Part shown: positions 1 to 64,000 of the stretch, in pieces
Layout of the letters: each line of letters begins with the position of its first letter
How positions within the stretch are numbered: the stretch's first letter is position 1
From: Octopus vulgaris
Taxonomy: Eukaryota
Reading direction: 5' to 3'
Assembly: GCA_951406725.2 (NCBI GenBank)
Contig: OX597816.1
Span: 130,820,001-130,884,000 of the forward strand
Length of the DNA: 64,000 nt
The notes under the pieces: generated by a model
Told to the model about the DNA's origin: nothing
The model's input: only the letters and a program-made list of their open reading frames with translations
Databases searched by the model: none
Program-made: the position numbers and the translations under genes

Positions 1-287
1 GGGCGTTGTGAGTGTTTATATAGCGAAAACATCTAAAGCTCCACAAGGCTCCGGCAGCGGGTGGGGGCGAACCCTGCTGTACTTTTTCACCACAACTTTC
101 TTCCTGTTTCTGTTGTACCTGTATTTCAAAAGGGCCAGCCTTGTCACACTCTATGTCACGCTGAATCTCCCCGGGAACTATGTTAAGGGTACACGTGCTC
201 AGCCGCTTGCACGTAAATTTCACGAGAAAGCTGTTCCGTCGATCGGATCAACTGGAACCCTCTTCGTCGTAACCAACGGAGTGCCAC
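1..287 (+). mobile_element. tRNA-derived SINE family A, 5'-clipped by window edge
   Basis: Highly similar to the body and 3' part of the full-length copy at 16794-17179 (gggcgttgtgagtgttta...cgtcgtaaccaacggagtgc). Confidence 0.85.
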
Positions 288-374
288 GGTTTAATTATAC
301 AACATATACACACATATATATACATATATATGTGTATGTGTGCTTATATATATATATATGCATATACATGTATA

Positions 375-459
<85 letters not shown>

Positions 460-483
460 TATATATCTATATATAGGTATATA

Positions 484-524
<41 letters not shown>

Positions 525-570
525 CACACTCACACACATACACACACACACACACGTACACACACATATA

Positions 571-1600
571 TCTTTTATTCTTTTACTCTTTTCAGCTTTG
601 CAGCTGTGATCATGCTGGAGCACTACTGTAGTCTTGCTGATTTCCTGCGGCTGGTGGTGGTGGCATTCACACCACTACTTTTGTATGTGCCTTTGTCCCA
701 GTTGTTGGCCCATTTGGTGTATGAGGGAGTTTGATTCTACTGCCCTCGTCTGTAATTCATGTCAAGCGGTTGGTTCATCCGGTATTATGGAGAGGAGAAT
801 TTCTAGTTGTTTTTTGAAGACATCTACGTCCACATTATGTAGATATCTGAATTTTTGTGGCAAGGTATTGAAGAGCTGTGGGACCTTGAACCCTAGGCTA
901 GGCCATTACCTGGTCCTGAATTTATATGGATTGGAGGGTACTTTTGGTACAATATAATGACGTCCAGTTCTGGCATTGTATAAGATTCTATGCTGAAATT
1001 GGGTACTAGTCCTTGTTGGGTTTTCCATATGTAGATTATTACATATCTGTTATCGTTCTTTTTGAAGGCGTTGGACTGCTTCAAGCTCCGCTGTTAGTTT
1101 TTCATTATGTGGTGACAAGTTGAGAACAAAGGTCTTTCACTGGGTAAACATAACTTCGTAGTCTCTTGTCTTGAAGGACCTTAGTATCTGCCATGCCAGT
1201 TGTCTACACTTCGCTGCCATCTCGGTAACATACATATAAAATTTATGCAACATTGCATAAATTGTTCCCCAAGTCTTTCACTGTCTGTGACTCTGGGATC
1301 GCAGTACCTTCGGGTCCTGTATATGTAGGCCGCAGTGCTTTTGAGGGTTGATTGCACAGTGCTTGAAATTTTCGAGCATTAAACTGCATGTTGTTTACTT
1401 CAGCCCACTTGTAAATTTCATTCAGGTCCTATTGTAAGCTTGCGACATCATCTAGATTTTTTTTTATTGCCTGTGATAATTTTGTCTCATCGGCATAGCT
1501 AGTGACAGTGGTTGTCCGAGTGACCATGGGCATGTCTAAGAGGGCTATTATAAACAGTAATGACCCCAGGATATTTCCAAGGGGACGCCACTTTGAAATT
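571..1600 (-). mobile_element. Decayed non-LTR retrotransposon (CR1/Jockey-group LINE): RT C-terminal half plus 3' end
   Basis: Minus-strand translation gives GNILGSLLFII...SYADETKL (QG.LGP and YADD-like RT motifs), then LQ*DLNEIYKWAEVNNMQFN. It ends in a gtgctccagcatg...taaaagaataaaaga tail. Confidence 0.75.
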
Positions 1601-1744
1601 ATAGATATATGATATATATATATATACATACACACACGTATATAACATATGGGGGATATGTGCATCGTAATTGGAAAGATACATACATACACATATTAAT
1701 ATATATACACAGATATGTAAATATACAACATACATACATACACA

Positions 1745-1821
<77 letters not shown>

Positions 1822-2038
1822 GTCTGTCTATCTCTATATATATACACACACATTATATATATATATATATATATATACATAGAGAGAGAGAGATACATAC
1901 ATACATACATACATATCAATTTATATATATATGTATATATTATAAATATATATACGCATATATGCATCAATGTATATCTATGTATGTGTATACGCACTCA
2001 TATATACATACATATATATATGCACACACACACACACA

Positions 2039-2114
<76 letters not shown>

Positions 2115-2209
2115 CATTTCTATCCATCAATCTATCGATCGATTCATCTATATGTCTATCTAACTATATATCTATATCTCTATTTGTGTATATGTGTGTG
2201 TATGAATGA

Positions 2210-2253
<44 letters not shown>

Positions 2254-2489
2254 ATATGTGTGTATGTATGTATATACATGACTGGTTTTTTAGTAGAGTG
2301 ATACGTGTACATTTCTCTTATCTGTTGATCATATGTTTGTGTCGTCTTGTATACGAATTCTTACAACATACATTCTATGTAAATATATTCTTTGTGCATG
2401 TGTTGAAATCTGAATGTTTCGAGAACTTATAATTACATTTGTATGTTTGTATATTTGTATGTATGTATATATACACACATTATAATATG

Positions 2490-2890
2490 TGGAGAGGGAG
2501 GTGCTGTCCTCGAGTGAATTTATTAAAGGGTTAGTGAAAGTTGCGAAAATGGCGGGAGTGGATGGTATCGCTCCAAGTGTAGACCTGTGAGTAGGAGGAA
2601 AGGAGTTGGAAAGGTATTTAGGGTGATCTTGGATGGTCGGGTTCTTTGATTATCCCTAGAGATCCTCCTGTGTCAGGTGGACCCTTTCACTAACACCTTT
2701 GTTTTTTGGGGTTTTTTTCCATTCCTCTTCTTAGTGCTGTATACTATGTATACTTCCCTTCTTTTAAAGTATGTCGTGTATACTTTTCCTCTTTTTTTCT
2801 ATCATTCCATTATAGATAAACCCCCGCATTTTATGTCTGTCTTTATATTGTCCCTTTCATCCTTCTCCCTGGTAGCAAATAATAGAAATC
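2490..2890 (+). mobile_element. Possible 3' remnant of a Tx1/L1-like LINE
   Basis: Short coding-like stretch ending in a stop, followed by a T-rich UTR-like region and a (TTA)n tract. No diagnostic motif. Confidence 0.25.
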
Positions 2891-2933
2891 ATTATTGTTA
2901 CTATTCTTCTTCTTCTTATTATTATTATTATTA

Positions 2934-2967
<34 letters not shown>

Positions 2968-2986
2968 TTCTACTACTACAATTGCT

Positions 2987-3205
2987 AAGGCAACGAGCAG
3001 GCAGAATCGTTAGCACGCTGGCTAAATGCTTAGCGGTATTTCGTCCGTCGCTACCTTCTGAGATCAAATTCCGCCGACGTCGACTTTGCCTTTCATCCTT
3101 TCGGGCTCGATAAATTAAGTACCAGTTAAACACTGGGGTCGATGTAATCGACTTATCCCCTTCCCCAAAAATTGCAGGCCTTGTGCCTATAGTAGAAAGG
3201 ATAAT
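2987..3205 (+). mobile_element. tRNA-derived SINE family B (tail type 1)
   Basis: A-box-like ggcagaatcgtt, B-box-like gagatcaaattcc and central gactttgcctttcatcctttcggg..cgataaattaagtaccag, shared with more than 10 other copies in the window. Confidence 0.85.
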
Positions 3206-3231
3206 CGTTTGCACACCGGACAAAATTGTAT

Positions 3232-3400
3232 AGCGGCATTTCCTCCGACTTTACATCCTGAGATCAAATTTCGCGAAGGTCGACTATGCGTTTCGTCTTT
3301 TCATCGTCGATGAGTAAGTTCCACATAGGTATTGGAAGTGACGCAATCGATTTTCCGGTTCGTCAAAAATTTCAGGCCTTGTACCGATAGCAGAAAGTTT
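3232..3400 (+). mobile_element. Degenerate SINE family B copy
   Basis: tagcggcatttc...gagatcaaatttcgcgaaggtcgact, a diverged match to the family B head and core. Confidence 0.6.
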
Positions 3401-3427
3401 ATTATAACAACAACAACAACAACAACA

Positions 3428-3469
<42 letters not shown>

Positions 3470-3524
3470 TGTAATAATAATGATGATGATGCGATGATGA
3501 TGGTGATAATTATTATTATTAGTT

Positions 3525-3731
3525 AAGGCGGCAGTATCGTTAGCATGCCGGAAAGAATGCTTAACGGCATTTCGTCCGTGTTTACGTTCTGAGTTCAAAT
3601 TCCGTTGAGGTCGACTCTGACTTTCATCCCTCGGGATCGTTAAAATAAGTACCAGTCAAGTACTGGAGACAATGTGATCGGCTGTCCCGCCCATCCCACA
3701 AATTCCAGGCCTTGTGCCTATAGTAGAAAGG

Positions 3732-3735
<4 letters not shown>
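3525..3735 (+). mobile_element. SINE family B copy with (TTA)n tail
   Basis: gagttcaaattcc B-box, family B core, and ggccttgtgcctatagtagaaagg followed by (ATT)n. Confidence 0.8.
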
Positions 3736-3793
<58 letters not shown>

Positions 3794-3878
3794 CATTATT
3801 ATTATTATTATTGGGTGAGAGAGCAGTGCATGCCATCAAAGTGACACTGGGGTAAAATATACGAAGCCCAGTATACCC

Positions 3879-3942
<64 letters not shown>

Positions 3943-4853
3943 GTTTATGAATGTGCATGTTTCTTAATTTTCTAATTAATAGTTGTTTTTTAAAATATAT
4001 ATATGAAATTATTGTGAACCTACGTATATGTGATATTTGTGCGTATAATTTTATGAATGTTTATGTATTTGATTATATGTTTGTGTATGTTTATGTATTT
4101 GATTATATATATATTTTTATGAAAAGGCATATATAATACATATAATATTTTTGTGTACGCGTGTGTTTGTGAAAATTATACGCATGTCAGTAAATAGTTG
4201 TGAAATCCTTTATTTACACGCAACTTATATAACAGCATGGCAGACGGAAGATCCGCGGATCCGGTAACTTATGTCTGCATACTGTATTTCTTCGTGCGAT
4301 ATATACACAATTACAGACATGCAGTCATAGATGATTCTATCCAACTGCGCCTCTATACACCCATCTATCAATTCATTTGATATCACACTTCCTATAAATA
4401 TCCGTGCGTATAAAGATCAATATACCGTTTAAGATGTGACGTATATTATCAGTTATACATCTTATAATTTATGTATTATGGAAATTTTTAACAGCGCGCA
4501 TAAGTACGCCGTCTTGTGAGGCTATATACATACATACACCCCACCCCCACGCACACATATATGTATGTATGATGTTAATATGTATGCATGTGTATATATA
4601 TGGATATATTTGTAAATAAACTTACGAAAGCATGTCTCTACCTTTCTCTCTTTCTCTCTCTCTCTCTCTCTTTCTACACACACACATATATATATATATA
4701 TGTATATAAATACACATACACACACATATGTACGTGCGTCTGTGTGTGCATATATATGTATGTATGTATAGTCAATTCAAGCAAACGAGCGAAAGTTATG
4801 GACAGCAAGATGTGCACAAGAAATGTATTAACTTGACGTATACATATACATAC

Positions 4854-4903
<50 letters not shown>

Positions 4904-5030
4904 AATGTATATACTTTTGTAAGACAGAGAGAGAGAGAGAGGAAGAGAAAGAGACGTGCACTCGTGCGTTTATTTACATGTACATGCATATTATATGCAC
5001 ATGCACACGCATAGACATCATACGTATGTG

Positions 5031-5137
<107 letters not shown>

Positions 5138-5684
5138 TGTTCTTTTTTAGTGCGAATATATATATATATATATATACGGGCGAAATGCATGTGTACATAC
5201 GAATATCGCTCTCTCTCCGATATGTGTGTACGTGCGAGTGTATATGTGTTGTGTTGTCCTCTATGTGTGTGTGTGCGCGCGCGCGCCTGTGAAGTGGTAA
5301 GAGAGTACAATACATATAAAATATACTACATGTAAAATTGAATATTTATTTTCCCATCGAAGTTCCGGCCGAAGTATATAGATCTACCCCGATATCTGTA
5401 TTACTGTATACCCATATCTGTATTACTCATGTTCATACCCATACGCATACTTGTTACAATATATGTATACATACACACATATACTTCTCAATGTTGATGT
5501 GAAGTGTGTATACACACATGCATTAATACATACTATATATATCAAGAGAGGGTGTGATTGCTGGGTATTTCGTTTGTCCTCTCTATTCATTCATGCATGG
5601 ATGCATACATAAATGTTTTATACATTCACTCTTCTATTTATCCGTCTCTCCATGTATTTATTCAACCAGCCATACATAAATATG

Positions 5685-5726
<42 letters not shown>

Positions 5727-5759
5727 GGTGCCCCAGCATGGCCACAGCTCATAGGCTGG

Positions 5760-5812
<53 letters not shown>

Positions 5813-6210
5813 ACATATGTATAAATGCACACATTTACAAACGTGTGTGTGTGTGTGTGTCTGTCTGTCTATCTGTGAATATATCCGAGTTTTGCCGGCT
5901 TTTAAATAAAAAAGAAAGGTTACTTTACATTAGCATTATGTATTAGTTATTAAACACGAAAGCAGTCCACTTCAATGTAACCAATTTCAGCGGAAATAGT
6001 GGAGAACATTCATACATATATACGCACACACACACACGCATACATGCATACATACATAATACATACATACATACGTACATACGTAAAAACATACATATGA
6101 AAGTGTATATGATACATATGTAGTGAGTGTGCGTAGGTATGTACGTACGTGTATATGCGTATATGTGTTCGTGCGTATGTATGTAAATGTGTGTGCATAT
6201 ATATATATAT

Positions 6211-6310
<100 letters not shown>

Positions 6311-6483
6311 TAAAAATAAATATATATATACGTATGTGCACACACACAAACACACACACACACATATGTGTGTGTTTGTTTATATATATGTATATATATC
6401 TTTTTATCTTTTACTAGTTTGAGTCTTTAAATAGCGGCCATGCTGGGGACTATATATATATATTTGTTCTTCTTTGTTTGGAT

Positions 6484-6542
<59 letters not shown>

Positions 6543-6544
<2 letters not shown>

Positions 6545-6932
6545 TTTTATCCCCTAGTCTCAGTCATTTGAGTGCGGCTATGCTGGGGCACCACCTTTAA
6601 AGGTTTTAGTCAAACACATCGACCCCTGGCTGGATTTTTTTAAAACTCTAGTACTTATTCTATCAGTATCTTTTGGCGAACCGCTAAGATACGGGGACGT
6701 AAACCCACTGACACGGACACAAACATACACACACACACACACATACACGGACACACACGGGCACACACACACACACATCACGGGCTTCTTTCAGTTTCTG
6801 TCTACCAAATCCACTGATAAGGATTTGGTTACCCCGAGGCTATAGTAGATGATACTTGCCCATGGTGTTACGCAGTGGGACTGAATCCGGAACGATGTGG
6901 TTGAAGGAAGCTTCGAACCACACAGCCACGCC
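6543..6932 (-). mobile_element. tRNA-derived SINE family C (CORE-like motif, internal microsatellite)
   Basis: Minus strand reads gtggctgtgtgg...ggattcagtcccactgcg...gggcaagt, then an internal TG tract and the 3' tail ggtgccccagcatagccgcactcaaatgactgag. Confidence 0.8.
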
Positions 6933-7023
6933 TGATATTATTTATGGGTGTATATAACATAGAAATATTTGTGTGTTTATGTTATGCATATATTATCTCT
7001 CTCTCCCTGTCTCTCTCTCTCTG

Positions 7024-7078
<55 letters not shown>

Positions 7079-7175
7079 TTTCTTTATTTGTCTGTCTATC
7101 TATCAAATATGTATATGATACATACAAATATTTATGCATATATGTATATAACATGTATATATATATGTGTATATA

Positions 7176-7208
<33 letters not shown>

Positions 7209-7252
7209 GTATGTATGTATGTATATATATATACATATTATATACATATATT

Positions 7253-7288
<36 letters not shown>

Positions 7289-7373
7289 CATATTATATAC
7301 ATATATGTATAAATATTTGTATGTATCATATACATATTTGATAGATAGAGAGACATACAGACAAATAAAAGAT

Positions 7374-7458
<85 letters not shown>

Positions 7459-8079
7459 GTACACATAAGGATATGAGCACATATGTACAAATGCCGGGGA
7501 ATGCAATATATTTTCACGCATTAACGTTGATTGGTTAACAGTTAAAGCTATAGATAGATAAATAGACAGACTGTTACGCAGATAGACAATCAGAATTTGA
7601 ATTAGACAAGCGTAGGTTCGCTACTTACAAGAAGTTTCCATACACGCAGTAGCATAGGTATACAATTCCAAGCATAAATTTTGTCTGACGTTTAGCTCCC
7701 ATGCTTCATGTAAACCATGATCCTTGATGTTAGGTTGTCCTGTCCGCTAAATCTCTTCTAGCCTTCGCTTCTGCTGTGTCTGTCCAACACTGGTAACCTA
7801 ACAAACACAGCGAACCAAGCCCTATCAAGGCTTTTCTTTTCAGACATTTCAAAGTCGACATGCGTACTTGAACTCGACAAAGAGGAATTGGCGTTGATCA
7901 TTAAAACAAAGTGTGCGATTGGCCGGCTGTTTCGCTTGAGGAAGCACCACTGGCAGTTTACTCATGTTTCGAGACATCTAATTGGCCCAGCGCGATAAAT
8001 ATGAACTTCATAGCGGAATGGGGAAAAACCACGCCCAGCATGGCATATACATGTGTATGTATGTATGTATGTATGTATG

Positions 8080-8110
<31 letters not shown>

Positions 8111-8207
8111 GTATGTATGTATGTATGTATGTATGCATGTGTGTACTTATATATGTATGTATGCATGTTTATCTATGTATGTATGTACGCACGTACTTAT
8201 GTATTAT

Positions 8208-8238
<31 letters not shown>

Positions 8239-8410
8239 GCAATCAACACGCACACATAAAACAAAACGAAAGCTACATTTCTTTTCCACATAAAATATAT
8301 CTACGTATGAAGGTATTTACATATGGATAGATGTATGGACGCATCAATGTATGCATATGCATGTCTGCTTGCGCTCATATATTATGCGCACATAATGCAT
8401 ACACACACAC

Positions 8411-8478
<68 letters not shown>

Positions 8479-8635
8479 ACACGATCCCTATTGATCGGTC
8501 CCACTTTTTTTTCACGATCCCTTTGATCGGAATTCGCCCCCCCTCCCCACCTTTTCCCTCTTCTTTTCTTCCCAAAAAGAAAAAGCTCTACTTTGTATTT
8601 TGTCCTTTCTGTGTTTAACCCTGCGCGGCCAATAA

Positions 8636-8699
<64 letters not shown>

Positions 8700-8760
8700 G
8701 TCTGTCTGTCTGTCTGTCTGTCTATATATCTGTCTATCTGTCTATCTATATATCTGTCTA

Positions 8761-8835
<75 letters not shown>

Positions 8836-8896
8836 GTCTGTCTGTCTGTCTATCTGTCTGTCTGTCTATCTATCTATCTCTCTGTCTGTCTATCTG

Positions 8897-8979
<83 letters not shown>

Positions 8980-9070
8980 GTCTGTCTATCTGTCTGTCTA
9001 TCTGTCCGTCTGTCTGTCTATCTGTCTGTCTATCTGTCCGTCTGTCTGTCTATCTGTCTGTCTATCTATA
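8636..9070. repeat. Compound (TCTA)n/(TCTG)n microsatellite
   Basis: Directly visible tetranucleotide array. Confidence 0.95.
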
Positions 9071-9537
9071 TATTTATATATATGTATGTATTTATATATT
9101 TATTATATATATATATATATACATATACAGTAAGAGAGAGAAAAAGATGGGGAGAGAGGGAAGGGGAGAGAGAGTTTGATAGACAGACAAATAGGCAAAT
9201 AAAAGTGTACATTTATGCATAAATATTAGAAAAATTATACGTAGAGAATATACCTTTAATTAAAAATTCATAATTTTATGTTTTATAATAACGATCTTCA
9301 GAATCTTATCAGTTTCAGTAATATAAAATTAAAATTACTGCACAACCGGTGAGGTATTGTATCTTTGTATACGCATATGTTGATGCATATCTATACACAC
9401 ACACGCCGGCACATACGTGCACATACAGATGCATACATACATACATGCATACATACATACATACATACATACATGCATACATGCATACATGCATACATAC
9501 ATACATACATACATACATACATACATACATACATACA

Positions 9538-9568
<31 letters not shown>

Positions 9569-9865
9569 GTGTGAGTACAGTGGATGGGTAGGGAAATGTG
9601 AGCATGCGAAAATTCATTATGTGTGTTTGATTGTACAGCAATTATCTAAACGGATCTGCGTACTTGGATACATACACATACTCACACAAATATATTTATA
9701 AAGAAAAACATATGACCGTATGTATGCACATAGCTATATGTCTGCGGAAGTGTATGAATTATCACTATATCACATATATGTATATGGCTATACCTAAATT
9801 TCTACCTATATATTCCTATATTCATTATACATAAGTGTGTGCGTATATGTATATATATATATATA

Positions 9866-9901
<36 letters not shown>

Positions 9902-9904
<3 letters not shown>

Positions 9905-10011
9905 GGTGATTCAATAGTCACCATACAAAGGAAATATTTATTTTTTCATTAGAAACATTTAAATAAAAAAATTAAATTGTTCTTACGCATGGCGACTTTT
10001 GAATCATCCTG
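9902..10011. mobile_element. Tc1/mariner-type MITE, 110 bp
   Basis: Terminal inverted repeats cagggtgattcaatagtcaccat and atggcgacttttgaatcatcctg, with TA on both sides. Confidence 0.8.
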
Positions 10012-10056
<45 letters not shown>

Positions 10057-10072
10057 GTGTGTGTGTCTTTGA

Positions 10073-10518
10073 TCTCTTATTTGTTTCAGTCACTAGACTG
10101 CGGCCATGCTGGAGCACACCCTTCAATTTTTAGTCGAATGAATTGACCCAAGTACGCCTTTTTTTTAAAAAAAAGAAGTGGTACTTATTCTATCAGTTTT
10201 TTTTTTTGCTGAACCGCTAGGTTACGGGGACACAAGCACACCAACACCGTCTGTCAAGCAGTGATGGGGTCGGAGGAGCCTGACAAACATTGACGCAAAG
10301 ACAAACACACACACACATACACACAACAGCACACACACGCACACGCGCACATATACAACGGGCTTCTCTCAGTTTCCATCTATCAAATCCACTCACAAGG
10401 CTTTAGTCGACCCCAGGCTGTAGTAGAAGACATTTACCCAAGGTGCCACGCAGTGGGACTGAACCCTGAACCATGTAGTTGGGAAGCAAATTTCTTATCA
10501 CACAGCCACGCCTGCGCC
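10073..10518 (-). mobile_element. SINE family C copy
   Basis: Contains family C blocks gcggccatgctggagca, gaaccgctag.ttacgggg, ggtgccacgcagtgggactgaaccc and cacagccac. Confidence 0.85.
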
Positions 10519-10575
10519 TACATGTCTGTGTGTGTGTTTGTATGTATTTATGTAAGTATGTATGCATGTATGTAT

Positions 10576-10657
<82 letters not shown>

Positions 10658-10659
<2 letters not shown>

Positions 10660-10773
10660 AGGCGCAATGGCCCAGTGGTTAGGGCAGCGGACTCGCGGTC
10701 GTAGGATCGCGGTTTCGATTCCCAGACCGGGCGTTGTGAGTGTTTATTGAGCGAAAACACCTAAAAGCTCCAC
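10658..10773 (+). mobile_element. SINE family A, 5' tRNA-like head only
   Basis: ggaggcgcaatggcccagtggttagggcagcggactcgcggtc...gtttcgattccc with A-box and B-box. Near-identical to the start of the copy at 16794. Confidence 0.85.
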
Positions 10774-11159
10774 ATGAATGTCTGTCTATAAATACTCATC
10801 GATATGTAATTGGGAGTGTATTATGAATGGAGATACACAAAAAATGGAGACGAGTGTGAGCACAAATATAAATTCATAAATGCATGCGTATATGGTGAAT
10901 GTTGATGTGTGTGTACGTGCTCACGCGCGCGCGTGCATATTCACAGGTGTGCATACTTATGAATATAAGATCGTTTTGAATAATATATAGCTAGCTGCAT
11001 TGCGTGTGTGCGTGCAAATATGTGGCAGGTGTATTTGTGTATTTTCTAAAAAAAAATGTATTTGGGCCCTGAAACACATCTAGTTATAACCGTGATGACA
11101 ACGACGGCGATGGCGATGCTTATAGCGGCGAAGGTGGTAGCGTTGGTGGTGGTGGTGTT

Positions 11160-11876
11160 GGTGGCGAGCTGGCAGAAACGTTAGCACACCGGGCGAAATG
11201 CTTGGCGGTATTTCGTCTGCCGTTACGTTCTGAGTTCAAATTCCCCCGAGGTCGACTTTGCCTTTCATCCTTTCGGGGTCGATAAATTAAGTACCAGTTA
11301 CGCACTGGGGTCGATGTAATCGACTTAATACCTATGTCTGTCCTTCTTTGTCCCGTCTATGTTTAGCCCCTTGTGGGTAATAAAGAAATGGGTATTGGTG
11401 GCGAGCTGGCAGAAACTTTAGCACACCGGGCGAAATGCTTGGCGGTATTTCGTCTGCCGTTACGTTCTGAGTTCAAATTCCCCCGAGGTCGACTTTGCCT
11501 TTCATCCTTTCGGGGTCAATTAAATAAGTACCAGTTACGCACTGGGGTCGATGTAATCGACTTAATACCTATGTCTGTCCTTCTTTGTCCCTTCTATGTT
11601 TAGCCCCTTGTGGGTAATAAAGAAATGGGTATTGGTGGCGAGCTGGCAGAAACGTTAGCACGCCGGGCGAAATGCTTGGCGGTATTTCGTCTGCCGTTAC
11701 GTTCTGAGTTCAAATTCCCCCCGAGGTCGACTTTGCCTTTCATCCTTTCGGGGTCGATTAAATAAGTACCAGTTACGCACTGGGGTCGATGTAATCGACT
11801 TAATCCGTTTTGTCTGTCCTTATTTATTCCTTCTATGTTTAGCCCCTTGTGGGTGGGTAGTAAAGAAATAGGTATT
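11160..11876 (+). mobile_element. Head-to-tail trimer of SINE family B (tail type 2)
   Basis: Three units starting ggtggcgagctggcagaaac at 11160, 11397 and 11634 (237, 237 and 243 bp). Confidence 0.92.
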
Positions 11877-11897
11877 GGTGGCAGTGCTGCAGCTGGC

Positions 11898-11930
<33 letters not shown>

Positions 11931-12333
11931 AATCATCGTCGTCATGATTCTGATGATGTTGGTGATGATGATGAGGATGACGGCGATGGTACTGCTGTCA
12001 TTGGTAGGAACGACGACGATGATGATGATGAGGAGGAGGAGGAGGAGGAGGTGGAGGAGGAAGGGATGCAGGAGGGAGAGGGAAGATGTGTATTAAAGGC
12101 AAACATCTGTAGACGACGGAGCAAACAGGCATCAATCGATAACACGACATAACCAGGATTCATTCCATCATTGCTTCGGAACCAGGAGATGCTAATGCAT
12201 CCGAAATAGATGCGATTTTAAAAATCAAGATAATAGAAACAACAACAACAACAATATCACGATAATTATACAAATATATATATGTATGTGTGTGTATATA
12301 TACATATGTATATGCGTGTATACATATGTATAC

Positions 12334-12380
<47 letters not shown>

Positions 12381-12493
12381 TTTATATAGTTTTATGTATG
12401 CATGTATATATATATATATACACACATCTATAGATATATGTATATATATTTATATATAGATAGATGTATGTATGTATGTTTGTATATATATAT

Positions 12494-12568
<75 letters not shown>

Positions 12569-12670
12569 TTTATATAGTTTTATGTATGCATGTATATATA
12601 TATATATACACACATCTATAGATATATGTATATATATTTATATATAGATAGATGTATGTATGTATGTTTG

Positions 12671-12730
<60 letters not shown>

Positions 12731-12733
<3 letters not shown>

Positions 12734-13412
12734 GGGTTGGACAAAATAATGGAAACACCTTAAGATTTCAAACAAATACTTTAATATGAGGTAGGATAAC
12801 CTTTTTGGCAGCTTCAATTCTATGAGGTATGGACTCGTACAAAGTTTAAATTGTTTCCAAAGGAATTTTTGTCGATTCTTCAGCTAAAACAGTTTCCGGT
12901 TTCTTCTTTCTCTAAAATGCACCATAAATGTTCAATAACATCGAGATCTGGGAACTGTGGTGGCCAGAGAAGATGTTCAACTTCACTAGAATGTTCCTCA
13001 TGCCATTCAGTAACAACTTTAGCTGTGTGGATTGGTGCATTATCATCCTGAAAGACTGGGTTTCCTTCCGGAAATAGTTCCGCAACCATAGGATGAATTT
13101 GATCAGATAAAATGCTTAAATAGACTTGACCTTGACTATTAATTCTGCCATGAAGGGAAACCATTGGGCCGTCGGATTTCCAAGATATAGCCAATTCCCC
13201 GATCTTCACAGATTCTCCTGTATGTTTAACAGTTGGAAGAAGGTAGTCTGGATCAGTTGCTTCTTTTAGCTGTCGCCACATGTATACTTGGCCGGTGGTC
13301 GGAAATAAGGTAAAGGATGACTCTTCCGAGAAAATAATTCTGTAGGATTTTACCCCACTCTAAACGCTTTCCACCGTTTGTTTTTGAAAGTAGCGGTTTT
13401 CTGATTGCAGTC
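12731..13412 (-). mobile_element. Tc1-like DNA transposon fragment (catalytic region and one TIR)
   Basis: ORF 12880-13281 has FQDDNAPIHTAK...WPPQFPDLDVIEHLW, the second D and E motifs of a Tc1 DDE triad. Terminus TA-caggggttggacaaaataatggaaacacc at 12731. Confidence 0.85.
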
Positions 13413-13450
13413 TATATATATATATATATATATATATTTATCTACACATA

Positions 13451-13484
<34 letters not shown>

Positions 13485-13677
13485 AATTCGGGGTGAGTAC
13501 TTGATAATTATAAGCACCTGTGTATACCGTTTGGTGGTGTAGGTGGTGGAGTAAATTGATCAAAATAAAAATAAAAATAAAAATAAAAATAAAAAATAAA
13601 AATAAAAATAAAAATAAAAACAAAATAAAAATAAAAATGCTGAATCCTTCGCCTCATGTTTTTATTTTTATTTTGAT

Positions 13678-13722
<45 letters not shown>

Positions 13723-13927
13723 TATACATATATATATATACATAGATATATACGTATATATATATACATATATATATATACATATATATATACATATATA
13801 TATATACATATAGATATATATACATATATATATACATATATATATATACATATACATCGGTGCCCCAGCATGGCCACAGCTCATTAGCTGAAACTGGAAA
13901 AATCAAAATCAAAAAAATCATATAATA

Positions 13928-14043
<116 letters not shown>

Positions 14044-14052
14044 TATATATAT

Positions 14053-14345
14053 TCTACACCCTTTTCAAGCCTCGCCAGGCTCATGGGCCCAGTTTCCCGG
14101 TTTTTATGGCTTATGTGCCCCCCCCCCCCAGCTGGAAGGAATGCCAGTCCATCACAGCGTTACTCAAGAAACAGGAAGAAAGAGTGAGAGAAAGTTGGGG
14201 CAAAAGAGTACAACAGAGGTCGCCATCATCCCCTGCCGGAGGCTCGTGGAGCTTTAGGTGTTTTCGCTCAATAACACACACAACGCTCGGTCTGGGAATC
14301 GAAACCGCGAGTCCACTGCCCTAACCACTGGGCCATTGCACCTCC
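14053..14345 (-). mobile_element. SINE family A variant with a different 3' half
   Basis: Same tRNA-like head and gagcgaaaacacctaaagctccac block as 16794, but the 3' region at 14053-14160 is unrelated to that copy. Confidence 0.75.
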
Positions 14346-14359
14346 ACACACACACATAT

Positions 14360-14440
<81 letters not shown>

Positions 14441-14666
14441 TGTAAATGTGGGCGCGTGTATGTATGTATATATATTTCTTTTAGGCATTGCGGGACCAGT
14501 AACCCCGTGTAGAACTCAATATACGTATGTTTCAGAACGAAGTGTTGGGTGAGTATGGAATGGTAATAAGAAACGGAGATAACAAAGGAATAAATGTTTA
14601 TCTTATGGACTTCATTAGCTAATAAAGTTCATATGGTAATCATTCATTCGTTTGTCATCACTCTTT

Positions 14667-14707
<41 letters not shown>

Positions 14708-14818
14708 ATAGAAAAGGAGGAATTTCGGTTATCCCCACATGGTGAGTTGTAATATATATAAGAAATTAAAAAAAAGGAAAATACGCACACTTTACATAGG
14801 TTTAATATAATTTTTGAT

Positions 14819-14853
14819 ATACCGACCGGTTTCGCTTTCGCTATTCATGATAT
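14819..14853 (-). ncRNA. Minimal type-I hammerhead ribozyme candidate (A3-U8 core variant)
   Basis: Minus strand AUAUC AUGAAUA GC-GAAA-GC GAAA CCGG UC GGUAU gives stem I, core, 2-bp stem II with GNRA loop, GAAA, palindromic stem III and a GUC site. Confidence 0.55.
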
Positions 14854-14874
14854 TTGAATATGTATTTTCTTAAG

Positions 14875-14952
14875 AAGAAATTTTTGCCCATGCTGTGTGT
14901 GATGATATTTACGAGTAAATATCATCACACACAACATAGACAAAAATTTCTT
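14875..14952. repeat. Near-perfect hairpin with 38-bp arms and 2-nt loop
   Basis: aagaaatttttgcccatgctgtgtgtgatgatatttac-ga-gtaaatatcatcacacacaacatagacaaaaatttctt. Confidence 0.9.
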
Positions 14953-14964
14953 TCGTATTAAATA

Positions 14965-15883
14965 TTCGTTCATCCCATAAAAAATGCGATGTTTTTATAC
15001 TTCTTCTATTTTTCGAAATTAAGATAAACAAAGTTCTTTTTTAATCTAAAATGTACCCTCCTTCATTTTCTACAATGCTCTTCCATCTATCTGGATAATT
15101 TGCAAGGCTCCTCTTTCAGAATTCACTTATCCGTAACGAAAAATATTCCTCCAGTACTGTTCTGACCTCGTCTACAGAATTCATATTCTTTCCGATTTTG
15201 AAGACTGCGGAAAAAAATGATAATTAGGTGGGGCAATGTCCGGCGAATATGGTGGGTGGGGCATTGTTTCCCATTGAAACTGCTCCAGCCTCCGGAATGT
15301 CATCCTCACTGTAAGCAGCCTTTGCATTATTCTGATGGAAGAACACCTTTCGTCTTGAAACCAACGATGGTCTTTTTTCTTGTAGCGCTGGTGTCGATGA
15401 ATGGTTGAATGACCAAATCCAAGCTTCTCTGCTAGTTCCTCAACAGTTACAATGGGATTTTGTTCCACCAAGGCTTGCAAGACGTCCTCGTCGAGCTCTA
15501 CAGATCTTCCAGGACGAGGCTCGTCTTCTAGTCTGTAGTTTCCAGCTCGGAATTTCTCGAACCATCGTTGACATTGACTTACGCTTATTGTCCGATCCCC
15601 ATACACTGCATTAATATTCCTCGCACTTTCCGTTGCGTTGTTGCCTTTATTGAACTCATAAAACAATATATGACGAATATGCTCCTTTGTGACTTCCATT
15701 ATAGCTTTGAAAAAATAACCGTTAAAATCGAACTGCACTCTTCAAAGCTTGCACTAAGAATAAGTGCAAGGTAAAATTACTACCTGCTTTTATAGCAAGT
15801 TACTGCAAGTAGTTTATCTCGTCCCCCTCCGACTCTCAGTTCATGCAATTCAAAAAAATCTCATTATTTATAGGATGACCCAA
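14965..15883 (-). mobile_element. Internally deleted mariner element with both TIRs
   Basis: ORF 15181-15738 has the mariner N-terminal HTH (HIRHILFYEFNKG...WFEKFRAG...DEPRPGRS) fused to a YSPDIAP motif. About 30-bp imperfect TIRs with TA on both flanks. Confidence 0.9.
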
Positions 15884-15948
15884 TATATTTAATATTTTTT
15901 GTATATCGAGTTGCCTAACTTGTTTATCTTTACATTTACTCTTGTGTG

Positions 15949-16039
<91 letters not shown>

Positions 16040-16352
16040 TACGTATACACACACACACGCGCGCGCGCGCGCACGCACACACACACACACACACACACAT
16101 TCAACAACTACCGTAATTGAATAATATTCTTAAGGCCGCAATTTACTCACACGCAGCATCTTCAGAGCTTTGTCGCTATATCAGTTCATAAACAAATTGA
16201 AAACTGTTAACATTTTTGAAGAGGACTGGTCCCTAGCTAGATTTTGGCATAAAACATTTGAAATTTGGTCCAGCAGAAAAAAAGTTTACATCAAAATTTG
16301 TAGCAACGTTATAGGACAGTAAGTAACGCCTCCAATCAAGTTTGGATCTAAA

Positions 16353-16630
16353 TAACTTTTTTTTTATTTTAAAAGCAAAATATATTTATCTTAGCTTCTT
16401 TGATAGAAGAAAGCATGAAGAATTTCATAGTTTTGATTCCATGGGACAAAAATTTCTCTCAAAAAAGTTGTGAGGTAAAATATAAGGCAAAAATTGGATT
16501 TAAATATAATTAACTTTTTTATTTTAAAAGCAAACTATATTTTATTTAAGCTTAAATGATAGAGCTCAATTCGAGGAATTTCATGGTATCAATCTCATGC
16601 AATGAAGTTTTAAAAGAAAAAAGTTATGAG
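16353..16630. repeat. Two diverged direct repeats, about 158-bp period
   Basis: taactttttt.attttaaaagcaaa.tat...gaatttcat...aaaaagtt.tgag at about 16353 and 16511. Confidence 0.7.
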
Positions 16631-16793
16631 TGTTTGTTTCTCAAATTTGAAGGTGATGATGTAGCTCCATACTTTTTTATGAATATAGTTCTATAAGGGA
16701 CTTTTAATATATGTCACCGGCATCATTGGGGTAAGGAAAAATTATCAATGACACCGCTAATTTGTAATTTCTTTAATTACGTCATCTGTATTA

Positions 16794-17179
16794 GGAGGCG
16801 CAATGGCCCAGTGGTTAGGGCAGCGGACTCGCGGTCGTAGGATCGCGGTTTCGATCCCTAGACCGGGCATTGTGAGTGTTTATTGAGCGAAAACACCTAA
16901 AGCTTCACAAGGCTCCTGCAGGGGAGGGTGTGAACCCTGCTGTACTCTTTCACCACAACTTTCTCTCACTCTTTCTTCCTGTTTCTGTTGTACCTGTATT
17001 TCAAAGGGCCAGCCTTGTCACACTCTGTGTCATGCTGAATCTCCTCGAGAACTACGTTAAGGGTACACGTGTCTGTGGAATGCTCAGCCACTTGCACGTT
17101 AATTCCACGAGCAAGCTGTTCCGTTGATCGTATCAGCTGGGACCCTCATCGTCGTAACCGACGGAGTGCTCCTTACTTA
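16794..17179 (+). mobile_element. Full-length tRNA-derived SINE family A with 11-bp TSD
   Basis: tRNA-like head (tggcccagtgg A-box, gtttcgatccc B-box), flanked by identical catctgtatta at 16783-16793 and 17180-17190. Confidence 0.92.
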
Positions 17180-17608
17180 CATCTGTATTAATTAATGAAA
17201 TTATATCATAAACATTAAAAAAATTAAAATATTATTTGGAAATTTTGGAAATAGCCTAGCTATTTTGGCAATCTTTCGTTTTAACTCGAAGGCGTGTGAA
17301 CGCAGCTCAGCTGTTACCTTACGGAGTTCGGTAAATTCCGTAAAACATTTTTATTTATTTAATTTTGTAAGTGGAATTGTACATTTTGTTTGAAGTAAGC
17401 ATAAAGTGAAAGAGAGAGGAAATGGACATGGACGTGTGTATGTATTGATAATGGGGCAAGACAGAAAGTGTGTTTTGTGTGTGTATATGAGAGAGAGAGG
17501 TGGGGAGAGATAGCGTAAATTTTAGATAGCGATTTATAATGGGTGTACGTATGTGTTTGAGCGCGTGTGTGACTGACCCTAGCCATTTTACTCATGCATG
17601 ACGACACC

Positions 17609-17655
<47 letters not shown>

Positions 17656-18003
17656 CAATCACTCACACACTAAAAAAAGATTTGAAAAACTAAATAAATT
17701 TTTAAAAAATTACGCTATCCCTCCCCCCCCCCTCTCTCTCTCGCACACACAGCAAGACACATCCTTTCTCTCTCTCTTTCTCTCTCTCTCCCTCTCTCTC
17801 TCTGTCAGACACACATAGCAATACACACTTACACAAAACAACACACACCTTCTCTCTCTCTCTCTCTCACACACACATACACACACATACACACACAACA
17901 CACAAGTTAAATTTATTATTTAATTCTCAATAAGGTAAAAACTTAAATTATTAATTGACAAATTATCAATTAGCATAATAGCATAGCCTGGAAAAAACAA
18001 TGG

Positions 18004-18847
18004 ATTACATGGAATAATGCAAGCAAGAGAAATAATATTCTTAACATTATAAATCTGTAAAAGTAGAGGACAAGTTATTACACTTGGAAAAGTTCAGGAC
18101 AAGTTATTGTATACGGTAAGTACAGAACATGAAAATTTTTACTTGAAATATTGCAGCTAAGGATAAAATTTCAAATAAAATATCTAGATTTAGAAAATAT
18201 TAGCTTTTATTAAAACTAAAAATTTTATTACAAGTTATTACTTCTATTTGTTATTACTTGTTACTTCTATTAAAAATTAAAAATAACTCAAACTATTTTT
18301 TGCACTTTTAAAAAAATTCATTTTTAAAAATTATTAATTAATAATTAGAAATTTGAAAATAGGTTATAAAAAATAATAGTAGTACAATAAATGGAATAAT
18401 ACAAAAATTAGTTATACATTACAGTAAAATCTACCTATATCAACAAATTCACAGTAAAAATTTGCTTGAGTTATTGCCTAAGTGATTGCCAAGTCTTTTA
18501 CATAATGAATTTGACAGCCATATGTACTATTCTACTTTACATAAAACTTTAGCTATATTGGTACTTATGGCTCTCATTTTTTAAGTATTCTAGTGTGTCA
18601 ATATTTTAACAAAATAACGGTACCTTTTTTAATTATAATGTTACTTTGTAAATTAAAACCAAATAATTTCTAATATTCAAATTTTATTCTTAGCCGCAAT
18701 ATTTTAAGTAAAAAGTTTCTTGTTCTGTACTTTACTACATGTAATGACTTGTCCTGAAATTTTTCAAGTATTATAAGTAATACTGTACTTTTCCAGGTTA
18801 ATAATGTTAAGAAAATTATTTCTCTTGCTCGCATTTTTCTATGTAAT
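18004..18847. mobile_element. AT-rich element with long (about 175 bp) imperfect terminal inverted repeats (foldback/MITE-like)
   Basis: 18004-18180 (attacatggaataatgcaagcaagagaaataat...) is the reverse complement of about 18668-18847 with scattered mismatches. Confidence 0.7.
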
Positions 18848-18941
18848 ATACATATACGTATAAATAGATAGAGGGATAGATAGATAAATAGAGAGATAGA
18901 CAGATAGATAGAGAGATAGACAGATAGATAGAGAGATAGAC

Positions 18942-18988
<47 letters not shown>

Positions 18989-19013
18989 CAGAGAGATAGA
19001 TAGAGAGATAGAC

Positions 19014-19124
<111 letters not shown>

Positions 19125-19206
19125 TAGATAGATTGATAGATAGATAGATGGATAGATAGATAGACTGACCGAAAATAGATATACATATATATATACATCT
19201 GTGTGC

Positions 19207-19270
<64 letters not shown>

Positions 19271-19271
19271 A

Positions 19272-19698
19272 TAGGCGTGGCTGTGAGGTAAGAGGCTAGC
19301 TTCCCAACCACATGGTTCTGGGTTCAGTCCCACTGCGTGGCACCTTGGGCAAGTGACTTCTACTGTAATCTCGGGCCGGCCAAAGCCTTGTGAGTAGATT
19401 TGGTACACGGAAACTTAAAGAAGACCGTTGTATTTATATATATGTATATATATGTGTGTCTATGTGTGTGTGCGCGCGTGAGTGTCTTTGTGTTTGTGTT
19501 TGTCCCCACACATCGCTTGACAACCAATATTGGTGTGTTTACGTCTCCGTAACCTAGCAGTTCGGCAAAAAGACCGATAGAATAAGTACTATGCTTACAA
19601 AGAATAAGTCCTGGGGTTGTTTTGTTCGACTAAAATCCTTTAAGGTGATGCTCCAGCATGGCCGCAGTGAAATGGTGAAACAAGTAAAAGAAAAAGAA
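19272..19698 (+). mobile_element. SINE family C, near full length
   Basis: gtggctgtgaggtaag A-box region, gggttcagtccc B-box, accttgggcaagt CORE-like motif, internal TA/TG tract, tail gctccagcatggccgcagt...aagtaaaagaaaaag. Confidence 0.88.
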
Positions 19699-19724
19699 AA
19701 ACTGTCTGTATGTATACGTGTATA

Positions 19725-19776
<52 letters not shown>

Positions 19777-21284
19777 TGTGTGTGTGTATAGATACATACA
19801 TATACACGCCACACACGCACGATTTGAAGATTTTAAAGACACTTATGTATGTATGTATGTATGTATGTATGTACGTGAGTGTGTATATATTTGTGTGTGT
19901 GAGTATCTGTGCGTATGCGCGTGCGTTACTGTATGTGCATGTGTATATATGTACACACATATATATATATGCACACGCACACACACATACACACACATTA
20001 GCATTAACATCGCCTCCTGGACGGTTTTCTACTTGCATAATATGTCTTGTTTGCTTGTACGCAGGTATTGCGATGTAAGACTAAATAAATCCTGCAGTTT
20101 TGATTTCTCTGGAATCGAGAGAAGCCGATGCCATCGCATTACTTATATGAACGATATTTTCCAGGAAACTTTTTTCTGTATGCACAACATCGAAATACCT
20201 ATGAATATCAGTGGAGAGGTTGCAGTAATGCTCGTACACCTTCCCCTCAAAGCAACACAGACATTCGACTCAGTAGCTGTCTCTATGGTTTGTAGCGTCT
20301 GTAAATATTTTTCAAAGAGACTCCCTGCACTGCGTAGTGAGAATTAAAGACAGGACAGCCTGTTCTTGGAAGTCATTGAAATTGGTATTCATTGTTAATC
20401 ATTTTACAGACTTGTTCCTGGTTTGAAAACGTTTTTTCGTCCATTCCCCTATATTGCTGTTAGTGTTCGTATCTGACTATTATTTGATTGAGATATTGGT
20501 CGGGCTATTCTGTCTATTTGATGATGGTTACCTATTGGCACCTGAATGCTAATTAAGTGCATTGCTCTGAAGTAGATTAATATCTTCTTGAGATGCCCTC
20601 GCCAGTCTGTCATGCATCTCTTACTTTTAGTGAAAACAATTGCACAGAGGCGGTAGAAAGAGACAGAGAGAGGATGAGAAAGGGTGGGAGTAGCGTGGGC
20701 ATAAAAGAAGAGGACGAAAGGGGAAAGGGAAGGGTAGAGAGTGGCGAAAGACAGCGTTTGCAAGGAAAGAAAATATATGTAACAGTGTGAGGGTGAAAGG
20801 CGGAAAATATTCAGTGAAATAACAGAAGGAGAACGAATTTAGTGTGTGAGAAAAGAATGGATGAAAGAATGGATGAAAGAAGGATGTTGAAAAAAGGATG
20901 AGATAAGTATGAGAGAGGAAAAGTTATAAGGGTAAAGAGAGAGAGTAATAGGAATGAAGCGGCAAACAAAGAAATGGAGAGGAGATAGAGGAAGAGAGAG
21001 AGAAAGAGAGAGAGAAAAAAAGAGAGTATTTTCAGGTAACAGAACAGAAGGAAAGATATATAAATGTAAGACTTTAAAAAACGCCTACTATTTCTCAGTA
21101 GACTAAATTAGTTTTCTGATCGAATGGAACAGTAGAAGACTTCTATAATAAAAGATCATCTAAACCACAATTTGATAAAATCATATCAAAATTAGAAAAT
21201 TTTTAATTTTTTCTAGATCGTTAAGAGTTCAATAATTGCGTTATTTACCATGAGAGAACCTCTCGTATGGGTTTGTAGTGTATA

Positions 21285-21982
21285 TAAGCACTCGTATTGG
21301 AATTGCTGACGGCCAATAATCGTCCGCTGTGGCCGTCAAAACTGCTAGATCACGTGATTTCGTCCTTCCTTGACTTTATCAATAGCACACGTTAGGTAAG
21401 ACACAGAAGCCGAATTCCTCATCAGCCATATATAGAATTTTACTGTTAATTCAGGAACTGGTATTGCATAGAGCGAGTGGGCTTATTAAAAAAATAACGA
21501 ATAGCGATAGGAGCAGTATTAATACCAAAAGATAATATTTATCTCCTTTTGAAAGTGAACGATGCGATAGAATACAGAATACTGCGTTATTTACCATGGG
21601 AGAACCTTTCGTATGGACTTGTCCATATCGAACTGGTGGGATAAAGCGGCGAGCTGACAGAATCGTTAGCACGCCGGGCGAAATGCGTAGCCGTATTTCG
21701 TCTGCCGTTACGTTCTGAGTTCAAATTCCGCCGAGGTCGACTTTGGCTTTCATCCTTTCGGGGTCGATAAATTAAGTACCAGTTACGCACTGGGGTCGAT
21801 GTAATCGACTTAATCCGTTTGTCTGTCCTTGTTTGTTCCTTCTGTGTTTAGCCCCTTATGGGTAGTAAAGAAATATATATTGCTGATGGGTGATAATCAT
21901 CCACAAAAATCACGTGATTTGGCAATTCCGGCGGCCACGGCCGACGATTATTGCCCGTAAGCAACATAAACACGCGTGCTTA
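21285..21982. mobile_element. Inverted-repeat element (about 76-bp arms) interrupted by a SINE
   Basis: 21285-21360 (taagcactcgt...gatcacgtgattt) is the diverged reverse complement of 21906-21982. Confidence 0.6.
21644..21875 (+). mobile_element. SINE family B (tail type 2)
   Basis: Matches the 11160 unit, including the ttaatccgtttgtctgtcc...agcccctt tail. Confidence 0.9.
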
Positions 21983-22429
21983 GATTTTGGATTCGGACTT
22001 AAGAAAACGCAGGTAAGCCTTAACGAATTTAAAACTAAAAACTAAAATTACAATACGTAGTTTTTCCAACCTCACTAGTACCTCCGTACATTCTACTCCG
22101 TCCTACCTTGTTGGAACTTGTACCATTACAAATGACTTCGTTTATCATTGATCTTAAACATGTTTGACAACATTCGATGAATCATCTTCACTGCCTCAAC
22201 TTGTTTGTGTGTGCACCAATTCAATTGGTTCGGATTTTACTACTAATTTTAATCAAGCAGAACCGTCTTCCCTTTTATTTTCTCATTTTCATTTTAGTGT
22301 TCGAGGAAATAAGACAACCACTTTCTGCTGATTCGGAACATCACTGTCTCCTTCAGCTACTACTGCTTTAATATTTGGTGTAGATTCCTATCATTGCTGC
22401 TGCTGAATTTATCTGCTAGCACGAATGCT

Positions 22430-23100
22430 ATCATTCATGAACCTTATTCAAGATGACTGGAAAGAGACCATCAAATGTAAGTGATGGAAGTAGTACAAAA
22501 GGGTGTCGTATAGGAAATATGTTGTTCATTAAACTTGTTTTTTTCTAAGGTTTGATGTGGAAGAAAAACTCAGCCATTTTGCTAAATGCATTAAAGGTGC
22601 AACGTCTACAGCATGAACAATACTTGGCAATAAAAATAAAAGTGTGTCATGTGTTCCAGCAGCTAATCCGTTAAATTCCAGGGCATTTTTGTTACTTAAT
22701 AGATCTGATATGATATCTAATTTATAGATCTGATGTGATGTCTAATTCATAGATGTGATGTATTGTTTAAAATGGGTTATCTCTCGAGCGTGTGAGTCGA
22801 TGATCAGACAGGAGGCCGTGTGACGATAAACACGATGAACATTCAAGTGAAAGCTCAAAGTCTGTCTTACGATTTGCTGTGGAACGGTAAATTTCTAATA
22901 TAAAACCTTTTCTGGCTAATAAAGACTAGTTTGAAAGATTTAAGAGGTCCTTATTTTACACAACATTCAAATGATCTGTGGAACTGTCACTGCTGGTATA
23001 CATGTTGCTGTTATGGTGTCGAAACCTGAAAGCGGTTATAACACCAGGACAGTTCTACAACATTGCGGAAACTGGGATTTTCTGAAAGTATATGCTTTTT
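22430..23100 (+). mobile_element. Possible highly decayed pogo/Tigger transposase N-terminal remnant
   Basis: Fragmentary translations MTGKRPSNVSDG and FLAN..FERFKR..LHNI resemble the Tigger F.AS.GWF..FK.R..LHN segment. Frameshifted. Confidence 0.35.
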
Positions 23101-23449
23101 AGAAATTTCGTTTCTAGTGAGAAAATATCCGCGCCAGCTTTAAAGCTTCCAAAATTCGTTAGACATTTCTTGTTACAGCAAAGTATATTTCGATAGGATT
23201 TGAATTCAAAACGCAAAATACTACGATTCTCTTGCGATTCTTCCAGTCCACAAGACTTGAATTCTGATCGTAAAGTGATGAAAATAAATCAGATTATAGC
23301 GCCAAAAATACATACTTCTCAAACTTTACCATCTGCTTTCTTTTCTCATTTCCGAGTAATATCGGAATTTTAATATTCCCACTAATCTCCTGTCTGTTGA
23401 GATGGTTGTTGATGGCCTTGATAAAATTCTGTGCAAAATTTGTCACCAA

Positions 23450-23592
23450 AAATTCAAAGCAAAGCTGGAGGTAGCCTATAGTGCCGAAGTGCTTTGCTCA
23501 AGAACACAACACTCCACCCGGCTAGGAATTCAAAATCACGTTGGATCGTGCTGGATCGTGAGTGCAGCATCCTAACCACTAAGCCATGTGCC
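23450..23592 (-). mobile_element. Old family A-related SINE head
   Basis: Plus strand gtgctttgctcaagaacacaac...cctaaccactaagccatgtgccc. Similar blocks occur at 25370-25490 and 42990-43125. Confidence 0.55.
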
Positions 23593-23861
23593 CACACACC
23601 CACACACACACACACACAAAGACACACGCACGCAAAGACACATATATGTGTGTGTGTATATCTACACACACACAGATTCACAAGCATATGATTAATGACT
23701 GTTGTAAGTGGTTTTGATGAAAATACATTTGTTTAAATACATCAGAATATATTGCTATTGTAAGTCGAATGATAAGCAAACTATAATTAAGCTATAACAC
23801 TATTAAACTGTCGGATATATCGACACTAAATATGAACAATGTAATTTCCCAATAGTTATTA

Positions 23862-24030
23862 TTGTTATCTAGCGCCAGATAAGCCTAACCAAGCAAATCT
23901 ATGATCAAAGGCTTTCTAGTTATAATTACCCCATCATTTCAAACATTATTCAATGAATCTCCCTTCTTTTGTAAGGCAGATTTGGCTACTATCTCTAGGA
24001 TATTGAGCGACCACACTGTGGTTCCCTCGT
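23862..24030. mobile_element. Dispersed repeat family D copy
   Basis: gatttggctactatctctagg..gagcgaccac block recurs at about 24760-24830 (reverse), 29240-29310, 33965-34010 (reverse), 34530-34720 and 54745-54800. Confidence 0.55.
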
Positions 24031-25029
24031 TGTTGTGATTTTGTTTCATCAGACAGCATAAAAAATTCATAGATTAGATGAAACTTAATCATCGGCAGAC
24101 GACACTGATACATGGGTAAACTGGTAAACGTTTGTTCTAAACTGAAATTATTCCACTAAGTAAACGCCTGTTTCTAATTAACTTCCGATAAACTCAATTC
24201 GTAACCTCTTTTTTTCATTAAATTCTTTGTAGATATGATTATAGCTTTTTCCATTGAGATTTAACATAAAAAAGAAAGAAAAATGAAAGTACTCAGATGG
24301 CATAATGTAAGGTTATAGTAGAGGAAATATGGCGATATTCAAAGGGATAAAGTACGATGTATCTTAGAGATAAAGGCTGTATGTGTAATTAGATACTTCT
24401 CCATGCAGTAAACTGTTGACCTCGCATCTTAAAAATGCAAATGAAAATAGTAATGAAGTCTGCAATGGAAAGTAAATTTCAGTCAAAATTAAAGAGCAGC
24501 AGCAGCACCACCACCACCATTACCATTGTCACCAAAAATACAAAGAACAACACGAATAAGGAATCCCCAAGTTATCACTTCATCGCTTAGGAACAGAAGC
24601 TAAATCTGTTCCTTTCACTATTACACCCTATCATACTGAAACACAATGGTCACATTAGTTAAGGTGTCATGATTGGAATGCTTTTTGATTACAGGGCTGT
24701 TCGGTCACAGCTGACCTGGGGCTAAACAACTATAACAGAAACAATATGATCCATCGAGAGGAATCTCTTTAAGTCTCTCTGACTGCTAGAAATGACAGCT
24801 AAATATCCCTAAAAATGCTCTTATCGTCTTAGAAAGGTAAGGACACATTGAGTAGTCTTACATACACATGGCTTATAAAAATTGGAATGGTCGTGGCCGG
24901 AAATACTTTGGTCATACTTCTGCTCAGTCAGATTCTGCCCTGTATTTAAACATTACCATCACCACTATCATCATAACAAAAACAGCAACAATAAACAATG
25001 GTGCTTGCGGCGGCGATAGTGAAGGTGGC

Positions 25030-25215
25030 ATAATTATACAAATTTCAGAAGCCGTTCGTCTGTTTACGTTCTGAGTTCAAATTCCGCCGAGGTCGACTTT
25101 GCCTTTCATACTTTCGGGGTCGATAAATTAAGTACCAGTTGCCTACTGGGGTCGATCTAATCAACTGGTCCCCTCCTCCAAAATTTCGGGATTTGTGTCT
25201 AGAGTAGAAAAGAAT
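25030..25215 (+). mobile_element. SINE family B, 5'-truncated
   Basis: ttacgttctgagttcaaattccgccgaggtcgactttgcc...taagtaccag. Confidence 0.8.
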
Positions 25216-26097
25216 ATTGGAGAAGCCTAGTTTATTCAGTGACTTGAGATTTTTACATAACGCCAGATTTTGCATAACGTCAGAAACAAGTTCTACTTGT
25301 TTAGCCCCAAGTAACTCTGATCCGGGAGTCCAAAAACATTCCAGCTATGGACATTCCGTATTTTCCTATGGAGCAAAGTAAAATGAAGCGTTTTGCTCAA
25401 GAACATAAACTCGCACCCAGTCTAGGAATAGAAACCACGATCTCCTGATCGTGAGCGCAACACGCCTAACCACTATGACACGCACCTTCACACAATCAAG
25501 AACAGCAGACCAAAACACCGTTGCAATACATCGAGGAAATCAAATGAAAGCGATGAAATGTGAGAAGCATGACGTTCTTTAGCAACCAAGGAAGAAAAAG
25601 AAACCGCATAGTTAACGAGGTATAAAACCCACGAATTAAAAATTAACTGTCATAGAAAATTAACTAATACAGACTGAATTTGTTGTAATCTGTATTTTGA
25701 AAGGGAAATGTTAGCGATACAGAGAAAGAGCTTGAACTGACATATGATTTTACAATTTTACGCATATTTTCTTTAGTGCAAGATTGATTCCTGGATCTGG
25801 GTTAATGCTTTCATTAATTTTCTTTGCAAAAGTTAATGAACATATGCATATACTTATAAATGAATATTACTCGTTTCACATACGTACTCATGGCGTTTGT
25901 AAAAAATTTTTTAATTATTTACACATATCCAACATGATAAAAAAAATATAATGCATGTAAGCTTAACAAAAATATACGCATACCCATGAAATATAGACAT
26001 ATTGACACACGTGAAAACAATACATACAACACCTGTACAATATATCCAACACACAAGTCACGTAGGACATATCTCCGAGACGCAGGCAAAGACATAC

Positions 26098-26449
26098 TCT
26101 TTACTCTCTCTTTTACTTGTTTCAGTCATTTGACTGTGGCCAGGACTTATTCTTTGTAAGCCTAGTACTTATTCTATCGTCTCTTTTGCCGAACCGCTAA
26201 ATTACGGGGACCAGCATCGGTTGGGGCGGAGACAAACATAGACACACAAACATATACACACACATACAAATATATGTATATATATATGTATACATATATA
26301 CGACGGGCTTCTTTCAGTTTCACTCGCAAGGCTTTGGTGGACCCCAGGCTATAGTAGAAAACACTTGCCCAAGGTGTCACGTAGTGGGACTGAACCCGGT
26401 ACCATGACGTTCATAAGCAAGCTACTTACCACACAGCCACTCCTACGCT
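26098..26449 (-). mobile_element. SINE family C copy with internal deletions
   Basis: cagtcatttgactgtggcc, gccgaaccgctaa, acttgcccaaggtg and cacagccac blocks. Confidence 0.85.
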
Positions 26450-26788
26450 TGTAAGAATATATTATAAATAAGAATATATATTTATTTTTGGATATTTTTA
26501 TAGCCACGATTACTCATGTATATATCCTCTCTCCTCGCTACCGATATTGTCCACTTGACACCAGTGAGGTCGCAGACGTTGCGATAAGAACGCTGAGAGT
26601 CAAAACACGTACAATAGGGTATCTTGTACAACGCTTTAATTCCGTTAATCCACTCGCTCTGAGCTGGTACTTTATTTGTCGACACTCACCTCGAACTGAT
26701 GCGCAAAAGACTTGACTGCTAACGACCCTGCTGCTTCTAAGACTTACATACATTAGAGATATGAAAATCGCAACATCTTTCGTTAGTC

Positions 26789-27002
26789 AGGCGGTGAGCT
26801 GGCAGAATCTTTTGCCCGTCGGGTAAAATGCTTAATGTCATTTCGTTTGTCTTTACGTCCTGAGTTCAAATTCCGCCGAGGTTGAATTTGTCTTCCATCC
26901 TTTTTGGGTTGATAAAATAAGTACCAGTTGAGCATTGGGTGTTTACGTAATCGACTTATCCCCTTCCTTGAAATTGCTGGCCTTGTGCCAAAATTTGAAA
27001 CA
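26789..27002 (+). mobile_element. SINE family B (tail type 1)
   Basis: ggcggtgagctggcagaatc...gagttcaaattccgccgagg...gctggccttgtgccaaaatttgaaac. Confidence 0.85.
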
Positions 27003-27542
27003 TATATCTTTCATAAGTAAGTCAGAAGAGAAAGGTCAGCGATGCCCGTCACATTTGTAATTGCCCACCTCCATACAAATGGGATATCATTCTGCAGGAA
27101 AAAATATGAATGGAAAGAAGGATTAGCAGAAGTGTCAACATATAACGAAGGTAGTCAACACAGGTCTGTCGGGGTAAGGAGAGGGTAGAAATTAATTCAT
27201 AGGAGCACTAGATTGCAGTAGGGTAATTAGAAACATAAAATATGTATGTTCGACAAAATATGGTGTAAGTTGACCTTATACGTCTTTCTAATTATCCTGT
27301 CATCGCGTAGTGTACCAATTAATTCGATAATTAATTCATGTTGCCAGCGCTTGAACTCTTCTAATCTAACTTGGTCAGAATATGTGCATTCTATAAACAG
27401 TTATAAACTAAAATAATCTCTCTTGTCCTTAAAGTGGATAAGCGATGGATTAAAAATACAAACTGAATATAATCAGACACTAGATACATTCTGTGCCACA
27501 GCGATGCCAATCCATTAGGAGGTGGCGGCCTATGGAAAGGCA

Positions 27543-27850
27543 TATGTATGCATGCATGTATGTATGTATGTATGTATGTATGTATGTATGTATGTATGTA
27601 TGTATGTATGTATGTATGCATGTATGCATGCATGTATGTATGCATGTATGTATGCATGTATGTATGCATGCATGTATGTATGCATGCATGATGCATGTAT
27701 GTATGTATGTATGCATGTATGCATGCATGTATGTATGCATGTATGTATGCATGTATGTATGCATGCATGTATGTATGCATGCATGATGCATGTATGTATG
27801 TATGTATGTATGTGTATGTATTTATGTATGCATGCATGTGTGTATGTATG
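27543..27850. repeat. (TATG)n/(CATG)n compound microsatellite
   Basis: Directly visible. Confidence 0.95.
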
Positions 27851-28523
27851 TATGATGTACGCATGTATGTATGTATACACGCACACACACACACATACAT
27901 ACATAAATAAATATACATTGAGAGAGAAAGAGAGAGAGAATATATCTACAATGCAATTCTTATTAAAATTCGATATTTAACAGTCGAAAATTTTGAATAT
28001 GGTTCCGATTCCATGGAAGATAAAAAAAAGTCAGCTCTTTGTTTCACATTTAAATTTGCTTCTATTTCTAAAATATAAGTTTATCTAAACGTGAAAGAAT
28101 AAATTAGTTTCTTTCTTCCATGGTATTTGAAACCGCGTACTAACCTTTTGAAAATGTCTAAATGTAATAGCGACCGCATTGCAATATATACTGTGAATAT
28201 CTTTTGTGTGAAATATAATTGTCTCCCGGCATTGTTACAAGCACTAGCAGAGCATTTGAAATCGTGTATTAGCTTCATATAATTTTTAAATGGGAAATTT
28301 CGGTAGTCTATTTAAAACTGAGAGAGTTCCAGCACGTTATTCCTTACATAACCTCATTTCAGAACGGAAGATAGCTCTTGATGCTGCAGACTCGCATTCT
28401 CCATCAATGATGATACGTTCCTTTACCTGTTCAAGATTCAGTACTCAGTAATTTCTTTGCAATCACCAAGAGAGCATGATGGAGGACATACTGTATGAAG
28501 CGCAAAAAAAAGGCTACACATGG

Positions 28524-28902
28524 TCGCGTATGTGACAGTGTGGTAAGAAGTTTGCTTCCTAACTCATGATTCTGGGTTCGTAGGCAAGTGTCTTCAACTA
28601 TAGCTCTAGTTCAGTCAAAACTTTATGAGTGTATTTGGTAGATGGAAACTGAAAGAAGCTTAGAGAAGGAGAAAAAGAGAGAGAGTGTGTGTGTCTTTGT
28701 GTTTGCGTTTTCCCTCGCTGTCACCTGATAACTGGAATTGGTTTTTTTTACATTCCCCAAACTTAGCGATTCGGTAAAAGTGACTGATAAAATAAGCACC
28801 AGGCATAAAAACATCAAGTCCTGGGGTCTATTCGTTCGACTAAACCCTGTAAAGGCAGCGCTTCAGCGCGGTTGCAACCCAAAGACAGAAACAAGTAAAA
28901 GA
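28524..28902 (+). mobile_element. Degenerate SINE family C copy
   Basis: gtgtggtaagaagtttgcttcc, ggcaagtgtcttc and tttggtagatggaaactgaaagaag blocks, with tail aaacaagtaaaaga. Confidence 0.7.
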
Positions 28903-29332
28903 GCATGAGAATACATGTATAGGCGCGCACTATATACGCATGAGCCAACATTTGCTTTTGGTGTACGGCTCACGTTAGCTCTGATCTATTCGAGGCACAA
29001 AGGCAGTCGATAACAATCTGTACACCGCTTCATACTTCTCCGACATGGATTAGTCAATCGTATGAACATGTACTCTCACGATTCCCCACCCTCCAGCAAC
29101 AACAACGCCTGTTGTTGTTGCTTAGTCCTTGATAGCTCTGTCTGGGAAAAGCTATGGTGAAATGATTTCCAGTCATGTTCACCCATTTTTGTTTTCAGGA
29201 ATACTGCTTAGACGACTCTGTTCAATGTCTTCTTTTTTTCAAGACGTTAGGTTCTGGACTGAGTGAGATTTGTCAGCTATTTTTAGCGGACTAGGCAGTT
29301 GAGTTCTCTTGTTGGCTACTTTACAATATTAT

Positions 29333-29455
29333 TTCGGGGTCGCTTAAATAAGTACCAGTTACGCACTGGGGTCGATATAATCGACTTAATCCGTTTGTCT
29401 GTCCTTGTTTGTCCCCTCTATGTTTAGCCCCTTGTGTGTAGTAAAGAAATAGGTA
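29333..29455 (+). mobile_element. SINE family B 3' half (tail type 2)
   Basis: ttcggggtcg...aagtaccagttacgcactggggtcgat...agccccttgtg..tagtaaagaaataggtat. Confidence 0.85.
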
Positions 29456-29682
29456 TATACATTTCATGAATATTGAATAATAACACAACATCTGTATCAC
29501 AAGCAAGCAACAACTAACTAAAATAATTCACCCCCACCCCATTGAAAACCAATACGATTCCCAGAGACTTTTACCTCTCCCGAAATTCTAATTTTATGCA
29601 TGTCACAATCACAGATTACACCAGATCTCTGGCCCCCGTATCTGAAACGGTGCATCAATCATGTACACACGCAGGCGCGCGC

Positions 29683-29735
<53 letters not shown>

Positions 29736-29749
29736 CATACATACATACA

Positions 29750-31620
29750 CTTTTTTATCCAAGGGGAGGCATGATATTTTAAATTCAACATTCCTTTCCT
29801 TGTGGTCGTTAATATGTAATGCCAGTGTTGTAGAGGTCCTATATTTAGGATTGTTGAAGGAGCTCAGGTGGGATCGATATCTCTGCTTAAAGTCTACTGT
29901 GCTTCCGATATATATTTTTCTCACGCCTCCTTGAACCTCAACACTACATTTATAAACCACATTTACCTGGCGACAATTTCCGCTAATCGGACATTCAGTT
30001 GGGTCCCTACAATTACATTTCTTCAACCTGCTACAGGGTCTCGTATTATTGATAACTCCGAAACCGTGCGCACTCCCAGTACTAGGATCCACCATATCAT
30101 ATACACCATCGTTCGTACTATTTTCCGGTATAATTATTCTATTATTATTCCTACTATTACCATTCTTATTATTTTCATTTTTATTTTTATTTTTACTAAT
30201 ATTTTTATTACCATTTTATTACCATTTTATTACTACCCTGATAATCATTAAAATCACTAATATCATCACCGACATCATTATTATGATTATCACTACTATT
30301 TACATTATTTGTCACTCCAACACGCCCTTCACAATCGATTTCAGAAGACGTACTATTAATATTAATACCCTCTTCTATGTCTTTAATGAATTTTCCATTA
30401 AAGCTTCTGTCATCATTTCTATCATTATAGCGCCTTATTTTACTTCTGTTCAACGAAGCAATAATAGATCCGACATTGGGAATGACTGAGCAGGCCAGCT
30501 TGATTGTTGACTTGTTACATATTGAATAATACTTATGGTGTTTTGGGAATTTTTCCTTCAATAACTTAAAAAATAGCTTTGGTAAACCTTTCACCCTTAA
30601 TGAAAAGGGAGGGGCAAACCAAGTAACTTGACGAATCCTAGACTTAGTATTAATAGTGGGATTATCATATGTTGCTTGGCTTGATGTACTAAATGTAAGG
30701 GCACTCCTGTATCTATTACTAATATTCCTATCTCTATTACTACTAGTATTATTCTTATTTCTATTACCACCTTCATTAGACCTAAACCTACCTTTATACC
30801 TTAATTCACATTTATGATTCATATTATTTGTAACCCCTTCCCTCCCGTTACCGTTATCGTCCATGGTATTTTTCTCCTTACAAATCTCATTATTAGCCTT
30901 ATTAACGTGGTTACCATTTACAAGACCAACCACATCGCATTCATTTCTCCTATTTCCAAAGCTTTTTTATCAGCACAAATATTGGTCATTATTAGCTTGT
31001 TGCTAGCTCCTTGGGAACTATGTGGGGAGCCTCTGCCATCCGAAATCCGTTTTATATCGTTGCTGACCATGCTGGCCAATTTAATTTTTAATTTGGTATT
31101 GGGTATGTATTCAATGTTATTTGTGAACCCACTCAATTTCAAGGCATTGTTGTATATTGGGGCGTGTTGATTAAAGATGTTTTCATTCGCCGATAGGTTT
31201 GAGATTCTGATAAAAAATTGCAGTTACGATGCTATTGATGGTTGATTTGGGCTGATTTGAGGAAACATTGATATATTGGAAAGTTTGGTTTGGTTTTCGG
31301 AAGGAGTAGTGCAAGCTGGTATTCAGATCGAGAGTGACATCCAGGAAATTTGCCACTTTAGGATTATTCTCAAAAACGATGCTCACATTATAAAAGTCCT
31401 TAAGAAATTCTCTAAGGTCCTTCTTCATTCTTTCAATTTGTGGATTTGAATGATTAGAGACGATAAACAATGCATCATCCCTATAAATCCCTCCGGAGAG
31501 AGATGGGAAAACTCGCTTAACTTTGTCTAACAGAAATAGACCAACGAAATCCGTTACTTGAGCCGAGTCCGAAGATCCCATAGTGATGTCGAATAAATTA
31601 AAAGAGTCCGATTTAGACCA

Positions 31621-31622
<2 letters not shown>
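29750..31622 (-). mobile_element. Penelope-like retroelement (Naiad-type), 5'-truncated and frameshifted: RT, linker and GIY-YIG endonuclease
   Basis: ORF 31183-31677 has FDITMGSSDSAQVTDFVGL..IYRDDAL..NFLDVTLDL (PLE RT). ORF 30208-30933 has VTWFAPPFS..FPKHH..NKSTIKLACS. ORF 29685-30095 has CNCR..CPISGNC..VVYKC..IYIGST..FKQRYRSH (Cys motif plus GIY-YIG). Confidence 0.88.
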
Positions 31623-31652
<30 letters not shown>

Positions 31653-31655
<3 letters not shown>

Positions 31656-31881
31656 ATTCGCTAGCCTCTGCACGCATTTTTTTCTCTCCTTCTTTCTGCG
31701 TTTCTTCTCTGTGTATCTTTCTGTTGAAGAGCGTAGGCTCGAAACGTTAAAGACTTGTTTTATTTATATTTCCTGAGCGCCATACTAATACAATTGTTTG
31801 TTTGTATTCCACCTGCCTTCGTCTTTTGTTTATTTCCGTAAACCTGCCTTCGTCTTTTGTCTATTTTCATAAAGCTTCCCG

Positions 31882-31882
<1 letters not shown>
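31653..31882 (+). mobile_element. Pseudo-LTR-like repeat carrying a hammerhead-like motif (31716-31753)
   Basis: UCUUU CUGUUGA A GAGC-GUAG-GCUC GAAA CGUU AAAGA. A homologous copy in the opposite orientation lies at 33166-33322. Confidence 0.6.
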
Positions 31883-32309
<427 letters not shown>

Positions 32310-32363
32310 GAAGGAGCTTCTACAGGACTAGAACTGTTTCATTCAAGAGAAATCATCAGGAAT

Positions 32364-32447
<84 letters not shown>

Positions 32448-32706
32448 ATGAATATGTCACTTAATCCCTTTAGTCGGTAAAGAGGTACATCTATCAGCCA
32501 AGTGCCCACTAAGAGAACAGCTACTATCGGCTGATTTCAACTATCTCGGAGCTGCATCAATCGACTGAGTACGTACTCGTTTATGGTCATGCCATCTTAT
32601 CATAAATTCCAAGAAGCTCGGTCCACTCACTTGTACATATTTGTATACACGAATGAGTGGACAAACGAAAGAAGGGCACCCAATACATTTCGTGAGAGTT
32701 ACATCT

Positions 32707-32840
32707 ATGGATCAAAACAGTTTGATTCAAATTCCTTGATACTATTCCTCAGCCATTGGAAATTTCCAATGAGTGAGGATTAACGACACGCTTTAAAACT
32801 TAAAGTACTAAGAAATTTGAATCAAACTCTTTTGATCCAT
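32707..32840. repeat. 37-bp inverted repeat, with a third copy of the arm at about 32957-32995
   Basis: atggatcaaaacagtttgattcaaattccttgatact versus agtactaagaaatttgaatcaaactcttttgatccat. Confidence 0.8.
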
Positions 32841-32919
32841 ATATATATATATATATATTTATATATACATACACATACATACATACATACATACATACAT
32901 ACATACATACATACATACA

Positions 32920-32955
<36 letters not shown>

Positions 32956-33070
32956 CATGGAGATTAAAACAGTTTGATTAAAATTCCTTGGTATTTAAAT
33001 ATATATGAATGTACGTATGTATGTGTCTGTATATACACAAACACTCGCATACACACAAACACACTATGAG

Positions 33071-33131
<61 letters not shown>

Positions 33132-33165
33132 CATAAGTATATATATACACACACATATATATATG

Positions 33166-33322
33166 TAGAGAGTTCACGAAAAAACAAAAGACGAAGACAG
33201 GGGGTGTAGAAAACAAACAGACGTATTAGTATAACGCTCAGGAATTGTAAAAGTCTTTTACGTTTCGAGCCTACGCTCTTCTGCAGAAAGGGGCACAGAA
33301 AAAAACGAGAGAAACAAGGAGA
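33166..33322 (-). mobile_element. Second copy of the pseudo-LTR-like repeat, hammerhead-like motif at 33255-33290
   Basis: Minus strand CUUU CUGCAGA A GAGC-GUAG-GCUC GAAA CGUA AAAG. Shares the cttcgtcttt and tcctgagcg blocks with 31653-31882. Confidence 0.6.
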
Positions 33323-33342
33323 TACATACGTACATGCATACG

Positions 33343-33403
<61 letters not shown>

Positions 33404-33484
33404 AGCTATGCCAACATTTTCATGCTATGGTGATTTCGCCCTTATGGTTTCATTATGGTGGATGTTATGTCAACAAGCAGAATT

Positions 33485-33647
33485 CCATTATTTACATTAT
33501 TTACAATTGACGTATATTTGTCCTCATCTTGTTTGTTGTTAACATAAGGTTCGGCTGATATACCCTCCAGCCTTCATCAGGTGTCTTAGGGCAATTTCGA
33601 ACCTGGGTTCTCATTCCTAAAGCATTTTTCGATGTTGTTGTTGTTGC

Positions 33648-33713
<66 letters not shown>

Positions 33714-33742
33714 CATTATTATTATTATTATTATTATCATCA

Positions 33743-33813
<71 letters not shown>

Positions 33814-33894
33814 ATTATTCATGTCACTGCCTGGAATCATACTCGGAATCTTGGGGTTAGTAGCCCGCCCTCTTAACCACTACGCCATATGCCC
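33485..33894 (-). mobile_element. tRNA-headed element with (AAT)n body and degenerate hammerhead-like 3' region
   Basis: Minus-strand head gggcatatggcgtagtggttaag...gagtatgattccagg (A-box and B-box-like), then (AAT)n, then CUGAUGA A GGCUG...CAGCC GAAC at 33543-33584. Confidence 0.6.
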
Positions 33895-35017
33895 ACGGGC
33901 ATAAATAATGTACATAATTCCTCATCTTTTAAATATAAAGCAGAAGTACAATCTAAAGATAGTACACGGTCACTCGAGCAGCTAGAATTCCCAACCAAAC
34001 TTCCCTTATATCATTCTATTCAGTCTCAAAAACTAAGGTATGCCAAATAATGTTTAATGTATGTATGCATGTAGATATCTCTTATTATAAAAGGCAGATT
34101 TTATCTGCCTCCCTTTGGGAGTTATACAAATCTACAATATAGGATTTCTTCAATTACAATTTACCTGGCATTTTTGAGAATACAATGCATCGCGTCATGC
34201 CAGGTCCAGTTTTTAAGCAAAATTTACAGAAAACTCACATTCTGGTGTGTGTGTCAAATGCTTTTCTTAGTCTGGTTTACACCACACGCAAACGCACACA
34301 CACAGTGGGCAACGAATAAAATGAAACTAATTCACTTACTGTGGTGAGTGATTCTTTCACTCTGCCTCCCACTTCCTCTTACACGCAAATATATAAATAA
34401 AATTGTAAGCTAACGTGCGTGTGTGTGTGTGTGACGGTGCGTGTGTGTGTGTGTGTGTGTGTGTGCGTGTGCGTGAGTGTGTGACAGGAAAGTTTTTTTA
34501 GACGAATATAACACCTATATCCAAGTAGCAGAAAGATAAGACAGTAAGGTGTGATTTGAGGGAGATTTGGCTGCTATTTCTACCATGTCTAGCTGCCATG
34601 TAGGGGTCTCCCTCATAGGCTCATACATACATATATACATAGATAAGACAGTAAGGTGTGATTTGGGGGAAATTTTGCTGCTATTTCTACCAGGTCTAGC
34701 TACCATGTAGAGGTCCCCCTCAATTCTTTTATTCTTCTGCTTTTTCCAGCCATTGCTCTGTGGCCATGCTGGGGCAATGCCTTGAAGAATTGTAGTTTAA
34801 TGAATCAACTCCAGTTTTATTTTTGTAAGCATTGTACTTATTCTATCTGTTTCCTTTGTCAAACCACTAGGTGACAGGGATGTAAACAAACCAACATTCG
34901 TTGTCAAGCAGTGGTGGAGGACAATCACAAGCACAGACACGCACACACACACACATACATGCATACACATATACACACATACATACATACATATATATAT
35001 ATGTGTGTATATATATA

Positions 35018-35276
35018 TTGCAGCGTGGAAGGTGTTTGTAAGCCATTTAAGAAACACACAAAAACCGTTACATTCACTTCAACATTTAAATTTAATTTGC
35101 CAAAATATTTTCGTCGCTTTCAGACCGCGACCTGTTCACTGACAAAAATATCGTGCTAACAGGTCGCGGTCTCAAAGCGACGAAAATATTTTGACAAATT
35201 TAATTTAAATGTTGAAGTGAATCTAACGGTTTTTGTGTGTTTCTTAAATGGCTTATAAACACCTTCAACGCTGCAA
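35018..35276. repeat. 259-bp palindrome (119-bp arms, 21-bp spacer), inverted pseudo-LTR-like
   Basis: ttgcagcgtggaaggtg...gcgacctgtt versus aacaggtcgc...caccttcaacgctgcaa, with few mismatches. Confidence 0.92.
35096..35146 (-). ncRNA. Minimal type-I hammerhead ribozyme candidate (G3-C8 core variant)
   Basis: Minus strand UUUGUCA GUGAACA G GUCGC-loop-GCGAC GAAA AUAU UU UGGCAAA gives a 7-bp stem I, 5-bp stem II and palindromic stem III loop. Confidence 0.55.
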
Positions 35277-35336
35277 CTGTTTTCGTTCCAGCACACGATC
35301 TCAGATCAAGTCACTTGCTATGCAAGTACATCTCTG

Positions 35337-35393
<57 letters not shown>

Positions 35394-36596
35394 ATATGTA
35401 TATTGGTAAAAACAGTAAGATAACAAAAGAAAGAAAGAGACCTCAATATTATGTAAATAATATTTTATATATAAAAGTGAGGTTGTGTGTCTGTCTCCTA
35501 CGATTTAGATTCCTAACTACTCCCACATTTTGCGGTGCAGTTTAACCAAAACCGGGTATCTTATAGTCGTGATTCATATCGAGACCGTCTGGGTATTAGC
35601 GCGTGTCTACGATGAGTCTACGATTTAAAAAAAAAATTACCATCAATTTTTCCCATTTTTAATCCATTTTTGAAATATATAAGGGAAGTAACTCTCTAAA
35701 ATTTATTATTAAATCTCAGAACGTAAAAAGCTACAGTAACACCCCTCCCCTTTGTGGTTAGCCATATTGAGATGGCTATTATACTTTACATCTCTAAAAA
35801 TGCTTATATAATTATTTCCCTTACAAACCCGAGCAACGCCGGGCGATACTGCTAGTGTATTTATAAATCAAATATATATGACGCGAAATATAATGTTATA
35901 TATTGTTAAAAGCATAACATAATATGATACAGTTTATATTACACGTCTAAGAAAAAAAAGGATTCGGGTATAGGATAATGTTGTTCAATTCAAGAAAGCA
36001 CGAGAATGCATTTGTTCATAGGTTTCATGAACAAGAACATTAATTTTACCGTACGAATATATAACATGAGATATTATATATAGGTATATATATGTGGACT
36101 CGATGTAGGAAAATGTTATTGTCGACGCTGCCAAGGATAGGAGGTGCTGGGGGTGCAAATGCACCTTCGAAAATTTTTGTGGGGTGCAAAATCCAAATAT
36201 GCACTCCTATTTACTTTCTTCAGGTTTGCAAAACAGTGCGTAAAAAGTGATTTGTAAAAAGTAGCTTGAAGTTATGCTTCTTCTTAAAGAACAAAATCGA
36301 AAAACAAACAAACAAACAAACAAACAGTTAAATAAATAGCAAGACTTTGTTTGGAAAAAATTTGAACCTGGGCTTGCGCCCACTATGCAAGTTTCGTTCC
36401 CGAGCCAGTGAATATTCAATAAAATCATTTCTGTTCCTTAAAATCTTGACACTTTGTCCGGCAATTATCTATAACAGGTAATAATTCGGTGATGAAACAA
36501 TGGCTTCTCTAATCGTGTCTTCTGCTCTCATTCTACTTCATATATTCATTATATATTCGAAGTCATTAATCTATTTGCTCTATTCCCAACTCACGC

Positions 36597-36676
<80 letters not shown>

Positions 36677-36895
36677 TGCAGCCATCTATCTCACCAACAT
36701 AAGTATGTACACACATGTATGCATATAAACATGTATGCATATATATATATATATATGTACGGCTTGATGGTTGGCTAACTGGATGGATGTCAGAAGATCG
36801 GCATTCGTTTAAGTAAGTAGGAATCTATCAATCAGTCTATGCTGTGTGCACGCATATGGATATACATGTATATATATAAACATATATATACATAT

Positions 36896-36954
<59 letters not shown>

Positions 36955-37166
36955 GTCAAAAATTGTGAAGCATGACTGTCAACACTACTACATGAACCCG
37001 AAGATTGCAGAATTCAATGCATGAAAGTACTAGTTCAATCAGAATGAATATTTAACATTCTACTATTTCATTTTATTTTATTCAATTATAATATATTATC
37101 TTATAATATATCATTATAAGATTGTAAATAAAACGTGAAAATCAGACAAGGTTGGAATTCTTTTTA

Positions 37167-37213
<47 letters not shown>

Positions 37214-37974
37214 ATATCTTATGTTATATTACTCACACACACAGATATCTGTTCACATGTATGCATGTGTGTATTCGTTCACGTACGTATATGTAATACT
37301 AGATTGTATGTGATGTACTATTAGAAGCATATGCAACATAACGTATATCTGCGACCTTTGAGTAAAACTACTTATTTACTTCTTCGCAGATGGTTTTGTA
37401 CTTTACGGCCAACATGGTTGTTTATAAGCTATTAGCGGTCTGAAAACATCATCATCATCAACAGCAACAACAACAACGACAACATTGTCATCATAATCAC
37501 CACTGTCACAGTAACCCCCTCCGACACCCCCACTGCCACTGCCACTGTCATAAGTACAAACCTCTGCACCAATGCTTAACGACAGCAAAGCAACATTAAA
37601 ACTAATTTTCCCAACTTCAAAATACTTCAAACTGAAAACATCGGTAACACAGTAACATTATCATCATCAGAGCGATAAATCATCGTAATCAAAATGTTCT
37701 CTGACCACATCACTATCAGAATCATCATCGTCGTCGTCGTCATTATCATCATCATCATCATTATCATCATCATCATCATCATCAACAACAACAACCATAA
37801 TCCCCACCACGACTACCGCCACCATCACTAGCATTGATGCAGCTACACTTTCAAAATTAAATACTGAAGGCAGGGAGAAGGCTGAAACAGACAGAAAATA
37901 GTCCTGGGTCTGTCGAGATTCTGATTTCAATTCTTGACAAGAACAAGTCGATGTAATTTTTCTTCCTAAAATTA

Positions 37975-38185
37975 AGATGGTCTGTTGACAGAATTGTTAC
38001 CAAGCCGGGCAATATTCTTAGCGGCATTTCGTCCGTCTTTACGTTTTGAGTTCAAATTCCGCCGAAGTTGACTTTACCTTTCTTCCTTTTTGGGTCGATT
38101 AAACAAGTTGAACACTGGGCTCGATGTAATCGACTTACGCCTCCCACAAAATTGCTGGCTTTCTGCCAAAAATTTAAAACCAATA
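37975..38185 (+). mobile_element. SINE family B, diverged
   Basis: tagcggcatttcgtccgtctttacg...gagttcaaattccgccgaag...gatgtaatcgactta. Confidence 0.75.
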
Positions 38186-38509
38186 TTTTTACTACAGAAT
38201 AGAAAAATAAGTACCAGTAATATATATGATTTATCGACCTTATTATCGTGGGTTCATAGAAGACAATATTAATCTATTTATATGCCAATGGAAGTTACAT
38301 TGATCCGGGTTCTGGTAGAAGTATCGAAAAGTAATGTATTTTCAAGCAAATAGTCTGACGTCATATCGCAAGAGGATCTACGTCAAAGTATCGAGGACTT
38401 ACTCTGGAGGCTTATTAAAATTCTTTGGTCCTCCGTGCAGATTGAGAAACTATATAGAGAAGGGTAGTGGATGCCTCATGAGTTGTTCCCCAAGAGTAAA
38501 GACCACATT

Positions 38510-38865
38510 CAGCGACAATGATCCCAGAAGAGATAAATTCATTAGGCTTGGAAGCTCTATCTCAACATCTCTATTCACCAGACCTAATACCCTCAGATTT
38601 TCATTTATTTAGGTCCCCCAGATACTGCCAGCGGAAAAATATTCAGAACACGGATGATGTCGAAACGACATTCCAGACATTTATTATTTTTTCTTCTGAA
38701 AAACCTGATTTTTGCTTTTTGACCGAGGAATCAGAAAAATGGACTCGAGGTAGGAAAATGTTATTGTCGACGCGGCCGATTATGTTTTGAATGAATGAAT
38801 TATACTTATGATGCTTATAATGATTTGACCTCTATGAAATGCGACATCATTTTTCGATACCCTAA
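38510..38865 (+). mobile_element. mariner transposase C-terminal remnant
   Basis: ORF 38518-38790 has LYSPDLIPSDFHLFRS (mariner YSPDLAPSD motif). Confidence 0.75.
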
Positions 38866-39918
38866 ATATTGCAGTATGTGATGGTTAGCAAAAATTCCTT
38901 CTTAGATGCTCTTATGAATGAAATTTGGTTGGCAGTAACTTTGCAAAAGCTTAGTTCGTCTTGCATGTATTTTTGTACCTGCGAAAGGAAGGAAGTCAAA
39001 ATTTATAAGAGCATATCACTCTAAGCTGAACGTCTTTAGCATAATTTCCACTAATATAACATTTATAAGATATAATAATAGACAAATAAATGGAAATATC
39101 CTGGCGCCACCTTGGGTCGGCAAGTGTCTATTTTTTTATTTTTAATATACAGTACATATTGCCACCCAAGAAAACGTGGAAATTTCGAGTAGTGACGTAA
39201 AACGCAGGAGCTTAGTACAAAAGGTACTTACTACACTCTCGACGAGTATTGAGCACTTTTTCTCCTGTTTGTTACATGTACATGCCCCCGGCCACATGCA
39301 TACATACATACGCGAATTCATACGTTGTTGGTATTTTTGTATAAAGTCTTTAAATTTTTCATAAAGTAGAATCTTATCCCCTCCTCAATCAACACTACAC
39401 GTTCAACTTATTGTTAGTAATTTGGATAATTGATGTCAGACACTCCAAAAGAATGAATTCCTCTTCGTGAAGGACTTCCAGTCTCTTATTTGCCTTTAAT
39501 CTGGGCTCATTTTTTTTTCATTCTTTCCTTTTTCGCCGTCTCCGTCGGTTTTTCGCGATCGGAAGTCAACGTTACTACCTATATTCCTTTGTATTGCGTC
39601 TTGCTTATCTCCTAGCCACGTCTTCAGTTTCAAACACCAACCTACAACCTGTTTTATTCGATGAAAACACATTCTGACATAGGTCAGCTAGAGCTTTCCT
39701 CCAACCCAGTTTTTGGAGCCTCACTCTGTTTTTAAAGTGCCAGTATGTCACGTTTTTTTTTTACCTTTTTTCTATAAACGTTTTTTCAGAGTAGGAGGCA
39801 ATGTCTTTTGAAACTCACCTCCTTCATATCTTCTACTTTGGGGCTGTTTCATATCGAGATGTTCTTTGTAGCCTTCTGTCACTGTAACGGATGGGTCACA
39901 ATAGTTGCTGTTGATGTA

Positions 39919-40357
39919 TCTCTTATTATAAAAGGCAGATTTTATCTGCCTCCCTTTGGGAGTTATACAAATCTACAATATAGGATTTCTTCAATTACAA
40001 TTTACCTGGCATTTTTGAGAATACAATGCATCGCGTCATGCCAGGTCCAGTTTTTAAAATTTAAACTCCAATTAAGCAAAATTTACAGAAAACTCACATT
40101 CTGGTGTGTGTGTCAAATGCTTTTCTTAGTCTGGTTTACACCACACGCAAACGCACACACACAGTGGGCAACGAATAAAATGAAACTAATTCACTTACTG
40201 TGGTGAGTGATTCTTTCACTCTGCCTCCCACTTCCTCTTACACGCAAATATATAAATAAAATTGTAAGCTAACGTGCGTGTGTGTGTGTGTGTGTGCGCG
40301 TGTGTGTGTGTGTGTGCGCGTGTGTGTGTGTGTGTGCGCGTGTGTGTGTGTGTGACG

Positions 40358-40393
<36 letters not shown>

Positions 40394-41755
40394 GCGTGAG
40401 TGTGTGACAGGAAAGTTTTTTTAGACGAATATAACACCTATATCCAAGTAGCAGAAAGATAAGACAGTAAGGTGTGATTTGAGGGAGATTTGGCTGCTAT
40501 TTCTACCATGTCTAGCTGCCATGTAGGGGTCTCCCTCATAGGCTCATACATACATATATACATAGATAAGACAGTAAGGTGTGATTTGGGGGAAATTTTG
40601 CTGCTATTTCTACCAGGTCTAGCTACCATGTAGAGGTCCCCCTCAATTCTTTTATTCTTCTGCTTTTTCCAGCCATTGCTCTGTGGCCATGCTGGGGCAA
40701 TGCCTTGAAGAATTGTAGTTTAATGAATCAACTCCAGTTTTATTTTTGTAAGCATTGTACTTATTCTATCTGTTTACTTTGTCAAACCACTAGGTGACAG
40801 GGATGTAAACAAACCAACATTCATTGTCAAGCAGTGGTGGAGGACAATCACAAGCACAGACACACACACACACACACATACATGCATACACATATACACA
40901 CATACATACATACATATATATATATGTGTGTATATATATATTGCAGCGTGGAAGGTGTTTGTAAGCCATTTAAGAAACGCACAAAAACCGTTACATTCAC
41001 TTCAACATTTAAATTTAATTTGCCAAAATATTTTCGTCGCTTTGAGACCGCGACCTGTTCACTGACAAAAATATCGTGCTTACAGGTCGCGGTCTCAAAG
41101 CGACGAAAATATTTTGACAAATTTAATTTAAATGTTGAAGTGAATCTAACGGTTTTTGTGTGTTTCTTAAATGGCTTATAAACACCTTCAACGCTGCAAC
41201 TGTTTTCGTTCCAGCACACGATCTCAGATCAAGTCACTTGCTATGCAAGTACATCTCTGTAACTATATATATATTTATATATATATATATATGTATATTG
41301 GTAAAAACAGTAAGATAACAAAAGAAAGAATGAGACCTCAATATTATGTAAATAGAGGAAATCTTTATATATAAAAGTGAGGTTGTGTGTCTGTCTCCTA
41401 CGATTTAGATTCCTAACTACTCCCACATTTTGCGGTGCAGTTTAACCAAAACCGGGTATCTTATAGTCGTGATTCATATCGAGACCGTCTGGGTATTAGC
41501 GTGCGTCTACGATGAGTCTACGATTTAAAAAAAAATTACCATCAATTTTTCCCATTTTTAATCCATTTTTGAAATATATAAGGGAAGTAACTCTCTAAAA
41601 TTTATTATTAAATCTCAGAACGTAAAAAGCTACAGTAACACCCCTCCCCCTTTGTGGTTAGCCATATTGAGATGGCTATTATACTTTACATCTCTAAAAA
41701 TGCTTATATAATTATTTCCCTTACAAATCCGAGCAACGCCGGGCGATACTGCTAG
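39919..41755 (+). mobile_element. Composite non-autonomous Helitron, copy 2
   Basis: Same A|TC start and CTAG|T end as copy 1. Internal second Helitron-like 5' end tctttatatataaaagtg at about 41362. Contains the palindrome 40941-41199. Confidence 0.85.
41019..41069 (-). ncRNA. Duplicate of the G3-C8 hammerhead candidate
   Basis: Same motif as 35096-35146, differing only in the stem II loop. Confidence 0.55.
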
Positions 41756-42194
41756 TTTGTTAATATGACTTAAGATGGTGTTTTCACTTACCAAGTTGTG
41801 ACATTCTGCATTCATGACAGCATCTACCTGTGTCATTTCTCATTGTTTTCTGTTTATGTTTTTAAAATAATTTAACGTTTTCGAAAAAGCACGGATTTGC
41901 TGTTACTACATTCATAGCAACACTTTTTCCCTCTCCCTCTCACTTGACGCGACATTATAACGAAGTGAAAATGAAGTTTGCAAAAAAAGTGTGTATACAA
42001 TAAAATTGTCGAAAGGCTCATACTGAGATTAGTCTTTTCAATTGGGCCGAACGCTCCTCTTCCACCCATCTTTCAGTAAATATAATGGAGGTAGTACCTC
42101 TCTCATCCCTCCCCTTCTTCTCAAATGGTACGTGAAATTCATGAGAGATTGACCCAAGAGGAAAAGTTTGTTTCCAGTTCTTTTATTTATGGTC

Positions 42195-42650
42195 TACCGT
42201 GCTATCTCGTTCACCATAGTAACCAGATGAAGAGGAATTGTCTGCCCTTCCTGATTAAAGGAAAGCTGTGGAGCGATCGTCATGATGGATTCTGCTGATA
42301 ATCTGTCCTTCATACAACCACAACTCTTCGACGACAATCTGCAATTCGCTAATGCTCGGACACTGCATGCAGGGTGGTTTCGTAGTCCTGCAAACGTCCG
42401 GATGACAGTTCTTGCGCGTCTGAGGATATGAGTGACGATCTTGAAGAAATTCCGGGCGGTGACGAGAAGGAATTGGGTTGATGTTGGAAGGCGTCCCTTC
42501 CACAAAGGACAAAAGATCATAAGCTCTTGCTTAGCCAGATGCAAATTGAATTAAGTCATAACCGTCTGGAGGTAAATTATAATTTCCAGCTTAAACTGAC
42601 CACCCTGCTCGTAATCCCGTCCCAGTTCTTCTCTACCTGACGGGCTGGAT
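42195..42650 (-). mobile_element. Possible decayed Tx1/L1-like LINE C-terminal fragment
   Basis: GC-richer coding-like segment with Cys-rich PCMQCPSI followed by RLSAESIM. No catalytic motif. Confidence 0.3.
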
Positions 42651-43126
42651 CAGCTTAACAACGGACCATGTGATGGGTAAATGGCAGACATACTGACTTA
42701 AAAATAAAATTATAAATAATAATAGCAATAGCGTCAACAATGACAACACCGATAATGTTGATAATAGTGATGATGATGATCATAGTAGTAGTAGTAGTAG
42801 TAGTAGTAGTAATGAAAATAATAATAATAATGGACTCTACCGTCGAAGATGACGAATGAATGTTCAGCTTTTGCCGAGGGACCTGCACAAATGATTTGTT
42901 TATAGTGATCAAATGCATGTGCTGTACATTAGCTCATTCCCTCCACCAAATCGCTGTTGTCTGAATAGGAACACGATGTACATCGTGTCAGCTGTCGAAG
43001 CGATCGCAGAGCAACGTGAGATGAAGTGTTTTGCTCAACAACATAGCGCACAACCCGGTCTAGCAATTGAAACCACAACCTCGCGATCATGCGTACAGCG
43101 CCCTAACCACTAGGCTATGCGTTCTC

Positions 43127-43140
43127 ACAACAACAACAAC

Positions 43141-43218
<78 letters not shown>

Positions 43219-43306
43219 AAGAAGAATGACAACAGCAGCAGTAACAACAGCAACAACAACAATAATAATAACAACAATAACAACAAGAATAGTAATGATG
43301 ATGATG

Positions 43307-43364
<58 letters not shown>

Positions 43365-43402
43365 TGATGATGATGATGATGATGATAATATTGATAATAA
43401 TA
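43127..43402. repeat. Compound trinucleotide array (AAC/AAT/AAG/GAT)
   Basis: Directly visible. Confidence 0.95.
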
Positions 43403-43739
43403 AATTACTGTTAAATTTCTTTTTTATTCTTTTATCACAGACGCCCACAAAAAGATTTATTGAAGAAATAAAATCGAATAAATGATATTTCTTTTATTGC
43501 TGTACATGTATATGGCGTTGGAAATGTGACCGTCAATGGATGGTGGGGTGGTAGAAGGGAGAGAGATGGGGGGGGGACGCCACTAGCGGTCAAAAGAAGT
43601 TGTGAAAAATCATGCAGGGACTATTAAACATTGACAAAATAACCAGTCAACTAAAACAGCCAATTTAACAGATAGATGCCGAACTCCTGTTTAACGTCTT
43701 CCATTTGGGATGAAGAGCGTATATATGTATGTATGTATG

Positions 43740-43773
<34 letters not shown>

Positions 43774-44031
43774 TGTATGTATGTGTGTATGCATGGCTGT
43801 ATGCATGTATATGTGTGTTTGTGTTGGGTGATGGTGCCTGCAGTAAGATAAGAATCACACGGAGCAATGTGCATAAACACACACAGAGACAAACAGGCAC
43901 GTTCTCACAAACAAGCAAATACTTGCCTACTCACACACGTACCCGCATATACACACGGAAACAATCACTGATACCCTGTTGTTTTTTTATATCTTCTGTA
44001 AGTACATGATATTCCTATAAACCGCTGGAAG

Positions 44032-44077
<46 letters not shown>

Positions 44078-44098
44078 ATATAAATCTGTGTGTACATA

Positions 44099-44161
<63 letters not shown>

Positions 44162-44236
44162 TGTTTTTTTGCAAATAGTGGTTTTGTTCTAATATTTTTA
44201 TATATATATATAGTATGTATATAAATCTGTGTGTAC

Positions 44237-44284
<48 letters not shown>

Positions 44285-44286
44285 AT

Positions 44287-44327
<41 letters not shown>

Positions 44328-44384
44328 TCTAGCTGTCTATCTATCTATATGTATAAATATATCTATGTACATGTGTGTGTGTGC

Positions 44385-44438
<54 letters not shown>

Positions 44439-44744
44439 ATAGAGAGAAACAGAGACAGAGGGAAAGAAAGAGAAAGCGAGTGAGAGATGAGTGATGTGTG
44501 TGTATACGTGTGTGTGTGCGCGCATGTGTTGCACGTGTTTGTGTGTGTGCTTGCTGTACATGTATGCATATGTCCACACTGGAAATTCGTTTTATCAATA
44601 ATAACGATTTATTTTATTTGTGACAAGGACCCGCAATATTGAAGACAGTACTCAGAGGAATAATATAAGAAAGCTACATACCAGAAACAATGAAAGTTAT
44701 AATAACATCAAGGAAAAGGTTGTAATCAACTAACGAATAGATAC

Positions 44745-45188
44745 TGGTTTCAAATCATGGCACAAGGCCTGCATTTTCGTAGGTGGACTAAGTCGATTAC
44801 AGTGACCCGAGTGATCCACTGGTACTTATTTTATCGACCCTGAAGTGATGAAAGGCGAAATCGACCACAGCGGGATTTGAACTCAGAACATAAAGGCAAA
44901 CGAAATGCCGCTAAACATTTTGCCCGGCGTGCTAACGATTCTGCTATTTCGCCGCCATGCTCTACTAAAGTACAGATTTTGATTTCAAATTTTGGCACAA
45001 GATCAGCAATTTCATAGGATGGGGTAGGTCGATTACAACGACTCCAGTACTCAGTTGGTACTTATTTTATTGACCTCCAAAGAATGAAATGCAAAATCGA
45101 CCTCGGCGGAATTTGAACTCAGACCATAAAGATGGACGAAATGCATTTTGCCCGGCACGGTAACGATTCTGCCAGCTTGCTACCTTAA
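44745..45188 (-). mobile_element. Two adjacent SINE family B copies (44745-44957 and 44982-45188)
   Basis: Reverse complements of the family B core (tggtacttattttat.gacc; atttgaactcaga). Confidence 0.8.
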
Positions 45189-45194
45189 ACTAAA

Positions 45195-47700
45195 GAAACG
45201 CCACCCTGAAGACCATCCAGACCTATGCTCCCATAAATGCAAGTGAAGACGATGTAGTGGTAGAAAGCGCTGGCTCACAAACCCCTTTATACCATAGTAA
45301 TGTGAGATTTCAACACAAAGGCTGGAAAAAGACGACGGGGAGAGAAATATGTTGGTAAGTTTTGGTCAAGAAACAGAAACAAAGGAAGAAAACGTTTGGT
45401 TACCATGGCAGAAAAAATAAGACTTTATATTGGGAACAGCATATACAGGAAGCAATCTGGAAAGAAATGGACCTGGATAGCCCCAAACGCTCAACACAAA
45501 AATATAATCGACTACATCCTGATCGATAAACTGTTGTCTCACTTGTAGCGCCATTCAGCACAGGCAGTAATCATCGCTTGCTATGGCGAAGATCATGATC
45601 AATGAGATCAGTGAGGAAAAGTCTCTGCACATCTCAGAGAAGAATCAATGTGTCAAGTTATTAGATGTAAAACAGTTGTAGGAAGCAACTGGTATCAACT
45701 ATAAGGTTGTCCCAAAAGTTCGTAGAAAGTCTTGGAAAATAATGGTCTTTATTTTGAGGAATAATTTTTGTTGTTTTTGTTAGTTCTTGGCGAGTAAAAA
45801 TTCAATTTTCGCAAGTGTTTACGATCTTTTGGGACAACCTAATATAAGAACTCGATGAGGACTACAATTTGGTGGTCCAGAAAATTTAAAGCTGCATATG
45901 GAAAGCAAACCAACTGGAACCTGAGAGAAGAATATCGAAGGAGACGAAGAAAATGCTAGAAAAACGGAAAATGATGAAGAACATGAAATATTCCGTTCTT
46001 TGCGAAGCGATCAGACAACATCTAAGAAATTACTTCGAGAATGAAAGACTGTAGAAATTGATGCAAGCTGCAGAAGAAAGGAGACATTTAAAAAGATGCA
46101 GGAGAAGGCTTGCACTCTATATGTCGGAGGTGACGGACCTTCAGAAGAATAATATATTCACAGTGACAGATAAAGGGGAGATGGAGGAGGCATGGAAAAT
46201 CTACACCACTCTTCTTTAATCATCAGTAAAGCTCAGTCCTCCACCGCCACAAATGTTGGACTAAGTGCCACCTATTTTGATCAGTGAAATTGAAAATGCC
46301 TTCAAACTGATGAAAACAGACAAAGATCCTGGGAAAGATAGCTTTACAAAAGATTTGTTAAGAAGCAGAGGTGAAGGGTTGTGGAAAATTTTCGTTCTAT
46401 GCTTCAATCGCTATCTGAAGGAGGGCAAAATATTCTCACTGTGGACAGTGTTAAATACCATTTTGCATTATAAGAGGAGTGATAAAGAAGGTTTAAAAAA
46501 AACCTATCGCCCCATATGCCTCTTGTCCCACCTCCAAGAGCAATTTACAAAGTCACCAGACTATCAAAACCCTCGACGACCGACAGCTGAGAGAGCAAGC
46601 AAGTTTTCGTAACAACTATAGTACGATATATCGCATTCATTCTAACAGCTCATAGAACGAGCGAACGAATACAAGCTTCCTCTGTAGATCGCTTTTGTTG
46701 ATTACAAAAAGGCCTTCGATAGCCTCGAGATGAACGCAGTGTTGAAGTCCCTGGAAATGCAAGGTGTTGAGGCGCAGTTCATCCAACTGCTCAGATATGC
46801 GAACTCTGGATGCTTTATCTATTGCTATAGCTATGCTATCCCCACCAGTAAGAATCCCAATTAAGAAAGGTGTCAAGCGAGAAGATGCTATCTCTCCAAA
46901 GTTCTTTACCGCATGTTAAGAAATAACCATCAAGGACATTGACTGGACAGGTGACGAATGCACATTGTACGCATCGCTGAAACCACAAAGCAGCTGTAAA
47001 CAATGCTCACAGAAGTGGATACTAAGAGGTTAGCAGCAGGTCTTAAAATGAACTACATGAAAGCAAAATATATGCGACCGGAAGATGTAGCACATGGCCG
47101 AAAAGAGGCAAAAAGCAATGAAATCGAGGAGGTAAAGGAGTACGTCTATTTAGTGCACACAGTGAATTTGTGCTGAGATATGGATGCTGAAATCACGAAG
47201 AGAATAAGGGCAGGATGGAAGGCATCACAATATAGTGCTCAAAACAAAGATAGACAATACCATTGATTCTTCAACAGCAATGTTCTGCCAGAGACTCTTT
47301 AATAGCATCGTTCTACCTGCGCTCTTATTCGCAACTGAGACATGATCTACTATGAAGAAGATAGAACGTCGATTGGATACGATGCAAAGGCCCATGGAAA
47401 GATCCATGCTAGGAATATCATTAGGAGAACACATTCGAAATGAGATAATTCGAGAACGGCGCAGAGTGAACGATGTGTTTGCAGAATACCGAAAGTGCAA
47501 GTTCCGTGGGGCCGAACGTGTAGCAAGGTTCACGTTGGACGCGTGCAGTTACTGAGTGATACTGAAGAGATCGGAAAGGGCCTCTGATCAAGTTAAGTAA
47601 TTTGGGCCAAGATGGAAAAGAATGGCGCAGTCAAGACAGAATTGGAAGTGCATTGTGAGCAGCGGTGTATTACAGCAGCTGATGGTTTAGTCAATACTGT
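45195..47700 (+). mobile_element. Decayed RTE-clade LINE (endonuclease remnant and RT)
   Basis: IQTYAP near 45215, YRPICLLSHL, AFVDYKKAFDSLE, KGVKREDAISPKFF and MERSMLGISLGEHIRNEIIRER. Many stops and frameshifts. Confidence 0.85.
45702..45842. mobile_element. mariner-type MITE nested in the RTE element
   Basis: TIRs taaggttgtcccaaaagttcgta and tacgatcttttgggacaacctaa, with TA flanks. Confidence 0.8.
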
Positions 47701-48119
47701 GATACTTTGATATGCATATATACATATATCTATACGTATATGTATTTATGTGTATGTGCGCGCGTATGTGCGTGTATGTGTGTATATGTACGTATGTATA
47801 CACAGAGAAAGAGAGAGGGGAGAGGGAACTAGTAGAATGCTAGAAGTATAGATACTTTAGAGAAATTTCAGTAGGTGGTAATTTAAAGTCGATCTCAAAC
47901 TGACAAATACTAAGATCCCCGTCTAACTTGAAATTATTTTCCACCTCCCCATATTAAGGAGATGAGAAAAAGATTCCTATCGCAGTTTAATGAGTGTCAG
48001 GCACGAAACTCTCTCTCTCTCTCGGCATTGCAGCTTCTTTGTAACTTCTACTTTTTAAAAAATTACCAACATCTGTACAGACATACATATTTGTATGTGT
48101 GCCCTTCTGTTTACCTGTA

Positions 48120-48620
48120 CATGGTGGCTGCCCCCTCGTTATCGAGTATGGCCATTGTACGAAGCCTAATCAATGTTGTTATCGTGCAATGCCTGTGCAA
48201 GAAGATATTTTTTTAAGTGGGGAAAGGCTGTGCACTGAGTCAATCCCACTCACTAAGCAACAGCAGCCATAATCTGAAAAGAAGAACAAGTCAACATCAA
48301 CTGTAACCACTGAGCCGCAGGTTTTATGTCGGAGTTATCCCAGTTACCTGAGTTGCCTTCTCCTAGAAGGATGCCCTGACAAAAGCTAGGAGTCCTTCAC
48401 TCCCAATGATTTAACTACGCGATCGGGTATTCAATCCGATTATTTCTATGTCCCCGCGCATGATACAGCTTTAAGACATTTATTGGATGGTCGTTGACTC
48501 TCAAGAGTTCCTCCGCCCTTTGACGGGTTTTGTTTTTCATTCCGCAGGGTGATCAATAAACACCCTCCTCACCAAGCGAGCTTGGTGGGTTTGCCGGTTT
48601 AGTCGCCGACGACCCGACCA
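48120..48620. mobile_element. Unclassified GC-richer interspersed repeat, possibly an RTE-related non-autonomous element
   Basis: Discrete 500-bp compositional block with a gttgccttctcctag motif reminiscent of RTE 5' UTRs. Single copy in the window. Confidence 0.3.
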
Positions 48621-48681
48621 TATATATATATACTTGAAAATGGATGCGTCGTGTTCAATTAAATATTAAATAATATATGTA

Positions 48682-48767
<86 letters not shown>

Positions 48768-48944
48768 TACTTACACGCATATATGGTACAGGACGTTACC
48801 AACGGTGCAAATAACATGAAATACGTAAACAACGAGAAAGAAAATGGAAAACAGGACAAGTAAATATAAAGAAAGGCCCTTTCATCAGTTGTCGGCTGTC
48901 TATCTACTCCTCATTTCGAACATATATATATATATCATGCAGGA

Positions 48945-49110
48945 GTACCAACTTGAAGGGTTTCAGTCGAACAAATCGACACTAGAGCTTATGTTTTAAG
49001 CCTGGTACTTATTCTATCGGTCTTTATGTCGAACCGCTAATTTGCAGGGACGTAGACACACCAACACCGGCTGTCAAGCGGTGATGGGAGACAAACACAA
49101 AGACACACGT
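48945..49110 (-). mobile_element. SINE family C, 3' part
   Basis: agtcgaacaaatcgac...gcctggtacttattctatcgg...gaaccgctaa. Confidence 0.75.
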
Positions 49111-49729
49111 CTATATGTATGTGTGTGTGCGTGTGCGTGCGCGCGCGCGTATGCATGTATATATATATATATATATATATACACGTTTCTATCATGTTCG
49201 TATTACTAAAAGTACAGACACAAAAATGTACACACACACACACACACACACATATACTCACTCACATACACACCTATCCATGTACACAAACATACATGAA
49301 TACATGTGGACGTCTGTCTGTATTGCATCGCTCTATATTAATGCACGTGCACGCGCATTTGTGCATGTATGTATATCTGTATGAATGTAGGTGTATCTCT
49401 ATGTGCGTGCGTGTGTGTGTGTGCGTGTGTGCGTGCGCGTGTGACAGTGTGTGCGTTCGTATGTATGTGTCTCGGTCTACGTTTGGGTATGGTGACAAAG
49501 GTAAGAGGTGATAGATAGTTAATCAATTGCTGTATAAAGGAAGGTGCGTCGACATCTTATTCTAACAAACCAGGGTGATAGTTCAGCGAAGTAGATGACC
49601 GAATCTAAGCGTTAATGAACGCCTACAGTGGGAGGAGCGACTATTTTGTGACACGCCTTCTTTTATATATTTGTGATATGGTAGTATTCGCTAGACAAGC
49701 GCAGACACACCAACATCCACAGATACACA

Positions 49730-49790
<61 letters not shown>

Positions 49791-49896
49791 GCACACACAC
49801 ACATGCACACCACACCACACACTTGCTTTTATAATATACATACACGCTGGCATTTATGTAGTTATACATATTTATGCACCCATACACACACTTTTT

Positions 49897-50067
49897 TTCT
49901 TTTACCTTTTATTTGTTTCTGGCATTTGACTGCGGCCATGCTGGAGCACCGCATTGAAGGGGTTTAGTCGAACAAATCAACCTCAGTGTTTTTCTAAAGC
50001 CTGGTATCTTTTGTCTCTAGGTTACGAGAGCGTAAGCCGTGGTGGGGAACAAACACAGACATTAAGG

Positions 50068-50138
<71 letters not shown>

Positions 50139-50260
50139 ACACATGCTTATACGACGGGCTTCTTTTAGTTTTTTGTCTACAAAATCCACTCATAGAGCTT
50201 TGGTCGGCCCAAGGTTATAATAGGTCAAGGTGCCGCTCTGTGCGACGGAACTCGGAACCG
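49897..50260 (-). mobile_element. SINE family C copy
   Basis: tttgactgcggccatgctggagcaccgc...(CA)n...acgacgggcttctt. Confidence 0.8.
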
Positions 50261-50261
50261 A

Positions 50262-50597
50262 GCTGGTTGTCAACATCAAGGAAGTGTTCGGAGACCTTTC
50301 GAATGATACACTGAGGGACGCATGCACCAGATTCCGGAGCCGTCTTGAGGTCGTGGAGGAAGTTGAGGGCGGTTATCTCCCACCCATAATACAGCTCATA
50401 TTTTTTTAATTTTTAAAAATACCATCATTTTTTAATATACTTTTATTTTTGGATGGTATATGGATTTTTGTTATTCTGTGTCTGGGGAGAATCATTAGAA
50501 AGAATCTTGCAAACCAGATACAAAAACGATTTATGGATACTGTGGGGGTTTTTTTTCCACTTATGCAAACTGTCAAATTTAGTCCGAACACTCTGTG
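50262..50597 (+). mobile_element. maT/Tc1-like transposon 3' remnant
   Basis: Translates DACTRFRSRLEVVEEVEGGY, homologous to SCSRFRSRLEAVVEANG in the element at 62931-63864. Confidence 0.6.
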
Positions 50598-50608
50598 TAT
50601 ATCAAAAT

Positions 50609-50673
<65 letters not shown>

Positions 50674-51268
50674 CCTCCCTCCATCCATCCATCCATCCAT
50701 CCATCCATCTATCCATCCATCCATCCATCCATCCATCCATCTATCTATCTAATCTGTCTGTCAGTCTGTCTGTCTGTCAGTCAGTCTGTCTATCTATGTG
50801 TCTCTGTCTGTCTGTCTGTCTGTCTATGTATCTATCTATCTATGTATCTATCTATCTATGTATCTGTCTGTCTGTCTGTCTTTCTGTCTGTCTGTCTGTC
50901 TTTCTGTCTTCCTGTCTTTCTGTCTTTCTATCTATCTATCTATCCATCTATCGATTGATCGATCTGTCTATACCTCGGCATATCTTAATGAAACAAAAAA
51001 CATCCACACCAAGCAAGAAGACCTACTTTCATTTAATGCTCCTAAAGATCAACGCTCTCATTGCTAGAATAAGATGGAGAGCATAATAATTTCATAAGGA
51101 GAAAGGAATTTCGGCAAGCGAGTATGACTCTCTAACCACAACTTCCGAACTTACAAATCACCACGGTCACCCTGATCTAAATAAATACTATACACTCGTA
51201 CGTCTTGCCCTTTCCCCACTATTTTTTATATCCTACTCTTTCTTTTTTTTCTTTCCTTCTCCCCCCCC

Positions 51269-51299
<31 letters not shown>

Positions 51300-51496
51300 A
51301 GCAGGTGAATGAATTATCCTATGTTTATCGTCAGCATGGAAAATTCGTTTAACCGAAACCTGGGTAGCAAATTCACGTCAGAAACACGGATGAAGCGACC
51401 TGTCAAGGGTAGAAACTCCGGGTTCATGTGCAGAAATTTGTGTGTTGTATATGAATAAATGAAAGAATGGAGTCGAACGAAGATGTTAACAAAATT

Positions 51497-51589
51497 CCTT
51501 TACTCTCGACATATGTTTCGAAGACAGCATGTTTTCATTCCAAAGGAATAAAGGGTGCATTATGCAATCTTCTCATCAGGAAAGAAAGG
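51497..51589 (-). ncRNA. Type-I hammerhead ribozyme with canonical core
   Basis: Minus strand CCUUUCUUUC CUGAUGA GAAGAUUGCAU-loop-AUGCUGUCUUC GAAA CAUAUG UC GAGAGUAAAGG. All core nucleotides are present, all three stems pair, and the cleavage triplet is GUC. Confidence 0.78.
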
Positions 51590-52269
51590 GAGCCTCTCTC
51601 GACAACAAGACAAACAAAAATTTCGATGATTGCCTACATGGTAAACAAAGCGACAATGAGTGCTTTTTTAAAAAAATCCGTTAGAAGAATTGACGTCAAA
51701 GTTAGATAGTAGGAAGAGAAGAGATAAAGGAATAATAGGTAGGGAACAAGTGGAGAGGGAAGGATACGTTGATTGAAAGAATGTTCGAAGGCTTAGGAAA
51801 GAATTTCTCTATAGTAGTGGGGTGGACGTAAAGCTAATTGTTCAAGCCACAGTGACTATCGTTATCATTTATATGAGTAGAAAATGTGTTTCTGCCAGTT
51901 TTTACATTTGTATGATTTTTCTATGAGTGTGTTTACTAGGGGAACCTTACAGAAAAGAATATATATATAAACCAAAATCAACAGATACTAAAATCTGCTG
52001 ATCAAAATTTTGGGAAAATATAGACGATGTAAAGAGGAATGGTCTTTAAAGCCAACAGGTGAAAGCAACTGACATATTTTGCAATTATTACGCCTTCCCA
52101 CTGAAAATATATTCATTTCAGGTGTTAGACTTAGAAGTGATCCGTACACATAGGACTAGAAATGACGTAGTAGCACTGAACATGGATATTAGCTATATGG
52201 TTAAGTGAAAAGCTATCTGTGAAATTTGTTTTCTTCAGAAATGCTCTGAAAAAGCCCAAATTTATACTG

Positions 52270-52850
52270 TTTAATGCCACAAACGAAACGTCCATCTTCA
52301 CTAGAGAGCAGTTTGTAGAAGATATGGACAATTTCTGCAACCTGGGCAATGTGGTCCGTAGTGATGGGGGTATAGAAAGTTATAAGAACTGCAAAATTGG
52401 AAAGTAGGTACTGTATTCCAGCGTCTGCGTCAAATTACAGCAACAACAAAGCTTCAGTACTGTCATGGAGATTCAATGGCAAAATGCCAAGGTTCTGTAT
52501 GACATTCCACTAAAAATTCATACGGAAGATCCTCAAAGTCACTTAGCAAGAAAGAATCACAAATGAGGAAATCCTTCTATAAAGCAAATCCCAGCCACAA
52601 CAAAACATCGTGACACTGCGTCGGTTTCGCTTTGCAGGTCACATTTTGTGCCAATCTCAGCATGGAAAGATTATCTCGGTATGGACATCAGAAGGAAAAC
52701 GAGAGGGGGAAAGGCCAGCCCAAGAACGCCTTAAAGGATCAATTGGACAAGAGCAGAAAAACTGTGATAGATCAACTACACTAGAGGAAGTTGGCTCCTA
52801 TCTTATGCACCCAACAATGTGGGAGGGAATCAAGTATACGTTTTAGTCAG
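52270..52850 (+). mobile_element. RTE-like LINE C-terminal remnant
   Basis: VEDMDNFCNLGNVVRSDGG...KIGK and LRRFRFAGHIL resemble the RTE F.YLGS and RW.GH motifs. Confidence 0.65.
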
Positions 52851-53719
52851 ATGTAGCACCTATGATAATTCTGAGGGGAATCTAAGAATGTATATTGAGC
52901 ACGGGATGAAAAGGAAGCATTTAGTTGAAATATAACAATATGAATATAATTTGCAATTTAACTGAGAATTTAAGAGTAATTGTAAATATTGCAATAATTT
53001 TGTGTCTACGTTCTTTGATTTTCGCCTGAAGAAACAAATATTCTTTATTTAGCGATTGAAATAGGTTTGCTTGCAAAGACAGCAACTTCTGGCGGTCTTT
53101 GGAGTTGATAAAATCATGTACCAGTCTGTTAGGTACATCTTTTTCCTATCCAATTTTCTAGCCTTATTCCTAACCTGGAAACAATTATTTAATAAGAAAA
53201 AAAAAGGTGTGATGATAATGTAAAACTGACCAAAATTCCTAGATTAGTGAGACAATCCATGTTTAGAACTTTTATCCAGACATATAAGTATGTTGGTCCC
53301 CTTGGAGAAGAGTCGATCACGCTTGATCACTTTTAAGTCTACCTAGCTAAGGTAAATGTGCTATACATCGAAACATGTCCATTGCTTTTACCAGTTGTCT
53401 GCATCGTCTATATTTCCCCAAAATTTCAATTATCTGATTTTAGTGGAGTTATTGCCCTTGCTTGTTTATTTTAGATTTCAAGTAATCTCTATAAGTTGTG
53501 TGTTTGTGTGTGCGTGTGTGTGTGTGGGGGGTGCCTGTGTAAACGTTTTAGTAAGAAATTAGAAGAATTTAAGTAATTATCTGATTTAGCATTGGAATTC
53601 GGGATATATTAATTCACAATAGGCATTTAACTTTACTGAGACCTTTGCTATAGAAATTATCTTTAGTATATATTTTTAATCTGATTGAAAATTCTATTCA
53701 TTTTATTTTAGTTCAAGGA

Positions 53720-54200
53720 ATACAACAACAGGTACTCTCTTTTTGTCTTTTCCTGCTGTTTGATGTCATCTGCCTCAAGTATTCCCAGGTAATTCATAGC
53801 TAGATTGAGGTTGAATTGCCTTCATCATTTCATCACTTGGCAAACATATGCCTTCTGTCCTGGCAAGCTTTCCTCGTCTTGTCATCATCGTAGCACATTT
53901 TGAGAATTCAAACTCCATCTTAATATCACAGGAGAAAATTCGCACATACTGGACTAGGCTGTCCAGTTCTGACTCAGTTTTTGTGAATAGCATCAGGTCG
54001 TTCATGAATAGCGAGTGGTTCCGTTTTTCCTTACCTCTTCCCAGATCATGCCCCAACTTCGTTTTCTGTAGTATTTCACTCAAGGGGATCATTCCCAGCA
54101 CGAATACCAGTGGGGACACACTGACCCCTGGAAGATTCTCACTTGATTTTCACTTCTCCTGGTACTTGCTTCCTTGCTGACAATTTCGTTCTCCAATATC
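53720..54200 (-). mobile_element. R4/Dong-like LINE RT fragment
   Basis: ORF 53775-54119 has SPLVFVLGMIPLS...NHSLFMNDLMLF...FSCDIKMEF..SKCA, matching the R4/Dong HLLYMDDLKL...DI.M.FG..KCA pattern. Confidence 0.75.
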
Positions 54201-54219
54201 TCATGCTATTCGATATAAG

Positions 54220-54290
<71 letters not shown>

Positions 54291-54514
54291 TATTATTATT
54301 ATTATTATTACCTTTTGCGAGGAGATCTTCAGAACATTGAAGTAGAAATGGGGAAAATATATTGATATACTAACTGATTCGTCTCAGTGTCTTTATGATA
54401 CTGCTGCCGGTGGAGCAGTCATGCTTATGATCCAAATTTATTGTAAAATCTTTGCAGTTTTGGCCAACTAGTTGTTTTATCGGCATAGTGTATCTAGCAA
54501 TAATATCTAATATA

Positions 54515-54715
54515 TGAAGGGGTGCCGAAAAGTTCCTGGTTTTAAGGGTGCCGCGAAATGCCTGGCTGGTGTTCTTTTATAGGCTTAGAAAAACTGAGGG
54601 ATCGCTGCAACAAGTGTGTGAATCTAAAAAGGGGATATATTGAATAAAATCATAATTAACTGATTCCCCGGAATTTGCATTTACCCAAAGTCAGGAACTT
54701 TTCAGCACTCCCTCG
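54515..54715 (+). mobile_element. mariner-derived MITE
   Basis: TIRs tgaaggggtgccgaaaagttcctg and caggaacttttcagcactccctcg with TA flanks. Internal RCNKCVNLK..YIE* is a transposase C-terminal remnant. Confidence 0.75.
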
Positions 54716-55588
54716 TATATCTTTCCTTTTTAAGGTGTTAAGAGCTGTGATTTGAAACAGATTTCGCTTCTATTATTATCAGTTAGAGCGAGCGCGTAAA
54801 CATTCACGTATCGGCTTTTATCGACTAAAAAGCGGCAAATCCTAAACGTATCAGGTCGTTGCTACCCCATGAAAGTAGAGAAAACTTTGTTGTAATATCT
54901 TGGTAAAGTCAGTATACTAAAGCTCATTTGCCTACCACACGATATACAGTTTCTTGGAAATAAAAATACGGTGTGGTGCGAACCGCCGACAGTTCGTCTT
55001 GCATTTCAACCGCTCAACAACTGGACCATCTGTAACTACTTAACTTCGGAGGAAGTTAAGGCATTAAGCTTTCATTCAACTTCGTATACCACTGTTTCAC
55101 GGCCGCCATTTCTCATGGTAGTATTAACCTTGAAAAACTGTTAATTTTATTCTCACGCTTAGATTGCGATCAATTTGAGAAAACGTATAGTAATTATCAG
55201 GTCGTCTGCTTGATAATGAAATATTTAAGGTCAAACTTCAGACGTAAAACATAAATGAATGTTAAACCATAACAGCTTTCTATGGCAAGTATGTCTCTTA
55301 TTACACATTCATATAATGAATGAAGCCATGCAAATCTCTACAATAAAGTCAGTGCTTATTGCTGTACTAGAGAAGTCAGTTGTCAGAAATTCACCGGATT
55401 AATGTTAATCAGGCTGGTAATGAAAGAATAACATTATCAAAATTTCAATGTGAGACAACTATAAGTTAACCCAGAAGTATACGCATATATTCTTATACAA
55501 CCCAACTGCAACATATTTAGATTTCGTAAGTTAGAACTGGTTAAATATTTTTAAGACTGTTGTTTCAGGCACTTTTACTTCTTTTCAT

Positions 55589-55621
<33 letters not shown>

Positions 55622-55968
55622 CACACACACACACGCGCGCATGCAGCATGCACACACACACACACACAGTGCTTTATTTTGTTGTTATAAACAAATATAC
55701 GTATATTAATTGAAACATGTGTGAGATGAAAGTTCACATTTTTTAAAACATTTCTATTGGAGGTCGTTCTAGTCGGAGGACAAGAGGCAAAGCGTCTACA
55801 CAATTTTTAGATGGCCAAATGATAAAAGATTGAAGATAATACAGGTAACAAATAAATTAGTTCTTATGTATAACACAAATAGTAAAGAGAATATTTTCTT
55901 TGAGTACCATAACTGGAAATGTATCTCATTTATTTTAATATATATCTCAGTTTTATATGACGTATGTA

Positions 55969-56046
<78 letters not shown>

Positions 56047-56524
56047 TCCTCCACTGCTTAAAGTAGAAGAAATAGAAAATATCGATCGTACTCTGTATAA
56101 TATTAATGGTAATCTCAATTGTAAGTGACTTATGGGCTTTTAATGCACCCCTTCTCTCACATCTTTTATCTCCACCATTTTTTTAAAGGAAAGAAAGAAA
56201 AATCGATCTTTTATATAGTTCCTAAATGTTTTGAACGACAATGTAACCTAATCTCAAGTTGCAGTGCATTGATAATTTCCAAATTAGAATGAAACAAATT
56301 TAAATTTATCTGCATCTATTTAAAAAAAAACACAAGAAAATGAATTATTTAGAAGCATAATATAATAAGTATATAAAAAAGTCTCTCTCCAAGCAATTCT
56401 CTCTCCCCTTGAGGGAAATTTCTCCCCCACTTTTATTTCATAGCAAACCCTACATTTCTCTGTCTCTTACACTAAAAACAAACGCAGGTGGCAGCAGTGG
56501 TAATCGCCAGTCAAATTTCACACG

Positions 56525-56580
<56 letters not shown>

Positions 56581-56581
<1 letters not shown>

Positions 56582-57878
56582 TAGCAGAAGTGCCCGGCGT
56601 TGCTCGGGGCTTAATTGCTTTAAAGTACTCTTAATGATTTTACTCAATTATGATTAGTGAGGCAAATATTGATATAAGTTTACGGCCAACCAATCGATTT
56701 GCAACTGGATAGAAAGCCCTGCAAAGAGCATTACAACACTCACAGAAGGGGGTAACAATAGAATGTGAGGTGGCCCTGAAAAGGCTGTGTTATCGTTCTC
56801 ACAATTGTAACAATTTGGTAGGTAGTCCTGGAAGGGTGTGTAAAACGTTCGCAGGTGAATACGATGTCTTCGTTTTCCACCAACGGCAGCGGACGTACTG
56901 TTACAAAACTTCATGCTCTGTGAAAACAGAATAGATGCCCTATGGAGGAAAGAGGGTGGGTTAATCGTGGGTAAGTAAATACAGGTAAGTTTGAAAATAT
57001 ACAACAATAGCATCTACTCACCATATGTCGGAGCGTCGAGGATAAAATCCCCCCAGCTTTGTTCCGAACAGAATTAATAACAGAATTGTAAGCGAACTTC
57101 TGTTGTGATAGGAGCTTTGGCTCATTCTCCGCTGTGTACTGAGCAAGCTCGTCAACATTATAACATGTGTCACGCAGCAAATCCGAAGACAGTGTGCTTG
57201 CGCCTTCTCGGTTTGTTGAAGGTCGGCCATACACCGCCAACGCACTACCGCCCAAATTGAGAACAGTATCTTCGATTTCAAGCAGCCCCCTGTTGTAAAT
57301 GAGATCACTGTACCCGACCTTCATTGATCGATTTAACAACTGAGCCTGACGCAGGAAATCTTTGTAGGTAATCTTTGTAGGTAAGCCATAAAGAGGCGGG
57401 ATCACCCAAGTAGCGCTATAGAATAGCGAAAAGCGATCTTGTTCTTTTAGGGGATTTTAACAAAACGCCCTCCGCCATAGTGGCGCCCTATTGTGAATCG
57501 TCCTCGAAAAGTCCACGCCTGAAGTAGGCTTCCCGGAAAGTGTCACATAATTCACCGTCAACAGTTCTTATTTCTTGAAAGTTCTGTGCGCCGAAAACGT
57601 TATGGAGGAGAAGGCGCAGGTGAAACCACACATGCTGGTTGGGAGGTACAGTGCAGACTCTTCCTAGACAACTGTTAAACTTGACACCGGGATGTCTTTG
57701 AACATCCTGGCCTGACTTCCTACGCGCCTAAGTGTTCTTTGACCACACATAGTAGGACACATCCTGAGGGTATAAAAGTGTTTTAGCAAATGTGCCAAGT
57801 TGGCCACGCCTAAAGAAACCAGTCAAAGTTGTTTCTTTTGGATTGCCCAGTCTTTGGATTGCACCAGTCTGTTCAGTA
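56581..57878 (-). mobile_element. Helitron remnant with Rep/Hel coding fragments and intact 3' terminus
   Basis: Minus strand ends cccgagcaacgccgggcacttctgCTAG. Translations KETTLTGFF..AKTLLY, HLRLLLHNV and LLEIEDTVL..QQKFAYNSVINSV are typical of the Helitron Rep-Pif1 linker. Confidence 0.85.
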
Positions 57879-57879
57879 A

Positions 57880-58270
57880 AGTAAGCCCACTGCCACTGTA
57901 ATGGTATGGGGAGCTGATCGAGTGTGTTGGAACCATAAACTCTGAAAAATACATCGAAATATTTAAGCAAGAACTACTTCCGATGTATTCACACAATAAC
58001 ATAACGAAAAATCAATTTTTATTCATGGAAAATGGGGCTCCATGCCACACAGCGAACAGGAATCAACAATGGTTGACTGAAAATGGGATCAAAAAGCTTC
58101 CTTGGTCGAGCTAATCTCCTGACATAAACCCAATTGAAAATCTTTGGAGCATACGAAAAACTCAACAGAAACCTAAATCTAAAGATGAATTGTTTCAATT
58201 GTTGCGTGAAAAATGGACAGAAATTCCACAAGAGACAATCACAAATCAGCTAAATACTAAAGTATGTAGT
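57880..58270 (+). mobile_element. Tc1-like transposase catalytic fragment
   Basis: Plus-strand translation GTINSEKYIEI...FMENGAPCHTA...LPWSS*SPDINPIENLW. Confidence 0.8.
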
Positions 58271-59389
58271 CCTACCTATCGATTACATTTCAATTGTTCG
58301 CTTTGCGTATTAAATAAAAAAATTTTGAAAATTAAAGGTGTCTATTTACTTCCGGCATGTCTATGTATGTATGTATGTATGTATGTATGTATGTATGTAT
58401 GTATGTATGTATGTATGTATGTAGGTAGGTATGTATGCTTGCATGTATGTATGTCTGCATGTATGTATGCATGTATGTATGCATGCATGCAAGTACGTAT
58501 GTATGTATGTATGTATGTATGTATGTATGTATGCATGTATATATGTATGTATGTATGTATGTATGGATGGATGGATAGATGGATGGATGGATGGATGGAT
58601 GAATATCCCACCTATGTGCCATACAAAATGTATATACACCACTGAAAGGCATAAGGTTATGGTTTTTGTCCGAAACAATTTCTTCATATACATGCTGTAT
58701 TATGTAATATAAACGACCAGCAGGGACTTACGAGAACGTCAGACGTGTTTTACCCTACCAGGGTCTTGTCAAAGCCGAGTACCCTTTTGTCATTTGCTGG
58801 GACGAAATTCGTTCTTCGTCAAATGGGAAGATGAAAAGTTCATTGAAAGAAATATTAATAAAATCCTCAGTGTGGGATCAGGAAGACGAGGTGGTGTGCG
58901 TTACGGGAGAAAGATCCGAGTATTTGAGATGGTGGGTGCGATGAGATAGAAAGAAGTGAGGTCTGTTGTCTTCATTTTGCAGTTTTCAGACGATAGAGAT
59001 AGCTCGACAAGTGGTAGAGGAGGAGGTGTGAAACAGATCAAGGGTCAGAGACGTAGATATAGTATATCGGGTGATATTAAATTGTGCAGACAATTCAGAA
59101 TGTCAGAAAATTTAGAATGTCAGAAAATTCAGCTGTGTTTGTGTAAAGAGATACGAAATACGTTCAGAAAGTATCCGACTTTATTATTGATTTTACCTCA
59201 CCAAACTAACGCCGCGTGGGCAAAATCCTCTGGGTAGAAGGTGACACCATTTTTCTTGCACCTGAGTAAAAATTTTGGCGTCGGTAGGCTGCGTCACTTA
59301 CCGGTTGTTACATCTGGAGTACAGACGTGTAGTGAGCGCTTGTCGGATCTTCGTTTTCATGCAAGATGAGTGAACACATCGAGCTGAGA

Positions 59390-60020
59390 TCACAAATCCG
59401 TGTCTCATCACCAGTGATGATGTTCATCATGAAGTCTTTTCAAAGCCCAGCGTGTCCTGAGCGATTTTCAATTTGATTTGCTTTTGTTGCTCCGCCAGCA
59501 TCATGGGGACGAATTTCTCCGATACTCACCGCATGGACAATTCCTCCATTAAAATGGAATTTTCTTATTCCCACTTCGTGAGAAATTTCCTAGGTTGTTA
59601 CATGACAGTCTTCTATGACTATTCGCCATACTTCTTCAATTGACTCCTCGTTTCGACTTGTGGATGGCCTACTTACTTTTCCACAGAGGTGAGGCCATAT
59701 TTGAAGCGGTTGATCTGAGTTTTGTCCATGGCATCATCACCAAAGGCCTTCTGAATATTCTGGATGGTTTAAGCTTGAGTATCACCCAAGCTTTTGCCAA
59801 AACCTTATGCAATATATTTGCTCGATGAGTTCAGTGAAACGAAAACCAGAAGAGAGCACACTACACACCCGTACTCTAGACCAGGGACTGACACAGCTTA
59901 CCAGCGCAAAACTTTTTACGCATGTACAGGAAGGGTGGCTTCACCTCTCACCCAAAGGATCTTGCCCCCACGGTATTTGTTTAGATCGGAAAAATAAAGT
60001 CGAATACTTTTTGAACGCAT
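59390..60020 (-). mobile_element. mariner 5' half, decayed
   Basis: Minus-strand fragments QKAFGDDAMDKTQ, RPSTSRNEESIEEV, KFVPMMLAEQQKQ and NIITGDET. Confidence 0.8.
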
Positions 60021-60044
60021 TTTGCACATTTATTAATAAGTCAC

Positions 60045-60400
60045 GGTGTTTGGGTAATGAACAAAAGAGTACGATCCCGAATACTAGCGGCCGAAATGAA
60101 GTTCGTCCGAAAGATCTATGAAGTAACATTACCCGAAAGATCTATGAAGTAACATTACCCGAAAGATCTATGAAGTAACATTACCCAACAGAGTGCGTAA
60201 CTTAGAGATGGGGAGTCTCTTCAGATCGAGCTGCTACTTCTCCGTATTGAGAAGTCACAGCTTCGATACTACTGACATGTGATTAGAATGGTAGAGGAAA
60301 GAATCGCAAGACGGATTCTTCAAGCCGATCAAACAGACAGGAGACTTAGTGAAAAACCAAGATGATTGGATAATGTCCATAGTCTTAGTTGGTCCCACTT
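60045..60400 (+). mobile_element. RTE LINE C-terminal remnant
   Basis: WVMNKRVRSRILAAEMKFVRKI...RIEKSQLRYY*HVIRMVEERI. Confidence 0.7.
60107..60186. repeat. Three perfect tandem copies of a 26-bp unit
   Basis: ccgaaagatctatgaagtaacattac at 60107, 60133 and 60159. Confidence 0.95.
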
Positions 60401-61885
60401 GGGAATCCAACTGGAAAGTGTAATGGCAGTTGTTTCAGGTGCCTAAGGAAGCTCACAACACTCCCAGGAGTAGTGGGCGGAGAAGATGGATAGATGGATG
60501 GATGGATAATAACTTCAGTGAAAGCTGAATTCAGATAGATTTCTTCAATGCAAGACAAGAGATTGTCGAACAATTTTTGGAGGCTGGTGAACTTTGGAGT
60601 GGTAGAGAAAGCAGATAAATGGCTGAAGATGACTGAAGTTCAGATTAAATAAGATTGTGAATAAGACTAAGAAAAAATACGTGTAAGCACAGAGACCACT
60701 TCTCAGAAAGAAGTTGCTATTAGAGTGTGGTGTGATTAATGATAAATAAAATATATGAGATTAAGGATTTTGCTTCAGAAAATAAAAAAAATTATGTTTT
60801 GAGTGAAGTAAAAATGATGGATAGGATCGAGTGCGAACAGAATTACTCGGATTTTGGTATAATTCAAAAGACTGGTAATGATTATTATTTGGCTTTATGA
60901 TTCATAAGCTCTCATTGTTTTGATGGAAAGAGAGGAAGAGAAAATTACTCTTCATGGGTTGTTGCAAACAAATACTTGGAACTCTCTAAGAAGCCCAAAT
61001 ATTGTATTAGAGGGAATTCTATCGATCACACTCTTCTAGCAAATAAACGATCTTCTATACAATTCTTCTTTTGTCCACCATTTATGCGGCGATGCTGCGA
61101 CACCACTTTTAGAGGCATTATTTCAGCCGATTCTGTTGAGCCAAGTCTCGTATCTATGTGATAATTCTCGTAAGAGGAGAAAGGGAGAGAGTAACTAATC
61201 TGACAAATACCACTGCATATTTTTGTTCGAGTACTGGTTTTCATCCAACACATACGCACACATACACACACATACACACACGTGCGTGTGTACGTTTGTG
61301 CATAAACATATGTACATGCATGTATACGATGGGCTTCCTTGCGGTTTCTCTCAACCAAATTTCACGAATTAACAAGATATTTATCAACTCTATGATATCA
61401 TTAAAGACACTTTGCTCAAAGTACCGCGCAGTGAGATAGAACCTGGAGCTATGTTGTAAAGAAGCAAATTGCTTAGTTGTATGTAAAAATTGTACCCATA
61501 TGAAAGATAAGAACCTGAATTAAGTTTAAATTAATGTTTCGTTCGTTATAATCATTAAATTGCTAATTAAGTAATGAATAAATTAATTCTTAATTATTTA
61601 ATTCGTTGTAGAATGATCTTGAAACCGGTTAATTTATTTCGATGATTGCTAATATAAAGTTCACCAAAAGTATGTAAAACATGAATTAATGTCAAACTGT
61701 TTGCCTTTCATGTATACACGCGCATACAGACTCAGACACACACACACGCACACATACTCATAGAAAGGCATTATATAAAATGTACACAAACTCTCTGTTT
61801 CTTAGTCACTCCACTTCTGTCCGTTTGTCTTTCTACCACACATTCAAAAATATACATATACACCTGTACATAAATATACATGTGT

Positions 61886-61951
<66 letters not shown>

Positions 61952-61953
<2 letters not shown>

Positions 61954-62166
61954 TCTTTTATTCTTTTATTTGTTTCAGTCATTTGACTGCGGCCATACTG
62001 GAGCACCGCCTTTAGCGAACAAATCGACCGCAAGACTTATTTTTTGTAGGCCTAGCACTTATTCTCTCGGTCGCTTTTGCCGACCCGCAAAGTTACGGGA
62101 ACGTAAGCACACCAACATCGGTTGTCAAGCGATGGGACGGAAGGAATACGTAGACACACACACACA

Positions 62167-62227
<61 letters not shown>

Positions 62228-62390
62228 GGCGGGATTCTTTCAGTTTCAGTCTGCAAAATCCATTCACAAGGCTTTGGTCGGCCCTGGGCTATAGTAGAAC
62301 ACACTTGTCCAAGGTGCAACGCAGTGGGACTGAACTCGGAATCATGTGGCTGGTAAGCAAGCTACCTACCACACAGCCACCCCTACGCCT
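61952..62390 (-). mobile_element. SINE family C, near full length
   Basis: All family C blocks are present, with an internal CA/TA tract. Confidence 0.88.
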
Positions 62391-62436
62391 ATATATATAT
62401 ACATATACATACATAAATACATGCATACATACATAC

Positions 62437-62496
<60 letters not shown>

Positions 62497-62497
62497 G

Positions 62498-62592
<95 letters not shown>

Positions 62593-62930
62593 TGCACTCA
62601 GTTAATTCACAAGTAACGATTTTCATTAAATACTAATTCATTTGCATTCATCAGATTATTTATTCAACCTGACGGCTTTTCGCAATTCCCTAACTTGTTT
62701 TATTCGCTGTTTTCTATATTGAAAGCAGCAAATCTCGCCTTGTCATATGTGTGGCTGCAATTAATTGTCACTGACAAAGACGAACTACATCCGGTGCTCT
62801 CGCTACCCGCTGCAGGGGCGACTTTTCGTCTACACAGCATATAAGGGATATTTTCTCAGACGTAAAATGCAGTAACTTGCCTGGTAACAGAGTATATACA
62901 TTGAGTATGATACACAGATGGATATAAATA

Positions 62931-63864
62931 TAGGGTGCATTGAATAAATTGTCGCCCAAATTATGCAAAAATGAAAATAGCACTGACATCTCATTTTAAC
63001 AGATATATTCATCAAAATTACATGAAAATATCTTGAAATACTAAAGAGCAAATTTATTCAATAAATAGGCCATTCGCTTCAACCACGGCCTCCAGACGAC
63101 TTCGGAATCTGCTGCAACTCTTCTGGACGGTTTCCTTGTTTAAGTTGCTGAATGCTGTCATAATACTTGCCTTCAGTTCATCTTTGGTGTTGCAAGAAGT
63201 TTTGTTGGTCTCTCGCTCAACTGCACCCCACGCATAATAATCAAAGGGGTTGTAGTCTGGGTTGGGGCACGTACACCCGCCCCCAGACTGCAACCCCTTT
63301 GATTATTTTGTGTGGGGTGCAGTTGGGCGAGAGACTAACAGAACTTCTTACAACACCAAAGATGGGGCAGCAGAAATTTTCTGACAGCCATGACTGGGTT
63401 CTCCTGCTTGTATGACATAGTGCACAATCCGGTTGCCAGGATTAGGGTCTTCCAGTAGTCACCTCTTGACCCAGGGCAGCACTGCCTCCTCCAGGCAATT
63501 GATGTAGGACTCCGTGGTGAGTGGGAAGATGAATGGATGCATAACGTCGCCATCACAAGTGGTCACTCTAAACACTATGATATTGACTGCATGTTTGATT
63601 TTCATCACTCTCGGTACGTATCCTCAGATTGCACTGTCCTCAGACTGACACCCAAACACTCTGAAATATTCGTTTTGGAGCTTCCAGTGCGAATGCCAAA
63701 CAGTACAGTATGTCGTCTCCAAATTTCTGGAAGAGTGAATTGCGTCATGGTGCTGTTTTTCTCACAGTCGGTACCCAACTGTGTAATCGACAAAATCAAA
63801 AATACAAATGCGCATGCGCGAAATTAAAAATGTATGGTAGCGACAACTTACTTATCGCACCCTA
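62931..63864 (-). mobile_element. Internally deleted maT (DD37D-like) Tc1/mariner element with both TIRs
   Basis: TIRs tagggtgcattgaataaattgtcgc and gcgacaacttacttatcgcacccta. ORF 63054-63293 has PDYNPFDYYAWG..RFRSRLEAVVEANG and ORF 63605-63799 is an HTH-like N-terminus (ISECLGVSLRTVQ). Confidence 0.82.
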
Positions 63865-64000
63865 TATATATATATATATATATAAACACATTATCTGTTT
63901 ATCTTTCATATATCACGTGTGTGTGCATGCGTGTGCGTGCGCGCGGGTATGCACATAAATGCATATATACCTGCATGCATACATACATACATACATACAT

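What the first reader, a model, noticed from the sequence alone, without database searches (positions are those of the whole stretch)
34078..41755. A 1.8-kb composite Helitron present twice, carrying SINE pieces and a hammerhead palindrome as cargo
Seen: 34078-35855 and 39919-41755 are near-identical direct copies with different flanks. Both start at TC after an A and end in hairpin plus CTAG before a T, without a TSD. Inside are two family D repeats, a partial family C SINE, the 259-bp palindrome with the G3-C8 hammerhead motif, and a second Helitron-like 5' end (clearest at about 41362). The copies differ by an indel of about 18 bp and in microsatellite lengths. Established: Helitrons insert at A|T and capture flanking DNA by bypassing a terminus. 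Inference: one Helitron 5' end recruited the 3' end of a downstream Helitron and mobilised everything in between, spreading a ribozyme motif by rolling-circle transposition.
Basis: partly seen in the sequence, partly recalled or inferred. Interest (0 to 1): 0.75.

Follow-up and report, generated by a model that had tools for sequence, protein, structure and literature searches.

The report
Composite Helitron hauling a Penelope hammerhead
The two copies belong to a young family of over 650 rolling-circle transposons that joins the front end of one transposon to the back end of another, and the self-cutting RNA motif they carry is a leftover of a retrotransposon that is predicted to be unable to fold there and likely just rides along.

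Summary
Both copies run from A|TC to CTAG|T with unrelated flanks. They are two of at least 656 copies of one young non-autonomous Helitron family, and copy 2 appears absent in two other DNA runs.

The 5' end comes from a 6.8-kb RepHel Helitron (97%). The last 394 bp is a separate short Helitron with thousands of free copies, inserted at A|T in another repeat. The same 5' end is joined to compatible 3' ends through at least six different cargo junctions, so end recruitment is routine here. The donor locus was not found.

The palindrome is a Penelope-type terminal repeat with a 5' inversion. Its hammerhead is broken on one arm and predicted to be buried by about 58 kcal/mol on the other. About 15% of this motif's genomic copies ride the Helitron.

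The kind is known (bat HelibatN539, maize multi-terminus Helitrons). Earlier notes of this scan report similar cargo Helitrons and hammerhead palindromes on other DNA of this genome.

The parts
34078..35855 (+). Composite non-autonomous Helitron, copy 1 (A|TC ... CTAG|T)
   Evidence: family of at least 656 copies
39919..41755 (+). Composite non-autonomous Helitron, copy 2; appears absent (empty A|T site) in runs X2 and X6
39919..40411 (+). Module A: 5' end and part of the 5' untranslated region of a 6.8-kb RepHel Helitron, ending in a GT microsatellite (copy 1: 34078-34488). The right boundary is read by eye from the L459 sequence
   Evidence: unit bases 1-270 are 97.4% and 343-428 are 86% identical to L459; RepHel domains
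40457..40645 (+). Two D repeats, 107-bp period (copy 1: 34534-34722); an internal minisatellite that varies in unit number between family members
   Evidence: free diverged copies
40646..40870 (.). Piece of the high-copy dispersed repeat family C, 67-79% like the free copies printed (copy 1: about 34723-34947); SINE status not shown
   Evidence: 113 diverged hits in the loci held; no tRNA gene
40941..41263 (+). Penelope-type terminal repeat with 5' inversion: 259-bp palindrome plus a one-sided tail, between TA microsatellites (copy 1: 35018-35340)
41019..41069 (-). Minimal type-I hammerhead motif with G3-C8 core, copy 2; predicted to be buried in the long hairpin
35096..35146 (-). Minimal type-I hammerhead motif with G3-C8 core, copy 1; predicted to be buried in the long hairpin
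   Evidence: coordinates by offset from copy 2
41285..41361 (+). First 77 bp of another dispersed repeat (E), cut at the A|T site where module B inserted (copy 1: about 35390-35462)
   Evidence: free copies continue with T at this point (L011, L301, L302)
41362..41755 (+). Module B: short free-standing Helitron that supplies the 3' end (copy 1: about 35463-35855, 5' end damaged)
   Evidence: 4,911 exact 5' matches; 28 of the first 30 are free-standing
35828..35855 (+). Terminal imperfect 16-nt hairpin, 8-nt spacer and CTAG of copy 1 (copy 2: 41728-41755)
   Evidence: same motif ends RepHel-coding elements

Best explanation
The unit is a young non-autonomous Helitron family whose 5' end comes from a RepHel-coding Helitron and whose 3' end is a separate short Helitron; it likely formed when a 5' module that had lost its own terminator copied through neighbouring repeat-rich DNA to that short Helitron's hairpin-CTAG, and the Penelope hammerhead inside is likely passive cargo that is predicted not to fold. 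A RepHel supplied in trans then likely copied the new unit by rolling circle to hundreds of A|T sites, often near or head-to-tail with existing copies. Shown: termini, copy number, origin of both ends, the A|T insertion of the inner element, the Penelope origin of the palindrome. Inferred: the one-step capture at a donor locus, the identity of the helper, the empty site (from contig lengths), and ribozyme inactivity (from folding and variation).
For: 656 exact matches to the internal junction. 109 of 109 distinct right flanks begin with T. 43 of 47 junctions had the 5' end within 2.7 kb; 41 of the 43 follow an A and 2 abut the CTAG of an upstream copy. Median 0.5% divergence from the column majority in 32 copies. 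A tandem array of at least 13 copies; three neighbouring pairs differ at only 2-3 of about 2,180 bases. 5' end 97% identical to the 5' end of the 6.84-kb RepHel element L459. Inner element free-standing in 28 of 30 and inserted at A|T in repeat E, whose remainder is not carried. 46 of 46 usable outer 5' ends reach a like terminator within 1.2-3.4 kb through six unrelated junction classes. 30 of 30 position-sampled copies already carry the palindrome, so no precursor without it was seen. A second type of 5' module is joined to the same cargo in 6 of 46 junctions. Hammerhead fold costs 58-60 kcal/mol inside the palindrome, against 1.3 in a solo free copy. 10 of 55 copies share a change at C11.1 and spread anyway; core changes are 3.1% against 4.0% elsewhere, gaps counted.
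Against: The donor locus was not found: 0 of 109 right flanks continue into repeat E, and this covers only part of the family. No unbroken RepHel of the outer family was seen (36 matches, longest open frame 1,351 aa), so the helper is unproven. The terminal hairpin folds no better than shuffles. Folding is an equilibrium prediction; a transcript that starts inside the loop would escape the hairpin, though even the isolated motif folds poorly (helix probabilities 0.004 in copy 1 and 0.12-0.19 in copy 2).
Confidence: 0.72

Rival explanations
1. Stepwise nesting: the repeats, the Penelope piece and finally the short Helitron inserted one by one into an already longer, mobile derivative of the outer Helitron, and the new internal terminator cut the element short.
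For: Helitrons here cluster: 23 of the first 100 junction sites have another within 10 kb, against 0.5% expected. The Penelope piece sits in a TA microsatellite, its usual target. Maize multi-terminus Helitrons were explained by nesting (PMC3288121, passages), and retroposition into Helitrons is documented in bats (PMC4224331, passages).
Against: No precursor lacking the palindrome among 30 position-sampled copies. The cargo pieces are old and of mixed age (C 67-79%, E up to 95% like free copies), as in ordinary intergenic DNA. Six different junction classes share the 5' end.
Confidence: 0.18
2. Filler capture or recombination: a break inside an outer-family copy was repaired from an ectopic template that held the cargo and the short Helitron, or two copies recombined at shared microsatellites.
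For: The match to the coding element ends in a GT microsatellite. Two types of 5' part are joined to the same cargo, which recombination between subfamilies would also give.
Against: The 3' end is exactly the inner element's CTAG, not the outer family's own variant of the terminator; repair inside a copy would be expected to keep the native 3' end.
Confidence: 0.07
3. The hammerhead or its hairpin is functional cargo that helps the family spread or acts on host transcripts.
For: 50 of 55 copies keep all core bases. The C3G/G8C double change partly keeps cleavage in a Penelope ribozyme (PMC11167929, passages).
Against: Copies are too young for core retention to mean selection. The fold is predicted to be buried. 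A C11.1-changed sub-lineage spread. Sister classes without a hammerhead are as common or more common: 16, 9 and 6 of 46 against 5 of 46. Helitrons move as DNA.
Confidence: 0.06
4. Local segmental duplication or assembly artefact.
For: The two copies are 5.8 kb apart and share a rare 11-bp deletion (4 of 34 copies).
Against: Homology stops at the termini. Copy 2 is closer to a copy on another contig (5 differences) than to copy 1 (13 of 1,361 columns). Full-length copies lie on many contigs. Copy 2 alone appears absent in two other runs.
Confidence: 0.01

Closest known systems
HelibatN539, compound Helitron of vespertilionid bats (Thomas et al. 2014, PMC4224331; passages read)
   Same: [quoted passage not shown]
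   Different: There the parental locus was found and the cargo is host gene DNA. Here the cargo is decayed repeats with a Penelope hammerhead, the donor was not found, and the same 5' end did this at least six times.
Helraiser 3'-end bypass and new 3' ends (Grabundzija et al. 2016, PMC4778049; passages read)
   Same: A|T targets, TC and CTAG ends, head-to-tail junctions, use of a downstream terminator when the hairpin end is missing.
   Different: Shown by experiment there, inferred here. The unit keeps no remnant of the outer element's own 3' end.
Maize Helitrons with multiple termini (PMC3288121; passages read)
   Same: Internal second 5' ends (17.6% of helA there), insertion near or inside other Helitrons, high-copy composite families.
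   Different: Plant elements with gene-fragment cargo; explained mainly by nesting.
Minimal hammerheads in Penelope-like terminal repeats (Cervera and De la Pena 2014, PMC4209133; parts 1-2 of 4 read)
   Same: Type-I minimal motif, unpaired base before helix II, G10.1-C11.1 pair, palindromic helix III region, pairs of motifs on opposite strands, intron end near helix I (seen by eye in free copies).
   Different: Core is G3-C8 (the parts read describe C3-G8 and U3-A8; natural G3-C8 variants are recalled from Lunse et al., not held). Here the motif is carried by a DNA transposon and one arm is broken.

Membership tests
Helitron (canonical, non-autonomous) | 5' TC and 3' CTRR termini | tested here: met
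Helitron (canonical, non-autonomous) | Insertion between A and T without target duplication | tested here: met
   109 of 109 right flanks T; 41 of 43 left flanks A; inferred empty site
Helitron (canonical, non-autonomous) | Short hairpin about 10 nt before the 3' end | tested here: inconclusive
   Imperfect 16-nt hairpin 8 nt before CTAG, conserved and shared with coding elements, but no more stable than shuffles
Helitron (canonical, non-autonomous) | Ends shared with a RepHel-coding element | tested here: met
   5' 270 bp 97.4% to L459, which has Helitron_like_N, PIF1, HUH and Y2 motifs; terminator like that of two coding families
Helitron (canonical, non-autonomous) | Rolling-circle transposition by RepHel | not testable with these tools
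   Indirect only: head-to-tail junctions and a tandem array
Compound (end-recruiting) Helitron | 5' and 3' ends come from different, separately mobile elements | tested here: met
Compound (end-recruiting) Helitron | Parental locus with both ends around the captured DNA | tested here: inconclusive
   0 of 109 right flanks in hand continue into repeat E; the rest of the family was not examined
Penelope-like element terminal repeat | Flanks a GIY-YIG endonuclease ORF | tested here: met
   A sister subfamily (84% like the cargo) flanks a GIY-YIG frame above the Pfam cut-off at 1 of 30 free loci (L273/L299), inverted motif upstream and direct motif downstream
Penelope-like element terminal repeat | Linked Penelope reverse transcriptase in a full-length element | tested here: inconclusive
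   Four loci extended about 8 kb upstream gave only 5'-truncated pieces; no genome search for the RT was made
Penelope-like element terminal repeat | Variable 5' truncation with inversion and a fixed 3' end | tested here: met
   30 free loci share one 3' end at a microsatellite or AT-rich site; 13 of 30 show the core again on the other strand next to it
Minimal hammerhead ribozyme | Conserved core with 3-8 pair, helices I and II, G10.1-C11.1 | tested here: met
   Minus-strand arm only; plus-strand arm lacks helix I 5' and the start of the core
Minimal hammerhead ribozyme | Can adopt the hammerhead fold in its own context | tested here: not met
   Predicted cost 51-60 kcal/mol in the palindrome; helix probabilities 0; Rfam no match
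Minimal hammerhead ribozyme | Self-cleavage | not testable with these tools
   Needs an RNA assay
SINE (cargo families C and D) | Pol III (tRNA, 5S or 7SL) head and LINE-like tail | tested here: inconclusive
   No tRNA gene called, no Rfam match at threshold; only fragments are present; C ends in an A-rich tail on the minus strand (by eye)

The most novel reading that the evidence does not exclude
In this genome one Helitron 5' end works as a free 'starter module' that keeps pairing with any downstream compatible terminator, so families arise by end swapping. One product has scattered more than 650 copies of a 118-bp-arm RNA hairpin with a G3-C8 hammerhead; where these are transcribed they would be ready-made double-stranded substrates for RNA editing or silencing, or partners for cleavage in trans with free Penelope transcripts.
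Probability: 0.12. Interest if true: 0.65.

Novelty: new member of a known kind. Interest (0 to 1): 0.36.

Why it matters
It is a clean natural case of how Helitrons make new families: both parents of the ends are identified, the recruited element's insertion site is visible, and the same 5' end has done it at least six times. It also warns ribozyme surveys: about 15% of this hammerhead motif's genomic copies were made by a DNA transposon and are probably not working ribozymes, so copy number and sequence conservation there do not show function. The family is young and apparently polymorphic, so it is a usable marker and a possible live substrate for the intact RepHel family found in the same genome.

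Tried and rejected
Segmental duplication or artefact: rejected. Copy 2 as a direct daughter of copy 1: not supported; same small clade, but copy 2's nearest relative lies on another contig (34 of 55 copies were used, those over 2,100 bases or lacking the main 5' part or the C-start marker were left out). Arm-to-arm correction in the palindrome: rejected, 2 mirrored against 149 single-arm changes in 55 copies. Hyper-editing marks in the founding palindrome: only 4 arm mismatches, one of them A>G. Rfam: no hammerhead match; microRNA hits are microsatellite or hairpin noise below threshold. A search for the loop sequence outside the composite gave 18 hits that look like variant composite copies, 13 of them in one array; the other five were not checked one by one. 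One search used wrong coordinates and gave an unrelated repeat; not used. One of 47 sampled 5' ends (L203) was fetched on the wrong side and dropped. Expression: no RNA holder listed for the unique stretch between the copies. Runs X4 and X8 were uninformative at the copy 2 junction. Copy 1 was not tested against reads. Donor locus: not among 109 flanks. Intact helper of the outer family: none among 36 matches. A by-sequence look-up in earlier findings gave nothing.
Full report
1. Observation. The two copies are at 34078-35855 and 39919-41755. They differ by 11 substitutions in 1,750 aligned bases, an 18-bp deletion in copy 1, microsatellite lengths and a damaged inner 5' end in copy 1. The terminal hairpin is imperfect and no more stable than shuffles. 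The genome is 2.8 Gb in 227 contigs; that it is octopus-type is my recall of repeat motifs plus earlier notes, not a result of a call.

2. It is a family, not a pair. The whole unit finds near full-length copies on many contigs. The internal junction has 656 exact matches, a lower bound since copy 1 itself lacks that exact junction. In 30 position-sampled copies all carry the palindrome and the 3' end, and the median divergence from the column majority is 0.5%. All 109 distinct right flanks in hand begin with T. Of 47 junctions fetched, 43 had the 5' end within 2.7 kb; 41 of these follow an A and 2 abut an upstream CTAG. A tandem array of at least 13 copies lies on C2. 23 of the first 100 sites have a neighbour within 10 kb, against 0.5% by chance. 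Copies 1 and 2 fall in one four-member clade of the 34 copies compared, but copy 2 is nearer to a copy on C10 (5 differences) than to copy 1 (13).

3. Copy 2 appears polymorphic. In run X2 (same species label as the best holder, another sample) and run X6 (another label), a contig of about 2.6 kb aligns from 39300 to 39929 and has at least 950 further bases that do not follow the element. X2's three differences equal the three mismatches between the first 11 bases of the element and of the right flank. I read this as an empty A|T site; the continuing letters were not displayed. X4 and X8 were uninformative. The family's 5' end is present at high depth in all four runs.

4. Where the ends come from. 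The outer 5' end has 3,434 exact matches. Its first 270 bases are 97.4% identical to the 5' end of a 6,841-bp element (L459) that encodes RepHel and ends in a close variant of the same terminator. The unit matches nothing in that element's 3' part. The inner module has 4,911 exact 5' matches; 28 of the first 30 are free-standing short Helitrons of about 300-500 bp. In the unit it sits at an A|T site 77 bp into another repeat, whose free copies continue with T and whose remainder is not carried. So the 3' end of the unit was made by an earlier insertion of the short element.

5. End recruitment is routine in this family. Of 47 outer 5' ends sampled by position on C1, 46 had enough downstream sequence, and all 46 reach a like terminator (up to 5 mismatches allowed) within 1.2-3.4 kb. 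Forty fall into six unrelated junction classes (16, 9, 6, 5, 3, 1); the class in the window is the one with 5. Five of the six without a detected inner 5' end were inspected and are relatives of two of these classes. One class carries a PIF1 fragment 96% identical in DNA to L459. A second type of 5' module is joined to the window's cargo in 6 of 46 junctions. The donor locus was not found (0 of 109 flanks), so one-step capture versus stepwise nesting stays open; the absence of precursors without the palindrome favours capture.

6. The helper. The outer family has 36 coding matches and none has an open frame over 1,351 aa. A sister family has near-identical copies (99.3-99.7%) with open frames up to 1,744 aa and a similar terminator. 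It is a candidate helper in trans; this is inference.

7. The palindrome. It is a Penelope-type terminal repeat with a 5' inversion. Thirty free copies of a sister subfamily share one 3' end, vary at the 5' side, and 13 of them repeat the core on the other strand. At one of them the motif flanks a GIY-YIG frame, inverted upstream and direct downstream. No linked reverse transcriptase was found. The motif fits the minimal hammerhead described for these elements (PMC4209133, parts 1-2 of 4), with a G3-C8 core; the C3G/G8C double change partly keeps activity in another Penelope ribozyme, whose cleavage needed protein and was not needed for insertion in vitro (PMC11167929, passages). The core pattern has 4,427 exact matches; 15 of the first 100 lie beside an exact composite junction.

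8. The hammerhead is probably idle here. The plus-strand arm lacks helix I 5' and the start of the core. The minus-strand arm is complete, but forcing the hammerhead fold costs 58-60 kcal/mol in the whole palindrome and 51 in a transcript that has just passed the motif, against 1.3 in a solo free copy, where both helices form with probability 0.63-1.0. Ten of 55 copies share a change at C11.1, five have a changed or missing core base, and the core is not clearly more conserved than the rest. Against this reading: 50 of 55 keep the core, and no RNA data could be examined.

9. Comparison with what is known. [quoted passage not shown] A search for 'Helitron' with 'hammerhead' gave 6 papers; in the two I searched by passage no Helitron-borne hammerhead is described, and the other four I saw only as listings. 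Searches with 'octopus' gave no description of this family in the listings; one octopus repeat annotation counts Helitrons among recently active families (PMC13282606, passages; supplements not opened). Subscription papers are mostly not held.

10. Verdict. A real, well-supported new member of a known kind. The useful additions are the two identified parents, the repeated end recruitment and the passive amplification of a ribozyme motif by a DNA transposon. Interest 0.36.

Noticed in passing
G000:C2:80896500-80906499 (L459) and G000:C16:18313300-18323299 (L472): 6.8-7.0-kb RepHel Helitrons with the unit's 5' end; frames broken in these copies; RepHel has N-terminal STPR repeats.
   Followed up: yes
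L461-L471, L473-L476: A young RepHel family with several long open frames (1,497-1,744 aa), 99.3-99.7% identical copies and a similar terminator; possibly still active.
   Followed up: partly
L211, L337-L366: A high-copy sister composite (at least 150 matches) that carries a 149-aa PIF1 fragment with an open frame and a 146-bp internal tandem repeat.
   Followed up: partly
G000:C2:206156000-206192000 (L303-L306): Tandem array of at least 13 composite copies, period about 2,182 bp, units almost identical and joined by CTAG, a short TA run and TC.
   Followed up: partly
L181, L199, L206 and relatives: The commonest junction class (16 of 46) carries what looks like a mariner transposase fragment; identified by eye from recalled motifs only.
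   Followed up: no
window 38270-38720: Broken mariner-like transposase remnant between the two copies (YSPDL..SDF motif, recalled).
   Followed up: partly
window 56580-56607, minus strand: Another Helitron-type 3' end, 89% like the unit's terminator.
   Followed up: no
L272, L273, L293: Free Penelope-type repeats are preceded by a branch-point, pyrimidine tract and AG just before helix I, like the intron end described for Penelope.
   Followed up: partly
L294:60-200: Two hammerhead cores 52 bases apart on the same strand, a possible natural dimer.
   Followed up: no
L367-L396: The 107-bp D unit varies from about 2 to 7 copies among family members, a minisatellite growing inside the Helitron.
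   Followed up: partly
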